A DNA stretch of 64,000 nt. Source: a phage. A program made the translations under genes and the position numbers. The stretch is from the sequence record PQ724393.1. One strand, written 5' to 3'. Under the pieces are notes generated by a model, which was not told where the DNA came from, made no database searches, and saw only the letters and a list, made by a program, of their open reading frames with translations. This document shows positions 1 to 64,000 of the stretch, piece after piece (position 1 is the first letter of the stretch; the number at the start of each line of letters is the position of its first letter).

Positions 1-1640
1 TGTTGGCCATAAGCTTGTGGGTCGTGGTCCCTGTGGCTGATTATAAAAACATTACTGTCTTCAAGACTATTAAGAATACTTGCAATCGATTTAACAGCCT
101 CAGCGTCAACTGCTCCGTCAAAAACTTCATCCAACACTAATGTACTGATGTGGACCCCACTGACTTTTTCAGCAATATCACGCCAGGTAAAAAGTAGTGC
201 GATATCAATACGTGCTTTCTCACCCTGTGAAAATGAAGCATAACTAAAGTCTTCACGTCCACGTGATTTAATCGTCTCATTGAATTCTTCGTCTAGGGTA
301 AAGACGTAGTCGGCTTCCATAATCTTCAAATAAGAATTTATCTGCTTATTAAAGATAGGAATGTATTTCTTAATAATGGAACCTTTAATACCGGTATCCT
401 TCAACATTTCTGTTAGAATTCCACGATGATATTTTTCCATTACCAATGTGGATTTGGTAGAGACGATTTTATCAAGCTCCGCTTGAAGCGCGGCAATCTC
501 TTCGGCATTACTTACGAACTCAGCAGCGGCTTGGTCGATTAATACTTTAACCTTTTTAGCTTTCTCTACGGCAGTAATGGCTTGTTGCTTATGAGTAGCT
601 ATCTGGGATTTAATAGCCAGCGCTTTATTACGTTGCTCAGTTACTTGGTCTTTAATAAGTTTAAGCTCTTGGTATTGCTCATTAATCTTATCCAAAGATT
701 TTTGAAGCTCAAAGTTTTTATCCTTAATTTTAGTAAGGATATTACCATGCTCTTCTAACCCTTGCATACACGTAGGACAATGGCCACCTGTTTCGTATAA
801 CTTAACCACCTTTGTAAAGGTTGCCATATCATTTTTGATTGCAAATCCTTTATTACTCAGGTCACTCATGGAGTTGCTAGGGTCATCATCTACGATAACA
901 TTGAGTAATTCATCAGTTAGTTTTTCTATATTGCCCTTCGCAGTCCTGGCTTCTTTAACGAGCTCATCATACATTAATTGCAGACGGGCAGCGTTCTCGC
1001 CGGATAATTTACGTTGACGTTCTTCGTTGTCATTATAAATTTTAATCTGTTGGGTAATAGAATCCTGTTTAACGTCTATTACCTGGATTTGGCTATTAGT
1101 CTCACGAATCAGAGATTTGTTCAACTTATCCATATCCGCTAATACAGAAACCTCTAAAAGGTCTTCCACCAGCTTTCGACGCGCTGGGGTTGACAAACCC
1201 ATGAAGGGGGTATACCCTGCCGTGCCAAGAACGACAATCTGTTTGAAGCTTGCATAGGACATTCCGATAAGCTGTTCAAATTCTGCTTGGAAGTCTTTAC
1301 TGCTGGCAGATTCATCAAGACGTTCACCGCCACAAGAGATTTCAAAAACGTTCGGTTTTTGCCCACGTTTGATGTAGTATTCTTTGCCATCATATTCCAT
1401 CCACAGTTCGACCAAAAGGTCTTTCTTGTTACTTGAATTAATCAACTGCCCTTTCTTAACATCGCGAAAAGGCTTACCGAACAGAGCAAATGTTACGGCT
1501 TCAAGGAACGTAGATTTCCCTGCACCATTTTTACCAGTGACTAAGGTCTTTTGGACCTTGTCGAGTTGGATTGTAATAGGCTGTTGGCCCACTGACATGA
1601 TATTTTTATACGTTACTTTCTTTAACTTAAAAGTCTTCAT
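1..1640 (-). CDS. 46: Recombination nuclease subunit gp46 (Rad50/SbcC-like ATPase); C-terminus runs past the window start
   Basis: Minus-strand frame starting at ATG 1640 (MKTFKLKKVTYKNIMSVGQQ...), Walker A GKNGAGKST, long coiled-coil middle, C-terminal ...VFIISHRDHDPQAYGQ at window edge; closely resembles T4 gp46 as I recall it; followed by gene 47 as in T4. Confidence 0.9.
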   Translation of the reverse strand, partial: MKTFKLKKVTYKNIMSVGQQPITIQLDKVQKTLVTGKNGAGKSTFLEAVTFALFGKPFRDVKKGQLINSSNKKDLLVELWMEYDGKEYYIKRGQKPNVFEISCGGERLDESASSKDFQAEFEQLIGMSYASFKQIVVLGTAGYTPFMGLSTPARRKLVEDLLEVSVLADMDKLNKSLIRETNSQIQVIDVKQDSITQQIKIYNDNEERQRKLSGENAARLQLMYDELVKEARTAKGNIEKLTDELLNVIVDDDPSNSMSDLSNKGFAIKNDMATFTKVVKLYETGGHCPTCMQGLEEHGNILTKIKDKNFELQKSLDKINEQYQELKLIKDQVTEQRNKALAIKSQIATHKQQAITAVEKAKKVKVLIDQAAAEFVSNAEEIAALQAELDKIVSTKSTLVMEKYHRGILTEMLKDTGIKGSIIKKYIPIFNKQINSYLKIMEADYVFTLDEEFNETIKSRGREDFSYASFSQGEKARIDIALLFTWRDIAEKVSGVHISTLVLDEVFDGAVDAEAVKSIASILNSLEDSNVFIISHRDHDPQAYGQ

Positions 1641-1861
1641 GTATTGTTCTCACGAATTGTTTGTTCAGCATATTCTAGCATTTCTTCGGAAGAAGCAAAC
1701 ACGTCGTCAAGTTCCATGGCCCATGAAACACCTTCAGAATATTCAGAAGTGACATACATAGTTCCGGTATACCAAGAACCATCCACGTCCCATTCTACAT
1801 TACCAAACCAGCCATCGCCAATATGAAAATCATGTTTATACATTTTCATCATTATAAGCAT
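1637..1861 (-). CDS. Small hypothetical protein (74 aa) between genes 46 and 47
   Basis: ORF with ATG start; stop overlaps gene 46 start (ATGA); T4 also has small ORFs here. Confidence 0.5.
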   Translation of the reverse strand: MLIMMKMYKHDFHIGDGWFGNVEWDVDGSWYTGTMYVTSEYSEGVSWAMELDDVFASSEEMLEYAEQTIRENNT

Positions 1862-2099
1862 CCTTGATGCATGATTCAGCCATATGAATTAATGTTTCTG
1901 GAGTATCATCTACCATTACATTAAAGCTAAATTCCACAGCCCAATCAGTGGCAACATAAACTTTAATAAGCTCGTTGGTATCACGAGTGCTCACGGCTTC
2001 AAACCAGAACTTAATAATACTCGTTTGTCCATCGTCATCAATAACTGTGCAGTCATGCTCCAGTTCAAGTCCTGATTTTTTGAATTCATCTAAAGTCAT
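1836..2099 (-). CDS. Small hypothetical protein (87 aa)
   Basis: ORF with ATG start overlapping gene 47 stop; tight T4-style packing. Confidence 0.5.
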   Translation of the reverse strand: MTLDEFKKSGLELEHDCTVIDDDGQTSIIKFWFEAVSTRDTNELIKVYVATDWAVEFSFNVMVDDTPETLIHMAESCIKDAYNDENV

Positions 2100-3118
2100 C
2101 GTGTAACCTCATTATAAAGTTGTGCAGCCATAGTCTTAAGGGCTTTAACATCGTCTTCAGTGTGGCCATCAGGAAGGGCATCGATATAGTCATACATCAT
2201 ATCCAAGAGGGACTTGACTTCATCCTCCTCTTCAGAATCATCGATATCAACACTATTATCTACCTTAGACACAATACGTAAAGAATGGACGACCTTTTCA
2301 AGCTCTGATTCGAACTTAGTAAGGCCGTCATCAATTTTATCGACTATAACACGAACTGCGATATTTGTAAAATCTTTGTAATCGATAGTCGCGTTAGGAT
2401 AATGAATCTTACGATGCCAACAGGTTTCATTAATGATGAAATCCATTTTATGAGTTTCGGTATCGAAAATCCAGAAACCACGAGGGTCGTTCTCATCACC
2501 TGCAGTCAGGGTCCATGGAGTACCAATGTACTTAACGTTTGCTGCATCAGAAATAGTGTGGAAGTGGCCTGACCAAACTTGCTTATACTTTTTAAGGAAA
2601 TCAGGTTCTAAACCATGGGATTTCATTCCTTTATAGAAATAGAAACCATTTAATTCCCAATGCCCAATACAGAAATCTGCTGTGGTATTTTTGATATGGT
2701 CCATGATATCGGTCGTGTTTTCTTCACACATCCATGGAATCAAATCAATTTCGGTGCCATCAAAGTTAACCGTAGTAGGTTTTTCAATAACCTTGATATG
2801 GTCATATTTACCCAGAACTTCAGAAGCAGCATTAGGAGTCAAGGTATTTTTGTAGTGCATATCATGATTACCAACAACGGTATACATGGTAATGCCATTA
2901 GCTTTAAGCAAATCAGAGATTTCGCGAGCGAATTCCATGCACTTGTGAGTAATTGCTTTACGAACATCAAAGATATCACCGTATTGAATCCATACAGTAA
3001 TGCCATTTGCTTTAGAATAATCAATAGCGTCTTGGATACCTTGACGTTGGATATTTTGTACCCACACATCATCAGCCTTAACTCCAAGGTGCCAGTCACC
3101 TGTGTTTAATATTTTCAT
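2096..3118 (-). CDS. 47: Recombination endonuclease subunit gp47 (Mre11-like phosphoesterase)
   Basis: MKILNTGDWHLGVK..., motifs GDWH, GDIFD, GNHD, GHFH typical of Mre11/SbcD; start set to ATG at 3116-3118 (the ORF-track start at 3145 is TTG). Confidence 0.9.
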   Translation of the reverse strand: MKILNTGDWHLGVKADDVWVQNIQRQGIQDAIDYSKANGITVWIQYGDIFDVRKAITHKCMEFAREISDLLKANGITMYTVVGNHDMHYKNTLTPNAASEVLGKYDHIKVIEKPTTVNFDGTEIDLIPWMCEENTTDIMDHIKNTTADFCIGHWELNGFYFYKGMKSHGLEPDFLKKYKQVWSGHFHTISDAANVKYIGTPWTLTAGDENDPRGFWIFDTETHKMDFIINETCWHRKIHYPNATIDYKDFTNIAVRVIVDKIDDGLTKFESELEKVVHSLRIVSKVDNSVDIDDSEEEDEVKSLLDMMYDYIDALPDGHTEDDVKALKTMAAQLYNEVTR

Positions 3119-3301
3119 AAGCCAAGCACCGTTATCGAAATACAAAATAAAATTATTGAAATGAACCCGTCAGAAGTGGAAAAGAATCCTATCCAACAAG
3201 CTCTTGTGAATGTGTAGAATGCCATGAATAACACGACATATCCTAAAAATAATTCCATATGTTCTCCTCAGTTGGTTCATTTTATCATCCCGAATATAAA
3301 G

Positions 3302-3326
3302 CAAAAAAGGAAGCCCTAGGCTTCCT
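3302..3326 (-). terminator. Rho-independent terminator (minus strand)
   Basis: Perfect inverted repeat GGAAGCC-CTA-GGCTTCC at 3309-3325 followed on the minus strand by a U6 run (plus-strand aaaaaa at 3303-3308). Confidence 0.6.
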
Positions 3327-3489
3327 TTCCAATTAATACGCCATACAGAGGTTCGTGATTAGACCTGAACTTGATAGGCTTATAGGTAATAGTACCTTCA
3401 TTTTCTGCTTTAATACGAGCGGCTTCAAATTGAAGTATCATCTCATTTTTGTCAGATTTAATCTTATCAAAATCCATCGAATTCGTCAT
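3316..3489 (-). CDS. Hypothetical small protein (57 aa)
   Basis: ATG at 3487-3489 preceded by AAGAGG 9 nt upstream; MTNSMDFDKIKSDKNEM...; stop lies inside the terminator stem; below the ORF-track length cutoff. Confidence 0.35.
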   Translation of the reverse strand: MTNSMDFDKIKSDKNEMILQFEAARIKAENEGTITYKPIKFRSNHEPLYGVLIGKEA

Positions 3490-3547
3490 TCATATAACCT
3501 CTTAAACTTTTTCGTATTCGTCATTCATTAGCCTGCAGTCCATGTTA

Positions 3548-3748
3548 TCATCTCTGCCACCACTTCTTAAGTTGATGAGAATCTACCCAAACCTTGGCTA
3601 CGGGCTCAATCTGAAAAATACCATCAGAATATCGGCCCATCATTTTGTATTCGGTTTCGGACTGCTTAATACAGATATTACCGTATGAGCGAAGTCTAAA
3701 GGCGGCTCCAATAAGAAGCCGTTTAAAGGGTTTATTTACCAGAGCCAT
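3548..3748 (-). CDS. Hypothetical protein (66 aa)
   Basis: ORF only; weak. Confidence 0.3.
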   Translation of the reverse strand: MALVNKPFKRLLIGAAFRLRSYGNICIKQSETEYKMMGRYSDGIFQIEPVAKVWVDSHQLKKWWQR

Positions 3749-4043
3749 TGACGATTTCCCAAATTTGTTTGCGGGTGGATTCCCACATCAATTGAACAAG
3801 TTCATCAGTAACAGGTTGACGGTAAATACCACGTAATTTAATTAAAGCGTACTTATATGCTTCAAAGTTGTTTTCAAGTACAGCGCCTTGGGCGTGGAGA
3901 TTTAAACGACGGATTTCACGAGCATTCTTCTTAAGAATCTTAGCCGCTTGAGAATTAGCTTCTTTAATATTGTGCTCTTCTAAACGTTGCTGGGCTTCTT
4001 CAATTTGCTCGTCAGTCAATTGAGAAATGTCATGGCTTTGCAT
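3732..4043 (-). CDS. Hypothetical protein (103 aa)
   Basis: ORF with ATG start; sits where T4 has 47.1/alpha-gt. Confidence 0.45.
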   Translation of the reverse strand: MQSHDISQLTDEQIEEAQQRLEEHNIKEANSQAAKILKKNAREIRRLNLHAQGAVLENNFEAYKYALIKLRGIYRQPVTDELVQLMWESTRKQIWEIVNGSGK

Positions 4044-4044
4044 A

Positions 4045-4311
4045 TTAATCCTTTGGAGTCAATTCGATAGTGAAGTAGAAATTAGCGTTCTCAACATGAT
4101 AACGATAATCTACGTTATTATCAGGAGAAGTGAATTCAATATTCCTGACGTTAAGTGGGTCAATATCAATAGGAAGGCCTTTAACATCCCGTAATATCAA
4201 TTTAATAAAATAAGGGAGTGCTTCGAAGTCTTCCATTCCATCTAAAAGTGGAGTGATATTAATCTGATGTTCCATATAAAAAATCCAGTTCGCCAACTTT
4301 AGGTTCGGCAC
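4045..4311 (-). CDS. Hypothetical protein (88 aa)
   Basis: ORF just downstream of gene 55; N-terminus overlaps the gene 55 3' end, so the true start may be internal. Confidence 0.4.
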
Positions 4312-4816
4312 TCTTATCAGACCCTGGTGCTTTAGTTAAAGAGGTTTCATACTGTGTCATTTTATCGTAGATATCTTGGATAAAGGTTTCATCTGCAATA
4401 CCTACCATATCGTCATCATTACTGTCATAGACATTATGGACGAAGTAGCTATATTTCTTTGCCATTTCTTTACGTTCTTTTTTGATACGCTGAACGAAGG
4501 CATTAAAACAAGCCATAGTGATATATGCATGTGGGTTGTCGTATTTTGTTTCGTCGAAGTTGTGAAGACCTTTAATCGAAGCTTCGATTCCATCAGCAAT
4601 CATTTCTTGCTTCCAGGATTGGGTATATCCGGAGAAGTTGAAACGCTTACTTAGTCCTTCAGCAATGAGCATAATAGCCAACCCTATAGTATCATTTTGT
4701 CTAATGATTTTATTAGGGTCGGTATTTTCTCTAAGCTCTGTTTTCCATTGGGTAATAGCTTTCAGAAGCTCCTTATTATTTACATAGTTATTTTTAGTCA
4801 GTTTAATTTCGGTCAT
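4259..4816 (-). CDS. 55: Late-transcription sigma factor gp55
   Basis: 185 aa, ...[11 protein letters not shown]...[49 protein letters not shown]... matches T4 gp55 closely; SD GAGGT upstream of ATG 4816. Confidence 0.9.
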
Positions 4817-4882
4817 TGTTACCTCAGATAACTCAAATCATAGGTCTATTATATCATAGTATTTGAAGACCCGTTTAAAGCA

Positions 4883-5146
4883 TCAACGGAGTAAGCAATA
4901 AGCCTGAAATACTGTTTCAAGAATTTTTTTGAACTCTTCGAAGGAAGGGGCTCCTTCAAATCCTTGGCTTTGAATATAAAGGCAGAATTGTTGGTAAAGG
5001 ACTAAATATTCGGATTGGTTGTATTTGGAAATATGAGACTTCCACACTTCAGAAGTCTCTCCGCAAATAAACTCAACATTCATATAGTTATCTATTAAGA
5101 AAAATCCTAAGCCTTCATAAGCTAATGTTATGGATACAGGCGTCAT
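4883..5146 (-). CDS. Hypothetical protein (87 aa)
   Basis: ORF in tightly packed minus-strand array. Confidence 0.45.
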   Translation of the reverse strand: MTPVSITLAYEGLGFFLIDNYMNVEFICGETSEVWKSHISKYNQSEYLVLYQQFCLYIQSQGFEGAPSFEEFKKILETVFQAYCLLR

Positions 5147-5409
5147 TGTAGGAATCTGGCTCCTTCTAGTGCATCATCAAGATTATCAAACTCATCAACG
5201 TAATCAATACCGCCGACCTCATCTTTAGCGTATAGCCAGTACTGTTTAAATTCATATTCAATAATAAAGTGGTCACCCTCAATCTGGAGAACCCCATCAC
5301 TATTAAATTGAACTGTATAACCGGTAAAGCGGACATCATTCAAGAGTTCTTCTTTCATAGCAATCATTTCCAAGTTTTTATCGTAATTAGAGAGTTTTAT
5401 TTTAATCAT
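5143..5409 (-). CDS. Hypothetical protein (88 aa)
   Basis: ORF; stop overlaps next start. Confidence 0.45.
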   Translation of the reverse strand: MIKIKLSNYDKNLEMIAMKEELLNDVRFTGYTVQFNSDGVLQIEGDHFIIEYEFKQYWLYAKDEVGGIDYVDEFDNLDDALEGARFLQ

Positions 5410-5650
5410 TTAAATAATCCTCAAATTCATTTAATGTCATGCCTTCGTCCCAAGCTATTTTAGGATCGGGCATTTTCATATAAGTGGTCTTAGAGCTTAT
5501 AGGAAATATCCTGAAATCGCGATGACTTCCACTTAACATATTAGCCGCTTTTATAATAGTTTCACTATTATTCATCATAGGGGTACGTTGGAAACCGGCT
5601 AAAGCTTTAAGGACTATTATAACCGATACATCTTCAGGCAAATTACTCAT
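5402..5650 (-). CDS. Hypothetical protein (82 aa)
   Basis: ORF; overlapping start/stop with neighbours. Confidence 0.45.
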   Translation of the reverse strand: MSNLPEDVSVIIVLKALAGFQRTPMMNNSETIIKAANMLSGSHRDFRIFPISSKTTYMKMPDPKIAWDEGMTLNEFEDYLND

Positions 5651-5976
5651 TTCGCAGCCTTAACAATTTTCAGGTCAACGAATTTTTTCTTACGTTGATT
5701 CTTCATACGACGGATGGTTTTGTCTGTGATTTCACCTGGCTGCCAAGCTTTAGATTCAACACCAAAGGCGGCCACATCAAACTCGTCGAGAATATATTGA
5801 ACCAGGATTTCACGAATACCGTTCTTACCAATTTTTTGGTCTTTAGAGTGCATGATTGGTAACAGTTCAGCAACCCATCGGTCAAGAACCTGAGGAGTTA
5901 CAAAGCCGGTTTTCATCAGTTCGTTAACTTTATCGAAAGCGAAAGAGTTCAGTACGTTTTTAATAGCTTGTGACAT
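5647..5976 (-). CDS. Hypothetical protein (109 aa), N-terminus MSQAI
   Basis: ATG preceded by GAGGAAATTATT; the 23-nt initiation region is identical to that of the gene at 13078. Confidence 0.5.
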   Translation of the reverse strand: MSQAIKNVLNSFAFDKVNELMKTGFVTPQVLDRWVAELLPIMHSKDQKIGKNGIREILVQYILDEFDVAAFGVESKAWQPGEITDKTIRRMKNQRKKKFVDLKIVKAAK

Positions 5977-6046
5977 AATAATTTCCTCAGTTTAAAATTT
6001 ATAATCCATGGGACCATTATACTCTGGTCCCAAGAGTTTGTAAACT
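5977..6046 (-). promoter_or_regulatory. Early-type promoter with hairpin around the -10
   Basis: Coding strand GTTTACA-N17-TATAAT; -10 sits in the loop of GGGACCA/TGGTCCC inverted repeat. Confidence 0.5.
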
Positions 6047-6245
6047 ATTTTTGTGCTAATGCACCTTTCCAACCTTCGTACATCGCCGCAGCCGATATTA
6101 ATATTGCTCCTGCGCATTTTGAATATTTGTTATTCCAAAACCAGTTTAGAAAAACTTCGTCATCAATACCTTGGGCTATCATATTTTCAAAGAATTGACG
6201 ACGAGCTTCAGCAACACGTTGTGATAATTTAGATTCAGGATTCAT
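6045..6245 (-). CDS. Hypothetical protein (66 aa)
   Basis: ORF 6045-6293 trimmed to ATG at 6243-6245 directly after the upstream stop. Confidence 0.4.
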   Translation of the reverse strand: MNPESKLSQRVAEARRQFFENMIAQGIDDEVFLNWFWNNKYSKCAGAILISAAAMYEGWKGALAQK

Positions 6246-6246
6246 T

Positions 6247-6378
6247 TTAAATTTTCCAGTTACCGTTTTCATCAATAAATTTAATCCAGTCATTTACTGA
6301 CCACGTGGTTGTATCGCCCTTTGGACTGACATTTAAAGTATACAACCCTTGCTTAAAAAGCATTCGTTTGATATTCAT
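6247..6378 (-). CDS. Hypothetical small protein (43 aa)
   Basis: ATG at 6376-6378 preceded by strong SD GAGGAAAAT; longer ORF-track version overlaps neighbour. Confidence 0.35.
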   Translation of the reverse strand: MNIKRMLFKQGLYTLNVSPKGDTTTWSVNDWIKFIDENGNWKI

Positions 6379-6385
6379 ATTTTCC

Positions 6386-6679
6386 TCAGCTGTAACGATA
6401 ACATTCGTTTGATTTACGTTTTGCAACTTGATGAGAAGTATTGTAATCAGGTTCATCGTCGTTGTAAACATCTTTTTTCAGCTTTCTCACTTCTTTACGA
6501 AGTTGGCGATTCATTTCATTCTTAACTTCAGAATCAACACCACGCATACGTTTCCACTTGTCAGAACGGAAGATATTTTCCTCAACCAGTTCCTGACTTA
6601 CACCGTCGGGCGCTTTACGGCGTCCGGAATAATAAAAATCTTTTACAGACAATTCTTTACGGCGAATAGTTTTACCCAT
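6386..6679 (-). CDS. Hypothetical basic protein (97 aa)
   Basis: ORF; Lys/Arg-rich. Confidence 0.45.
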   Translation of the reverse strand: MGKTIRRKELSVKDFYYSGRRKAPDGVSQELVEENIFRSDKWKRMRGVDSEVKNEMNRQLRKEVRKLKKDVYNDDEPDYNTSHQVAKRKSNECYRYS

Positions 6680-6681
6680 AG

Positions 6682-6936
6682 TTACCTCAGCAGTTTGTAT
6701 CCAATAAGATGTTTAATGTATTGGACATCTTTGACATCCAAATCTAACTTAATATCTTTCAGGCGTTCGGCCAGAGTAAGAAATGTTACGCGTTTCCAAT
6801 TCTTAACAGGGCAACAATAAGTTTTCGGCCCGTTAGCGATTTCAATATTTTTATCTGTGACGGTGATAAAAATCAAACGTTCATCATCGAGATTAAGGGT
6901 GACGACACTTTTGGTTGAATGTAGTTTCAGGCTCAT
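6682..6936 (-). CDS. Hypothetical protein (84 aa)
   Basis: ORF. Confidence 0.45.
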   Translation of the reverse strand: MSLKLHSTKSVVTLNLDDERLIFITVTDKNIEIANGPKTYCCPVKNWKRVTFLTLAERLKDIKLDLDVKDVQYIKHLIGYKLLR

Positions 6937-7115
6937 AATTTAATTTCCTTAGCTATCGAACAAAACAAACTACGGTCACATACCATCAATGGAATATTTC
7001 TATGGTCTAGTACACGATACCATACGTCTGAATCGCTAGCAGCAATTACACGAACCGCACGCCCATTTACCAAATAATACTGGTCGGCTTTAATTTCTTT
7101 ATCTTGGATAGTCAT
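6933..7115 (-). CDS. Hypothetical protein (60 aa)
   Basis: ORF immediately downstream of promoter cassette 7116-7174. Confidence 0.45.
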   Translation of the reverse strand: MTIQDKEIKADQYYLVNGRAVRVIAASDSDVWYRVLDHRNIPLMVCDRSLFCSIAKEIKL

Positions 7116-7174
7116 AATGTTCTCCTCATGTGTTGATAGGATAGACTATAACACGTGAGGAGAGGAAGTAAACA
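7116..7174 (-). promoter_or_regulatory. Early promoter / stem-loop cassette (diverged copy)
   Basis: Coding strand GTTTAC...CTCCTCACGTG...core...CACATGAGGAG(SD)-ATG; stem arms complementary. Confidence 0.45.
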
Positions 7175-7492
7175 CTAATCTTCAATTAAATCTCGGTCAT
7201 AACCAAGTTCAATCAAAAGTGATTTGAAGGTAGGAATATTTTCTATTTTCTTATTATCGACAAATATGACAGGATAGCGTATCGCCAAGCTCTTGAAGCC
7301 TGCACGTTTGGCCAATGATACTATAAGAGGCTTGTCATATACTGCGCCTGACGGCGTCTGGTTAATCACAGGATAGAAAGTATGTGGGATAGAAAGGGAA
7401 TTTAGGAGCGATAGAACAGCAATGCACCCTGGACAGCGCATGACTGTCTCAGGGATACCATAAATCTCAATTTTAGTTAACTTTTGGTCCAC
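7175..7492 (-). CDS. Thioredoxin/glutaredoxin-fold protein with CxxC (CPGC), possibly NrdH-like
   Basis: 105 aa, KIEIYGIP...CPGC near N-terminus, typical of small redoxins. Confidence 0.5.
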   Translation of the reverse strand: MDQKLTKIEIYGIPETVMRCPGCIAVLSLLNSLSIPHTFYPVINQTPSGAVYDKPLIVSLAKRAGFKSLAIRYPVIFVDNKKIENIPTFKSLLIELGYDRDLIED

Positions 7493-7769
7493 AGGAAATA
7501 ACTCCTTGGTAGTCCCAAGTTTTTAGAACTTCGTCTTCATTAGTTCCGTATGGGACGTAAATCTGGATAAGGAACCCAGTATCATCAAAAGAGAAGTAGA
7601 CGGTAGGTTTAATACCGTGAATCTCTGACAGGGCATAGATGTCCTTGAGGTCGTCTTCCTTACCTTTAAAGAATTCAGGGTTCAGGTCACAGTCATGGAA
7701 GTACCAATCATCACCAAACTTGTCCCATGTGGTCCAATTCAAAGCTACATATTCTTCAAAACGTTTCAT
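7473..7769 (-). CDS. Hypothetical protein (98 aa)
   Basis: ORF. Confidence 0.45.
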   Translation of the reverse strand: MKRFEEYVALNWTTWDKFGDDWYFHDCDLNPEFFKGKEDDLKDIYALSEIHGIKPTVYFSFDDTGFLIQIYVPYGTNEDEVLKTWDYQGVISCGPKVN

Positions 7770-7993
7770 TCTTTCACCTTCATCATTTTTGCTATAACAC
7801 TATGAACAGCCTGGATTCGTTTGTTGAACTCAGACCCTTCAAGACCTTTTTCAGTACTCAGCGCACCAATAATAACGAACAGCAATCCAAATGGGATGGC
7901 CAGGATTAAAAGGCACACGATAAACAGAACTAATGTAATATTGGCCAGGATATCAGAAACAGCATTACGAAATTTATTCATTAAAGAACCCAC
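7766..7993 (-). CDS. Hypothetical small membrane protein (75 aa)
   Basis: Hydrophobic stretch LVLFIVCLLILAIPFGLLFVIIGAL. Confidence 0.45.
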   Translation of the reverse strand: MGSLMNKFRNAVSDILANITLVLFIVCLLILAIPFGLLFVIIGALSTEKGLEGSEFNKRIQAVHSVIAKMMKVKE

Positions 7994-8102
7994 ATATTAG
8001 TTACAACAAATAACCATTGAGCAGGATACTCAACACCCATAATACGCACTGCATCGTTCAGAGATTCAGCTAGAGCATAGAATGTGTAGCCATAAAAATT
8101 AA

Positions 8103-8576
8103 TCATTTAAGCGATTTCCTCAGTTGTTTTTTAAATGAATCGACCATTTGTTTCTTTGTGTCAGATTCATTATAAGTCATTCCATGTGAAAGCATTTCAG
8201 CAATCATTTCTTCCTTACCTAATCTACTGAACTCTTTGGTTTTATCAGTTACAAAAGTAGGGTGAATAGGATTCTTGGAGCAATCATTCTCGAGGTACGC
8301 AACTAGATTTTTAAGACACTCGAGGTAGTCGTTGCCACGACCTTTAAGACCAGAGCGTACAAATTGGTGTCTGCTGCGTCCTTCCCAGGCGTTACAAAGA
8401 TTACAGAGCAACCCACGAACTCGTCCGGCTTGTAGCCCTTCTAAATCATGAGAGTGGTCTAAGTGGTTACTTTGAACATCCGTATTTAGATGTTGTTTAC
8501 ATACTAAACACAAGCCCTGTTGGTCTTTGTACATCTGTTCTTTTTGTTCTTTATAAAGCTTGCCAGTCAACAACAT
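8103..8576 (-). CDS. 49: Endonuclease VII (Holliday junction resolvase) gp49
   Basis: 157 aa MLLTGKLYKEQ..., Cys motifs CLVC and CNLCN, ...EFSRLGKEEMIAEML...KKQLRKSLK; near-colinear with T4 endo VII. Confidence 0.9.
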   Translation of the reverse strand: MLLTGKLYKEQKEQMYKDQQGLCLVCKQHLNTDVQSNHLDHSHDLEGLQAGRVRGLLCNLCNAWEGRSRHQFVRSGLKGRGNDYLECLKNLVAYLENDCSKNPIHPTFVTDKTKEFSRLGKEEMIAEMLSHGMTYNESDTKKQMVDSFKKQLRKSLK

Positions 8577-8613
8577 AATAAACCCTTACCATTATTAGAT
8601 AAGGGTATTTATT
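8577..8613 (-). promoter_or_regulatory. Late-promoter-like box plus hairpin upstream of gene 49
   Basis: Coding strand AATAAATA then CCCTTA-N11-TAAGGG hairpin containing the SD region; same layout as known for T4 gene 49. Confidence 0.4.
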
Positions 8614-8845
8614 ATTTTTCGAATGTACTATAAAACGAGCGATGTAATCGTTTAAATTGACGCATCATCTTTTTGGTAGGTCGAGTGGACAATCCTACAC
8701 ATGTAGCCATAAACTGGTCAACAGGACTTCCTTTGATAAGAAGTTTCCAGACCTTTGCGCCATTTAATTTTTCAGTATAAATCAGTTCAGTTTTCATAGT
8801 AAAACCCAAACTCCATATCGATGAAATCATTGTTTGAAGGTTCAT
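8612..8845 (-). CDS. Hypothetical protein (77 aa)
   Basis: ORF; weak SD, start uncertain. Confidence 0.35.
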   Translation of the reverse strand: MNLQTMISSIWSLGFTMKTELIYTEKLNGAKVWKLLIKGSPVDQFMATCVGLSTRPTKKMMRQFKRLHRSFYSTFEK

Positions 8846-8919
8846 TATACTCTATTTCGGAATCGTTGTAAACAGGTTCCTCTGGCTCGGTAGTTTTCCA
8901 CCGAGCGACATACCATGGC

Positions 8920-9228
8920 TTAACGGTCACACCACCAACTACTTACTTCAAAATCGGGTTCACCGTGTTCCCAGTACCAAGGGCCGATTGGATGCCAATC
9001 GCCATGTTCATCTTCTTCAAATTCTTCAGATTCTAGCCCAACATATTGCCATTGGACTTCATAAGCAGTGCCACCGATTACAACAGTATTCTCGCCATAT
9101 GGGTTAGCCACAACAAAATCAATACCTTCTGCTTTAGCCAACCAAACCATATATTCGTATAGTTTATATTCTAGGTCGTCTTCAGTACCATCGCCTAGAA
9201 AAATGGTTTGTTCATTTAATCCAATCAT
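8920..9228 (-). CDS. Hypothetical acidic Trp-rich protein (102 aa)
   Basis: ORF. Confidence 0.45.
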   Translation of the reverse strand: MIGLNEQTIFLGDGTEDDLEYKLYEYMVWLAKAEGIDFVVANPYGENTVVIGGTAYEVQWQYVGLESEEFEEDEHGDWHPIGPWYWEHGEPDFEVSSWWCDR

Positions 9229-9384
9229 TTAAAGTTCCAGAATGAAGCCCCAACCAGAAATAAAGGCCAACAAATCATAGACGTCAGCCACCAACAAAAG
9301 TCACCGGAATCATCTAATTTAGCTAGAGTCTTAGCATAACCAATACCGATGATAAGATACAAAACGACCAACGATAATTCAATC
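9229..9384 (-). CDS. Hypothetical small membrane peptide (51 aa)
   Basis: ATG overlaps nrdC stop (ATGA); MIELSLVVLYLIIGIGYAK... hydrophobic; below ORF-track cutoff. Confidence 0.35.
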
Positions 9385-9646
9385 ATTTGAAGTATGCTCG
9401 CAGTTGGTCAAAGCCGCCAATAGAAGTTCCGTCCGGAGCAAATACCTGAGGCATAGTCAAACCTACCTGAGATTCACGTCCAAGAGCGGCCAGGAGTTCA
9501 GCAATCTTCTCATCATCAAATACACCTTTTTCAGGCATAACATTGATGAATTCATACGGTTGTTTTTTAACGTCAAGTAGACGTTTTGCATTATCACAGA
9601 AAACACAACGATGAATAGATGAATCATAACCATAAACTTTAAACAT
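9383..9646 (-). CDS. nrdC: Thioredoxin (glutaredoxin-like) NrdC
   Basis: 87 aa MFKVYGYDSSIHRCVFCDNAKRLL..., CxxC motif; very similar to T4 NrdC. Confidence 0.85.
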   Translation of the reverse strand: MFKVYGYDSSIHRCVFCDNAKRLLDVKKQPYEFINVMPEKGVFDDEKIAELLAALGRESQVGLTMPQVFAPDGTSIGGFDQLRAYFK

Positions 9647-9647
9647 T

Positions 9648-9899
9648 TTAAATTCCTAATACTTGTTTGAATGCTTCAGAACGGTCAAGTTCTGTTCCAT
9701 ATTTTTCGAGATGTTCGTATTTTAAATCATACACATCAGATAGTATATTATTATACGAACGAGTTAAAGCAGATTTCAATACTGAATAACTGTCCGGAAA
9801 TTTACCATGCTCTTTATAATAAGCTAGAGTAAGTTCACGAACCGCCTTATCGGCGGCCTCTACATATTCTTTACGCTTTGCCATTTTCGTCTCGCTCAA
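9648..9899 (-). CDS. Hypothetical protein (83 aa)
   Basis: ORF directly upstream of nrdC. Confidence 0.45.
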
Positions 9900-10092
9900 A
9901 TTTGTGCTTACAATGACGGCATTTATACTGAAGAGGGTTATGACGCCAATAAGTCAATTGGACCTGTTCAGTTCCACACATAGGACAGTTCGGAACGTTC
10001 TTAGAAGCTTTTTCACGACGTTCGACAATTTTAATAATGGCATTCCAATCAGGAATACTTTGGTCAATATCGTCAGCTAATTGGTATTTCAT
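9871..10092 (-). CDS. Hypothetical zinc-ribbon protein (73 aa)
   Basis: CPMCG...CRHC paired Cys motifs. Confidence 0.45.
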
Positions 10093-11099
10093 TTCAACAG
10101 CTCCAGAGCTTGTTCAAGACGGTCTAAACGATTGGTAGACTCTTCCCAAAGTTTCTTGGCAGCGGTATATTGCCCGGTCAGTTTTTTGTTAATAGCCAGG
10201 GCATCTTTATATGCTTTTTCTAAGGCAACGACTTCCGGTAACTTGGATTTAGTAATTGGTGTAGGGGCCATGATAGGGCTGTTCAAGTCGTTAATCAAGT
10301 CTTCTAATGTAGCAGGCTCTTTATCAGTATTCACAATTTCCTCACATTTTTCTTGGTAAATTTCAGCGTCAGTTTTTGGAACAGGGCATTTGATTTCGCG
10401 AACTGTTACTAAGACTTCATATCCTTTCCAGCCTAAGTGGTGTTTAACTTCTTGGGTCTCATATTTCTCTACGGTATCCATCAGAGCTAAAGCTTGTTCG
10501 ATAGTATTCAAGGTATCGTAAGCAATATCTTGATACTTTACAACTTCCGCATCATCTTTAGGTTTCCTATTAGGTGACCAAATAACAGAAATAATAGCTT
10601 TTCCTTTATAACTATTTGTTTTAATCATGCAATTAGCCATCGGGTGAATAGTACGACAATCACCGGAAACTATAGTTTTAGAGGCCGCTTTGAGAATTAA
10701 TGCAGAGTTAGCCTTGAATTCGGTAACCCAACGTTGCGGAAATAAACTACTAGGGTCCATACCTTTAATTTTGATATAACCTTTTATGGTATCACCAAAC
10801 CATTTGTAGCTAACAACACGGTTGGAACCTGGATGTTTCTCTTTGCCAAACTCTGAAAGGATGTCCTTATTGACCAGTCGCGAAAGCAGTCGAGAACCTT
10901 TAAATGTTTTAATGATATCATGAATGCACAAACGGCCTGCAATCTTTTCGATTTCAGATTTAAAATACAGTGACAAATCTTCATCAATTTGGTCTACCCA
11001 TTTATTGATATTGGAAACTATCACCTCATACGGGGTTAATGGCGGTGTATTAGCAGTGATATACGTAGTAAAAGCATTGATGTATTCGGTACGGGTCAT
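10089..11099 (-). CDS. Hypothetical protein (336 aa)
   Basis: ATG at 11097-11099 with SD GGAGAATAT immediately downstream of promoter cassette; C-terminal coiled coil. Confidence 0.55.
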   Translation of the reverse strand: MTRTEYINAFTTYITANTPPLTPYEVIVSNINKWVDQIDEDLSLYFKSEIEKIAGRLCIHDIIKTFKGSRLLSRLVNKDILSEFGKEKHPGSNRVVSYKWFGDTIKGYIKIKGMDPSSLFPQRWVTEFKANSALILKAASKTIVSGDCRTIHPMANCMIKTNSYKGKAIISVIWSPNRKPKDDAEVVKYQDIAYDTLNTIEQALALMDTVEKYETQEVKHHLGWKGYEVLVTVREIKCPVPKTDAEIYQEKCEEIVNTDKEPATLEDLINDLNSPIMAPTPITKSKLPEVVALEKAYKDALAINKKLTGQYTAAKKLWEESTNRLDRLEQALELLK

Positions 11100-11158
11100 G
11101 ATATTCTCCTCAGTAGTTGATAAAAGGATTATACTCCATCCGTCCTTGGATGTAAACA
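11100..11158 (-). promoter_or_regulatory. Early promoter / stem-loop cassette (diverged)
   Basis: GTTTACA -35-like box at 11151-11157, SD GGAG, ATG at 11099. Confidence 0.4.
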
Positions 11159-12028
11159 TTATTTTAGAGCTAATAGTGCCGCGCGAAGCTTGTCACGTTG
11201 GGCTTCCATATTCTTGATGCTATTCAGAACGTCTTGAATACTCTTTTTCTCATCTTCAATCTGACCATTTAAACGGTGGATTGATTCCTGAATGCTATCT
11301 GCATAATAGGTCTCAATAGGTTTCATCGTAGGGTTAGTAACCACCAAAGAATTCTCGGGTTTAATTTTCCAATGATACGGTTCAGAATTGAATGGGCCTG
11401 GCACAGCGGTGGTTTTGAATTTGTCATAAGTAGCATACTGACCTACAGGCCCATATGACGCAGTGGAGATTCGACGTTCCATTTGTGGTTCCTTTTGTTG
11501 TGGTTGATAAGGGGCATAAGACAAAAGATATTCACGAGTTAGTTTAACATTAAAATACACTGCATCAGCCCGTCCAGAACAATCAGCATATTCATCTGTT
11601 GTAACCTTATATGATTCTACAGCCTTAATACGAGTCATTGCCTCTCTGAATAAGGTTTCGAATGCTTCACGAATGGCCTTATTGCCTTTTGAGGTAGGAC
11701 GGAAACGAACTTGAATACCGTCAGGCAGAATATTAATGACTAGGTTACGAGCCGTAAAATTAATATTCTTGATATTAACAGGAACCGTAGAAATACGTCC
11801 TGCAGTAGCCAAGAGGTCTTTGATATTAGCTCGTAATGTTGCACCGAACAGGTGGGCCGGGCAACGGCAATAATCGTTCAAAGAACTAATATAAGTCCCT
11901 TTACGTCCTACACCATAAGTATAATTACCATTACAAATATGACCAAAGTCTGCTAACCGGTCAATAGCGATACGACGAGTAGTGTCATGGTCGTATATAG
12001 AGTATTCTTTACGTGTTTTAATGTTCAT
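11159..12028 (-). CDS. Hypothetical protein (~289 aa)
   Basis: Long ORF; start taken at MNIKTRKEY. Confidence 0.5.
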   Translation of the reverse strand: MNIKTRKEYSIYDHDTTRRIAIDRLADFGHICNGNYTYGVGRKGTYISSLNDYCRCPAHLFGATLRANIKDLLATAGRISTVPVNIKNINFTARNLVINILPDGIQVRFRPTSKGNKAIREAFETLFREAMTRIKAVESYKVTTDEYADCSGRADAVYFNVKLTREYLLSYAPYQPQQKEPQMERRISTASYGPVGQYATYDKFKTTAVPGPFNSEPYHWKIKPENSLVVTNPTMKPIETYYADSIQESIHRLNGQIEDEKKSIQDVLNSIKNMEAQRDKLRAALLALK

Positions 12029-12029
12029 A

Positions 12030-12230
12030 TTAAAGTCCAAATAATTTTTCATAGAGTTTAGCTAAAGGCCAAGTCACAATAGAAACTATTCCAAATAAAG
12101 CAAGCACTGGCCAAATAAAGGTAGCGAATACTGCTTCGCCACCTGAGCTAATTTCCATATGTTTGCGGCCAATCAGAACAGTAATGAATCCTAATGCAAG
12201 GTACAGAAGAATAAAACCTGCGATTTCCAT
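12030..12230 (-). CDS. Hypothetical small membrane protein (66 aa)
   Basis: Two hydrophobic segments. Confidence 0.45.
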   Translation of the reverse strand: MEIAGFILLYLALGFITVLIGRKHMEISSGGEAVFATFIWPVLALFGIVSIVTWPLAKLYEKLFGL

Positions 12231-12232
12231 AA

Positions 12233-13078
12233 TTAATCCTTAAGAAGATTTAGGATATCGATATATTTCTGGCGTTCAGCCTTAGCTTTGGCATTCAGAC
12301 CAGAGAGTCGGAAAATCTCATCATCTTGTTGTTGAATTGTAACATTCAAGCAAGTAAGCAAATTGCTAAAATACTCGATTTGAGCTTGGTGTTTCTCATT
12401 GCTGCGCACCGGTACAGGTTCCGGTTTAGGAGCTTGTTCTGAAGGCTCTTCAGCCAGGTCTTTAATTTTATAAAGTTTAATACGCTGACCCACTCCAGTT
12501 TCGGCATCACCGAAACTAAGAACACCGTGCTGTTCTAATTCAGACAAGGCCAATCGGAGATGGAACTTCCAGTTGTCGTATTGACACCCACTGTAATGGG
12601 AAATAGTATACTCATTTTCATTTCTGGGGTGGTTAACAATACTAAAGATAATCCAATCACCTGAACCATTAGTCTTAAAGGTCATTTGTTTATCTTGACC
12701 TTTTGCAAGTCGAGCACCAAGAGCCAGTAGACGTCGTTGGTTGGCATGAAGGTCTTGAACAACTTCGTCAAATGACATCGCCGGGATTAAACGACCATAG
12801 AGGTCGTAGCCTTTGTTATAATTTTTAAGAATAATTTTGGCATTAGCACGAGACAACATACCTGTTTTACGAAGAGTTTTCATGACTCGGTCTTCTAACG
12901 TAAACGAACCTTTAGTCTTGTCAAAGATTTTAGTGAAGTCATCTTTAACAGTACAAACGTTGAACTTGTCCCACATCATATATAGAACCTTTTCAACTAC
13001 TTCTTTAGAACTCGGAATACGACCAAATTTAACAACTTTTTTAACTTCAGAACGAATTTGATTAATTGCCTGTGACAT
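12233..13078 (-). CDS. Hypothetical protein (281 aa), N-terminus MSQAI
   Basis: Long ORF; SD GAGGAAATTATT; preceded by TGGTATAATGG extended -10. Confidence 0.55.
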   Translation of the reverse strand: MSQAINQIRSEVKKVVKFGRIPSSKEVVEKVLYMMWDKFNVCTVKDDFTKIFDKTKGSFTLEDRVMKTLRKTGMLSRANAKIILKNYNKGYDLYGRLIPAMSFDEVVQDLHANQRRLLALGARLAKGQDKQMTFKTNGSGDWIIFSIVNHPRNENEYTISHYSGCQYDNWKFHLRLALSELEQHGVLSFGDAETGVGQRIKLYKIKDLAEEPSEQAPKPEPVPVRSNEKHQAQIEYFSNLLTCLNVTIQQQDDEIFRLSGLNAKAKAERQKYIDILNLLKD

Positions 13079-13141
13079 AATAATTTCCTCAGTAAGTAAT
13101 TAAGAACCTAGAACCATTATACCATCCTTGGTATAAAGCGT
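13079..13141 (-). promoter_or_regulatory. Candidate promoter (extended -10; possible MotA-type middle promoter)
   Basis: Coding strand CGCTTTA (near MotA box TGCTTTA) 12 nt upstream of TGGTATAAT. Confidence 0.35.
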
Positions 13142-13666
13142 TTATGCGAGAACCGTCTTTAAACGCTCTTCAAATTTCTGAAGCAGAGCTTGGCGTTCAG
13201 CTCGTTGTGATTTGTACTGCTCGATACGACCTGAAGTGAGGGCGTACTGTTCGTTTACTGATTCCCGCATGAATTCAGGAATCTCTTTACAAGCTTTGAT
13301 TTCGTCAAACTTATCAATAACAGCTTGTTGTTCAGCAATCAGATTATCGAAATAAGCGATATCAGATTTAACGTTTGCCAGGTCGGATTCAGTAGGCATT
13401 AAACGTTTGTTACGTTCAGCTTGATAAGCTTGATTGGTTTCACGACTCCAGTGAAGAGTACGTTTTTTGTTAGTGTTTTTATAGAGCTCTACAATACCAA
13501 CTGAATCGATGACTGCAATCCAGTTCCAACGGCTTTTGTAAATCTCTCCTCCAGATACGGTAATCTCATTACCACAAGCAACATCGTTAAAGAACTTGCT
13601 TTGTTTTTCAGATTTGAAATTACCGTTGTTGAAATTAATCAGTGAAAAAATATCTTTAGCGTTCAT
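13142..13666 (-). CDS. Hypothetical protein (174 aa)
   Basis: ORF directly downstream of promoter cassette 13667-13722. Confidence 0.55.
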   Translation of the reverse strand: MNAKDIFSLINFNNGNFKSEKQSKFFNDVACGNEITVSGGEIYKSRWNWIAVIDSVGIVELYKNTNKKRTLHWSRETNQAYQAERNKRLMPTESDLANVKSDIAYFDNLIAEQQAVIDKFDEIKACKEIPEFMRESVNEQYALTSGRIEQYKSQRAERQALLQKFEERLKTVLA

Positions 13667-13722
13667 GATAACCTCCAGTAGTTGATAGGTCTATAGTATC
13701 ATTTCTACTGGAGATGTAAACA
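13667..13722 (-). promoter_or_regulatory. Early promoter / stem-loop cassette
   Basis: GTTTACA-N17-TACTAT; stem CTCCAGTAG/CTACTGGAG with compensatory change relative to copy at 23430; SD GGAG in 3' arm. Confidence 0.55.
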
Positions 13723-13723
13723 A

Positions 13724-14065
13724 CTAATAAAAACTTTTTTCACCTGCTTGCCCACTAAACCATGCGGATTGAGTGTTCTCTTTCCGTTGGTGTTTAATAC
13801 GAATAAGGTATTCGTTCCTGATGGCGCAGAGTTCATCTCTGAAGTCGACTGCCAACTTAACCTGCTTACGGTCTAGATTTATTAAGGCCTGCGTCTTCGC
13901 GGCCAAGGCCAGTCTCTTGTAGTCTCCTTCTTCACAATCGGTTTTGTAAACCTTCTCGGCGAATTGGTGTTTAAATTCATTATCATAGTCTTCAATAGAC
14001 TGTTTCATGGCATTAGAGTATTTCAACTCTGCTTTTATAAGGTCATAACTAAATTGTTCGAACAT
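13724..14065 (-). CDS. Hypothetical protein (113 aa)
   Basis: ORF. Confidence 0.5.
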   Translation of the reverse strand: MFEQFSYDLIKAELKYSNAMKQSIEDYDNEFKHQFAEKVYKTDCEEGDYKRLALAAKTQALINLDRKQVKLAVDFRDELCAIRNEYLIRIKHQRKENTQSAWFSGQAGEKSFY

Positions 14066-14075
14066 AATTTCACCT

Positions 14076-15056
14076 TTATTTCAGAAGTGTAACTTCAGCG
14101 ATTTCGCTCCAGTCATTTTTATCGGTGGCAATGAAGTCCGCCAGATAAAGAGCCGTACGTAATGATACGTTACGAAGACGAGATACATTGGCCTTCATCC
14201 AGGACAGTGCTTGATAAGTCTCAGCATCAGTCAGACCTCGATTTTGCAACATATCAGTGGAAAGGATAACGTCTTCAACACGAACCATAATCTCTTCGTT
14301 AGAGTGAACTCCGAGGTCTAAGTAAACTGAACGAGATACTAAAGCCTGGAGGTGTGGAGCAAGTTTAGTGCCACGTTCTAATTCACGGTCAATATCAACG
14401 TTGGTGATGAACACGATGGTGCCTTCATATTCGAATTCTTTATCGATATTTTTATCATCGAGGTAAGAACTTGAAGTGCTCCAGCACACCTTACGTTTTT
14501 CACCGGTATCCAATGCCGCTTTTAACAGGTTCAGGATATCCATATCAGAGAATACATCGACATCATCGATAAGAAGAACACTATTAGGGCCGCGGTTATT
14601 CCAAAGCTGCTCGTAAAGACCGATTCCACTAATCTTTCCGTTGATTGATTTATATTCGATAGTTTCATTTTCGTGGGCATTCTGTAATGCTTTATCCAAA
14701 GAATACGTTTTACCAATACCTGCGGCACCAGAGATGATAAGGGAACGAATTTTACCATCGATGATTCCGTTAGTCATCATGTTCATTACTTTAAAACGTT
14801 TGTTGATGCGATGCTTCATTTCTTCAGCGGATTCAGTAACCATTGCAGGAGCTTCAGCACCTTCCATTTCAACATCACATTTGAACACCCATATACCACG
14901 TTCAACACCATCAATCTGTACGAATACCTTACCATCACCGAGGTGAGCTTCGGATTCATGAATTTTGTTAGGGAACCAGGTTTTACCTGAACTCATGAAC
15001 GTACCAGAGATTTCATTACCGCGATAGATACCTTTGTTGATTTTGATAGTTAACAT
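14076..15056 (-). CDS. AAA+/P-loop ATPase-like protein (326 aa)
   Basis: Walker A GAAGIGKT, Walker B VLLIDDVD; start set to ATG 15054-15056 with SD GGAGAATAT (the ORF-track N-terminal extension overlaps the promoter). Confidence 0.6.
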   Translation of the reverse strand: MLTIKINKGIYRGNEISGTFMSSGKTWFPNKIHESEAHLGDGKVFVQIDGVERGIWVFKCDVEMEGAEAPAMVTESAEEMKHRINKRFKVMNMMTNGIIDGKIRSLIISGAAGIGKTYSLDKALQNAHENETIEYKSINGKISGIGLYEQLWNNRGPNSVLLIDDVDVFSDMDILNLLKAALDTGEKRKVCWSTSSSYLDDKNIDKEFEYEGTIVFITNVDIDRELERGTKLAPHLQALVSRSVYLDLGVHSNEEIMVRVEDVILSTDMLQNRGLTDAETYQALSWMKANVSRLRNVSLRTALYLADFIATDKNDWSEIAEVTLLK

Positions 15057-15124
15057 TATATTCTCCGTTTCACTCAGTAGATTTGATAGGTCCATAATAA
15101 CATGCTCTACGAGGTTGTAAACAC
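15057..15124 (-). promoter_or_regulatory. Early promoter / stem-loop cassette
   Basis: GTTTACA at 15116-15122 on coding strand, conserved core, SD, ATG 15056. Confidence 0.5.
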
Positions 15125-15140
15125 TTTTTTGCACTAAACC

Positions 15141-15163
15141 CAAAAAAGGACCCCGAAGGGTCC
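15141..15163 (-). terminator. Rho-independent terminator (minus strand)
   Basis: GGACCC-CGAA-GGGTCC hairpin at 15148-15163 followed on the minus strand by a U6 run. Confidence 0.7.
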
Positions 15164-15387
15164 TAAATTGCGCTCCAATAATTATGGAAGCGGATATTAT
15201 TGATAGCCCAGTTAATACAACGTCTTATCTGCTTAGTCGTAGGCTTGCATACGTACTTGAAATTGATTCTTCTACCGGTTTCTCTACAAACTACTTCAAG
15301 ATACCAACGACAGGTTTTATGAGGTCTTCCATATGACAGGAAAACCTTGATTTCTTCTTTAACGGTAATAAGAGTTGTGGTTGTCAA
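15163..15387 (-). CDS. Hypothetical Cys/Arg-rich small protein (74 aa), doubtful
   Basis: ORF with TTG start, overlaps 3' end of upstream gene and the terminator. Confidence 0.25.
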   Translation of the reverse strand: MTTTTLITVKEEIKVFLSYGRPHKTCRWYLEVVCRETGRRINFKYVCKPTTKQIRRCINWAINNIRFHNYWSAI

Positions 15388-16369
15388 GATACACCTCTTC
15401 GACGAACTTGTCCCAGAACTTCATGTCCACCTTCGCAGGCATACCGTTCTTAGCAGCCCAGATGGCATTGGTTTCGACTTCGTCTACAATAGCTTCAAGT
15501 TCGGCCTGCACATCTTTAAAAGCATGTAACCCCTGTTTGATTTCAAGGATAAATGGCGCAGTACGTAAAGGGTATTGAAGGTCACCAGTTTGATAGATTT
15601 CCTTCAACTGGTATCCGGCCCTATAAGCATGACTCAGAGCTTTCCAGTCAATACCTTCATTGGCTTCTGCCTTACGAGCACGTTCACCATATTCGGCGTC
15701 AAGCTTATTCAGAGATTGCTTGAGCTCGATTAATGACAAAGTAGTCTGATATTTACGTCCGAGAACAGTATAGAACGTTTGTGGGCCTGTTTTCTCATGG
15801 TTATGGAATACCCATTCACAGAATTCGTTTTCAGGGAGCCGATGTTTGATATCTTCTACCTTAGTGCGACGAAGACGGTCCGGAATTCCTTCTTGATAAT
15901 CAACCCATTGTTCAGGAATCTGGTTGACTATTGCCAATACACCACGCAGAGCAGCCAGTCGAGAACCTTTAACACCATATTTGGAAGCTTGCTTGCGGAC
16001 ATACCCTAAATAGGCTTTCATGTTGGTTGTATAGAACCGTGAACGGTTGTCTTGGATAAATTTCCATACGTCAGGTAAATCGGATTTGACAACCAGGTCA
16101 GCCGGTGTGTGAATCATGTCCAGGGCAACGGTTTCGCCATCGGCTGCCAGTTTAAAGAAATATTTCAGACTATAAAGTTCATGGTCAACATCATCTTTTG
16201 TATTTTTGGTAGCCGTGTTATTCGTGTTCAGGTTTGTATGGTTCATAGCCGTACCTAACAGAATATCACGCGGATGTGGAACAAAGATTTCTTTAAAATC
16301 GATATCAGATTCCGGAGTACTTGTTCCATAAAGGTGGGAGCCAAAATATCCCTTCATAACTGTTCTCAT
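15359..16369 (-). CDS. Nucleotidyltransferase-fold protein (336 aa)
   Basis: N-terminal GSHLYGTSTPESDIDF fits the Pol-beta NTase signature GS-x(9-13)-DxD. Confidence 0.55.
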   Translation of the reverse strand: MRTVMKGYFGSHLYGTSTPESDIDFKEIFVPHPRDILLGTAMNHTNLNTNNTATKNTKDDVDHELYSLKYFFKLAADGETVALDMIHTPADLVVKSDLPDVWKFIQDNRSRFYTTNMKAYLGYVRKQASKYGVKGSRLAALRGVLAIVNQIPEQWVDYQEGIPDRLRRTKVEDIKHRLPENEFCEWVFHNHEKTGPQTFYTVLGRKYQTTLSLIELKQSLNKLDAEYGERARKAEANEGIDWKALSHAYRAGYQLKEIYQTGDLQYPLRTAPFILEIKQGLHAFKDVQAELEAIVDEVETNAIWAAKNGMPAKVDMKFWDKFVEEVYLDNHNSYYR

Positions 16370-17133
16370 TATTCACCTCTTTCATAGTCTTCAATAAATT
16401 GCATAATTAAACGTTGATAGTTGGATTTGGGATATCCTAATTTACTAATATAGGTTCCGAAAGCTCCACGCTTAGGCCTATTTAATTTAACCCATAAAGA
16501 ATAAAGCAAATCATAATCTTGCCAATGTTTCCCTATTCTTTGCTTTGCTTTAGAAGCATCAGATTGCCTCTTTTTAGTCTCTGGATTATTTAGAGATTTC
16601 TTAACAGCATTCGAATGCCTTTCTCTAACATCAGGGCGTTTAAATGCTTCTTTAATAGCTTTAGAAATTTTCTCTTTAACTTCAGGACGGTTTTGAGCTT
16701 CTATTTGAGCCGCCGACATTTTATCTTTTATTTCTGGTAGACTCATAGTTATAGAACGTTTATTTCTATATTCTTCAGTCTTCCATATTTCTTTCATCGT
16801 ATTTGAGTGAATTTCTGAAAATTTTTCTCTAACTAATTGATACCCTCTAGAAGTTAGTTTAAGATTTCTTCCTAAAGAATCCTCGCCAAAGTTATAAAAT
16901 GACCACCAGGCATAAATTAATCCTGAAGAATCAGAATGAATTCTAGCTAGAAGCCAGTGTGCTATAAAATGTTCTCTAGCTGTCAACAGAACCAAATTAT
17001 TAGGTTCATCACTCCCGCCAATACATGACGGGATTATATGATGGGACTCTGTATAAAAATTTAATTTGGATTTGTCTAATCCTCTAAGTTTACCTCTTTG
17101 GATTAGACTATCATAAAGCTTGGTATAATTCAT
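16369..17133 (-). mobile_element. HNH homing endonuclease (Mob/Seg-like), free-standing mobile gene
   Basis: HHIIPSCIGGSDEPNNLVLLTAREHFIAHW HNH motif, C-terminal repeated basic DNA-binding motifs, AT-rich sequence; start at ATG 17131-17133. Confidence 0.65.
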
Positions 17134-17591
17134 TATGGATTTGTTTTGTCCTCGAAGTGGATTACAGGACACATCTTAGATTTACGAGCTTTAATGTATT
17201 GAATAACGATATTTTCTTTAGTTTCTCGGCCTTCACGCTCAGCTTGAATACGTTGCCATTCCTTTTCTTCTCTACGGGCATCATACCATGCGTGTAAATT
17301 CATCGCACCAAATGCCAAACCGATGGATAGTGCAATAATAAGAGCTATTACAATCAACCCTAAAACAAACCCTAGACTCAACAGAACAGGAGTACTTAAT
17401 ACAAAGAAATGCTCTAATACACCAGCTCCTGCAACAGTTAATCCAAAAAGCGTACTACCTGCAACAACAGCACAAGCAAAACAAGCCCAAATCATTTTCC
17501 AGAAATATGCACATAAAGAGTGTGGTCGAGAATGGCTGTCATAAAAACGGTCGTGTAATTTAACGTGCCAAGAGTTTGAATTGATAATCAT
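17133..17591 (-). CDS. Hypothetical polytopic membrane protein (152 aa)
   Basis: Several hydrophobic helices. Confidence 0.5.
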   Translation of the reverse strand: MIINSNSWHVKLHDRFYDSHSRPHSLCAYFWKMIWACFACAVVAGSTLFGLTVAGAGVLEHFFVLSTPVLLSLGFVLGLIVIALIIALSIGLAFGAMNLHAWYDARREEKEWQRIQAEREGRETKENIVIQYIKARKSKMCPVIHFEDKTNP

Positions 17592-17601
17592 AATATTTTC
17601 C

Positions 17602-18162
17602 TTAAGAGTTCATAGTTGGGATAACAGAGTTCAGATAAGAGACTAAAGCCTTAAGCTCGTCCTTAGTAAATACCACTTCATTTTCACCGTCATGTCTTTG
17701 GACAATGGACAACAAATCACGACCCTGATGTTGATACACGGATAATTCGGTATCATAATCCAGTTCTTCTTCATCACCTTCAAATGTTTCACTAGAACGA
17801 ATTACAGCATCTTGTCCAGGGACTTTCCATTCAACTTCTGGCTTGCATTCTTCCTGGAAGAGTTTGAAAATACATTTAAAGAAATTACTAGAATCGCTAA
17901 TGCTTAGGCATTCCGTATCAGTTTCGATATTAAACCCGTTGTCATGGTTATAAATCTGGGCCCACATATCATCATTAATATCAAATACACCTCTAAAACT
18001 ACCATTAAGATATTCGTGTTTGTCCAAAACCTTTAAATCGTAAAGTGGTTTGATATCTTGGATAGTCAGTACGATTTTATCGTCTTCTTGTGAAAGCACA
18101 ATTGCATTATCAACTACTTCAGCGGTCAGGTCACCAAACAGCCCAGATGTTTCAATAATCAT
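17602..18162 (-). CDS. Hypothetical acidic protein (186 aa)
   Basis: ORF; Asp/Glu-rich. Confidence 0.5.
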   Translation of the reverse strand: MIIETSGLFGDLTAEVVDNAIVLSQEDDKIVLTIQDIKPLYDLKVLDKHEYLNGSFRGVFDINDDMWAQIYNHDNGFNIETDTECLSISDSSNFFKCIFKLFQEECKPEVEWKVPGQDAVIRSSETFEGDEEELDYDTELSVYQHQGRDLLSIVQRHDGENEVVFTKDELKALVSYLNSVIPTMNS

Positions 18163-18172
18163 TTTCCGTTCC

Positions 18173-18355
18173 TCATTTCACATTTTGTTTAATAAAATTT
18201 AACAACTCTTTAAGAGCTTCATCTTCTTCTTTAGAAAGCCTGCTGCATTCACTAGCTGGGTAATCATTGCAAAACGCAGTTTCAAATCTAGCAACTGTAC
18301 CTGCATAGGCCTCGATAAGCTCTTCAAGCTTTAAATGCTTTTCTTCGGTTTTCAT
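18173..18355 (-). CDS. Hypothetical protein (60 aa)
   Basis: ORF. Confidence 0.4.
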   Translation of the reverse strand: MKTEEKHLKLEELIEAYAGTVARFETAFCNDYPASECSRLSKEEDEALKELLNFIKQNVK

Positions 18356-18358
18356 AAA

Positions 18359-18625
18359 TCACCGGTTATGTTTTAAAATACTATAAAGCTCTTCGACCTG
18401 GCTCGCATTCAGACAAATCATATCATTTTCTTGTTGGAGCGTAATTCCACCTTTTTCTTCCCAATCTTTAACAAAGATGTCATCGTCAGATTCTTCAACA
18501 TCTGCCAAGAGGACAATAATACCGTCTTCAGAATTACCACTTGGGTCGTATAACATTACAGTTTCCTCGCTAACCATGAAAAGAATAAACCAATTAAAAC
18601 AGGCCCTATAAGCATTGTTAACCAA
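18359..18625 (-). CDS. Hypothetical protein (88 aa)
   Basis: ORF. Confidence 0.4.
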   Translation of the reverse strand: MVNNAYRACFNWFILFMVSEETVMLYDPSGNSEDGIIVLLADVEESDDDIFVKDWEEKGGITLQQENDMICLNASQVEELYSILKHNR

Positions 18626-18675
18626 GCCCAGGGTTCTAAGTAATAAATCATCTCATACTCCTGTGCCATCAGCCA

Positions 18676-18858
18676 TTATGCTTTCAACTCATTAAGATAC
18701 TCAACCAATGCAGCTTTAGAATTAGCCAAATCTCGTTTACACTGCTCTATTCCGGAATATGAATAGCCTTCACAATATTCAACGGCCAGGTCATTGGATG
18801 CGTTTTCAATGTGCTGGGCGAGTTTAAGGATTTGTTCAATCTGTTCAGTAGTTAACAT
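18676..18858 (-). CDS. Hypothetical protein (60 aa)
   Basis: ORF. Confidence 0.4.
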   Translation of the reverse strand: MLTTEQIEQILKLAQHIENASNDLAVEYCEGYSYSGIEQCKRDLANSKAALVEYLNELKA

Positions 18859-18862
18859 AATA

Positions 18863-19099
18863 TCACCAGTATTTGTTGATAGTAGAAATTAATTCTTGGG
18901 CTTGGGTGGTTTTCAGTTTACATCCACAACCCTTTAATGTGTCTTTAAGGAGCCACGGTTCCTTGAGCTCGTCTTTTTCTAGGCGAATTCTATATCCTCG
19001 ATAATCGGCAAAGATACTTCGGTCGTCGAATATCTTAATCTCAAGGATACGACCGTTGATTTCATATTCTAATGAAACCGTAGTACTTGTAAGTTTCAC
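18863..19099 (-). CDS. Hypothetical protein (78 aa)
   Basis: ORF downstream of promoter cassette 19100-19157. Confidence 0.45.
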   Translation of the reverse strand: MKLTSTTVSLEYEINGRILEIKIFDDRSIFADYRGYRIRLEKDELKEPWLLKDTLKGCGCKLKTTQAQELISTINKYW

Positions 19100-19157
19100 A
19101 CCGTTCTCCTCATTAGTTGATAGGTCTATAGTATCACGTTCCTAGAGGATGTAAATA
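19100..19157 (-). promoter_or_regulatory. Early promoter / stem-loop cassette
   Basis: ATTTACA box at 19150-19156, conserved core ttgataggtctatagtatca, SD. Confidence 0.5.
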
Positions 19158-19165
19158 CCTAAACG

Positions 19166-19192
19166 AAAAAAAGGTCCCACCGAAGTGAGACC
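19166..19192 (-). terminator. Rho-independent terminator (minus strand)
   Basis: On minus-strand RNA GGUCUCAC-UUCG-GUGGGACC (perfect with one G-U) then U7; plus strand has a C-A mismatch. Confidence 0.7.
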
Positions 19193-19197
19193 TTTGA

Positions 19198-19581
19198 TTA
19201 TTCTAACGTTAACAAATATTTAGTCTGGTAAAAGACCCCAGTGATATCGTCCAAAGTCGACTGGATGGCCTTAGGAAGGGTATCATAGATTTTATCAGAT
19301 GCTTTAAGAAGCTCGTCAAGGAAATCTACAGGGTCCTTAGGCAAGTCTGAAGCAGACGGTAATGATGCTTTATATTCTTTGCCACTGAATCCAAGATATT
19401 GCTCACTAAATTGGTCCAGCGGTCCTTGAACTTCTACATAATAGAAGTCATACGCTTTGTGTCTTGCATAGCTTTTGGTTTCTAAATGGGCTGACTTAAA
19501 ATAGGCTAAAGAAACCAGTAGCCAACCAATATAAGAATCCACTTCAGACCCTCGACCGGGTACGAAATCATTGAACTTCAT
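19198..19581 (-). CDS. Hypothetical protein (127 aa)
   Basis: ORF directly downstream of rI. Confidence 0.5.
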   Translation of the reverse strand: MKFNDFVPGRGSEVDSYIGWLLVSLAYFKSAHLETKSYARHKAYDFYYVEVQGPLDQFSEQYLGFSGKEYKASLPSASDLPKDPVDFLDELLKASDKIYDTLPKAIQSTLDDITGVFYQTKYLLTLE

Positions 19582-19861
19582 CTTCCACCTTCATTAGTTT
19601 TGCATAACGCTCTCCGATGGCACGACCCTCAATTGAGCACGCTTCTATAGTCCGACAACTTGATATCTTCCAAGAAGCCGTAACATAGGCCCAATAGTCT
19701 TCGGAGGCCTTTATGCTAGGTCTACTCATTTGCGCATAAACAGGCATCGCACTACTAGCAAATGCATCCATCAATTTATCGTGAGTATTATTTGCTAGTG
19801 AAACTGTAGGGCTTAAACATCCCGCCATAAGGATACAAGCCGCTGTACGGAAAATATCCAT
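19568..19861 (-). CDS. rI: Lysis-inhibition regulator RI-like periplasmic protein
   Basis: 97 aa, N-terminal signal-anchor, C-terminal CRTIEACSIEGRAIGERYAKLM resembles T4 RI; located next to tk as in T4. Confidence 0.65.
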   Translation of the reverse strand: MDIFRTAACILMAGCLSPTVSLANNTHDKLMDAFASSAMPVYAQMSRPSIKASEDYWAYVTASWKISSCRTIEACSIEGRAIGERYAKLMKVEDEVQ

Positions 19862-19953
19862 ACAAAAGTCCTTTGTTGTTTTATACTATTTGCCTTTCGG
19901 CCTTAACCGATAGCGATTACCAAAAGCTAAAGCTCTACGGTTAGTATTATTAT

Positions 19954-20232
19954 TTATAGCTTTTTAAGCTTACGACAATAAGAATAGAACACGTCGTTAA
20001 AATTATGCTCAACCCAATTCCTCTGTATAGGCGAGGTAATGGAAAGCATATAATGGGCTTTAATTAAATCCATCCCATTTTTATTAGGACATTCTTTATT
20101 ATTAGCATTATACGTCGCCGCTACAACCTCTATCTCTCTTTTGTAAGCCACATCATCCATGATAGGCGAAAGAACAATATAAGAAATAGCCACAGCGAAC
20201 GCTAGAATTAAAATCTTTGAATTTAGGTCCAT
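19954..20232 (-). CDS. Hypothetical signal-anchored protein (92 aa)
   Basis: N-terminal hydrophobic segment. Confidence 0.45.
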   Translation of the reverse strand: MDLNSKILILAFAVAISYIVLSPIMDDVAYKREIEVVAATYNANNKECPNKNGMDLIKAHYMLSITSPIQRNWVEHNFNDVFYSYCRKLKKL

Positions 20233-20239
20233 AGTACCC

Positions 20240-20812
20240 TCAACTCGTTATTTCTATCCAGTGCTTCCTGCACAATGACACGTAAGAATCGTTGCCACCT
20301 ATAGAAACTTGGGCTCCGTCCTTAATTGCGACACCATCTTGGACCCTAGCAGTCATAGTAGCTTTACGGCCGCAATGGCACACACCTTTGTACTCAACGA
20401 GCTTATCTGCTGTAGCGAGTAATTCAGCAGAGCCAGGAAACAGTTTACCCTGAAAATCAGTTCTTAGTCCATAACACATAACTGGAACATTATAATTGTC
20501 TACTATCTTCGCCAGTTGTTTTATCTGTGCAGGTTCTAAGAACTGTGCTTCATCCACAAATACGCAGTGGATATCTTTTTGAGATTCAGCCCAACGATAG
20601 AACTCGTATAGGTCCATATCCGGAGTCACTGCATTAGCCTCTTGACTAATCCCTATACGAGACGAAATGGTATGGCTTGATTCTCTATTGTCTATCGCAG
20701 GCTTTAAAAGGAGTACGCCCATACCACGTTCTTTGTAGTTATGAGCTGCCGTTAGCAATGAAGCTGTCTTACCTGAGTTCATTGCCGCATAGTGAAACAT
20801 CAAACTTGCCAT
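20240..20812 (-). CDS. tk: Thymidine kinase
   Basis: 190 aa, P-loop NSGKTASLL, VDEAQF, zinc ribbon CHCG...SLCRKHW; very similar to T4 Tk. Confidence 0.9.
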   Translation of the reverse strand: MASLMFHYAAMNSGKTASLLTAAHNYKERGMGVLLLKPAIDNRESSHTISSRIGISQEANAVTPDMDLYEFYRWAESQKDIHCVFVDEAQFLEPAQIKQLAKIVDNYNVPVMCYGLRTDFQGKLFPGSAELLATADKLVEYKGVCHCGRKATMTARVQDGVAIKDGAQVSIGGNDSYVSLCRKHWIEITS

Positions 20813-20821
20813 ATCACCTTC

Positions 20822-21007
20822 TTATTCTGTAATACTTTCCAGATAATTTTCTAAATCGTCTGAAGCCTTATTAAGGGCTTCTAGCGCTTTATAATAGTCT
20901 TCACGGGAGTAATATTCTGTATGAAGTTCTTCGTCGTATTCGCTTTTAGCATCAACAACAGTTTCAATCATATCCAGAATTTTATTTTTCTGTTCTTTAG
21001 TAATCAT
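20822..21007 (-). CDS. Hypothetical acidic protein (61 aa)
   Basis: ORF. Confidence 0.4.
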   Translation of the reverse strand: MITKEQKNKILDMIETVVDAKSEYDEELHTEYYSREDYYKALEALNKASDDLENYLESITE

Positions 21008-21015
21008 AATATACC

Positions 21016-21201
21016 CTAAAGCGTATTCACATAAGCAATTAATTCGTTTTCTTTCTCATCAAATCTATTAGCAAATTCTTCCAGACGTTCGGCATCTATC
21101 GGGCCGTATTCATCGTAAAAAGCGTTTGCTTCGGTATGTTCATCCAAAAGCTCATGAATAAGCTCAAACAATCTACTTTTCTGACTAATACTTAAACTCA
21201 T
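21016..21201 (-). CDS. Hypothetical acidic protein (61 aa)
   Basis: ORF. Confidence 0.4.
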   Translation of the reverse strand: MSLSISQKSRLFELIHELLDEHTEANAFYDEYGPIDAERLEEFANRFDEKENELIAYVNTL

Positions 21202-21425
21202 TTAGGTTCACCATATCGCACAAATTTAGGATGTTCGCAATAACCGGAATGAAAACCTTCACCCTTATGATTAGAACATCCTTTATTAGAACAGTACCAC
21301 CAGTAATCATATTCGCAATTCATTTCATCATTGCATAAAGCTGCGATTACCGGCCATTCACATTTTTCACATTTAGCCGTTTTAAGAATTCTAGCTTGGC
21401 TCATAACCATTGCACCTTTAAGCAA
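21198..21425 (-). CDS. Hypothetical Cys-rich protein (75 aa)
   Basis: Multiple Cys pairs suggest Zn binding. Confidence 0.4.
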   Translation of the reverse strand: MLKGAMVMSQARILKTAKCEKCEWPVIAALCNDEMNCEYDYWWYCSNKGCSNHKGEGFHSGYCEHPKFVRYGEPK

Positions 21426-21613
21426 TATTCTTCTACATGCTGTTTACGTTTATTTTTATCTATAAAAGTATATTCAACATATTCACCGATATACCATTTA
21501 TCAGTGTTGTGTTGACTTTTTATAGGGCATTTAGTTACTCGGGTTTCGGTCCAGCGCCGAATAATTTCAGCTTTATTTTTAGGGTCAAACGGATGCGGGT
21601 AATGTGCTTTCAT
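21401..21613 (-). CDS. Hypothetical protein (70 aa)
   Basis: ORF. Confidence 0.4.
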   Translation of the reverse strand: MKAHYPHPFDPKNKAEIIRRWTETRVTKCPIKSQHNTDKWYIGEYVEYTFIDKNKRKQHVEEYCLKVQWL

Positions 21614-22064
21614 AATCCACCACTATTAAATCAATATCAGGGGTAAACATGTCGATTAATTTAGAAACCTTTTCCCAATCACCGCCAGCAATACCACAAC
21701 CGATGCGAGGAATATAAATTCTTGGTTTAAACAAAAGGGTTTCTGCTTGTAGATTTAATTCTATCATACAGTTTACTAAAGCACCGTAATCAAGATTAGG
21801 GCCGGGTTCGTATTGGGTGTATAAATTATAGCACATTGCAAATCCATTAGGCTTATGTTTAAAAACAATAGACATATCGCCTAATTTATCACGAGAACCG
21901 TATTCAGTAGTGGTCTTATCAATTTCTAAGATTTTAGGATAGGCTCTTGCTAATTGACCGGCCACGCCTGAACCCATAGTATGAAAACAGTTGCACCCAT
22001 GTGCAATAATATTACCTTGGAGAAACAGGGCGACGATATCGCCCTTAATATAATCAATAATCAT
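21585..22064 (-). CDS. Macro-domain protein (ADP-ribose binding/processing)
   Basis: 159 aa; GDIVALFLQGNIIAHGCNCFHTMGSGVAGQLA matches the macrodomain GDIt...NAAN...GGGV signature. Confidence 0.55.
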   Translation of the reverse strand: MIIDYIKGDIVALFLQGNIIAHGCNCFHTMGSGVAGQLARAYPKILEIDKTTTEYGSRDKLGDMSIVFKHKPNGFAMCYNLYTQYEPGPNLDYGALVNCMIELNLQAETLLFKPRIYIPRIGCGIAGGDWEKVSKLIDMFTPDIDLIVVDYESTLPASV

Positions 22065-22417
22065 TTAGAGTTTAATCCTCGGTTGTAGGAGTCAACGAGT
22101 CTGTCTACCATAGACGCGCACATTTCTTTGTACTTTTTATCAGACGGAACACATTCAGTAACGTTTAGACGTTGCTCGTATCTTTTAGAAAGAGTTTTCT
22201 CTTTCATTCGGCGATGCTCGACGTCGTTCTGTCCATCTTTAAAAGCAGCTGTTATTTTTGAACTGAATTCAATAACGCATTCAGTATTACTCGGATGACA
22301 ATAATCTTTTGCTGTACGGGTGGCATACTCAACAATTGAATTATTTGTATCATCAACTTGTGACGCTAATACTCCCGGAGCAATCAACATAAGCGCTATA
22401 GTCATCTGCTTAATCAT
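22061..22417 (-). CDS. Hypothetical secreted protein (118 aa)
   Basis: N-terminal signal peptide MIKQMTIALMLIAPGVLASQ. Confidence 0.45.
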   Translation of the reverse strand: MIKQMTIALMLIAPGVLASQVDDTNNSIVEYATRTAKDYCHPSNTECVIEFSSKITAAFKDGQNDVEHRRMKEKTLSKRYEQRLNVTECVPSDKKYKEMCASMVDRLVDSYNRGLNSK

Positions 22418-22957
22418 TTAATACACCGCCTCAAACATCTTTTTAGATTTTAGATAATTGGCCTTTTCTAGAACTTCAGAAGCATATTTACTGCCTGCTT
22501 TGACGTCCCAGCCCGCATTATAAGAAGCAATCGCTTTTCTCAGGTCACCTTTGTGAACATCAATCCAATAAGACAGTTCAATGTAGGCCCAAGAGGCACT
22601 GTTCTGTCGTTTTTGGACCATACGAATTATTTCTTTGTCTGACATCTTCCAACCTACCTGTTGAACACGACTTCTTAACGTAGGCAAGTAATTTTGGAAC
22701 ATGCCATAAGCATGGTGCTTATCTTTATTTAAACCCTGATTAATTCCGGCGGATGATTCCTGCCATAGTAATCCGGCCATGATATATCCTAATCCTTTTT
22801 GATTAGGGTTTTCTTTGAACTTTCCCGACTTTTGGTATTGTTCACCGAAAGCATACGCATAATGCAAATTGTCGAGTTGCTCACTGTTGAAAGTAGGCTC
22901 TACGCTATAGGCAGACATACTAACTGTCAATAGTAAAGTGGCTAATACTTTTTTCAT
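22418..22957 (-). CDS. Periplasmic lytic-transglycosylase-like (SLT-domain) protein
   Basis: 179 aa, signal peptide MKKVLATLLLTVSMSAYS, motifs LLWQESS, YGMFQ, YNAG reminiscent of SLT family. Confidence 0.5.
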   Translation of the reverse strand: MKKVLATLLLTVSMSAYSVEPTFNSEQLDNLHYAYAFGEQYQKSGKFKENPNQKGLGYIMAGLLWQESSAGINQGLNKDKHHAYGMFQNYLPTLRSRVQQVGWKMSDKEIIRMVQKRQNSASWAYIELSYWIDVHKGDLRKAIASYNAGWDVKAGSKYASEVLEKANYLKSKKMFEAVY

Positions 22958-22969
22958 GAGACCTCATTA

Positions 22970-23429
22970 TTAAAGATAGATTACTTTCGTGCTGGTTTTA
23001 CCTTCTAAACGTTTAGAGTTAACAAATGCCATACGACATTTTAATGAATATCCTTTATCAGGATGTTTACGATCTACGGTCATACCCAACCATAAGGTTT
23101 TATCAGTAATCTCGAGACGCAGCGGACGATACACTTTACCTGGGACAATTTCAGATTCTATGTCAGGAAGAGGCTCCTGGATTAAAAATTCATGGATTTC
23201 TTTAACATGGTTATGGAGTTGCTTGAATAAAGCAAAAACGTATTTTTCGTCAATTTCACGTTGGATAGCACGGTCCAACAAGTGATTAGAGTACTTAATA
23301 AAGAAAGCTGGGACCCCGCTCTTGATGGCGGCTTTTTTGATGGACGCGTTAAGTTCACGAAATTCGGTTTCGAACTGACGACGTAATTTGTTGCGGCGGA
23401 TGAATACTTCTGAATTAATTTCTGACATT
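22970..23429 (-). CDS. regB: Endoribonuclease RegB
   Basis: 153 aa from ATG 23427-23429 (MSEINSEVFIRRNKLRR...HLLDRAIQREIDEKYVF...); strongly resembles T4 RegB; ORF-track N-terminal extension rejected. Confidence 0.85.
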
Positions 23430-23486
23430 TTGTAATCTCCTGTAGTTGATAGGTCTATAGTATCATGTCTACAGGAGATGTAAACT
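23430..23486 (-). promoter_or_regulatory. Early promoter / stem-loop cassette
   Basis: GTTTACA-N17-TACTAT; perfect stem CTCCTGTAG/CTACAGGAG with SD in 3' arm; identical to copy at 25766-25822. Confidence 0.6.
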
Positions 23487-23490
23487 GCTT

Positions 23491-23769
23491 TTAGTATTTT
23501 TCCTCGGGTTGGAAAACAGAACGACAGGCCCACATGGATGCTTCTTTCAAGCGTTCGATTGCCGTACGAATCTGGGTAATGCGTTCATGAGCCTGGTCTA
23601 GTTCTTGTTCAGAAACCTCTTCGGCATCTAAGTTCATATAATAGGTAACATGTTCTTCTTCTAATGCTTTAAAGATTAAGCCTAATCGAACTTCAGCATC
23701 TTTAATGGCATTCACTTTACTGATTTTATCGTCGGTATGTGACTTGTAACCTTTGATATCTTCAATCAT
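23491..23769 (-). CDS. Hypothetical protein (92 aa)
   Basis: ORF; helical. Confidence 0.4.
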   Translation of the reverse strand: MIEDIKGYKSHTDDKISKVNAIKDAEVRLGLIFKALEEEHVTYYMNLDAEEVSEQELDQAHERITQIRTAIERLKEASMWACRSVFQPEEKY

Positions 23770-23984
23770 TTCACTTCCTCATCAGATGCAATATCATATT
23801 CTACAAAACGAAGGCCATCGTATCCACCACTAACAGAGATATACGTAGTCGGGTAAACAATTTCTTTACCATTCCATTGACCGCCGTCCCAACATTCCAT
23901 AAAGCCTTGTTCGCCCTGTTCGTGGAACCAGTCAACAAACATCTTCAGAGCTTCATCAGAGCCTTCAATTGTCAATTTAGACAT
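23766..23984 (-). CDS. Hypothetical protein (72 aa)
   Basis: ORF. Confidence 0.4.
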   Translation of the reverse strand: MSKLTIEGSDEALKMFVDWFHEQGEQGFMECWDGGQWNGKEIVYPTTYISVSGGYDGLRFVEYDIASDEEVK

Positions 23985-24273
23985 ATTTTTTCCAGTCAGA
24001 AATCATATGAATCTCTTGGTCATACGTCAAGAGACTGCGAGTAATAATACCCTTGCACGGCCCAGAGATGAACTCGAGAGTGAAGTAAGGAACCTGTTTC
24101 ATTAATCGGATGCTTGGGGCATGGCATCTAAAACGAGAGCCCTTAAAGGGCCCTGACATGAATACATATTCTAATGGATAGAAATAAGCATATTCGAAAT
24201 TTGCAGTAAGGTCCTCTCTTCGAACCTTACGTGAGAAATAACAGAACTCAAAAAGTTCTTCATCAGTCATCAT
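23977..24273 (-). CDS. Hypothetical protein (98 aa)
   Basis: ORF. Confidence 0.4.
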   Translation of the reverse strand: MMTDEELFEFCYFSRKVRREDLTANFEYAYFYPLEYVFMSGPFKGSRFRCHAPSIRLMKQVPYFTLEFISGPCKGIITRSLLTYDQEIHMISDWKKYV

Positions 24274-24797
24274 TGCATTCCTATCACAAAGAACAGCGGC
24301 AGAGGTTTAGAACCCTGGCACATAAATTTGTTAATCATTACCTGGTAAGCTTCATAGAACTTATCCATCGATGGAAGGCGCATTGGCTCTTCGATAATAA
24401 TCAATAATCGAGTAACTGATAGACCACGATACTTATGGAAGTTATCTTCGTCTAAAAATGATCGCACGGTATCATATACAATAAACCCAGGACCTTCTAC
24501 TTGAAGATGTGGATGAGCCTTAGAAACCCTTTTTATTACATTACAGATTTCGCGTGACCGGTGCGAAGAACTCGACATAACAATCACATCATTACCCTTG
24601 GAAACCCAATCAGCTGCGAACTGGGCAAGGGCACTTGTTTTACCTGTTTGGCGTCCGCCGTCAAGTCGAAGAGTACCAAACTCTTGCATTCTTGAAGTAG
24701 GTTCGTACCAGGTGTATTGGTTTGAGTCTAATCGTTCAATGGCGCGTTCAGCGAAGGCGTGCATTAAGGTTAGATAAATGGGAGTTAAAAATTTCAT
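24270..24797 (-). CDS. Small P-loop NTPase-like protein (175 aa)
   Basis: Walker A GGRQTGKTSA, Walker B-like LLIIIEEP. Confidence 0.5.
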   Translation of the reverse strand: MKFLTPIYLTLMHAFAERAIERLDSNQYTWYEPTSRMQEFGTLRLDGGRQTGKTSALAQFAADWVSKGNDVIVMSSSSHRSREICNVIKRVSKAHPHLQVEGPGFIVYDTVRSFLDEDNFHKYRGLSVTRLLIIIEEPMRLPSMDKFYEAYQVMINKFMCQGSKPLPLFFVIGMQ

Positions 24798-24946
24798 AGT
24801 GGTCTCTTAGTTGTGGGGCCATTCCTTGGCACATAATTCATCCCTTTCTGCATTTACCCATTACCGCACTTGGGCTCGACCTTATTACAGGTTGGTGGGA
24901 GTCCCTCACGGAATTGTGAGGTCCAGGTTGCTCCCATTTTTAAAGA

Positions 24947-25306
24947 TTAAAGATGGTCGAGTGCCGGATTATGAGGCTTTTCTGCTTTAGCAGTATTTTT
25001 GTGCCAATCCGATTTAGAAACACGAATTGCATCCGCACCGTAAGAGCTCTTAAGGAGGCCCTTTTTATTGTAAACACTTATAGAAGTAAGGGTGTCACCA
25101 TTCCAAGTAGCATGGACGAAGTTGGATTTAGATTTAAGTTCTTTAGCCAGGCTCTGGTTGGTAGCCATAGAAGCAAAGTCTTTACCTGTAACTTTAAAAA
25201 CTTCAGATGGGTTCAGCCCTTCTTTAGCCTTAGCCAATTGTTCAGGAGACATAGCTTCGTTAATGCGCTGAGTAGATTCAGTAATAAATTGTTGGTAAGT
25301 TTTCAT
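24947..25306 (-). CDS. Internal-protein-like head protein with capsid targeting sequence (119 aa)
   Basis: N-terminus MKTYQQFITE-S matches the T4 IP capsid targeting sequence ([10 protein letters not shown], prohead protease cleavage after Glu of [IL]-x-E). Confidence 0.6.
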   Translation of the reverse strand: MKTYQQFITESTQRINEAMSPEQLAKAKEGLNPSEVFKVTGKDFASMATNQSLAKELKSKSNFVHATWNGDTLTSISVYNKKGLLKSSYGADAIRVSKSDWHKNTAKAEKPHNPALDHL

Positions 25307-25348
25307 ATTATTCCTTAAGTTGATAGAAGTATTCTACCACGGATTTAA

Positions 25349-25765
25349 TTAAGCGTAAATAGCCTTGCCATAGTGTTTGTACCAGGTAGGACGTTGTGCA
25401 ATTTTTTCATCCAAACGGGTTTGTGAAATAGCGATAGAAGCTTCGTGAGGAGCATAATCACCACGGAATTCCTGAGGAATATCACTAATGTCCTGGACCG
25501 TAGTATCTTTGATATTAAAGCCACGTTTTAAACATTCGGCTATAAGCTCGATTTGACGCTTACGTAAAAATTCAAGCTTATCGTAAAAGAATGTAACATG
25601 GCCTGCGCCAAGGATAAAAGTAGGACTGATTTTGAAATCACGGACACGTTTACCATTAGCAACATGCTTACGAACTGCACCGAAAACACGTGGTAATTCA
25701 CGATATTCAGCCATTAAGTGTTGGTCAGCCAATTCAGATACTAAGGTAAGGTTGATACGAGTCAT
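25349..25765 (-). CDS. denV: Endonuclease V (pyrimidine dimer DNA glycosylase) DenV
   Basis: 138 aa [41 protein letters not shown]...; essentially matches T4 endonuclease V as I recall it. Confidence 0.9.
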
Positions 25766-25822
25766 TTTTAATCTCCTGTAGTTGATAGGTCTATAGTATC
25801 ATGTCTACAGGAGATGTAAACA
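25766..25822 (-). promoter_or_regulatory. Early promoter / stem-loop cassette
   Basis: Identical to 23430-23486 copy over ~55 nt; immediately upstream of denV ATG. Confidence 0.6.
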
Positions 25823-25845
25823 ACTTTTATCAAGTATCGGCTTTA

Positions 25846-26442
25846 TTAATTACCACGGGCTGCATTAGCAACGGCGTAAGCGTACTGAACATTAGCGTCT
25901 TTAAACGTACCTTTAGAGGTATCTATTTCTGCCTTAAAGCCACCTTTAGCCATAACATCAGCAAATTCTTTACGGAAAGCCATTGCATCAAGACCTTTCC
26001 ATGATGATTTGTGCTTGGCAAATTCAAGACCGGCGAAGTTGACAGCCTTAGCCAATTTATTATCAATAGTCCATTTACCTGCTTTAGGTACAACTACCGG
26101 GCCTTTTTGTTTAGAGAACAGTTTTAAATTCCAGCGACGAAGGTCGCCGTCAGCTTTAACAAAAGCTGCGTCCAAGTTACTAGCAACAACATCCTGAATA
26201 TGGCCAAATTTAAGCCCATCAGCTTCAATATTTAGGTCGTTACGCCAGCGAAGTCCTTCCCAGGCGAAAGCTTTAAAGTCAGAAGCTTTTGTAGCTAAAT
26301 ACCGTTCAATAGGAGCTGTTTTAGCGTCAAAACCATTTCCTGGGTTGTCAACGCCATTTCCTCGGTAGGTCCACTCATCTTTATTAATGCCTTGGACCTT
26401 TCCTACAGAAGCTTCGGCGATAAATTCTTTATACGTTTTCAT
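25846..26442 (-). CDS. Internal-protein-like head protein with capsid targeting sequence (198 aa)
   Basis: N-terminus MKTYKEFIAE-A; between denV and e, where T4 has ipII/ipIII. Confidence 0.6.
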   Translation of the reverse strand: MKTYKEFIAEASVGKVQGINKDEWTYRGNGVDNPGNGFDAKTAPIERYLATKASDFKAFAWEGLRWRNDLNIEADGLKFGHIQDVVASNLDAAFVKADGDLRRWNLKLFSKQKGPVVVPKAGKWTIDNKLAKAVNFAGLEFAKHKSSWKGLDAMAFRKEFADVMAKGGFKAEIDTSKGTFKDANVQYAYAVANAARGN

Positions 26443-26525
26443 ACGGGTTCCTTAAAGGTAAATATTTTAATTAGTCTGTTCAATTAACTGTAGATATACT
26501 ATCACAATTCTAGGAGATGTAAACT
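26443..26525 (-). promoter_or_regulatory. Early promoter-like cassette (diverged)
   Basis: GTTTACATCTCCTAG...TAGTAT on coding strand, SD AAGGAA before ATG 26442. Confidence 0.45.
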
Positions 26526-26529
26526 GCTT

Positions 26530-27018
26530 TTATCTATAAGCGGCCCAAGTACCTGTTTTAAATGTTGAAATCACGCGCTTAGCACGGTTAGGGGTTTGCT
26601 TGTACCAACGAGATTGAGCCAGGTTAACTGCCGCATCGTTCCAACGTTTCTGTTGGAGCATACGTAAAGAGTTAGTGAACCCTGCTACACCTGCTTCACC
26701 CATTTGGAAGACCATGTTAATTAAAGCACAACGACGAACTTCATCGAGCACATCATAAACAGGTTTCAATTTAGGATTACGCAGAATAGCTCTACGAGCA
26801 TTATCAACCGACCGGTTAAAGAGTTGTTCTGCTTCAGCCATAGTAATACGACCATTACAAACTCGACCCATAAGCTTATCAAGTTCAGCGCGGGCAACAT
26901 CTTTAGATGGGTTCTTGGTAACTAACTGGCCAATACCAATAGTCCAATAACCTTCAGTGTCTTTATAAAGATTTAAATCAAGACCTTCGTCTTGACGTAA
27001 CATATCAAAAATATCCAT
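26530..27018 (-). CDS. e: Lysozyme (endolysin) e
   Basis: 162 aa [31 protein letters not shown]...; T4 lysozyme catalytic region (E, D, T) conserved. Confidence 0.9.
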
Positions 27019-27048
27019 AATACCTCCTGAGTATAGGAGGTATTTATA
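27019..27048 (-). promoter_or_regulatory. Late promoter TATAAATA plus SD-sequestering hairpin for gene e
   Basis: Coding strand TATAAATA-CCTCCT-ATACTC-AGGAGG-TATT-ATG; first arm between promoter and start, SD is the second arm. Confidence 0.65.
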
Positions 27049-27498
27049 TCAAAAGAGCGAATCTAAAACCTTAAACATCGACGGGCCCATGACATATTTC
27101 CATTGTGGACGTTTAATCAAGGCAAAAGCATCGAATTCAGGAATCGTACGACCATCAGGGAACGTATGGTAAGCTGTACATTTGCAATTCTTGAACTGCT
27201 CGTGTTCCACAGGCACTGTATATAAGAACAGATGTAGATTCTTATTGCTTGAATATTTGAACTCACCTAGGTCTTTCAGGAATGCAGGATCGTATGCCGT
27301 GAATCCAATCTCTTCTTCGGTTTCACGCATTGCGGCTTGAATAGGCTCTTCGCCTGGTTCTACATGACCTTTAGGAATGTCCCATTTATGACGCATGTTC
27401 TCTGGATTACGAGAGCCTGTTACACGACCCATAACTAGTTCTTTATCAACGGTCATGAACAAAATACCGGCAGATAGTTCTTTAACTTTCTTACTCAT
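27049..27498 (-). CDS. nudE: Nudix hydrolase NudE
   Basis: Nudix box GHVEPGEEPIQAAMRETEEEIGF; start at ATG 27496-27498 (MSKKVKELSAGILF). Confidence 0.75.
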   Translation of the reverse strand: MSKKVKELSAGILFMTVDKELVMGRVTGSRNPENMRHKWDIPKGHVEPGEEPIQAAMRETEEEIGFTAYDPAFLKDLGEFKYSSNKNLHLFLYTVPVEHEQFKNCKCTAYHTFPDGRTIPEFDAFALIKRPQWKYVMGPSMFKVLDSLF

Positions 27499-27727
27499 CG
27501 TCTCGTTCCCACGATTGTTTAAAGATATCTTGCATAATAATTTGAAGTCTATTTTCTGATGATGGACTTTCACTATCAGACACTTGAAGCATATAGTCAC
27601 CAATAGGACAGAACATATCCATATCGCTTTCTAAGTCTTCTTTGATTTTCTCTTCTGACGTTCCGGTATCATAGGAATACAGATAAGAATCACATGACTC
27701 AGATTTAATATAAATTGCAATACTCAT
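27491..27727 (-). CDS. Hypothetical acidic protein (78 aa)
   Basis: ORF. Confidence 0.4.
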   Translation of the reverse strand: MSIAIYIKSESCDSYLYSYDTGTSEEKIKEDLESDMDMFCPIGDYMLQVSDSESPSSENRLQIIMQDIFKQSWERDDE

Positions 27728-28317
27728 TTACGGCATTCCTTAATAAACTCATTTAAATTATGTTTGTTTTTACCTTCGTCGTAAAGACGTTGTTGACGAC
27801 GTAAACGCCATGGCATTTCAATAGCCAAGCACCAAATACTTAAAGCAGCGCCAGCTGTGAAAAGATTCATTAATCCGGCGCCAATAATAGTTCGTTCTAG
27901 CGCATCATTCCAGTTAGCATCGATTAAAAATGAACTCAACACTAACATTGGAAGTAAAGTAATAAAATACGCTACAACATATCGTCCGAACGTAAGCCAT
28001 TCAGTATCGATGAGCTTAGCCTTTCCATCTTGGAGACAAATATACTTATCGTCAGTGCGGGTGATTTTCTTTACCGGTTGCCAACCATTTACGATATAAC
28101 CCATTCTGAACTCCTCAATTAAAAGCTGTTTCATTTCGGCAGTACAACCTGACCAATCTATTGTACTGGCTGAAATTCCTTCATCACAGTCATCGATATT
28201 TCGCCAGGACTTTTTAATAATCATATGTTCACCACTTGGGATAATAATTCCAGCATTTTCCGACCGACGGATGAAGTTTGTATCAATACCCATACAACCA
28301 GGTTCATAAAGGGCCAT
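27724..28317 (-). CDS. Hypothetical membrane protein (197 aa)
   Basis: C-terminal hydrophobic helices. Confidence 0.5.
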   Translation of the reverse strand: MALYEPGCMGIDTNFIRRSENAGIIIPSGEHMIIKKSWRNIDDCDEGISASTIDWSGCTAEMKQLLIEEFRMGYIVNGWQPVKKITRTDDKYICLQDGKAKLIDTEWLTFGRYVVAYFITLLPMLVLSSFLIDANWNDALERTIIGAGLMNLFTAGAALSIWCLAIEMPWRLRRQQRLYDEGKNKHNLNEFIKECRK

Positions 28318-29003
28318 TACCAGCCCTCCATAGGAAATTCCAGATATACTTGAGCATTAACGCGGATTTCATTTGTAATCTTTTTAACACGGTCGGTATT
28401 ACGAGACACACGACCAAACCAGCGCCACCCGTTACTTACTGCACGAGAACCTGTATGCCATGTTTGCCAATCAAACTGGAGTAACGTGCGGTCAGGAGCA
28501 TCCCACTTGGTTAATTCATTGGACTCAATTTTTTCCAGAACTTCTTTATGCCACTGGCGATAGATAAGTTCGCCTTCAGGAATCTGACTGAACTGTGCAG
28601 TTCCGGTTGCAAAATGAGTAGGACACACATCAGCATTAACAAGACCAAGAATATGTTCAGAATGGTATCGAGGATTATCATAATCAGGTTGCCCTGCGGT
28701 AATAAAGTGTTGACCCACCGGAATATCTGGACGTGGTACATCATCATGGTGGAAGCCTGGAATTGCAGGGTACCAGCCGGGCATTAACATGTGTACACGG
28801 GAATCAAATACGCATTCAACGGCTTTCCACTCATCAGGGAGATTAGTAATAAAGCTACGAGTAATAGGACCACCATTTTGTGCAGCAAAATTCAAATCAC
28901 AGTTAAAGAACATAGGCTCGTTTTTAATATCATCATTAGAAATATGACCTGCAAAACCACCTACTGCACGAGCTTTAGAATTAAAAGTTTTTGGACCGTT
29001 CAT
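28317..29003 (-). CDS. Hypothetical protein (228 aa) with HHDD metal-site-like motif
   Basis: PGWYPAIPGFHHDD followed by downstream His residues; possible metal-dependent enzyme, unverified. Confidence 0.5.
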   Translation of the reverse strand: MNGPKTFNSKARAVGGFAGHISNDDIKNEPMFFNCDLNFAAQNGGPITRSFITNLPDEWKAVECVFDSRVHMLMPGWYPAIPGFHHDDVPRPDIPVGQHFITAGQPDYDNPRYHSEHILGLVNADVCPTHFATGTAQFSQIPEGELIYRQWHKEVLEKIESNELTKWDAPDRTLLQFDWQTWHTGSRAVSNGWRWFGRVSRNTDRVKKITNEIRVNAQVYLEFPMEGW

Positions 29004-29017
29004 AATATTTTCCTCAC

Positions 29018-29230
29018 TTACTTTTTGTTGAAAAAGTACATTTTACCTTTAGGAGATAAGGATACACGAAGGGCGTTACCAATACCAACTGAACATTTAA
29101 CCAGGTCAGCAGATTTCAATTCACCAAATGCTTGACGAAGGTCTCCATCACGAGTGTTAACCATCAGGCATTTAGCACCAGCTGCACGAACTTCGTTTAA
29201 CATGTTGATTGCTTGGTTAGAAAGTTTCAT
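29018..29230 (-). CDS. Hypothetical protein (70 aa)
   Basis: Start at MKLSNQAIN (ATG 29228-29230) with SD GGAGAATAAA; 5'UTR identical to that of gene at 37528. Confidence 0.45.
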   Translation of the reverse strand: MKLSNQAINMLNEVRAAGAKCLMVNTRDGDLRQAFGELKSADLVKCSVGIGNALRVSLSPKGKMYFFNKK

Positions 29231-29297
29231 TTTATTCTCCATTTCACTCTGTTGTTTTGATAGGTCTATAGTATCACACCTATAGACCTTGTACACT
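29231..29297 (-). promoter_or_regulatory. Early promoter / stem-loop cassette (variant -35 GTGTACA)
   Basis: Conserved core ttgataggtctatagtatca; stem GGTCTATAG/CTATAGACC. Confidence 0.45.
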
Positions 29298-29308
29298 GTT
29301 TTGTGCAA

Positions 29309-30268
29309 TTATTTTTCGAAAGGACGAATTAAATGATGGTTATCTTGGAAACGCTTGATGTAGTCGTTTTCACCTAAAGTCTTATACATATTCACTACAG
29401 CTTGGTAGTTTTCCCAGGCGTACTCGCGGAACCAACCTGAAGTGATTGAGGTACACACTTTCTCAAGAGCCATATAAAAACTTAATGATGGTGAAATATT
29501 GAAGTCATTAGGAACCTGTGAACGTTCTAGTGCCAGGACACAAGTTTCTTCATATACACCAGCCAGTTTAATAGCTTCGGGCAAAGCCTCGAACTTCTCA
29601 CGAGAGGTCATGACTTCAGAACCTTCCTTCATATAAAAGGTATATGCAGGGCGTCCAGCCAATGCTACTGCTTCATGAATAGAGTCATGGTCCAGCGTAT
29701 AAATGGTATCATTAAAGAACGATGATTTGTTTACGTCCAATTTAGGGTGAGAATAGCTCAACGTTTCTTTTTGACGTTGCAACATAATTTCCCGGAGTTC
29801 TTCGTTCAGGGTGATACCTTTATTACGAAGGTATTTGATGTGGGACATAGTTTTCAAGAAGAACGGATTATTCTTCAGGAAACGATGAGAGGTTTTGATA
29901 GCCAGACAGATATCAGGCGTTGCCCAATAGAAACCAGTAAGACGGTCCTTTTTAATATGATTTTCAGCATATTTCAGGAGACGATAACTTGAAGTGAAAT
30001 CTTCGTCTTGAAGCTCGCCAGTAATTTCTCGTACGTTAGTCAGAGCACGGACAATATAAGCTTCAAAATAGGTTTCTTTACCATTGTACATACATTTAAA
30101 GGCCTGGACATCAGGATTATCCACAGGAACATGAGCGCCGAACATCCGGGCTTTAAAGTGATTCCATGAGCCTTGGTCGGCAATGAAATCCCAATCAGAA
30201 TTTTCGATATGCTTACTTTCAATCAGACCAGCGTGGTGCAGTGCACGAGAACCAATAACTAGCATCAT
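29309..30268 (-). CDS. Hypothetical protein (319 aa) with possible nucleotidyltransferase-like N-terminus
   Basis: LVIGSRALHHAG...SDWDFIA loosely fits GS...DxD; weak. Confidence 0.5.
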   Translation of the reverse strand: MMLVIGSRALHHAGLIESKHIENSDWDFIADQGSWNHFKARMFGAHVPVDNPDVQAFKCMYNGKETYFEAYIVRALTNVREITGELQDEDFTSSYRLLKYAENHIKKDRLTGFYWATPDICLAIKTSHRFLKNNPFFLKTMSHIKYLRNKGITLNEELREIMLQRQKETLSYSHPKLDVNKSSFFNDTIYTLDHDSIHEAVALAGRPAYTFYMKEGSEVMTSREKFEALPEAIKLAGVYEETCVLALERSQVPNDFNISPSLSFYMALEKVCTSITSGWFREYAWENYQAVVNMYKTLGENDYIKRFQDNHHLIRPFEK

Positions 30269-30281
30269 AATATTTTCCTCA

Positions 30282-30449
30282 TTAATAAAGACGAGTTACT
30301 TCATATTTACCCAGTTCAGATTTTTTTGCTTCAATACGCGTTGCGGCTAGATTAGCAGCCTCTAGTGAAGAAAATTGGACCACTTGGGAAGTATTCTGCC
30401 TTACGCCACCTTGTGGGTGAGTAACAAAAACAATAAGAACATTATACAT
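30282..30449 (-). CDS. Hypothetical small protein (55 aa)
   Basis: ATG with strong SD GAGGAAAATATT; below ORF-track cutoff. Confidence 0.3.
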   Translation of the reverse strand: MYNVLIVFVTHPQGGVRQNTSQVVQFSSLEAANLAATRIEAKKSELGKYEVTRLY

Positions 30450-30470
30450 AATATTTTCCTCAGAGTAAAC

Positions 30471-30710
30471 TTAAATTTCAGCAACGTAATCGTTATGCAA
30501 TTCCCACATATCATCAGAATTATTCTTAATGATAGGAATTATCTCATTAGAGATTTCTTCTGCATAAGGGTCATTGATACAGTGGGCATCTTCAAAACGA
30601 ACACCGTAATCAGACTTCTTATAGGCAAAGCCATAAATCTTTTTAAACTTGGCACGACTAATTCGTACCGGCTCATCAGACTTATCAGACAATGGAGAGT
30701 AATACCACAT
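30471..30710 (-). CDS. Hypothetical protein (79 aa)
   Basis: ORF. Confidence 0.45.
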   Translation of the reverse strand: MWYYSPLSDKSDEPVRISRAKFKKIYGFAYKKSDYGVRFEDAHCINDPYAEEISNEIIPIIKNNSDDMWELHNDYVAEI

Positions 30711-30753
30711 ATGTTCTCCTCATGTTTGTGTAGGGTAATAGTAACATGATTTT

Positions 30754-31083
30754 CTAGAGTTGTACATCACTTCTGCAATATTCTAAAAATAATTTATCGT
30801 TGTCTACGGTATCCCAACGACGCCAAGATGGGTTCCAGACCAAAGCGTTGTCACCACAATCATTGAGCTTAAAATGGTCGTAGTACATAGCTATATGTCT
30901 GGTTTCGTCACCAGAGAACCCTAGTATAGGCTCACCATGAGTATGATACATATGATGGTGCATTGAGAGGTCGCATTTGTAAAACATCTCACGTTTACCA
31001 CGAATGAACAAGAAAGCTTGACCATTCATATAGAATTCTTTATCTGTTTTCAAAAGATATTTGAATACCGAATCTTTATGCAT
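30754..31083 (-). CDS. Hypothetical His-rich protein (109 aa)
   Basis: Start at ATG 31081-31083 with SD AGGAGGA; HHHMYHTH cluster. Confidence 0.45.
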   Translation of the reverse strand: MHKDSVFKYLLKTDKEFYMNGQAFLFIRGKREMFYKCDLSMHHHMYHTHGEPILGFSGDETRHIAMYYDHFKLNDCGDNALVWNPSWRRWDTVDNDKLFLEYCRSDVQL

Positions 31084-31113
31084 AAGTCCTCCTACCACAT
31101 CCTTGTGGTTAAA

Positions 31114-31341
31114 TTATTTTCCTAACGAAACACGAGTAGGTTTTTTACCAAAATAGTCTTCATAAGACCCATCTAAACGACCTGCTTTAGACCGACAATA
31201 TGAATCGTACTTTTTGTAATAAGTCATCTCGGTATTATAACGCGGGTGTCTATCAGCCATAATAATACTTAACGGCCAACCTTTGGCATAATCGCGAAGA
31301 CCATTTATTTTACGAATGTATCTTTTCTTTAATTTTAGCAT
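31114..31341 (-). CDS. Hypothetical basic protein (75 aa)
   Basis: ORF; start overlaps stop of paralog 1. Confidence 0.4.
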   Translation of the reverse strand: MLKLKKRYIRKINGLRDYAKGWPLSIIMADRHPRYNTEMTYYKKYDSYCRSKAGRLDGSYEDYFGKKPTRVSLGK

Positions 31342-31559
31342 GAGCTCGGATACCAGATTTTACCATCAGAACGAGCAACGAAGGTTCGGCCGGCTTCTTC
31401 GCCGTAACAAGAGCTATTCAGCCAATCTTCAAGACGAACTTCACCATCATAATCATCAAGCTCAACACCAAAATCTTGTGCAGAAGCCATATCTTTTACT
31501 TTCTTATACAGCGCAGCCAGTTCAAGAGCAGCTTTTTCTAATTCATTAATATCAGACAT
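31335..31559 (-). CDS. Small protein paralog 1 of 5 (C-terminal ...WYPSSC)
   Basis: 74 aa; N-terminal helix EKAALELAALYKK; shares C-terminal W-x-x-S-S-x-C with four upstream neighbours. Confidence 0.5.
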   Translation of the reverse strand: MSDINELEKAALELAALYKKVKDMASAQDFGVELDDYDGEVRLEDWLNSSCYGEEAGRTFVARSDGKIWYPSSC

Positions 31560-31568
31560 TTTATTTCC

Positions 31569-31799
31569 TTAGCAAGACATAGAGGAGTTAAACCAGAAAC
31601 CCTGGCCATCATTGATACCGTAATCACTGCGAATCCAGTCATATTCTTCGTATTCTTCGCTAGAAGCCGGAATATAACGCTGGAAACGGTCTGCGGCGTG
31701 TAAATTAAAAATTTCGCCGGTTTTATCGGCCAGCTGCTCACCTTCACAGATTAGTGCACGGATTTGGTCTTCGATTTCTTTAACAGTTTTAGAAGTCAT
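31569..31799 (-). CDS. Small protein paralog 2 of 5 (C-terminal ...FWFNSSMSC)
   Basis: 76 aa; TAAGG stop/SD junction to next gene. Confidence 0.5.
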   Translation of the reverse strand: MTSKTVKEIEDQIRALICEGEQLADKTGEIFNLHAADRFQRYIPASSEEYEEYDWIRSDYGINDGQGFWFNSSMSC

Positions 31800-31808
31800 T
31801 TTATTACC

Positions 31809-32006
31809 TTAGCATTCGTAAGAGGAGGACACCCAAGAGGTACCACTAATTGTAATACAACCATTATAAAGCGTGATATGACGTTCCAGGTCACGAACAC
31901 CGTCGATATAGATATCAGCTTCTTCGCGTTCTTCTTTACAAATCTGGATAACGTTTTCAATAGCTGCGGCTGCAGTACGGATTGCACAATCTAGTTCACG
32001 AGACAT
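31809..32006 (-). CDS. Small protein paralog 3 of 5 (C-terminal ...SWVSSSYEC)
   Basis: 65 aa. Confidence 0.5.
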   Translation of the reverse strand: MSRELDCAIRTAAAAIENVIQICKEEREEADIYIDGVRDLERHITLYNGCITISGTSWVSSSYEC

Positions 32007-32015
32007 AATAATTCC

Positions 32016-32297
32016 TTAACATTCAGAAGAAGAGGATACCCATCCACCATTTTCTAGGCTGGTAGTGTAATCATGTTGGTTTACAATAGCGTACTGAGCT
32101 TCACCGTATTCTTCCCAGTGGGCCAGGTCAGCTTTCAAGGCGCCAGGAGAATAATAGTCACCGCCCATACCGCGAGCAGGGTATATATTAAAATGAGTCT
32201 CATATTTGTTGGCAATTTCCTCGGCACGACGAATAGCTTTATGGATATCATTTACTGCAGCAGCCAGCTCTTTATTTTTACGGTAATCATTCATCAT
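32016..32297 (-). CDS. Small protein paralog 4 of 5 (C-terminal ...GWVSSSSEC)
   Basis: 93 aa. Confidence 0.5.
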   Translation of the reverse strand: MMNDYRKNKELAAAVNDIHKAIRRAEEIANKYETHFNIYPARGMGGDYYSPGALKADLAHWEEYGEAQYAIVNQHDYTTSLENGGWVSSSSEC

Positions 32298-32306
32298 AGC
32301 GTTTCC

Positions 32307-32597
32307 TTAGCACATTGCCGAAGAGGAGACCCAAGCACCAACTGTAACGACGCCATTTTCAACTTCACCACCATTGTTTTCAATTTCATCTTTAAACCAC
32401 TGGGAGCATTCATAACCAACAGGGTAGTATGTACGTCCTGAGCCATAATCACCTGTTCCGAATTGAATACCGTACTTATCGGCAATAGCTTCACATTTGG
32501 ATTCGATGGTATCCACTTTATTCAGAAGAGCATAGATAGCCTTTTCTGCAGATTTCTCGTCATTGTATTCAGGGATTTCAATTTCAATTTTATTCAT
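32307..32597 (-). CDS. Small protein paralog 5 of 5 (C-terminal ...AWVSSSAMC)
   Basis: 96 aa. Confidence 0.5.
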   Translation of the reverse strand: MNKIEIEIPEYNDEKSAEKAIYALLNKVDTIESKCEAIADKYGIQFGTGDYGSGRTYYPVGYECSQWFKDEIENNGGEVENGVVTVGAWVSSSAMC

Positions 32598-32947
32598 GAT
32601 TTACATTCCTTAATAAAGGTTTCAAGGTCATTACGTTTGGTTTGTTTTACATACTCATTATAATTAGCCATCTCTAAAGCATATCTCTTTTTACGTGGCT
32701 TGTTTATTTTATTAGTTTGGGCGATATCAAAGACCAATGGGATAAAGTATCCTATTAAAGCCGGAACCCAAATCCATGCGAGGCTCATATCTTCAAACGG
32801 ATGGCGAGGCATACCATTAATAATCCCGCCGACAAGAAATCCAATTATCCCTGCAACCATACTAGTAGCAATGCCGAGGAATAATGAAATAGAGATATCG
32901 TAATCTGCTAATGCGTAACCAGGGTCGGTTTTACTAGGCTTATACAT
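32594..32947 (-). CDS. Hypothetical membrane protein (117 aa)
   Basis: Start at ATG 32945-32947 (MYKPSK); two hydrophobic helices. Confidence 0.45.
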   Translation of the reverse strand: MYKPSKTDPGYALADYDISISLFLGIATSMVAGIIGFLVGGIINGMPRHPFEDMSLAWIWVPALIGYFIPLVFDIAQTNKINKPRKKRYALEMANYNEYVKQTKRNDLETFIKECKS

Positions 32948-33476
32948 TTTGGACCTCTTTGGCGTATTCGCGGCATTCAGCAATAAAACGATTAAGCTTA
33001 CGTTGTTGTTTACGACTTTCTAATGTGTATTCGTTGGCTAAAATAATAAGCTCATCTTTATCGTAGTTTTTGATATCCGAATAACTCGGGCGACGGTCGA
33101 TCATTCCAAATACATCACCATTTTCTAAAGCTACATAGCATACTAAATGGTAATCATCGTCTGCCATATTAAGAAGCACACAATCAGCGCTCTCGTTTAA
33201 AGAATATACTGAATAACGTAGTCCGGCGAATTCCACTCGTTGAATAGCCAGATTTACGTCAATAATTTCCAAAGCATCTTCAAAAGAAAGGTCTTCAGCT
33301 AAAGCAAAAATAAAAGGTAATTTGGTAGTATCGCCACGGCTAGATGTTCTGCTTAAGAAATCGTTTGAATAGCCTAGGTCTTGGCGAATTCTATAAAGAA
33401 CTGAATTGGTTTCATGGGAAAGACCGCTATTTTTAAACCAATCAATATTGGATATCAAATTATCATATAAGCTCAT
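32940..33476 (-). CDS. Hypothetical protein (178 aa)
   Basis: ORF with ATG start. Confidence 0.5.
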   Translation of the reverse strand: MSLYDNLISNIDWFKNSGLSHETNSVLYRIRQDLGYSNDFLSRTSSRGDTTKLPFIFALAEDLSFEDALEIIDVNLAIQRVEFAGLRYSVYSLNESADCVLLNMADDDYHLVCYVALENGDVFGMIDRRPSYSDIKNYDKDELIILANEYTLESRKQQRKLNRFIAECREYAKEVQNV

Positions 33477-33524
33477 AATATTCTCCTCTCCTCCAAATAG
33501 GGAGACCGAAGTCTCCCAGTAACA

Positions 33525-34118
33525 TTACTTAAGTGAATTAATGTAGTCTTCGATATCAGCAGAAGTCGTATCCATTCCAACTTGCGGGCCTTTAAACGTT
33601 TCTACACGAAGTAGGGTATCTTCAATATCAATCTTAGTCAATGCGGCGATTTCAACAACATCATCGGCAGTAGCAATACCCAGGGCAGCCATATTACGAG
33701 TTTCACGAATGTACTCAAGCTTAACCGCTAGTTCCTGGCGAGAGTCATCAAGTTCCTTGACCTTAAGCTTAATTTCATTACGCATTTCAACATAATCATC
33801 GGCTTTCTTACGAAGTTGAGTAGCCGTACGACGATAAAGGAGGCCAAGTTTAGCATGCACCTGAACATCAGCACCTTCTTTAATCAGTTTACGAATTTCA
33901 CGTTCTTTAGAACTAGCCAGTTGGTCCTTTTCGTTAGCGAGTTCACGAATACGTTTTTCTTCATTCACGGACTTAACATGAGCAGTCTGGAGTTCAGTGA
34001 TTTTATCAATCAGAGTAGAAGCCGCTTTGGTGTATTGGTCTTCGATTGACAGGTTCTGAGACATTGCTGTACCCAGTTTAGAACGGATGAATTCAACGAT
34101 TTTCTTTAAAGTGTTCAT
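33525..34118 (-). CDS. Hypothetical coiled-coil protein (197 aa)
   Basis: Downstream of promoter 34119-34192 with SD GAAGGAAAT; heptad-rich charged sequence. Confidence 0.5.
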
Positions 34119-34192
34119 AGTATTTCCTTCAGTTGGTTAACGTTTTGTAATCCATGAGGACATTATACCCTGTCCTCTGAGGGATGTAAACA
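34119..34192 (-). promoter_or_regulatory. Early promoter with hairpin flanking -10
   Basis: Coding strand GTTTACA-N17/18-TATAAT; GAGGAC/GTCCTC inverted repeat brackets the -10. Confidence 0.55.
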
Positions 34193-34193
34193 T

Positions 34194-34592
34194 TTATTTC
34201 ATTTTTGCGAGGCAAATTTCATTGGCTTCCCATTGAGCTTGCTTAATAATAGCTTTGGATACAGGAGCCCTTTGGCCATAAGTTTTTGACGTTGAGAGAA
34301 CAATACATTTGTTTGCTTCATTATGCCAGCCCCATGATTTTTCGCCATGGGTGCCTTTAACTACAGCTGACACCTCAACAGAGCAACCACCATCAGAAAT
34401 CTTGGTTTCGACAATCCATTCATTTCTCTCAGCAGCTTCAAGTTCCAATCTAGTTTTTTCTTCATACATCGCGGCCCAATCAGTTTTTGCCAAGTTGAAA
34501 GTAAGAGCTTTCTCTAATTCTTTGGCATATTTTTGTTGTTCAGGTGTTAATGAATTATACAACTCTTGCATTTCTTTATCTTCGATATTCAT
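34194..34592 (-). CDS. Hypothetical protein (132 aa)
   Basis: ORF downstream of promoter 34593-34648. Confidence 0.5.
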   Translation of the reverse strand: MNIEDKEMQELYNSLTPEQQKYAKELEKALTFNLAKTDWAAMYEEKTRLELEAAERNEWIVETKISDGGCSVEVSAVVKGTHGEKSWGWHNEANKCIVLSTSKTYGQRAPVSKAIIKQAQWEANEICLAKMK

Positions 34593-34648
34593 TATGATCT
34601 CCTCAAATTATGGGCTCATAATATCTTAATCATGGGCCCATGTAAACG
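34593..34648 (-). promoter_or_regulatory. Early promoter-like element with palindrome
   Basis: GTTTACA-N17-TATTAT; palindrome ATGGGCCCAT and partner TGAGCCCA flank the -10; SD GAGGAG. Confidence 0.45.
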
Positions 34649-34650
34649 TT

Positions 34651-34914
34651 TTATTTCATATTATTGAAATAATCTTCCGCATCAAAATCGTTATCATGAT
34701 AAACTTTGGTAGACAATTTAACATAACCTTCGGCGGCGAACATATTAACCACAACCTTTACAGTATACCATTGTCCATCATCATTACCCATTACTGCATA
34801 GGTTTCAAATATGGGATGGTCATCACCGATAACTTTAATATCGTTAACTGTAGCACCAAATTCTTCAGGAACGCATTTCATAAAGAAATTAAACAATTCA
34901 CCATAATTATCCAT
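34651..34914 (-). CDS. Hypothetical protein (87 aa)
   Basis: Start at ATG 34912-34914 with SD GGAGAG. Confidence 0.45.
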   Translation of the reverse strand: MDNYGELFNFFMKCVPEEFGATVNDIKVIGDDHPIFETYAVMGNDDGQWYTVKVVVNMFAAEGYVKLSTKVYHDNDFDAEDYFNNMK

Positions 34915-34979
34915 TTTACTCTCCTTCACACTGTTGTTTTGATAGGTCTATAGTATCATGTTCTACGAAAGAGTAAACA
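34915..34979 (-). promoter_or_regulatory. Early promoter / stem-loop cassette
   Basis: GTTTAC box at 34973-34978, conserved core ttgataggtctatagtatca. Confidence 0.5.
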
Positions 34980-35001
34980 TCTTTTTTAAACTTTTTAGAA
35001 A

Positions 35002-35030
35002 CAAAAAAGGCCCAACCTTTCGGAAGGGCC
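35002..35030 (-). terminator. Rho-independent terminator (minus strand)
   Basis: GC-rich hairpin GGCCC...GGGCC with CCGAAAGG core followed on minus strand by U6. Confidence 0.6.
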
Positions 35031-35121
35031 TAGAATCAGTTCTTGTAGAACCGGAATGGGTTTATGTGGAAGGCTAACATAGCTTTTATTTTAAAAGTTT
35101 CATATATTTCTCTAAGTTAAC

Positions 35122-35142
35122 CAAAAAAGCCCCAGACGGGGC
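35122..35142 (-). terminator. Rho-independent terminator (minus strand)
   Basis: GCCCC-AGAC-GGGGC hairpin flanked by A6 (plus) / U6 (minus), 6 nt after stop of gene at 35148. Confidence 0.7.
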
Positions 35143-35147
35143 TTTCG

Positions 35148-35612
35148 TTATTTGATTTGTTTAGCAGACCAGATACGGTCTTTGATGATTTTCTGAATAT
35201 CTTCAACATACTCTAAGTCGTGAGCATGCGGATTATCTTTGAAGCTATGTGCTCGTGCCAGTTTCTGGCCTTCTGTTTTGATTACTAAAAGCTCTTTAAG
35301 AATTGCTTCATACTTAGAAATGATTCCTTTAGCGATATTTTTTTCTTGAGCGGCTTTAGGGTCCGCTTTTGACGCAGGTGCTTTACCTGTAGCTTTCTGG
35401 AACAATTCACCTGATGCAGCTAGGCTTTTAAAAACTCGGCTAACAGTATTAGCATTAGTAAAACCTTCGGCTTTAAAATCTTTAATAAAACGGAAACGTT
35501 CTTCATCAGAGGCGTCTTTGTAAGAATATTTACCTGCTTGAATTGCTGCAATCGCGGCGGCTTTTACATCTGAACTAGATTGTTCGGTCAAAAATTCATT
35601 GTAAGTTTTCAT
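35148..35612 (-). CDS. Internal-protein-like head protein with capsid targeting sequence (154 aa)
   Basis: N-terminus MKTYNEFLTE-Q; Lys/Ala-rich; preceded by AATAAATA late-promoter-like box. Confidence 0.55.
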   Translation of the reverse strand: MKTYNEFLTEQSSSDVKAAAIAAIQAGKYSYKDASDEERFRFIKDFKAEGFTNANTVSRVFKSLAASGELFQKATGKAPASKADPKAAQEKNIAKGIISKYEAILKELLVIKTEGQKLARAHSFKDNPHAHDLEYVEDIQKIIKDRIWSAKQIK

Positions 35613-35652
35613 TATTATTTCCTAAGTTAATTAACTTATCTATTTATTATGC

Positions 35653-35680
35653 CAAAAAGCCCCAACCTTTCGGAAGGGGC
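35653..35680 (-). terminator. Rho-independent terminator (minus strand) downstream of tRNA cluster
   Basis: GCCCCAACCTTTCGGAAGGGGC hairpin, near-duplicate of 35002-35030 hairpin, followed on minus by U5. Confidence 0.6.
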
Positions 35681-35731
35681 CATGCCTTGCGGTAACCTTG
35701 TCGGGGTTCCACCTGCTAGGCAAGTGTTTGT

Positions 35732-35823
35732 ACGAAACGCCAGGATTCGAACCCGGTTATTAAGCAGTTGACGCTACTCAATATTTTTAAAAGGCCATAT
35801 CTCGACCATATCCGAACGTTCCG
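35732..35823 (-). ncRNA. tRNA-like element (possible type II tRNA or tRNA-like 3' domain of a small stable RNA)
   Basis: Canonical T-arm CCGGG-TTCGAAT-CCTGG and a 7-bp acceptor-like pairing CGGAACG/CGTTTCG 91 nt apart; D and anticodon arms could not be folded by eye; no encoded CCA. Confidence 0.3.
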
Positions 35824-36062
35824 TCAAAAACGCTACTCGGCTTACGGCAAAGATATTTCCTCGAATCGATAATTAGGTGCGCCGTTTCTGCTGTGATGTA
35901 AGGGGACATTAACAGATCGTAAAGATTTGTTAATGCCAGTCCTTACTCAGGGAACATCAGTCCGACGACTTACCGGTAGCGACCCGGTTTCTTGTTTGTT
36001 GCGCCGGTGAATGCTGGTAATCAGTCTTCATACGACGGCTTGACTATATAATAGTCTTCATT

Positions 36063-36137
36063 TGGTATCCCGCCCTGGGATCGAACCAGGACCGCAAACT
36101 TAGAAGGATCGTATGCTATCCATTACACCAGCGGGAC
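36063..36137 (-). tRNA. tRNA-Arg (anticodon UCU)
   Basis: Minus-strand GTCCCGC...CCTTCTAAG...GGTTCGATCCCAGG-GCGGGAT-A-CCA; anticodon loop CUUCUAA, T-loop, encoded CCA. Confidence 0.75.
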
Positions 36138-36142
36138 ATAGT

Positions 36143-36219
36143 TGGTGACCCGGACCAGATTTGAACTGGTAACCTTTCCCTTATGAGGGGACTGCTGCTA
36201 ACCATTGAGCTACAGGGCC
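36143..36219 (-). tRNA. tRNA with CAU anticodon (Ile2-type or Met)
   Basis: GGCCCTG...anticodon loop CUCAUAA...AGTTCAAATCTGGT-CCGGGTC-A-CCA; T4 encodes a tRNA-Ile at the corresponding position. Confidence 0.7.
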
Positions 36220-36224
36220 TTAAT

Positions 36225-36491
36225 TTAAATTACAAATCCAGCAGGGGCATTATCATCTTTAGCCATGTGCTGAATTGTATGATAAGTCATTTCTTCAGGA
36301 GCAACCAGATAAGCCGCAACGTTAACTAGTGGAATTATTTTTGGTTTAGCGAACGTGCTATCAGAAATTGCCATAAAGGGCTCGCCGTCGGTCTCAACTT
36401 CGCCAAATTGGCACTCGTAAGAAATAGAACAACGTTTGGTGGTGGTTGTCTTGGTTTTAGGGTCATAAAAAGCTAATTTTAATACTAACAT
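36225..36491 (-). CDS. Hypothetical protein (88 aa)
   Basis: ORF directly downstream of tRNA cluster. Confidence 0.45.
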   Translation of the reverse strand: MLVLKLAFYDPKTKTTTTKRCSISYECQFGEVETDGEPFMAISDSTFAKPKIIPLVNVAAYLVAPEEMTYHTIQHMAKDDNAPAGFVI

Positions 36492-36669
36492 AATACCTCA
36501 AATAAAATTAAGTAAAGTAAGTTTGATTAATAGACCTTGTCTATTATGAAAGGCTCTTTGAGGGAAGAACCTTTGGTAATAGAGGGTTACTTAATAATGT
36601 TAGAGTAATAATATCACATTACTCTTAAAGCATATTACTATTTTTAGGAATAGTCTGGTCAAATTTGAT

Positions 36670-36960
36670 TCATTGTGGCCACATATTAATGTAATCAAGT
36701 TTAATAGAAGCAATCTTCAAAGGATTTTTAAAGATGTCGTATTCGACCAATCCATTTTCAGTTGCAGTATAAAAAGTAAAATTAACAGAATTATAACGAT
36801 GACTGTTAACTTTGAGTTTAACGTCGCTTGAACTACGGCCAATATTAACCTGTTGAACATCAAGCACGGCATCTTTGCCAAAGTTGCGAATCAGTAGCTC
36901 TGCTGCAACCTGGTCCGAATTATAGCCATTCTCTGGATTAGTAACTTTAACGTATAGCAT
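36670..36960 (-). CDS. Hypothetical protein (96 aa)
   Basis: ORF. Confidence 0.45.
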   Translation of the reverse strand: MLYVKVTNPENGYNSDQVAAELLIRNFGKDAVLDVQQVNIGRSSSDVKLKVNSHRYNSVNFTFYTATENGLVEYDIFKNPLKIASIKLDYINMWPQ

Positions 36961-37341
36961 TTAACCCTCGTCTACAATAGTGTGGGTATTGGCATTAACA
37001 ATCTGCCACCAGTCAAAACGATTGGAACCATAACAAGGCTTATTCTCGTTTTCTTTAATGATATCGCGCAGTTCATCTTCAGTCGCTGCCTTTGCGATTA
37101 AGTCAGCATAACCGCCACGAGGATAATAGTTATCACCGGCAAAGAGCAAAAAGTTTGTTTTGATATTCTTGAATTCTTCAAGAGTAATAACTGTTCCGCC
37201 AGGTTGAACAATATCTATATAACTATATCCTAATTTCTGTGCTTCATTTACCGCTTCGAGCAGGGTGTCGTGTGCCCACCCAATTTGGCAATCTGGTTTT
37301 TCAGATGGATTTGCTTGATAATCCGCATACACTTTATACAT
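36961..37341 (-). CDS. Hypothetical protein (126 aa)
   Basis: Start at MYKVYADYQ (ATG 37339-37341). Confidence 0.45.
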   Translation of the reverse strand: MYKVYADYQANPSEKPDCQIGWAHDTLLEAVNEAQKLGYSYIDIVQPGGTVITLEEFKNIKTNFLLFAGDNYYPRGGYADLIAKAATEDELRDIIKENENKPCYGSNRFDWWQIVNANTHTIVDEG

Positions 37342-37342
37342 T

Positions 37343-37528
37343 TTACTCACCTTTAGAGATTTTATCCATAACGAAAGAAATTGAACCAATTAAGAATGCC
37401 ACTACTAAAGAAATTATATTCTCGGAAGTTGAAAGCATATCGAGCATGAATCCTGCAAACATACTAAAGCCGAAAGCAGTAACAGCGGCCAGTGCAGTAA
37501 CATTTCTAATTAATTCACAACGTTTCAT
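37343..37528 (-). CDS. Hypothetical small membrane protein (61 aa)
   Basis: Start ATG 37526-37528 with SD GGAGAATAAA; hydrophobic. Confidence 0.4.
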   Translation of the reverse strand: MKRCELIRNVTALAAVTAFGFSMFAGFMLDMLSTSENIISLVVAFLIGSISFVMDKISKGE

Positions 37529-37595
37529 TTTATTCTCCAATCACTCATTTGTTTTGATAGGGCTATAGTATCACCACTAAAGCCCGTTGTAAACA
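37529..37595 (-). promoter_or_regulatory. Early promoter / stem-loop cassette
   Basis: GTTTACA at 37588-37594; core ttgatagggctatagtatca; 5'UTR shared with the copy at 29231. Confidence 0.5.
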
Positions 37596-37596
37596 C

Positions 37597-38543
<947 letters not shown>

Positions 38544-38551
<8 letters not shown>

Positions 38552-39305
38552 TTTTATTTCCTAATAATTTATCAATAGTAGTGTATAGTTCAGAAAGAGT
38601 GCCGTTATTTTCAACAACAACGTCACCAGGTAAAATTGGTAGACCCGCTTCAGTGATGTGCGAGTCTTGTACTTGACCGGTTTCAGCGCGAACTACATGA
38701 ATAATCGTAGCACCCATCGCTCTGAGCGAATCAATTTCGTGTGTTTGACGAACATCAGGTACGACATAGTATTTCGCATCAGAGTATATTTTATCAAAAT
38801 AGTCTAAAGCGAACAACTTAACCCAATACATCTTATCAAATTGGTTAACAATAATATCAGTCCCAAGGGTCTGCATGAGACGACGTACTGACCAATTGTT
38901 ATTTTTATTTATTACTTCAAACAGTTGGTCTTTTGTTTCTTCAGACAGATACTGGACCGGGGTAAGACCATAATGATATGCGGTACGAACATCCATTCCT
39001 GGAATAGGAAGGATATTATTCAGTTTGACAATAGCATTTTCAAAGATATCAATCACATCATATGGTTTTAAAGGAAGGATTTCTTCACGGTCGTAACCGA
39101 TACCTTCAAAACAGTTAAAATCGAGTTTAGGCATATAACTACGGTCGAATACAGGGTCATCAGAGATGTATTCATAGGCTTCAGCCAGATACTTTTTAAT
39201 AGGACCTGCTAGCTGAAATTTTACCGAATCCATATTTTCGATTACATAGTTAGCAACGGTATCCTTACCGCTACGTTTGATTCCTACAATTGATATTAGT
39301 TTCAT
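38544..39305 (-). CDS. 1: Deoxynucleoside monophosphate kinase gp1
   Basis: 253 aa; P-loop GIKRSGKDT; ...WSVRRLMQTLGTDIIVNQFDKMYWVKLFALDY... as in T4 gp1. Confidence 0.85.
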
Positions 39306-39895
39306 TATTTTCTCATAGATGGATGCATAGACATACGAGCCACACGTTGTTCGGCGTACGAATCAATTTGTGGACGACCTGTAACTATTGTACCATCTAT
39401 TTCTACAGCAAACGATTTGAAGTTGAATGTTGCTGTAGCGATTATCGCAGGGTCAGAATCTTCTTTATACGAGTACTGGATTTCCGAGAGGTCAGAGGGC
39501 CAACCGCCGTAGTAATGAATGCTCATTACGATTTTCTGTTTGTTGTTATCAAGGATGTGGAGCGTAATTGCTTCAGGTAAGCCTTTAGGATGCCAGGCTT
39601 CTGAATCATGGGTTACGTAGTTGTTTAATGATAACATCCACTTATAAACGTCAAGCCATGATTTCAATTCTTTGTCCACAAGAAAGTTCACGACCAATGG
39701 GTCGAATTCTACAGTAGAACCTGGCAGCTTAGCACGATGTATGCCCTGGGTCGATCCTGGGACGTCTGAGATCGGAATATGGATACCAGGTAGTGTTACA
39801 TCTTGTACGTTCAATTTGAATGACTGTGTCATTCCTGAGTCACTAACCTCTAAGATAAAGTTAGTGGTGTTAGTTTGGTTAAATAAACCGTTCAT
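39305..39895 (-). CDS. 3: Tail completion / sheath stabiliser gp3
   Basis: Synteny (1-3-2-4) and size; start set to ATG 39893-39895 to avoid overlap with gene 2. Confidence 0.65.
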   Translation of the reverse strand: MNGLFNQTNTTNFILEVSDSGMTQSFKLNVQDVTLPGIHIPISDVPGSTQGIHRAKLPGSTVEFDPLVVNFLVDKELKSWLDVYKWMLSLNNYVTHDSEAWHPKGLPEAITLHILDNNKQKIVMSIHYYGGWPSDLSEIQYSYKEDSDPAIIATATFNFKSFAVEIDGTIVTGRPQIDSYAEQRVARMSMHPSMRK

Positions 39896-39977
39896 AAGGT
39901 TCCTATATTGCTTAAGTCCCGGACAGTGTATAATGGTCCTAGGTCTGTTCCATTCAATAACTGGCTGGGATAATAGA

Positions 39978-40814
39978 TTATGAATTCTTCCATACTTTCT
40001 GAGCTGAGTAACGCTTACCTTTAGACATAAATTGCTGAAGTGGAAGCATGACCACATTAGCCCAATCAGCAGGTTTTATCTCTACTAAAGGGCCCTTGAT
40101 ATTTCCAGGGATATAAGCCTTAATCATCACGTCTGCACCAGCGAATCCTTTTACCTTACTCCAATCGATTTTTAATTTAGTCGAGTTAGTAATGGTAGGC
40201 GTACTCGCGTATTGCTTCAGCAATTCTTCCAGAAATTGTTGACGTGCTTTAGGTGGAATATAGTGTAAGTTCAGTCCGTACATTAAATTATGCTTACCTA
40301 ACCCAAGATAAATGATTAAAGGATATTTGTCCCAGTATGGTAGGGTATCCTTGTGCTTGGCGTCATAGATATAAGCATAAAGCTTACCAGGAGATGGTTT
40401 AGATACCTGGTGTCCACGAATTCCTTTCTTTAATGTTTCTGTAAACCATTTAGCTGATTTATTGTTTACAGCGGCGCCTTCGTTAGCAATCTTATCACGA
40501 ATACTCTTTCTAAAACTATTCACCAAAATTAATTGACGTTCGGCTTTGGTTAATTTATTGCCAGGTTTATTCTGAAGTTTTTCAACCTGTACAGCAGTTT
40601 TAATTCGACTCGAGTATCGAGACATCGCAGATGTAAAGCTAGAATACTTAATGCCTTTATCTTCAGCGAATTTCTTAGCCGAGACACCTTTAGCCTTAGC
40701 CTTGGCATATTCAACGCCTAAAGTTATCCATTGTTGTTCTGAACGAGTAGGCTTGGAACCTTTTGTGGTTTCAGTAGCCTCATTGATGTAGGAAAATATA
40801 CTCATCCTTTCCAT
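39978..40814 (-). CDS. 2: DNA end protector gp2
   Basis: 278 aa basic protein; synteny and size match T4 gp2. Confidence 0.7.
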
Positions 40815-41251
40815 CCTAATTTTTTCAGTGAATGTTCGGTAATCAATCTAAAGGTGATACCCATTTTATCTGCTGTAGCTTTAGCTGCTTTCCACTTATC
40901 AGTATTAACAGACCAAGTATAGTGTTCGTTGATATATCTCTTTTTAGCAGCCGTAGTCATTTTAACAGGCACCGCAGGAGCATGGGTTTCTTTAAAAGGT
41001 TTGACTTCAAAAAAGAATTGTTGGCCTGTATCAAATTTAACCCAGAAGTCCATAAAATATCGTCTTTTCTTTCCTTCGGCATTGCAAAAGTATGGGATAA
41101 CCACCTCTTCTGAATTCCACTGGACTACATTAGGATGGTTGTCAAGCCAACGCATAAACCATGCTTCCCAAGAGGAACGATATTGGATTTTCTTCCAATC
41201 ACCTTTATATTTTTGTAAGTTTGTAGGTTTAAATTTCCCTGAGTAAGCCAT
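40802..41251 (-). CDS. 4: Head completion protein gp4
   Basis: 149 aa; synteny and size match T4 gp4; divergent from gene 53. Confidence 0.7.
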
Positions 41252-41262
41252 AGTTGCCTCCT

Positions 41263-41270
41263 TATAAATA
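41263..41270 (+). promoter_or_regulatory. Late promoter (TATAAATA) for gene 53
   Basis: Exact T4 late promoter motif 28 nt upstream of gene 53 ATG. Confidence 0.65.
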
Positions 41271-41277
41271 TTAATAT

Positions 41278-41285
41278 TATTTATA
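41278..41285 (-). promoter_or_regulatory. Late promoter (TATAAATA) for gene 4
   Basis: Minus-strand TATAAATA ~27 nt upstream of gene 4 ATG. Confidence 0.55.
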
Positions 41286-41297
41286 CTCGGAGGCCCT

Positions 41298-41900
41298 ATG
41301 CTCTTCTCATTTTTCGATCCTATCGATTACGAATCAAAAACAGTCAAGCCGGATTCAGGCTCATTAACAAATGCCGATGTACTGAGCGTGCCGATGACTG
41401 ATATATTTAGAAATTATAAAGAATATTTTGATAAAGTGGCTAAAAACTATACACTAAAGACTTATTATATCAACGGGGCCCCTCGTCCAGAAGAATTGGC
41501 TAATCAACTTTATGGTAATGTCCAATTATATTGGGTTTTATTGATGTGTAATAATATATACGACCCTTATTACGGCTGGATTACAGGCCAAGAAGTTGCA
41601 TATCAAGCGGCAATCCAAAGATATTCTACTGCAGGTGGCAATCAAGTTCTTTATCATGTTAATGAAAAGGGTGAGAAATTCTGGAATCTTGTTAATACTC
41701 CAGAAAACCCATATACTTGGTATGATAAAGGTGATACAGAAAAACGTTATCCTCAATATGAGGGCCCTTTGGCTGCAGTAGATATTTACGAGGATGCTAT
41801 TCGTAAAAATGAATATAAGCGCGAAATAAAGATTGTGGACCCTAATGATATTGAGTCCTTTATTTCTGCCCTTATTCGCGAAATGGAGAAAGCCCTCTAA
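41298..41900 (+). CDS. 53: Baseplate wedge protein gp53
   Basis: 200 aa; first late gene after divergent promoters; synteny with T4 53-5-6. Confidence 0.8.
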   Translation: MLFSFFDPIDYESKTVKPDSGSLTNADVLSVPMTDIFRNYKEYFDKVAKNYTLKTYYINGAPRPEELANQLYGNVQLYWVLLMCNNIYDPYYGWITGQEVAYQAAIQRYSTAGGNQVLYHVNEKGEKFWNLVNTPENPYTWYDKGDTEKRYPQYEGPLAAVDIYEDAIRKNEYKREIKIVDPNDIESFISALIREMEKAL

Positions 41901-43687
41901 TGATTAACATGTCTGATAATGTAAGTTGGTTCGTCGGTGTAGTTGAAGACCGAATGGACCCGCTCAAACAAGGCCGAGTACGTGTACGCGTATGGGGTAT
42001 GCATCCCTATGAAAAGGTACAAGGCCCTGTAAAAGGTCTTCGTACAGAAGATTTACCATGGATGTCGGTATTAATGCCTACATCTTCGGCCTCTGTTTCA
42101 GGTATACAAACCGCTATGACCGGTATGGTCCCAGGTACACAAGTTTATGGCCACTTTCTTGATAAGTGGAAATTAAACGGACTTGTCCTCGGTACATACG
42201 GTTCTGCATCAAAACAAAAAGCAAACCCTAATGAAGGTTTTAGCGACCCAACAGGCCAATATCCACTTTATTTAGGTAACGATGCCGCTGCACTAAACCG
42301 AGGTGGTGAAGTTGGATATGATGCCACTTCTAACGTAATCCAGGATTCTAACCTAGATTTAGGTATTAATCCTGACGGTTTAGATTTAAGTCAAGTCAAG
42401 CCTGACGATAATCCTAATTTCACAATAGAAAACATGCTTCACCGTGATGAAGGGCTTCGACTGAAGGTATATTGGGACACCGAAGGTTATCCTACTATCG
42501 GTATAGGTCACCTTATTACGCCACAACCTATTAGAGATATGAACCAAATAAACAAAATATTGTCTAAACAAATAGGTCGAGAAGTTAAAGGTAACCCTGG
42601 CGCAATATCAATGGATGAGGCTTCTAAATTATTCCAAGAAGACCTTAAAAAAGTCCAAAGCGATATAGGTCGACATAGTGTTGTGGGTCCGGTTTACAAT
42701 AAAGAAAACCGTTCAAGACAAATGGCTCTTGAAAACATGGCTTTCCAAATGGGTTTAGGTGGGCTTGCTAAATTCCGTGGTATGCTCAGTGCTATGCTAA
42801 TAGGCGATTATAAAAAGGCATTTGAGGAAGCTCGTAATTCAGTGTGGTTCAACCAAACTAAGGGCCGTGCATCAAGGGTATCAATGATTATCCTTACAGG
42901 TAACATGGAATCATACGGTATTATGGCCCCTAAAGAAAGGTCATTTAAAGGGCGTTCGTATAGAATGATTCAAACTTTTGCCGCACCTGCAAATTCAGAC
43001 CCAGCCGACCCATGGACCCCAGAAGATACAAGGATTCTGTTTAAAGAGCCAGAATCAAGTTACAAGGGCGAATATCCTTACGTGCAGACAATGCAAACTG
43101 AAGGTGGGCATATCCAAGAATTCGATAACACCCCAGGGCAAGAACGTTATCGTTTAATCCATCCTACAGGTAGTTATGAAGAAGTTGCTCCTGATGGCCG
43201 CAAAACTTCTAAGACGGTAGCCGATGGTTATTATATGACCCAAGGCGATTCTAATACTTATGTCGGCGGTAATAATAAAGTCAACATAGGCGGTGATGAA
43301 ACATATTATAATATGGCTAACGTTCGCCGTCAGACCGACGGAAACGAAAGCATTCATATTCGAGGGAATGAAACCAAAACTGTAGAAGGTAATGGAACTC
43401 TGCTTGTTAAAGGAAATGTTAAAATAGTTATTATGGGTACTGCTGATATAACTGTTGAACAAGAAGCATATATTACGGTTGAAAAAGATACAACAGTTAA
43501 TGTCAACCAGAATGCAGATATAAGCGTTAAACAAAAGGCCACAATAAATGCTCAAAATATGGATGTAAATGTCGAACAAGATTTAAATTTTGCAGCGACG
43601 AACATTAATTTAAACGCATCAAATACTGTGCATATGGATGGCGGTTCATTAGCTAAAGTATCTGGTGGCAACGTACAGGTCGGTTAA
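41900..43687 (+). CDS. 5: Baseplate hub / tail lysozyme gp5
   Basis: 595 aa; N-terminal ...WFVGVVEDRMDPLKQGRVRVRV...; central lysozyme domain ENMLHRDEGLRLKVYWDTEGYPTIGIGH; C-terminal beta-helix repeats. Confidence 0.9.
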   Translation: MINMSDNVSWFVGVVEDRMDPLKQGRVRVRVWGMHPYEKVQGPVKGLRTEDLPWMSVLMPTSSASVSGIQTAMTGMVPGTQVYGHFLDKWKLNGLVLGTYGSASKQKANPNEGFSDPTGQYPLYLGNDAAALNRGGEVGYDATSNVIQDSNLDLGINPDGLDLSQVKPDDNPNFTIENMLHRDEGLRLKVYWDTEGYPTIGIGHLITPQPIRDMNQINKILSKQIGREVKGNPGAISMDEASKLFQEDLKKVQSDIGRHSVVGPVYNKENRSRQMALENMAFQMGLGGLAKFRGMLSAMLIGDYKKAFEEARNSVWFNQTKGRASRVSMIILTGNMESYGIMAPKERSFKGRSYRMIQTFAAPANSDPADPWTPEDTRILFKEPESSYKGEYPYVQTMQTEGGHIQEFDNTPGQERYRLIHPTGSYEEVAPDGRKTSKTVADGYYMTQGDSNTYVGGNNKVNIGGDETYYNMANVRRQTDGNESIHIRGNETKTVEGNGTLLVKGNVKIVIMGTADITVEQEAYITVEKDTTVNVNQNADISVKQKATINAQNMDVNVEQDLNFAATNINLNASNTVHMDGGSLAKVSGGNVQVG

Positions 43688-43688
43688 T

Positions 43689-45752
43689 ATGAATTACTAC
43701 GATAAAGTTGATGAAGTGGTAGGGACTGTAACAAGTCCCTGTGATGACGCAGTAGGACCTGGTGAATATCGCCGGGTTAAATGGGAATTATATAACCCAA
43801 CAGGTGCTTTTATTCAACCCGGGAATGGCGTTGAATGGGATACCGAGATTATTCCACTAGCTACACATTTATACACACAAAATCCATTTGGTAATAAGTC
43901 CGAAACTTTTCCTGCACCTCCCCCGCCGGAAGATGGAACAAGTCAAGGTATCTGGTGTGCTAAACTCGGAATATTCTTTATTACGCAATTGGATTTAGAA
44001 AATTATGTAGAATCGATTGGTGCAACTCTTTTGCCCGGTAATGATTGGTACGGCGCTGATTTATCAAAATCTGTATTGTATAAAACATCTATTGAATATG
44101 ATATGTATCGCATCGAAAACTGTGGCGGTGTATGGACGTCACAAGGCCCCAGAATGGACCCCAGGACGATGATTGCAGTTACGGCTGATTATCATATGTA
44201 TGTCAACTTTAACGGCCTTGGTGACTCCCGCAGGGCTTATTTGAAGTACTATGAGACAAAACCTTGTACTTATGTTGGACTGGTATTAAATCTAGATGTT
44301 GATATGAGTATCCCAGGAACTCCGATTCCAGGACCAGTATCCATCGGGTCTTTACCACCAGAAATAACCGGGCGAGCCAGGGCAATAAGCTGTGTTCCTT
44401 TTACAGCGGAATTCCCTTACAACGGATTGACCAATGCGATTATGGCTTCATGGAATACATCTAGGAATTCATTCAAATTATATTGGGATATGCTCCCTGG
44501 ATGGCCATCATCTGGTGGAACCGATTGGGAAAAATTCTTCGATTCCGGTTATAGTAAGCTATCGGTCGCAATGGAAGAGCTAGGCAACTCAGCTGTTGCT
44601 ATGTGTCAATATGTTCAGCAAATGGCTTTTCTTGCATTTAAAGATGCCATATCACAGGTCTTGGATATTGTTGGTGGTGGGTGGGACTTACTTAAAAGCT
44701 TTTTACCCTCGATTACTATTATGGGCATGACTATTGACCTGGAAGACCTCTGCACTTCAGGTGATGGTGTACAGAAATTAAAAGAAGCATGGAAAAACTT
44801 TAATTTAGAAGAAACCATCCAATCGATTTATTCTGCCATTGGGTCGGCATACGATTATTCGGTTGAACGCGTCAAGATGTATTCGCGTGACCTTATTGAT
44901 GCAATTACAGACTTGTATGACTGGGCCTGGTCTCAATTGCTTATGGCTGGTGTTGCATTATCAAAACTGTGTGTAGACCTCGCTCAAATATGGAGTATGC
45001 CTCCTATAGTTCCGAACCCAGTTTGGAGCGTTATTACTGCGGTCAAGGAAATGATGAAGCAAGTTAAACCACTGGACATGATAATGAGCGGTAACTTTCC
45101 AGGATTCACGGCATCAGATGTTTATCAAATGGTTATGGAAAAGGTAGACCAGAAAATAGACGAAGCTTATGCAATGATTGAGGCTCTTAAAACCCAGGCA
45201 CTCAATCTGTGGAATGAGATTAAGCTCAAAAAGCAAGAAGTACAAAAACAAGCTATTGAATTTAAACAATATCTTTCAGGAATGTACGAAAAAGTTACAG
45301 ACGAGCTAACTGCTCAGAAGGAAGCCGCATTAGCACAAGCTGAAGCTGCACTTGAACTTTTAAAGAATAAATATAAACAGATTAAGAACTCTATTACCGA
45401 AAGTCAAACCTCCGTTTCTGATGTATTAGATATGGCTTTAGAAGAATTCAAAAAACTTCCTATTGTGGCTCAAATGGAAGAACTTCTCGGTATGCTCGGA
45501 GCTACTGTAGATGATATCATGGTTATATACGAGAACTCAGTAACTAAAGCAAAATCTTTATATCACGAATTTACTGATGGTTCCAGGTCAATGAAAGACT
45601 TGTGCAAATCAATGTATAACCAAATATCAACATTATCCTTAAGTAAGGTGGTACAATGGATTAATAAGATGCTGGGAATATTCGGTTTAACGATTGCATT
45701 TCCATCCCTTTCCATTTGCATACCTTGTTTAGAATCTCCTACTAGGAATTAA
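43689..45752 (+). CDS. Large uncharacterised protein (687 aa) between genes 5 and 6
   Basis: ATG 43689 one nt after gp5 stop, ends 2 nt before gene 6; N-terminal Pro/Gly-rich half and C-terminal coiled-coil half; no product recognised. Confidence 0.7.
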   Translation: MNYYDKVDEVVGTVTSPCDDAVGPGEYRRVKWELYNPTGAFIQPGNGVEWDTEIIPLATHLYTQNPFGNKSETFPAPPPPEDGTSQGIWCAKLGIFFITQLDLENYVESIGATLLPGNDWYGADLSKSVLYKTSIEYDMYRIENCGGVWTSQGPRMDPRTMIAVTADYHMYVNFNGLGDSRRAYLKYYETKPCTYVGLVLNLDVDMSIPGTPIPGPVSIGSLPPEITGRARAISCVPFTAEFPYNGLTNAIMASWNTSRNSFKLYWDMLPGWPSSGGTDWEKFFDSGYSKLSVAMEELGNSAVAMCQYVQQMAFLAFKDAISQVLDIVGGGWDLLKSFLPSITIMGMTIDLEDLCTSGDGVQKLKEAWKNFNLEETIQSIYSAIGSAYDYSVERVKMYSRDLIDAITDLYDWAWSQLLMAGVALSKLCVDLAQIWSMPPIVPNPVWSVITAVKEMMKQVKPLDMIMSGNFPGFTASDVYQMVMEKVDQKIDEAYAMIEALKTQALNLWNEIKLKKQEVQKQAIEFKQYLSGMYEKVTDELTAQKEAALAQAEAALELLKNKYKQIKNSITESQTSVSDVLDMALEEFKKLPIVAQMEELLGMLGATVDDIMVIYENSVTKAKSLYHEFTDGSRSMKDLCKSMYNQISTLSLSKVVQWINKMLGIFGLTIAFPSLSICIPCLESPTRN

Positions 45753-45753
45753 A

Positions 45754-47712
45754 ATGGCTACTCCTACGAATTACCAATTAACAAGAACCGTTAACGCTAT
45801 CCCAAAAGTATTTGTGGGAGCTACGTTTGAAGAAATTAAAAAGAATATTATAGACTGGCTTTCTAGCCAGGACGAATTTAAGGATTATGATTTCGTTGGT
45901 TCTCGAATGAATATCCTTATTGATATGCTTGCTTATAATACCCTTTATATGCAGCAATTTGCTAACACCGCTTTATACGAATCTTTTATAGGAACTGCAA
46001 ACCTTCGTTCTTCGGTTGTCCAGGCTGCACAAGATAATGGATATCTTCCTAGTTCTAAATCCGCGGCAAAAACTTCCGTAATGCTTACGTGTACTCAGGC
46101 TCTTAATGAAAAGAATATTCGTATTCCACGTGGTACTAAATTCTTGGCTTATGCTCGTGATACTTCAGCCGATCCATATGCCTTTGTGACCACTGATAAC
46201 GTTATTGCAGTGCGTGACGTTAATAACCAGTACTGGCCCATTGTTTCTCTGGCTCAAGGACGTATTATTCGTACCGAACTTAAATACGACCCTAAAACTC
46301 CTATTCTTATTCGTGACCCGGATATTGATAGACAAGAAGTTAAACTTTATGTTGATGGGGCAGAATGGATTAACTGGACCGATAAATCAATGGTTCACGC
46401 TGGTAGCACCTCGACAATTTACTATATGCGCGAAACCGTAGATGGTAATACCGAATTCTTCTTTGGTGAAGGTGAAGCCGAGAAATCTGTTGCAGGCGGA
46501 GTATTAGAAGCTAATTATATCGGCGGTCTAAAACCTGTTAAAGATTCTACCATTGTTATAGAATACCTTCGTACAGACGGTGAAGTTGCAAACGGTGCAG
46601 TTGACTTCAGTTATGCTGACTCCTTGGCTTATATTACTGTAGAAAAAATTACTGAAAACTATAACGACGACCCTGATTATGTCGGTGCTGATGGTGGTGG
46701 TGACCCTGAAGATATCGAACGTATTCGTGAATTGGCCGTAGTTAAGCGTGAAGCGCAGATGCGTGCTGTAACAGGAACCGACTATGATACATTCGTATCT
46801 GAACGTTTTGGCTCTATTGTACAAGCAGTACAAACCTTTACAGACCCAAATAAACCAGGTTATGCTTTTGTCACCATTAAACCTAAATCAGGGCTATATT
46901 TGACAGCCGTCCAACGTGAAGACATCCAAGACTACCTAAAAGAATTTAACTTAGCCCCTATTACCGCTTCTGTTATTTCTCCTGATTATTTGTTCTTAAA
47001 GCATAAAATTAAGGTATCGTATGCCTTGAATAAATTACAGGAATCTGAACAGTGGCTGTCGGCTCAAATTCTTTCTCAGATAGACCGTTATTATATTAAC
47101 GAAGTAGAAATTTTTAACCATGGATTCGCTAAGTCAAAAATGCTGACTTATATTGATAATGCTGACCATAGTATTTTAGGCTCCTCTGCTACCGTAACAA
47201 TGGTTCGTGAGGTATTGAACTTTTTCAAAACCCCTGAATCAGGTATTAAATACTATAATCAATACACTAACCGTTCTGTGGTTTCTAGTGAATTTGAGTT
47301 TGTCCCTACTATCGTTTCTGAAGACAGTCCTGCGTATAATGTCAGAATTGCCGCTACAGATAAAGACGAACGTGGTGATGGTAAAATGGTTATTGGTCCT
47401 TTCCGTCCAGGAGATGTAATTGAAAACCAATATATTAAACCATATACAGGAAATGACTTTGATAAAATGCCTGCTCCTGCAGACCAATCCGTTTATTACG
47501 TTATAGGTGAAATTGATTATTATTCAGATTTCATTTTCTGGGACATTGCGGCTATCGGTTTAACGTCCGATCGTTTTGAAGTTCAATCTATAGAACTTTA
47601 TGCGGGACCTGACCAAGACAACATCTTTACAAAAGACGGTTCGTTAATCGTATTTGAAGATGACCTCCGCCCTCAATACACGACCATTGAATTAGAACCT
47701 ATTACAATATAA
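45754..47712 (+). CDS. 6: Baseplate wedge protein gp6
   Basis: 652 aa MATPTNYQLTRTVNAIPKVFVGATFEEIK...; T4 gp6-like. Confidence 0.85.
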   Translation: MATPTNYQLTRTVNAIPKVFVGATFEEIKKNIIDWLSSQDEFKDYDFVGSRMNILIDMLAYNTLYMQQFANTALYESFIGTANLRSSVVQAAQDNGYLPSSKSAAKTSVMLTCTQALNEKNIRIPRGTKFLAYARDTSADPYAFVTTDNVIAVRDVNNQYWPIVSLAQGRIIRTELKYDPKTPILIRDPDIDRQEVKLYVDGAEWINWTDKSMVHAGSTSTIYYMRETVDGNTEFFFGEGEAEKSVAGGVLEANYIGGLKPVKDSTIVIEYLRTDGEVANGAVDFSYADSLAYITVEKITENYNDDPDYVGADGGGDPEDIERIRELAVVKREAQMRAVTGTDYDTFVSERFGSIVQAVQTFTDPNKPGYAFVTIKPKSGLYLTAVQREDIQDYLKEFNLAPITASVISPDYLFLKHKIKVSYALNKLQESEQWLSAQILSQIDRYYINEVEIFNHGFAKSKMLTYIDNADHSILGSSATVTMVREVLNFFKTPESGIKYYNQYTNRSVVSSEFEFVPTIVSEDSPAYNVRIAATDKDERGDGKMVIGPFRPGDVIENQYIKPYTGNDFDKMPAPADQSVYYVIGEIDYYSDFIFWDIAAIGLTSDRFEVQSIELYAGPDQDNIFTKDGSLIVFEDDLRPQYTTIELEPITI

Positions 47713-47731
47713 GCCTCTTAGGAGGCTTTGA
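47711..47731 (+). promoter_or_regulatory. Intergenic hairpin upstream of gene 7
   Basis: AAGCCTC-TTAG-GAGGCTT inverted repeat followed by SD GAGGAG. Confidence 0.3.
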
Positions 47732-47740
47732 GGAGATTTA

Positions 47741-50700
47741 ATGTCTGTGCAAGCGCCTTCCGTTACTAGTTTGAGAATTGATAAACTCTCGGCTAACCAT
47801 GTAAGTATTCTTTGGGATGACGTAGGCGCCAATTTCTATTATTTCGTAGAACTGGCCCAAACCAAGGATGCGGGTGAATCTATACCCGATGATAAGTTAT
47901 TTTGGAGAAATTTAGGTTACACCCCGAACAATAACTGGTTCGAAGAAAGATTTATTTCTCCTAATTCGTTTTATAAAATGCGTGTCGCTGTAGCTGCTCA
48001 AGGATTTGAACAATCTGAATGGGTTTATACAGAAGAATTCGAGACATTTTCTACTAACGCATATACCTTCGAGCATATGCGTGAATTTACTTTATCCAAT
48101 AAATTCATTGAAGAAAAATTTACCAAAAATAACCAGAGTTACGTGGATTTTAATAGTGACGCTATTATGGCCTCTATGATGTCCGAAGATTTTACTTGGA
48201 CTCCGGCATATTCACACCTTTCTTCAATTTCTAATTATGTATTAAAGGCTGACCGCTTCCATGAGATTCAAGGAAGTATCCAAGCTGTTTGTAAAGACCC
48301 TAATCGTTCCATTTTAATGGAGCTTGGTGGTGTACTTTACCTTTTAGAAAGATTCCAGAACACAGCTAAGGTATCCAATGATAAGGCCCAGAACTGGCAT
48401 TATATCCGTTTGTTTAATGACCGAGTAGGTAATCCAGTTTCACGTACGGCTCATTATCAAACAGACACCACAACTTATGTTTTAGGTTATGACCGTATAT
48501 TTTACGGACGTAAATCGAGCGATATCAGATGGTCTGCTGATGATGTACGTTTTAGCTCACAAGACGTGACATTTGCTAAAATTGGTAGTGATATCGACCT
48601 TGATTTTGAAATTGAAATTTTTGGTTCTTATGCACGTTTGCCATTGGCTATTTCTACTATCGCAGAAGCTATGTGTGCTTCGGATGATTTTATTTACGTT
48701 GCAGCCCGTGACAGAGTTTATAAAGCAAAAACTACTGATGCTCCTATTGACACCGACCCAGGTTCTCCTACTTACGGTGAAAAAATATTTGAAAGCGGAT
48801 ATTCGACCATAACCGGTAACCCTAAAGCAGTTTGTTATAAGTTAGACTCAATCCAAGGAAATACCTTTGCCTTAATTACAGGTGAAGTTAAAGAAGAAAG
48901 AATGGACCCTACTAAAGAAGAAAACGTGGTTGATTCTGAATCTAAAGGTGTTTATTGGTTGGATGCCGAAACCGATACATGGACCAGAGTATTTGGTAAC
49001 ACTGAAGAAGAGAGACGTCGTATTGAGCACGGGTACACTAGCATGTCTACCGATGGCGAAGAAATATTCTTTAGCTCAAGTAACTTCAAATATGAAGTAG
49101 AAGTTGATAACGAATTACCTTTAGAATACCCTATTGTGGCCTCAGCGGTAAAATATGTTAAGGACGAACAGTGGATTCACGATAAACATTATCTGATGAT
49201 GAGCTTTAGAGCTAACAGTAAGTCAGATTTTAAAGAATTCAAACCTGGTCGAATGGGCTATTATGCTGAACCATTCTTTAGTTGGTCTAGACGCGACGGG
49301 ACCCGTTCTTGGATTACCACAAGTAATCATGCAATGGTTGTTTATAACGATGCCTTATACCAGAAAATTATTGATTTAAACAGTGGTTCTTCTCCTGAAC
49401 GTATTATTCGTGAAATTTGGGATAAAGGCTTTTGTACCGTAACATGTCCTAATATCGAATTCAATGGATTTAAAAAATACTCTTCAGGTATAATGATTCA
49501 CAAATCATCAGGTGAATTGGTTGGATATTTCGAGTTCGACTACCGAGTTCGAGATGAAGTTAAAATAATTTGGAAGCCTAAAGAAATAATGTTTACGGCT
49601 GAACTCCAAAACCAAGAGCATGAAATTCCATGGACCCCTAAAGAGGAAACTGGTGAACAAGACCCTGATTTGCGTCCTTTATTGGTTAAAATGGTTCCCG
49701 ATAGTTATTTGCTTCAAGATTCTAACTTTGAAAAATTCTGCGAATATTATCTCCAGTTTATTAGTGATGGCTCCGGTACCCATTATAATAATCTATTAAA
49801 TCTTATTCGTAACCAATATCCTAGAGAAGAAGATGCATGGGAATACTTATGGTCTGAAATCTATAAACGCAATATCTATTTGTCTAAAGAAAAACGCGAC
49901 GAAGTAGTTCGTTTCTTCCAAGCAAGACAATCGGATTTCTGGTCTACAAAAGGTACCGAAGCTTCATATAAATTCCTGTTTAAATTACTTTATAACGAAG
50001 ATGTTGAAATTGACATCGAGTCCAAGAACTCGATTGAATATGATATCATCGTAGAATCTGACAATATCAGTGAAGATATCGTGGGCCAAACGATTTATAC
50101 TCCTACAGGAAGAAGTAATGTTACTTATATAGAACGAAATTACAAAGAGGGTAAATTGCAATGGCGTTTAACCATTCACAATCTTTTAGGCCGTTTTATA
50201 GTAGGACAAGAGATTAAATCTGAACGCACCTCATTTAAAGGTATGATAGTGCAGGGTGTACGCGGTAAAGAATTGTTAAGTAACAATATCGATTATATTA
50301 ACCGTAACCGTTCTTATTATGTTATGACTATTAAATCCAACCTCCCTACTTCTCGATACCGTAATGACGTGTTGAGATTTGTCCACCCTGTAGGATTTGG
50401 CTTTATAGGGATTACGTTGCTTTCTATGTTTGTTAACGTTGGTTTGACATTAAAGCACACGGAAACCATTATTAATATACTTAAGAACTATAAGTGGGAC
50501 TCAGGTCTTCCATCCGAGTGGTACGATAGAGTTGCTGTAATCGGATTTGATGGTAATATAGAAAGAGACCCTAGAACAGGACTTCCGGTTTATAACGTTG
50601 GGCCTAAAGCAGGCGAACCGTTCCCTATTCCTAATGATTATGATGCAGAAAATGATTTCTCTGTATTCCAAGGTCAATTACCTCATGAACGTATTAAAAA

Positions 50701-50833
50701 GCATAGTCCTTTATTTGACCAAAGTGCAGTAACATTTTCAAAATGGCGCGCTTTAGTTGACGATAGGCTTAAAGCTGATATTGGAAACCCTAGAGACCCG
50801 CAAGACCCAACTCAGGTAAAAATTGATGATTAA
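47741..50833 (+). CDS. 7: Baseplate wedge protein gp7
   Basis: 1030 aa, size and position as T4 gp7 (1032 aa). Confidence 0.85.
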   Translation: MSVQAPSVTSLRIDKLSANHVSILWDDVGANFYYFVELAQTKDAGESIPDDKLFWRNLGYTPNNNWFEERFISPNSFYKMRVAVAAQGFEQSEWVYTEEFETFSTNAYTFEHMREFTLSNKFIEEKFTKNNQSYVDFNSDAIMASMMSEDFTWTPAYSHLSSISNYVLKADRFHEIQGSIQAVCKDPNRSILMELGGVLYLLERFQNTAKVSNDKAQNWHYIRLFNDRVGNPVSRTAHYQTDTTTYVLGYDRIFYGRKSSDIRWSADDVRFSSQDVTFAKIGSDIDLDFEIEIFGSYARLPLAISTIAEAMCASDDFIYVAARDRVYKAKTTDAPIDTDPGSPTYGEKIFESGYSTITGNPKAVCYKLDSIQGNTFALITGEVKEERMDPTKEENVVDSESKGVYWLDAETDTWTRVFGNTEEERRRIEHGYTSMSTDGEEIFFSSSNFKYEVEVDNELPLEYPIVASAVKYVKDEQWIHDKHYLMMSFRANSKSDFKEFKPGRMGYYAEPFFSWSRRDGTRSWITTSNHAMVVYNDALYQKIIDLNSGSSPERIIREIWDKGFCTVTCPNIEFNGFKKYSSGIMIHKSSGELVGYFEFDYRVRDEVKIIWKPKEIMFTAELQNQEHEIPWTPKEETGEQDPDLRPLLVKMVPDSYLLQDSNFEKFCEYYLQFISDGSGTHYNNLLNLIRNQYPREEDAWEYLWSEIYKRNIYLSKEKRDEVVRFFQARQSDFWSTKGTEASYKFLFKLLYNEDVEIDIESKNSIEYDIIVESDNISEDIVGQTIYTPTGRSNVTYIERNYKEGKLQWRLTIHNLLGRFIVGQEIKSERTSFKGMIVQGVRGKELLSNNIDYINRNRSYYVMTIKSNLPTSRYRNDVLRFVHPVGFGFIGITLLSMFVNVGLTLKHTETIINILKNYKWDSGLPSEWYDRVAVIGFDGNIERDPRTGLPVYNVGPKAGEPFPIPNDYDAENDFSVFQGQLPHERIKKHSPLFDQSAVTFSKWRALVDDRLKADIGNPRDPQDPTQVKIDD

Positions 50834-51830
50834 TTCAACAGTAATATATCGTTCTATTGTTACTTCTAAATTTAGAACGGAAAAGATGTACAACTTTTAC
50901 AGAACAATCGGTGATGGTGAAGACCAGAACACGATGTATGTATCTTTCGGGAGAGCCCAACCATGGGCTCCTAACGAAAACGACCCAGGCTTTGCTCCAC
51001 CTTATCCTGTAGATGATTCTGAGGGCGTAGAAGACGTCTGGACAAACATGATGGGTTGTGTTAAGGTTTATAAGAGTATGCTGGATTGTGTTGTTCCTCG
51101 CAAAGACTGGGGCGATACCTCTTATCCTAACCCTTTCACTTTCCAAATCGGTGAAATTGTAGTGGCTAACAGCCAACCTCAAAACCGTACTGATGTTGGT
51201 GCGGGTTGGATGGTTTATCGTTGTGTAGACGTGCCTGAATCAGGTGCATGTTCTATTTTGTCCCTTGATAATAAAACCGAGTGTATTAAACTTGGCGGTA
51301 AATGGACTGCTAATGTTCCTTCAGTTAAAGCTCCAGCAGGACAAGGCGATACGGAAGGTATGGTAGACACCGGTGATGGTTACCTTTGGGAATACCTTTA
51401 TGAGATTCCACCTGATGTAAGTATCAACCGTTGTACTAATGAATATATTGTAGTTCCATGGCCAGAAGAAATTGCTGAAGACCCTGAACGTTGGGGATAC
51501 GAAAACAACTTAACTTGGCAGCAAGACGATTATGGTTTAATTTATCGTATTAAAGGCAATACTATTCGTTTTAAAGCATTCTTAGATTCGGTTTACTTCC
51601 CTGAATTTAGTCTGCCTGGTAACAAAGGGTTTAGACAGCTTTCGATAATTTCTAACCCGTTAGAAGCTAAAGCTCACCCATCCGATCCGATCATTAAAGC
51701 CGAAAAAGAGTACTACGATGTTATAGACCTCTCCCACCATTCAGGTGAAATGATTTATATGGAAAACCGTCCTCCGGTTATTCGTTCCATGGACCAAACA
51801 GAAGAAATTAACATTATCTTCGAATTCTAA
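50826..51830 (+). CDS. 8: Baseplate wedge protein gp8
   Basis: 334 aa; ...VIYRSIVTSKFRTEKMYNFY... closely resembles T4 gp8; ATG 50826 (ORF-track start 50823 is TTG). Confidence 0.85.
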   Translation: MINSTVIYRSIVTSKFRTEKMYNFYRTIGDGEDQNTMYVSFGRAQPWAPNENDPGFAPPYPVDDSEGVEDVWTNMMGCVKVYKSMLDCVVPRKDWGDTSYPNPFTFQIGEIVVANSQPQNRTDVGAGWMVYRCVDVPESGACSILSLDNKTECIKLGGKWTANVPSVKAPAGQGDTEGMVDTGDGYLWEYLYEIPPDVSINRCTNEYIVVPWPEEIAEDPERWGYENNLTWQQDDYGLIYRIKGNTIRFKAFLDSVYFPEFSLPGNKGFRQLSIISNPLEAKAHPSDPIIKAEKEYYDVIDLSHHSGEMIYMENRPPVIRSMDQTEEINIIFEF

Positions 51831-51833
51831 TAA

Positions 51834-51852
51834 GGGCCGCAAGGCCCTTTCG
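51834..51852 (+). terminator. Hairpin terminator candidate after gene 8
   Basis: GGGCC-GCAA-GGCCC followed by TTTCGGGGG. Confidence 0.45.
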
Positions 51853-51856
51853 GGGG

Positions 51857-51864
51857 TATAAATA
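51857..51864 (+). promoter_or_regulatory. Late promoter (TATAAATA) for gene 9
   Basis: Exact motif 27 nt upstream of gene 9 ATG. Confidence 0.65.
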
Positions 51865-51890
51865 CAGTATATCAATAATGAGGCATACCT

Positions 51891-52751
51891 ATGATTAAGC
51901 AAACTGGTAAGTTACTAATTGACGTCGGTGAGATTGGTAATGCTAGCACCGGCGACATTCTTTATGACGGTGGCGTTAAACTGAACACCGACTTAAACAA
52001 CATCTATAATACTTTTGGTGACCAACGTAAAACAGCCCTTACGGGTGAAACCACCGGTCAAAAATTACATGCCACTGGATACTATCAAAAATTCGGCGAT
52101 ACCGACCAAGCGGGTTCTGTTGATTTAGGCTCTTTGGTGGATGTCGATGCTTCTACCGGTTCTATAGTTTTAACAACCGTAAAAGGAGCTGTAGGTGAAG
52201 GTATTGAAATAATTAACTCTAATGGAAGTATTTCAGCTACTAACTATCTTGAAATCCGTATATTGGATTCGTTTTTGAACCATCCTACATCGGCCTTAAG
52301 AATAGTAACTCCTTATACTCGAGTTCTTTTATGGTGTGTAAGCGATATAAACGGTATAGCTGTATGGGATTATTCTATTGAGAGCATGTTTGGTGACAAA
52401 CGAGTACCATTAAATAGAACATATAACATTTCCAACGTACCTAGAGATATACCGGTGGTTTATTCAGGTCAATATTCTTTAGTTAAGCTTTTGGTTACGG
52501 CAGTAAATGCCAATGAAACCGTTTATAAAGCTTCTGAATATCTTTTGTTTATGGATAACCAAGCTAAAAAAATATATTCCACGGAATATGCTGTTATCCG
52601 TCGTGGACAAGCCACTGATGAAGACGAAATTTACAATCTCGATTTTAAATTTGATGCATCCAACTATATAGTGGCTACGGCATCATCTGAAACCCCTATG
52701 AGATTAGCAATTAAAGTCGTAGATACCCAAACTATTGGAGTCCCAGTATAA
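51891..52751 (+). CDS. 9: Baseplate protein gp9 (long tail fiber socket)
   Basis: 286 aa; ...LIDVGEIGNASTGDILYDGGVKLN... matches T4 gp9. Confidence 0.85.
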   Translation: MIKQTGKLLIDVGEIGNASTGDILYDGGVKLNTDLNNIYNTFGDQRKTALTGETTGQKLHATGYYQKFGDTDQAGSVDLGSLVDVDASTGSIVLTTVKGAVGEGIEIINSNGSISATNYLEIRILDSFLNHPTSALRIVTPYTRVLLWCVSDINGIAVWDYSIESMFGDKRVPLNRTYNISNVPRDIPVVYSGQYSLVKLLVTAVNANETVYKASEYLLFMDNQAKKIYSTEYAVIRRGQATDEDEIYNLDFKFDASNYIVATASSETPMRLAIKVVDTQTIGVPV

Positions 52752-54562
52752 TGAAACAAGAATTAAAAATCGGCCAGGCCGTTGATGATGGCTCCGGAGA
52801 TTACCTGCGCGCAGGTGGTCTAAAAATCAATAATAACTTTAATGAGTTATACTATCAATTAGGTGACGGAGATAATCCTCACGCTGCTGGTGCCTGGAAA
52901 CAATATTCTACTGCAGACGGTCCTTTACTTAATGCTGTTATGGGTCATAGCTATACATTGAATACCCAAGGTGGAAGGATTAACGTTCAACTTCCTAAAG
53001 GCACTCCATCAGAATATAACTTTGTAATTCGTTTACGTGACGTTTATTCTTCTTGGCAAGCTAACCCTGTGACTATTATACCAGCCCCAGGTGATACAAT
53101 TAAAGGTTCCGCTGTACAGGTTGAAATAGCTCGTAATTTTGCCGACCTTGAACTTGTTTACTGTGCCCCGGGACGTTGGGAATATGTTGAGAACAAGCAA
53201 GTTAACCGTATTCCAAATAACGACCTCGCTACTGTAGCAACTAAACAGTTTATTGCTACTGAAGGTCAAACTGATTTCTTGGATATTTTCCCAGGCCTAA
53301 CCTATAATATTTCAAGTCTTAGCGTTATCCAACGTGGTAACACCTTGTTCTACGGGGTGAATGATATATTTGATGAAGCTACTTCTGAGTTTGGTAGCCC
53401 AGGTACAAACCCAGGCGAATTGGTTGAATTGAACGGTAAAGATATCCGTTTGAAATATCCTTGTGAAGCCGGCGATACGGTAATTATTAAATCGTATAAC
53501 GATGGATTGGCCCAATGGCGCAGTTCTTATAATCGTCGTGATATTACTATTTTAGATACGACCCTTACCCATGAAACCACAGTTAACGGTTCTAAAGTAG
53601 TATTAGACCTTTCTACCGTACAGACTATTACATCAGCAGAATTAAATGTTTCTCCTACAAGCCCTATTAACCCTAATGCTTGTCAGGTAATGCTTAATAG
53701 TACTTTATTGCACCAAGCTGGTACTGCCGGATTCCCTGCTTTCTATTGTGAAGGTGTTGATACGGATGATGCAGGCCTTTGTGCAGATTCAGGTGGTGTA
53801 TGGACCCAATCTAAATCCGATTATATTTTGAATATTGCAGATGACGATAAAATCGAGTCATTTGAATTTGGACGTAAACTGGAACATGGTGATATCCTTA
53901 CTGTAATTTGGTATAACAATGATATTGGTACCACTATGACTATTGATGAGATTTTAGATACCACAAATGATATCTATATTTCTCAAGGTCCTTCAGTATC
54001 TTTAACCGGTCGGGTTCGTATTACTGATGTGGATAATCCATTTTCTCCTAACTTTGAACCTGTAGCAGAATCTGAAGTTTCTATTAATACGGCAGCAGTG
54101 ATGTTTGATTTGTTCCACCCTATTGGAACGATTTATGAGAACACCGTGAACCCTAATAACCCTGCAACTTATATGGGTATGGGTAGTTGGAAAAGACTGT
54201 CTGATAGTTTCCTTGTAGGTTGGTCTCCGGACGCCGATTCATTGTTCAATGCGAACAATAACGATTTAGATTCTGGCGGTGCTCCTAAATCTACTGCAGG
54301 TGGTACGGGTGGTTCTCATAATATTTCCATTAAATATGAAAACGTTCCTGAACTTAATACAGATGACAAGGTATTAGTTGCCGATGATAACGGCCCTATT
54401 GTTATTGGCGGATGTTTGGTAGACCCGGATGCCCAAGGCCCGGCTTATACAAAATATCGTGAAGATAAAGCTACGATAAACAAACAGCAATCTACAACGC
54501 CTATTCCTATTGGCACTTTGCCTCCATATACAACCGTTTATCGCTGGGTGAGGATTGCGTAA
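52751..54562 (+). CDS. 10: Baseplate wedge protein gp10
   Basis: 603 aa; size and synteny. Confidence 0.85.
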   Translation: MKQELKIGQAVDDGSGDYLRAGGLKINNNFNELYYQLGDGDNPHAAGAWKQYSTADGPLLNAVMGHSYTLNTQGGRINVQLPKGTPSEYNFVIRLRDVYSSWQANPVTIIPAPGDTIKGSAVQVEIARNFADLELVYCAPGRWEYVENKQVNRIPNNDLATVATKQFIATEGQTDFLDIFPGLTYNISSLSVIQRGNTLFYGVNDIFDEATSEFGSPGTNPGELVELNGKDIRLKYPCEAGDTVIIKSYNDGLAQWRSSYNRRDITILDTTLTHETTVNGSKVVLDLSTVQTITSAELNVSPTSPINPNACQVMLNSTLLHQAGTAGFPAFYCEGVDTDDAGLCADSGGVWTQSKSDYILNIADDDKIESFEFGRKLEHGDILTVIWYNNDIGTTMTIDEILDTTNDIYISQGPSVSLTGRVRITDVDNPFSPNFEPVAESEVSINTAAVMFDLFHPIGTIYENTVNPNNPATYMGMGSWKRLSDSFLVGWSPDADSLFNANNNDLDSGGAPKSTAGGTGGSHNISIKYENVPELNTDDKVLVADDNGPIVIGGCLVDPDAQGPAYTKYREDKATINKQQSTTPIPIGTLPPYTTVYRWVRIA

Positions 54563-55227
54563 TGACTTTAACAGAAATGAAAAGCGGGTTAAAATCCCGC
54601 CTTGCCGACTTTTTAGAATTTTCTTTTACAACTAATCAACCTGCCGCAGTGGCAGGTCAACGCCCTATTGGTGGTCCATCGGCAAACCAAACCCAAAAAG
54701 GTGTTTATTACCCTACGGTCCAAAGTGCTATTGATGATATTGCTTTCCGTGCAGAACTTCCTGTCAATGCAGTGGTAACTACTACTGAAAACAGGGCACC
54801 TGGCTTTATTCAACAATCAGATAAATTAACTTTCTCCGGCTCCATTTCTTCTGGTGGCGAATTAGGCGATACGGTTATTATTAAGGTATTCGGTTTGCCT
54901 GTTGAAGTTATTGTGGGTGATTCTTCGGTCCTGGTTGCTTCTAAAGTTAACGATGCTTTTATAAGCGCTATTGCCGATAGTTATATTTTGGCAGAAACGT
55001 CTATCGACCCTCTAGACCAGTCTACTTTAAACATTAAATATAACGACTACCAAAACCATATTTTTGAGCCATTTAAACAAGCAGGATGCACCATTTCTCA
55101 GACTATAGTTCAACAGCCTCGCGCAGGTTATGGATACTGGGAATATTTAGGTTCTACTACAGAATCTATGACAGGTGGAACCGTAAATGGAACAACAACC
55201 TTATATCACTATAAGCGAGTAAGTTAA
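54562..55227 (+). CDS. 11: Baseplate wedge protein gp11 (short tail fiber attachment)
   Basis: 221 aa; synteny. Confidence 0.85.
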   Translation: MTLTEMKSGLKSRLADFLEFSFTTNQPAAVAGQRPIGGPSANQTQKGVYYPTVQSAIDDIAFRAELPVNAVVTTTENRAPGFIQQSDKLTFSGSISSGGELGDTVIIKVFGLPVEVIVGDSSVLVASKVNDAFISAIADSYILAETSIDPLDQSTLNIKYNDYQNHIFEPFKQAGCTISQTIVQQPRAGYGYWEYLGSTTESMTGGTVNGTTTLYHYKRVS

Positions 55228-56759
55228 TGTCTACAAATACACTAAAACACATAAGTGATAAATCAGAATTTAAAACATTCGACCCTACCGGGTCGAATTT
55301 TGACCCCTCTATTACTAATGTCCAGGATGCATTGGCGTCTATTTCCGCTATAGGTGTTACAGGTAATATACCTTCGGCTTCTGAAACAGAACAGGGTATT
55401 ATTAGATTAGCGACCCAACAAGAAGTTATTGATGGCACCGATACTTTCTCTGCAGTAACTCCGGCCACTTTAAAAGGCCGTTTAGATATTCCTACTCAAG
55501 CAACAGAAACTTATGTAGGTATCACCCGTTATGCCACTAATGGTGAAGCCATTGCTGGAACAGAAACCCAGGCTGCAATCGTAGCATCGTCTTTGAAAGC
55601 TACTATAGATTATACATTCACCAATCGTTTAGCCACAGAGAACACTACAGGCGTACTCAAGATTTCAACCCTGCCGGCCGCTCTAGCAGGTACAGATGAT
55701 ACGACGGCAATGACACCGCTGAAAACCGCCCAGGCAATTGGCGCTGCTACATCGGCATTACCGACTTATGCCAGTGCTACTCAAACTACTGAAGGTATTG
55801 TTAGAATCGCAACAAATGCTGAAGTGGCAAATGGCACATTGACTAATGGTGTGGCAATTTCTCCTTCTGGGTTAAAATCTTTAACTTCTACCCAAGGACG
55901 GGCAGGTATTATTAGATTAGCCACTCCACAAGAAGCTTCTGCTGGCAGTGATTCTAATATAGCTTTATCTCCTTCAACTCTTCTTTCTCGTACTGGTACT
56001 ACCGGAAGAGTGGGCGTTGTTAAATTAACAACTACGGTCGGTTCTGGTGATGGAAGCACTGCATTGGCATATAATGCTAACGTTATTTCTACCACAGGCG
56101 GCACCATTAATGGTACTTTAAACGTTAACGGTACTTTACGTCGCAATGGGCGCGATGTTGTTACTATCGACCAATTAAAAGATTCTGTCCCTATCGGTAC
56201 TATTGTTATGTGGGGTGGCCAGATTAATAATATCCCTGCAGGTTGGGCCGTTTGTGATGGCGGTAACTCTGGTGAACAAGGATTCCGAAATGTAGTTGGT
56301 AGTAAATGGGGTTCAACTGGAGCACGTCCTGACTTCCGTGGATTATATCCTAGAGGTGCAAACCAGACTAACGACGGTGGATTAAGAGAATGGGATGCCA
56401 ACGTTAGAATTAGAGATGCCAAAGGTAATGATGCCAAAGGTAAACCTAAATTAGGCGTGGGTTGCGGTTCATATGGCCATGGTACTGTACAAGCCCAGCA
56501 GCTTCGTTTCCATAAACACGCTGGTGGTTTTGGCGAACACGACAACGCAGGTGCATTTGGTAATACCGTTCGTTCCAACTTTGCCGGTACTCGTAAAGGG
56601 CTGGACTGGGATAACCGTTCCTACTTTACAAACGAAGGATATGAAATTGACGGTTCTGGTTCACGAGATTCAAGAACTACTCTAAACAGTGAAGGGTTGG
56701 TTGGTAACGAAAACCGTCCTTGGACTATGTCCATCCTATTCATTATTAAAGTTGCTTAA
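55227..56759 (+). CDS. 12: Short tail fiber protein gp12
   Basis: 510 aa; Ala/Thr/Gly-rich repeated segments; C-terminal receptor-binding-like part. Confidence 0.85.
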   Translation: MSTNTLKHISDKSEFKTFDPTGSNFDPSITNVQDALASISAIGVTGNIPSASETEQGIIRLATQQEVIDGTDTFSAVTPATLKGRLDIPTQATETYVGITRYATNGEAIAGTETQAAIVASSLKATIDYTFTNRLATENTTGVLKISTLPAALAGTDDTTAMTPLKTAQAIGAATSALPTYASATQTTEGIVRIATNAEVANGTLTNGVAISPSGLKSLTSTQGRAGIIRLATPQEASAGSDSNIALSPSTLLSRTGTTGRVGVVKLTTTVGSGDGSTALAYNANVISTTGGTINGTLNVNGTLRRNGRDVVTIDQLKDSVPIGTIVMWGGQINNIPAGWAVCDGGNSGEQGFRNVVGSKWGSTGARPDFRGLYPRGANQTNDGGLREWDANVRIRDAKGNDAKGKPKLGVGCGSYGHGTVQAQQLRFHKHAGGFGEHDNAGAFGNTVRSNFAGTRKGLDWDNRSYFTNEGYEIDGSGSRDSRTTLNSEGLVGNENRPWTMSILFIIKVA

Positions 56760-56768
56760 GGAAATAAA

Positions 56769-58313
56769 ATGATTGACAAACTGAGTATTAAAGAACTTCC
56801 GTTTGTCGATGGTGTACCCGATGCATCCCAAGAGCGTATCCGTTGGATACGCAATGGAGAATGTATTGAAGGAGCCACGACTAAATACGGTCACGACGGT
56901 AATTTGAATGCCCCTGCTTTAGGAGTACAAACCAACGTAGTTAGATTAGAAGAAAACAGTATAGCTTCTAAAGACAAAATTAACGAGCTTGTGGATAACG
57001 TTAATTTGATTAATGAAGCCCTAGATATTTCTACTGATACGGGTGTTATTCAGCAAATTGAAAAGAACCGAGTTGATATACTGGCTGTGGATGCAAAGGC
57101 TTCCGAAACTAAACAAGAATTAGGTGATTTAACCGTTAATTTTAATTTTTTAGAAGAAGATGTAGGTTATTACGACCCGTCTTTAGATGGCCCATATCTC
57201 ACTGTCAGAGAAAATATAAATCTTCTTAAATCTGAAATTGGTCATTATGCGAACCAGGATATAAACAGCCAACCGCTTCCTCCAGGTGAAACTTCTGAAG
57301 CCACCGGCATGAAACGACGCATTATGGATAATACCAGTGCTATTGTCGACCATTCACAACGTATAGATACCCTTGAAAAGAATTACGAAGATTCCGATGT
57401 AGGGCAGCTCGGGCTTAAGATTAACGAAATTCGTGAAGAACTAGGTCCTCATATCGATACCGTAGGTAAACAACCAACGTATACCAGGATTTCTACTCTT
57501 GAAACTGCTGCTGTAAGCTTTAACGAATCAATAGATTCTATCAAAACCAGTATAGGTTTTAATAAAGGCCCTATTGATACAAGAGTAACCACGCTGGAAA
57601 CTAAAACTTCCACTTTAGAAAACACTGTTAATAACGGTTTGACCCCTAGAGTTACTGCAGTGGAAACCGCTATCGGCGAGGCAGGTACCCCTACTTCTAT
57701 TAATGGTAGATTAGGTGGCTTACGTACTGATGTTAATGAACTAAAAACTATAGTAGGTGCCAGTTCGTCTGAAGGGCTTCGTTTCCAGGTTTCTGATATT
57801 GACCGTAAAATTGGCGCCGATGTAAGTCCGGCTGCAGGAACAATTAATAAACGTTTGAATGACCTTACGACTCAAGGTAATACTTCGGCCTCAACTATTC
57901 AGGATTTACAGGCTGAAATTGGTAATAACCAAACCGGTATTAAAGGTTCTATTCTTAAAATTACCAACCAAATTGAAGGAACAAACCCTAACGGTAGCAC
58001 TGTAGAAGAACGAGGGTTAATAAACTCTGTTAAAGGCCTTGAAGCTCAAATGCCTACTAAATTGGGCGATGCCCCTGCTGATGGTAAATTGTACGGGCGT
58101 AAAGATGCTGCATGGGCTGAAATCCTTGGCACTACAGAAATTGATACGGTCAAAGCTTCTTTATTGGAGGCTGAAGGTAAAATCACTGCACTAGAAACTG
58201 AGTTGGCTAAACGCCCTCCTGTTGCTCCTGCGGCTGATGGACTCCCGTATGTTCTGGTTGATAACGCATGGGTGCTATTGTCAGATTTTGTGACTTTAAA
58301 CCCGGCACCATAA
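56769..58313 (+). CDS. wac: Fibritin (whisker antigen control, wac)
   Basis: 514 aa; repetitive coiled-coil segments; C-terminal foldon-like DGLPYVLVDNAWVLLSDF. Confidence 0.85.
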   Translation: MIDKLSIKELPFVDGVPDASQERIRWIRNGECIEGATTKYGHDGNLNAPALGVQTNVVRLEENSIASKDKINELVDNVNLINEALDISTDTGVIQQIEKNRVDILAVDAKASETKQELGDLTVNFNFLEEDVGYYDPSLDGPYLTVRENINLLKSEIGHYANQDINSQPLPPGETSEATGMKRRIMDNTSAIVDHSQRIDTLEKNYEDSDVGQLGLKINEIREELGPHIDTVGKQPTYTRISTLETAAVSFNESIDSIKTSIGFNKGPIDTRVTTLETKTSTLENTVNNGLTPRVTAVETAIGEAGTPTSINGRLGGLRTDVNELKTIVGASSSEGLRFQVSDIDRKIGADVSPAAGTINKRLNDLTTQGNTSASTIQDLQAEIGNNQTGIKGSILKITNQIEGTNPNGSTVEERGLINSVKGLEAQMPTKLGDAPADGKLYGRKDAAWAEILGTTEIDTVKASLLEAEGKITALETELAKRPPVAPAADGLPYVLVDNAWVLLSDFVTLNPAP

Positions 58314-58315
58314 TA

Positions 58316-58337
58316 AAAGGGCTTCGGCCCTTTTTTG
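58316..58337 (+). terminator. Rho-independent terminator after wac
   Basis: GGGC-TTCG-GCCC hairpin followed by T6. Confidence 0.75.
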
Positions 58338-58338
58338 C

Positions 58339-58346
58339 TATAAATA
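58339..58346 (+). promoter_or_regulatory. Late promoter (TATAAATA) for gene 13
   Basis: Exact motif 22 nt upstream of gene 13 ATG. Confidence 0.65.
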
Positions 58347-58367
58347 CGGTTATTAGAGGAATAAAAC

Positions 58368-59300
58368 ATGGCAAGCGAATCATTTAACCCTAAGCAACTC
58401 AAGGACGCTATTCTGCGCCGCCTGGGTGCACCGATTACAAATATTGAAGTAACTACAGACCAAGTATACGATTGCATCCAGCGCGCTCTAGAGCTCTACG
58501 GTGAATACCATTATAACGGGTATAACAAAGGTTATCAGGCTTTTTATATCGGCCATGACGATGAAGAAAAATTCCGTAATGGTGTATTTGACCTTAAAGG
58601 CCGTAATATATTTGCGGTGACACAAATTTTGAGAACCAATGTAGGTTCTTTAACATCTATGGATGGGCAAGCAACTTATCCATGGTTTACTGATTTTGTA
58701 TTAGGCTTAGCTGGTATTAATGGTGGGCTTGGGTCTTCATGTAACAGTTTTGGACCTAATGCCTTCGGCGCCGACCTTGGTTATTTTACCCAACTAATGC
58801 AATATCGTTCTATGATGCAGGACCTTTTGGTTCCACTACCTGATTATTGGTATAACGATGCCACTGAACAGTTGAAGGTAATGGGTAACTTTGTTAAAGG
58901 CGATTTTATTGTAATCGAAGTTTATACTCGTTCTTTTAATGGAGTCGATTCTATGGTAGGAAACACCGTAGGCTATGGTTATGCTTCGGCTTGTGGTGAA
59001 AACGAATGGAGCCCAGGTGCTATTTGGGATAACCCGGCGCGTCGTATTTCCGGTATGCGTGTAGGCGAGGACCTTGGTCTTCAAGACGGTGCATATAATA
59101 ACCGTTGGGTTAAAGATTATGCCACGGCATTGGTTAAAGAAGTCAATGGCAATATTCTAGCCAAACACCAAGGCATGCAACTTGCAGGTGGAACCACCGT
59201 AGATGGTATTCGATTGATTGAAGAAGCTCGTTTAGAAAAAGAACGACTTCGCGAAGAATTGGATTTGCTCGACCCACCAACACCTATTTTAATTGGATAA
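58368..59300 (+). CDS. 13: Neck protein gp13
   Basis: 310 aa; synteny and size. Confidence 0.85.
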
Positions 59301-59302
59301 TT

Positions 59303-60076
59303 ATGGCTACTTTCGATTCGAGTTTATTCGCTAAGCTAGAAGATAATACTGGCTATGCTAACACGAACGAAACTGAAATAATGAACCCTTTCGTCAACTT
59401 TTATCGCCATGAGAATACCCAAACCTTGGCTGATGCTTTAGTTGCTGAGTCTATTCAGATGCGTGGTATTGAGCTTTATTATATACCACGTGAATATGTT
59501 AAACCGGACCAGCTATTTGGCGAAGACCTTCAGAACAAATTTACTAAAGCCTGGAAGTTTGCAGGTTATTTGGATTCCTTTGAAGGTTATTCCGGTGACA
59601 ATACTTATTTCAGTAAGTTCGGTATGATGGTTAATGATGAAGTAACAATCACAATTAACCCTAACCTTTTTAAACATCAATGCAATGGCACTGAACCTGT
59701 TTCAGGCGATTTGATTTATTTCCCAATGGATAATAGCTTATTTGAAATTAACTGGGTTCAACCTTATGACCCATTCTATCAAGTGGGTGCTAACGTCCAG
59801 CGTCGAATCACTGCTACCAAGTTCATTTACAATGGTGAAGAACTTCGTCCTGAATTACAGAGAAATGAAGGTATTAATATTCCTGAATTTAGTGAGCTTG
59901 ATTTAATGCCTATTAAGAATATCGACGGATTGGCTGACGTCTCCGACATTCAATATGAAGAGGTCAATGAGATTAATTCTGAAGCGGCGGAATTCGTACA
60001 TCCTTATGTTGTGATTAATGGACGAGGAGAGGATGCTCCTCCTACAGCATTTGATGATGCTTTTTTAGATGATTAA
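59303..60076 (+). CDS. 14: Neck protein gp14
   Basis: 257 aa; synteny and size. Confidence 0.85.
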
Positions 60077-60083
60077 ATAATAC

Positions 60084-60102
60084 ATGGCGCATGGTGCGCC
60101 AT
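60084..60102 (+). promoter_or_regulatory. Intergenic hairpin upstream of gene 15 SD
   Basis: ATGGCGCA-TGG-TGCGCCAT inverted repeat directly before AGGAGG. Confidence 0.35.
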
Positions 60103-60114
60103 TTAGGAGGTTTG

Positions 60115-60977
60115 ATGTTTGGACATTGGTATAATAGTTCGCTACGTCGCTATATTGTTTTGATGGGTGATTTATTTTCCCATGTTCAAGTAGCACGTCA
60201 AAGAGAAGATACAGGACTTAAATTTATTAAGGTTCCTATTACATATGCTTCTAAAGAAAGATTTATGGCTAACTTAGGTAAATGGACGGCAGTACAGAAT
60301 ATTCCAAACCCTAATATGACAGCTAAAGAACGGGCCGAACAAAAAGCTAAAGTGGAAACAGTTCTTCCGCGTATGAACCTCCAAATGGTTGATATGCTTT
60401 ACAACTCACAATATAAAACGGCCCTTCAAAACAGAACACAAATTCAATTTGAGAATGGCGACCCACGTAAGCGTGTCAGCCAATATTCTCCTACTCCGGT
60501 TAAAATGATTTTCGAACTGGGTATTTACACTAGAACCCAAGATGATATGTTCCAAATTGTAGAACAGATTATGCCTTATTTCCAACCTCACTTCAATACA
60601 ACTATCACTGAACTCTATACAAACGAAATTAAATTTGACCGTGATATCCGTATTGTGTTCCAATCTATAGCAATGGATGAACAATTAGAAGGTGATACCA
60701 CTTCTAGACGTCGCTTAGAGTGGTCTATGATGTTTGAGGTTAATGGTTGGTTATATCCTCCTGTGAAGGAAATGGAAGGCGAAATTAAAACCATTTATCT
60801 TGATTTCTTTGCCAACTCAAAGGAACTCGCTCCTGAAGGTAATTTCGAATCGGTTGATAGCGAAGTGGTTCCTAGAGGTGTAGAAGAAAAAGAATGGGAT
60901 GGAAGTTCTGTTCAAACATATTCACAAGATATTCCAGTGCCTGTCGAGCCAGCGCCTCCAGCACCAAGGAGAAACCC

Positions 60978-60981
<4 letters not shown>
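60115..60981 (+). CDS. 15: Tail sheath stabiliser / terminator gp15
   Basis: Start ATG 60115 (MFGHWYNSS...) with SD AGGAGG; ...[14 protein letters not shown]... as in T4 gp15. Confidence 0.85.
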
Positions 60982-63291
<2,310 letters not shown>

Positions 63292-63320
63292 ACAATAAAG
63301 CATAACCAAGAGGATTCAAA

Positions 63321-64000
63321 ATGTCTTTATTATCACCGGGCATTGAGCTCAAAGAAACGTCCGTACAGAGTACTGTCGTTCGTAACGCAACGGGTCGTGC
63401 AGCGCTGGTTGGTAAATTCCAGTGGGGCCCTGCTTTCCAGGTAACTCAAATTACTAACGAAGTTGAACTGGTGGATTTGTTTGGAGGTCCTAACAACGAA
63501 GTGGCAGATTATTTTATGTCTGGTATGAACTTCCTCCAATATGGTAACGACCTTCGTACTGTTCGTGTTGTTAACCGTGAATTCGCTAAAAACGCATCTC
63601 CTGTTGCAGGCAATATCGAAACCACTATTACTACGGCTGGTTCTAACTATGCAGTAGGCGATAAAATTAATATCAAGCACAACCAAACTGTTGTTGAATC
63701 TGAAGGTCGTGTGACTTCTGTAGATACGGATGGTAAAATTCTTTCCGTGTTTATCCCATCAGCAAAAATTATTGCTTATGCACGTTCTTTAAACCAGTAT
63801 CCTACCCTGGGCCCGGCTTGGACGGCTGAAGTTACTTCCGCTTCTTCTGGTGTTTCCGGTACTATTACCGTAGGTAAAATTGTTACGGATTCAGGTATTC
63901 TTTTAACTGAAGCAGAGAACAGTGAAGAAGCTATTACTTCCCTGGAATTCCAAGCATCTCTTAAGAAATTTGCTATGCCAGGCGTAGTTGCTCTTTATCC
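63321..64000 (+). CDS. 18: Tail sheath protein gp18, N-terminal part (continues past window end)
   Basis: MSLLSPGIELKETSVQSTVV...FMSGMNFLQYGNDLR...; matches T4 gp18 N-terminus; no stop before 64000. Confidence 0.9.
   Translation, partial: MSLLSPGIELKETSVQSTVVRNATGRAALVGKFQWGPAFQVTQITNEVELVDLFGGPNNEVADYFMSGMNFLQYGNDLRTVRVVNREFAKNASPVAGNIETTITTAGSNYAVGDKINIKHNQTVVESEGRVTSVDTDGKILSVFIPSAKIIAYARSLNQYPTLGPAWTAEVTSASSGVSGTITVGKIVTDSGILLTEAENSEEAITSLEFQASLKKFAMPGVVALY

Follow-up and report, generated by a model that had tools for sequence, protein, structure and literature searches.

The window analysed here is the whole of a 64,000-nt stretch of phage DNA (sequence record PQ724393.1). It is of the JS98/Bp7/WG01/SP18 type of T4-like coliphage, and all the features described below are on its + strand. 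Between the baseplate genes 5 and 6 lies a single ORF (43689..45752), a putative spike-tip gene coding for a protein of 687 aa and 76.7 kDa. On its 5′ side is gene 5 (41900..43687; 595 aa), encoding the baseplate hub, tail lysozyme and spike, and on its 3′ side is gene 6 (45754..47712), encoding a baseplate wedge protein. Both were delimited from their ORFs and the WG01 annotation, according to which the neighbours are gp53, gp5, gp6 and gp7. Nucleotide identity with phages of this type is 99.1–99.9% across the ORF; in WG01, whose copy has a DNA identity of 99.2%, the gene carries the label ORF156, 'hypothetical protein'. The GC content of the ORF (0.35–0.43) is the same as that of its flanks.

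The reading frame is open from a GTG at 43665 to 45752, and the ORF listing gives 687 aa from the ATG at 43689. The GTG, eight codons upstream, was ruled out as the start by the homologs, which all begin at the ATG: the motif M(N/D)Y at this position is the N-terminus in 54 of 54 aligned sequences. Gene 5 ends with GTC GGT TAA, its stop at 43687, leaving 1 nt before the ORF, as the first-pass annotation had noted. That annotation placed the end of the ORF 2 nt before gene 6, whereas the gap between the ORF stop, which ends at 45752, and the gene 6 ATG at 45754 is 1 nt.

A T4-type late promoter box, TATAAATA (41263..41270), precedes gene 53, and the next one on the + strand is found at 51857, 5′ of gene 9. 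Since these are the only + strand boxes nearby, genes 53-5-ORF-6-7-8 are read as a probable single late transcription unit; what supports this is the placement of the boxes between genes, the count of the motif in the window being not above chance. Co-transcription of the ORF with the baseplate genes, suggested from the outset, would agree with this promoter layout and with the 1-nt junctions.

In T4, the interval between genes 5 and 6 contains 5.1, segC, 5.3 and 5.4, and repEA, repEB and oriE lie inside gene 5, so that the small ORFs and the mobile and origin genes named in the first-pass annotation are indeed those of T4. Here the 687-aa ORF fills the interval, as was also stated there. A search with T4 gp5.4, a query that picks up homologs in 1,422 phage records, some with an identity as low as about 26%, gave no gp5.4-like ORF in the window (best E 0.06, inside another gene) and no gp5.4 homolog at E ≤ 1 in the complete WG01 genome. 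The lack of a 5.4-like PAAR ORF, first remarked for the interval, thus extends to the window and to the rest of the genome as represented by WG01. For 5.1 and 5.3 the outcome was equally negative, both in the window and in WG01 as a whole.

The ORF itself was searched for PAAR repeats (PF05488; a pseudo-threefold cone of about 95 residues) at the level of profile, sequence and fold, and none was found. Remote homology to PAAR proteins or to gp5.1 was rejected, hhalign of the ORF against T4 gp5.4 and gp5.1 giving no homology; with gp29 it gave none either, and the protein remains, as first described, one that cannot be assigned to a T4 structural protein. Lying directly 3′ of gene 5 in a genome without gene 5.4 (as searched in WG01), the ORF occupies the same genomic slot as T4 gp5.4 and related PAAR tip proteins (PF05488; PDB 4KU0, 4JIV). 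Its product would presumably sit at the same site of the virion, where the gp5 beta-helix ends, and like them be the first to touch the host envelope.

Homologs of the ORF were detected by tblastn in 216 phage records and are full-length in 214. Carriers include Dhakavirus, Moonvirus, one Tequatrovirus, Bragavirus, Slopekvirus, Pseudotevenvirus and unclassified Cronobacter phages, and identities across these several genera range from 42 to 100%. Residues 1–682 match the 685-position profile phrog_5296 ('unknown function') with E = 0. Members of this RB43 orf205w/PHROG 5296 family are about 670–760 aa long and contain both of the domains described below; the window ORF is homologous to them over its full length. 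The alignment of 55 sequences has 47 invariant columns, spread over the whole length of the protein. Such full-length conservation rules out both an ORF open by chance and a fusion through a frameshift. A profile search of 1.84 billion representative proteins returned only 13 clusters at E ≤ 1e-10, and the family therefore appears to be narrow. Both of the distant cluster members with genomic context examined are in T4-like gene neighbourhoods. Searches of Pfam and NCBIfam with the ORF gave nothing beyond sub-threshold coiled-coil noise.

Comparison of the gene 5–6 interval in related phages, proposed in the first-pass annotation, covered about 16 distinct phages and placed the ORF directly 3′ of gene 5 at each locus. 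Adjacency was seen in the window, RB43, Pm5461, S13, KP27, SG1, KM16, 12 IMG/VR loci and two distant metagenomic relatives. In the IMG/VR loci, 12/12, the distance between the gp5 stop and the start of the ORF is −1 to +10 nt. The gp5–ORF pair is kept in Cronobacter S13 even though gene 6 is not downstream, in a metagenomic relative where gp25 is inserted before gp6, and in another metagenomic relative whose gp5-like protein has no lysozyme domain. The adjacency holds in distant relatives with as little as 31% identity.

The gp5 of the window is a composite of two regions with different affinities. Its body is 65% identical to T4 gp5 and 47% identical to RB43 gp5, and in the comparison with T4 an identity of 63–70% drops to 17–22% past approximately residue 525. 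The last 60 residues are 36–45% identical to those of other ORF carriers and 14–25% identical to those of gp5.4 carriers. In all carriers examined, including 12/12 IMG/VR loci, the C-terminus of gp5 is (V/I/F)(S/T)G(G/A)(N/T)V(Q/S/V)VG; this motif is present in none of the four gp5.4 carriers examined, three of which end in GSRI(D/N)(I/L)G. The window gp5 has the family-specific end ...GG(N/T)VQVG: its tip-specific C-terminal segment, delimited by gp5 comparison (43427..43687; approximately residues 510–595), ends in ...KVSGGNVQVG. The last 60–90 residues or so of gp5 thus co-vary with the type of tip and are inherited together with the ORF, and the ...KVSGGNVQVG segment is presumed to be the docking platform for the ORF protein.

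A natural exchange of the two tips is found in Salmonella phage SG1, a Tequatrovirus and hence of the same genus as T4. The two phages are 100% identical in gp53, 97–100% in gp5 residues 1 to about 480 and 98% in gp6. The T4-like DNA match ends at codon 502 of gene 5, which marks the cassette boundary. From there, 2,295 bp of SG1 (locus L015, 2234–4528), consisting of the last 88 codons of gene 5 and a 678-aa homolog of the window ORF (73% identity), stand in place of 1,605 bp of T4 (gp5 tail, 5.1, segC, 5.3 and 5.4). The flanks of the cassette are 97.4% and 95.3% identical to T4. This replacement between T4-like flanks indicates that the unit of exchange is exactly the spike end plus the ORF, and that the tip works in an otherwise T4 baseplate. 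Such a swap is what would be predicted of a protein that binds only the tip of gp5.

The ORF is 42.9% identical to RB43 orf205w over 99% of its length, and the gene order gp53-gp5-X-gp6-gp7 is the same in both phages; as judged by this comparison, it is the ortholog of orf205w. The term 'unrecognised', used in the first-pass annotation, has therefore to be given up, since the protein is known both as PHROG 5296 and, through RB43, in the literature. In a preprint from the laboratories of Leiman and Belin (Mattenberger et al., bioRxiv 2025.08.28.672839 / PMC12407873; last updated in March 2026), RB43, RB16 and Lw1 are reported to lack gene 5.4 and to have orf205w at the 5.1–5.4 locus. The protein has about 690 residues, of which 1–220 are mixed alpha/beta and the remainder helical. 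In a cryo-EM map of the RB43 baseplate at 17.7 Å, the sole difference from T4 is a larger spike tip, which accommodates an AlphaFold model of orf205w, and orf205w was proposed as a 'unique' spike tip replacing the PAAR protein gp5.4; the complex could not be reconstituted. The same study showed that the P2 spike enters the periplasm (PMC12407873).

The window ORF resembles orf205w in having an alpha/beta N-terminus and a helical remainder, and in its occurrence in a genome without gene 5.4. It differs in belonging to a Tevenvirinae (Dhakavirus-type) genome, in which the gp5 body is T4-like rather than RB43-like. Our AlphaFold2 model is confident (pLDDT 87), whereas that of RB43 orf205w was called low-confidence (PMC12407873). 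This kind of tip is thus already described, if barely characterised. What goes beyond the searchable literature is the co-variation of the gp5 tail with the tip, the exchange of the cassette in SG1 and an N-terminal fold that is apparently new.

No virion proteomics of any carrier phage was found in the searchable literature, which leaves aside the JS98 genome and proteome paper (PMC2168658). The KP15/KP27 paper and a slopekvirus preprint are without mass spectrometry, and EcRAM-01 was analysed by SDS-PAGE only. In the proteomics of Morganella phage MP1 even gp5 went undetected. The ValerieMcCarty phages are Jiaodavirus of the gp5.4 type.

The AlphaFold2 single-chain model, computed from the 55-sequence alignment, has a pLDDT of 86.7 and a pTM of 0.77. 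The protein can be divided into three parts. The N-terminal alpha/beta domain (residues 1–290; 43689..44558) is rich in Pro (8.6%) and Gly (9.7%), has a core with pLDDT >90 and contains invariant residues that include C18, Y27-R28, W50, W120-G122-A123-D124, E143-N144 and C193. No known fold was detectable for it, and its fold is apparently novel. The helical domain (residues 291–661; 44559..45671), delimited by predicted secondary structure and block conservation, is predicted to be almost entirely helical from residue 294 to 665, with very long helices at 294–328, 398–435, 475–529 and 538–575. Conserved cores are found in this domain at NIVGGGWD..KSFLP (326–340) and IWSMPP.VPNPVW...SGNFPGFT (433–474), and the amphipathic stretch 476–600 is the least conserved part of the protein. 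Structural matches to the helical domain were to generic helical hairpins only. Of the architecture proposed in the first-pass annotation, the Pro/Gly-rich N-terminal half and the helical C-terminal half hold, the latter being more aptly termed a long amphipathic helical bundle and not a classical coiled coil.

The third part is a conserved hydrophobic C-terminal segment, LGIFGLTIAFPSLSICIPC (residues 662–680; 45672..45728), recognised by its hydropathy and block conservation (0.76); its 19-residue Kyte–Doolittle mean of 1.87 is the maximum for the protein. In the monomer model, residues 673–682 at the C-terminus form a strand. Another strand, 235–241, is present in the full-length model only, and the two may therefore pair. 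Internal threefold repeats, which could have matched the gp5 trimer, were sought in the protein and none was found.

On the basis of these data, we consider that the ORF encodes the spike-tip protein of the phage, docked on gp5 in place of gp5.4, with a probability of roughly 0.7. The first-pass annotation had suggested a new protein associated with baseplate or spike, or else an injected effector, and this proposal gains support from the orthology with orf205w, the co-inheritance with the gp5 tail and the absence of a PAAR gene. The probable location of the protein at the virion spike tip is the well-supported part of the explanation, the support coming indirectly through the 17.7 Å map of RB43. 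The protein, of about 77 kDa, would cap the gp5 trimer at the blunt C-terminal end of its beta-helix and thus fill the place of gp5.4, a PAAR protein of 97 residues in T4. Probably a single copy would dock on the ...GGNVQVG end platform of gp5. On contraction of the sheath, it would be driven into the outer membrane ahead of the rest of the virion, and would then pass with the spike into the periplasm, as does the P2 spike (PMC12407873).

The gene could instead encode a non-virion assembly factor or chaperone for the variant gp5 tail, which would cap or fold the VQVG-type end and then leave, the density at the RB43 tip being due to another source. Co-inheritance with the gp5 tail fits a dedicated chaperone equally well as a bound subunit, and the failure to reconstitute the complex (PMC12407873) also speaks for this reading, as does the fact that mass-spectrometry detection of the ORF protein is not known in the literature. 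Against it stands the extra mass at the RB43 tip, for which there is no other candidate gene at the locus (PMC12407873). Furthermore, 687 residues with strongly conserved surface motifs are large for a chaperone, and phages without the ORF have at the same locus gp5.4, which is a structural tip. We therefore consider a chaperone unlikely.

About as little weight is given to a role chiefly as cargo. The protein would then be an effector carried on the spike, such as an alpha-helical pore-former of the ClyA/Hbl/XaxA type, and would target the host envelope or competitors, with tip-capping serving only as the loading device. Fusions of PAAR proteins with toxins in T6SS are a precedent for an effector-bearing tip. 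Like the ClyA-family toxins (Hbl-B, MakA, XaxA/YaxB), the protein is predicted to combine an elongated bundle of amphipathic helices with a hydrophobic element, here the C-terminal segment. The best PDB sequence match is Hbl-B, at a marginal E of 0.0056, and MakA, YaxB, XaxA and IpaB are among the structural matches; the scores are not significant, however, the matches being no better than those with generic helical hairpins (prefoldin, HlyD), no counterpart of the toxins' head or beta-tongue emerged, and no Pfam toxin family was matched. In addition, the ORF is syntenic and kept in all members of several genera, whereas effector cargo is otherwise variable. A ClyA-like pore-former is thus a weak lead.

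Still less probable is a tape-measure-like or ejection protein, residing in the lumen of the hub or tube and expelled to form or extend a channel across the envelope. Three records are annotated 'tail length tape measure protein', there are weak matches with PHROG tape-measure families (E 0.001–0.03), and genuine PF10145 tape-measure proteins match residues 470–660 with E 1e-6 to 4e-4. The ORF protein shares long amphipathic helices and hydrophobic segments with tape-measure proteins (T4 gp29; PF10145), and the tape measure of T4 forms a channel (bioRxiv 10.64898/2026.03.06.709160), which can be counted in favour of this reading. However, the phage type has a gp29 of its own, located as usual in the hub cluster (WG01 ORF195, 578 aa), hhalign of the ORF with this gp29 gives a probability of 0.14%, and the ORF has no PF10145 match. 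The matches that were obtained are confined to the poorly conserved, apolipoprotein-like amphipathic stretch. The gene also differs from tape-measure genes in its place and partner, and the SG1 swap pairs it with the gp5 tip and not with tube or hub genes. Identity with a tape measure is accordingly rejected; the label is spurious, a recurring annotation error in this family that is corrected here.

Finally, the idea that small genes of the interval were joined by a frameshift or fusion, as an artefact of annotation or sequencing, has nothing in its favour but the unusual size of the ORF for this position, and can be regarded as refuted by the full-length conservation and by the invariant columns along the whole protein, the confident single-chain model and the lack of similarity to T4 5.1, 5.3 and 5.4 pointing the same way. 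Such an artefact, or clear homology to a known T4-family protein, would have overturned the first-pass annotation; both were looked for and neither was found.

Returning to the spike-tip reading, the protein may do more than sharpen the needle: the amphipathic bundle and the hydrophobic C-terminus would contact membrane lipid and so promote penetration of the envelope. A membrane-active mechanism of this kind, aiding penetration or the formation of a channel, is offered tentatively, as one possibility that we hold to be rather doubtful. A more elaborate version, to which we give slightly less credence again, would make the protein a new class of membrane-active tip, attached to gp5 and having an N-terminal fold not seen before. 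Its apolipoprotein-like bundle would open on lipid, and would either breach the outer membrane or prime an inner-membrane channel together with the tape measure. The protein and the last 90 or so residues of gp5 would make up a 'penetration cassette' that T4-like phages swap, SG1 being an example, in adapting to different cell envelopes.

Spike tips extended beyond a simple cone are known elsewhere. T6SS PAAR proteins with C-terminal toxin domains are tips that travel with the spike into the target periplasm, and the apex of P2 gpV or phi92 gp138 is likewise carried there (PMC12407873). Their apex is beta-helical or of the PAAR type and often binds a metal ion; no such apex is detectable in the ORF protein, which in addition is a separate gene product.

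How contractile tails cross the outer membrane is still debated, and the PAAR cone has been regarded as the tip common to phage tails, tailocins and T6SS. If the reading proposed here is correct, the tip is seven times larger in several genera of T4-like phages of enterobacteria, which would mean that it is replaceable by a very different device. The carriers include many candidates for phage therapy against Klebsiella, Enterobacter, Cronobacter, Proteus and E. coli. As T4 and SG1 differ at this locus in the cassette only, the pair would constitute a ready system for studying the role of the tip in penetration and host range.

The 687-aa ORF (window 43689-45752, plus strand), a putative spike tip encoded between genes 5 and 6, has relatives in divergent metagenomic sequences. 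A contig from JGI 3300076144 (locus L018, 219-3624; coordinates of comparison loci are those within the locus) pairs a 743-aa homologue with a 389-aa gp5-like protein, which has an OB domain and a beta-helix, lacks a lysozyme domain and ends in ...FTGGTVVVG. On ENA ERZ23488527 scaffold_330 (locus L017, 3-8531), a divergent T4-like contig, the gp5 ends in ...FTGGTVSVG and the gene order is gp5, a 764-aa homologue, gp25, gp6, gp7, gp8; gene 25 therefore separates the tip gene from gene 6.

The baseplate cluster of Cronobacter phage S13 (KC954775; locus L010, 708-7067) is rearranged: the homologue adjoins gp5, but where gene 6 would usually follow there is a group of small hypothetical genes on the minus strand. 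In the Slopekvirus phT4A (NC_055712; locus L008, 3347-4973), the homologue is shortened to 485 aa: about 190 residues are missing from its N-terminus, and 170 nt separate it from gene 5. The full-length gene is present in other slopekviruses. The record is labelled 'partial genome', so the short copy may represent a deletion or an assembly artefact.

Three records (PQ187642, PQ657830 and PQ657829; hits H32, H65 and H66 among 216 phage records with a homologue) name the family 'tail length tape measure protein', a label that most likely spread from an error of annotation pipelines misled by amphipathic-helix similarity.

In the window, two late-promoter boxes TATAAATA lie back to back in the 46 nt that separate genes 4 and 53 (41263-41285; plus strand at 41263, minus strand at 41278). 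Judged by this intergenic position, since such boxes are no more frequent over the whole window than by chance, they would fit T4-type divergent late transcription units, as expected. Two antisense ORFs on the minus strand, of 141 aa (43154-43579) and 62 aa (43354-43542), lie where gene 5 encodes its beta-helix repeats and are probably by-products of its repetitive codon pattern; in T4, the repEA and repEB genes and oriE occupy antisense positions inside gene 5.

A large-tip cassette also occurs in Salmonella phage SG1 (NC_054936), which is assigned to the same genus as T4. Locus comparison shows that SG1 (L015) 2234-4528, comprising the gp5 tail and a 678-aa ORF, replaces T4 (L002) 5467-7071, which holds the gp5 tail, 5.1, segC, 5.3 and 5.4. 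The flanks of the SG1 cassette are 95-97% identical to T4. On this sequence comparison, SG1 is a clean natural recombinant at the tip locus.
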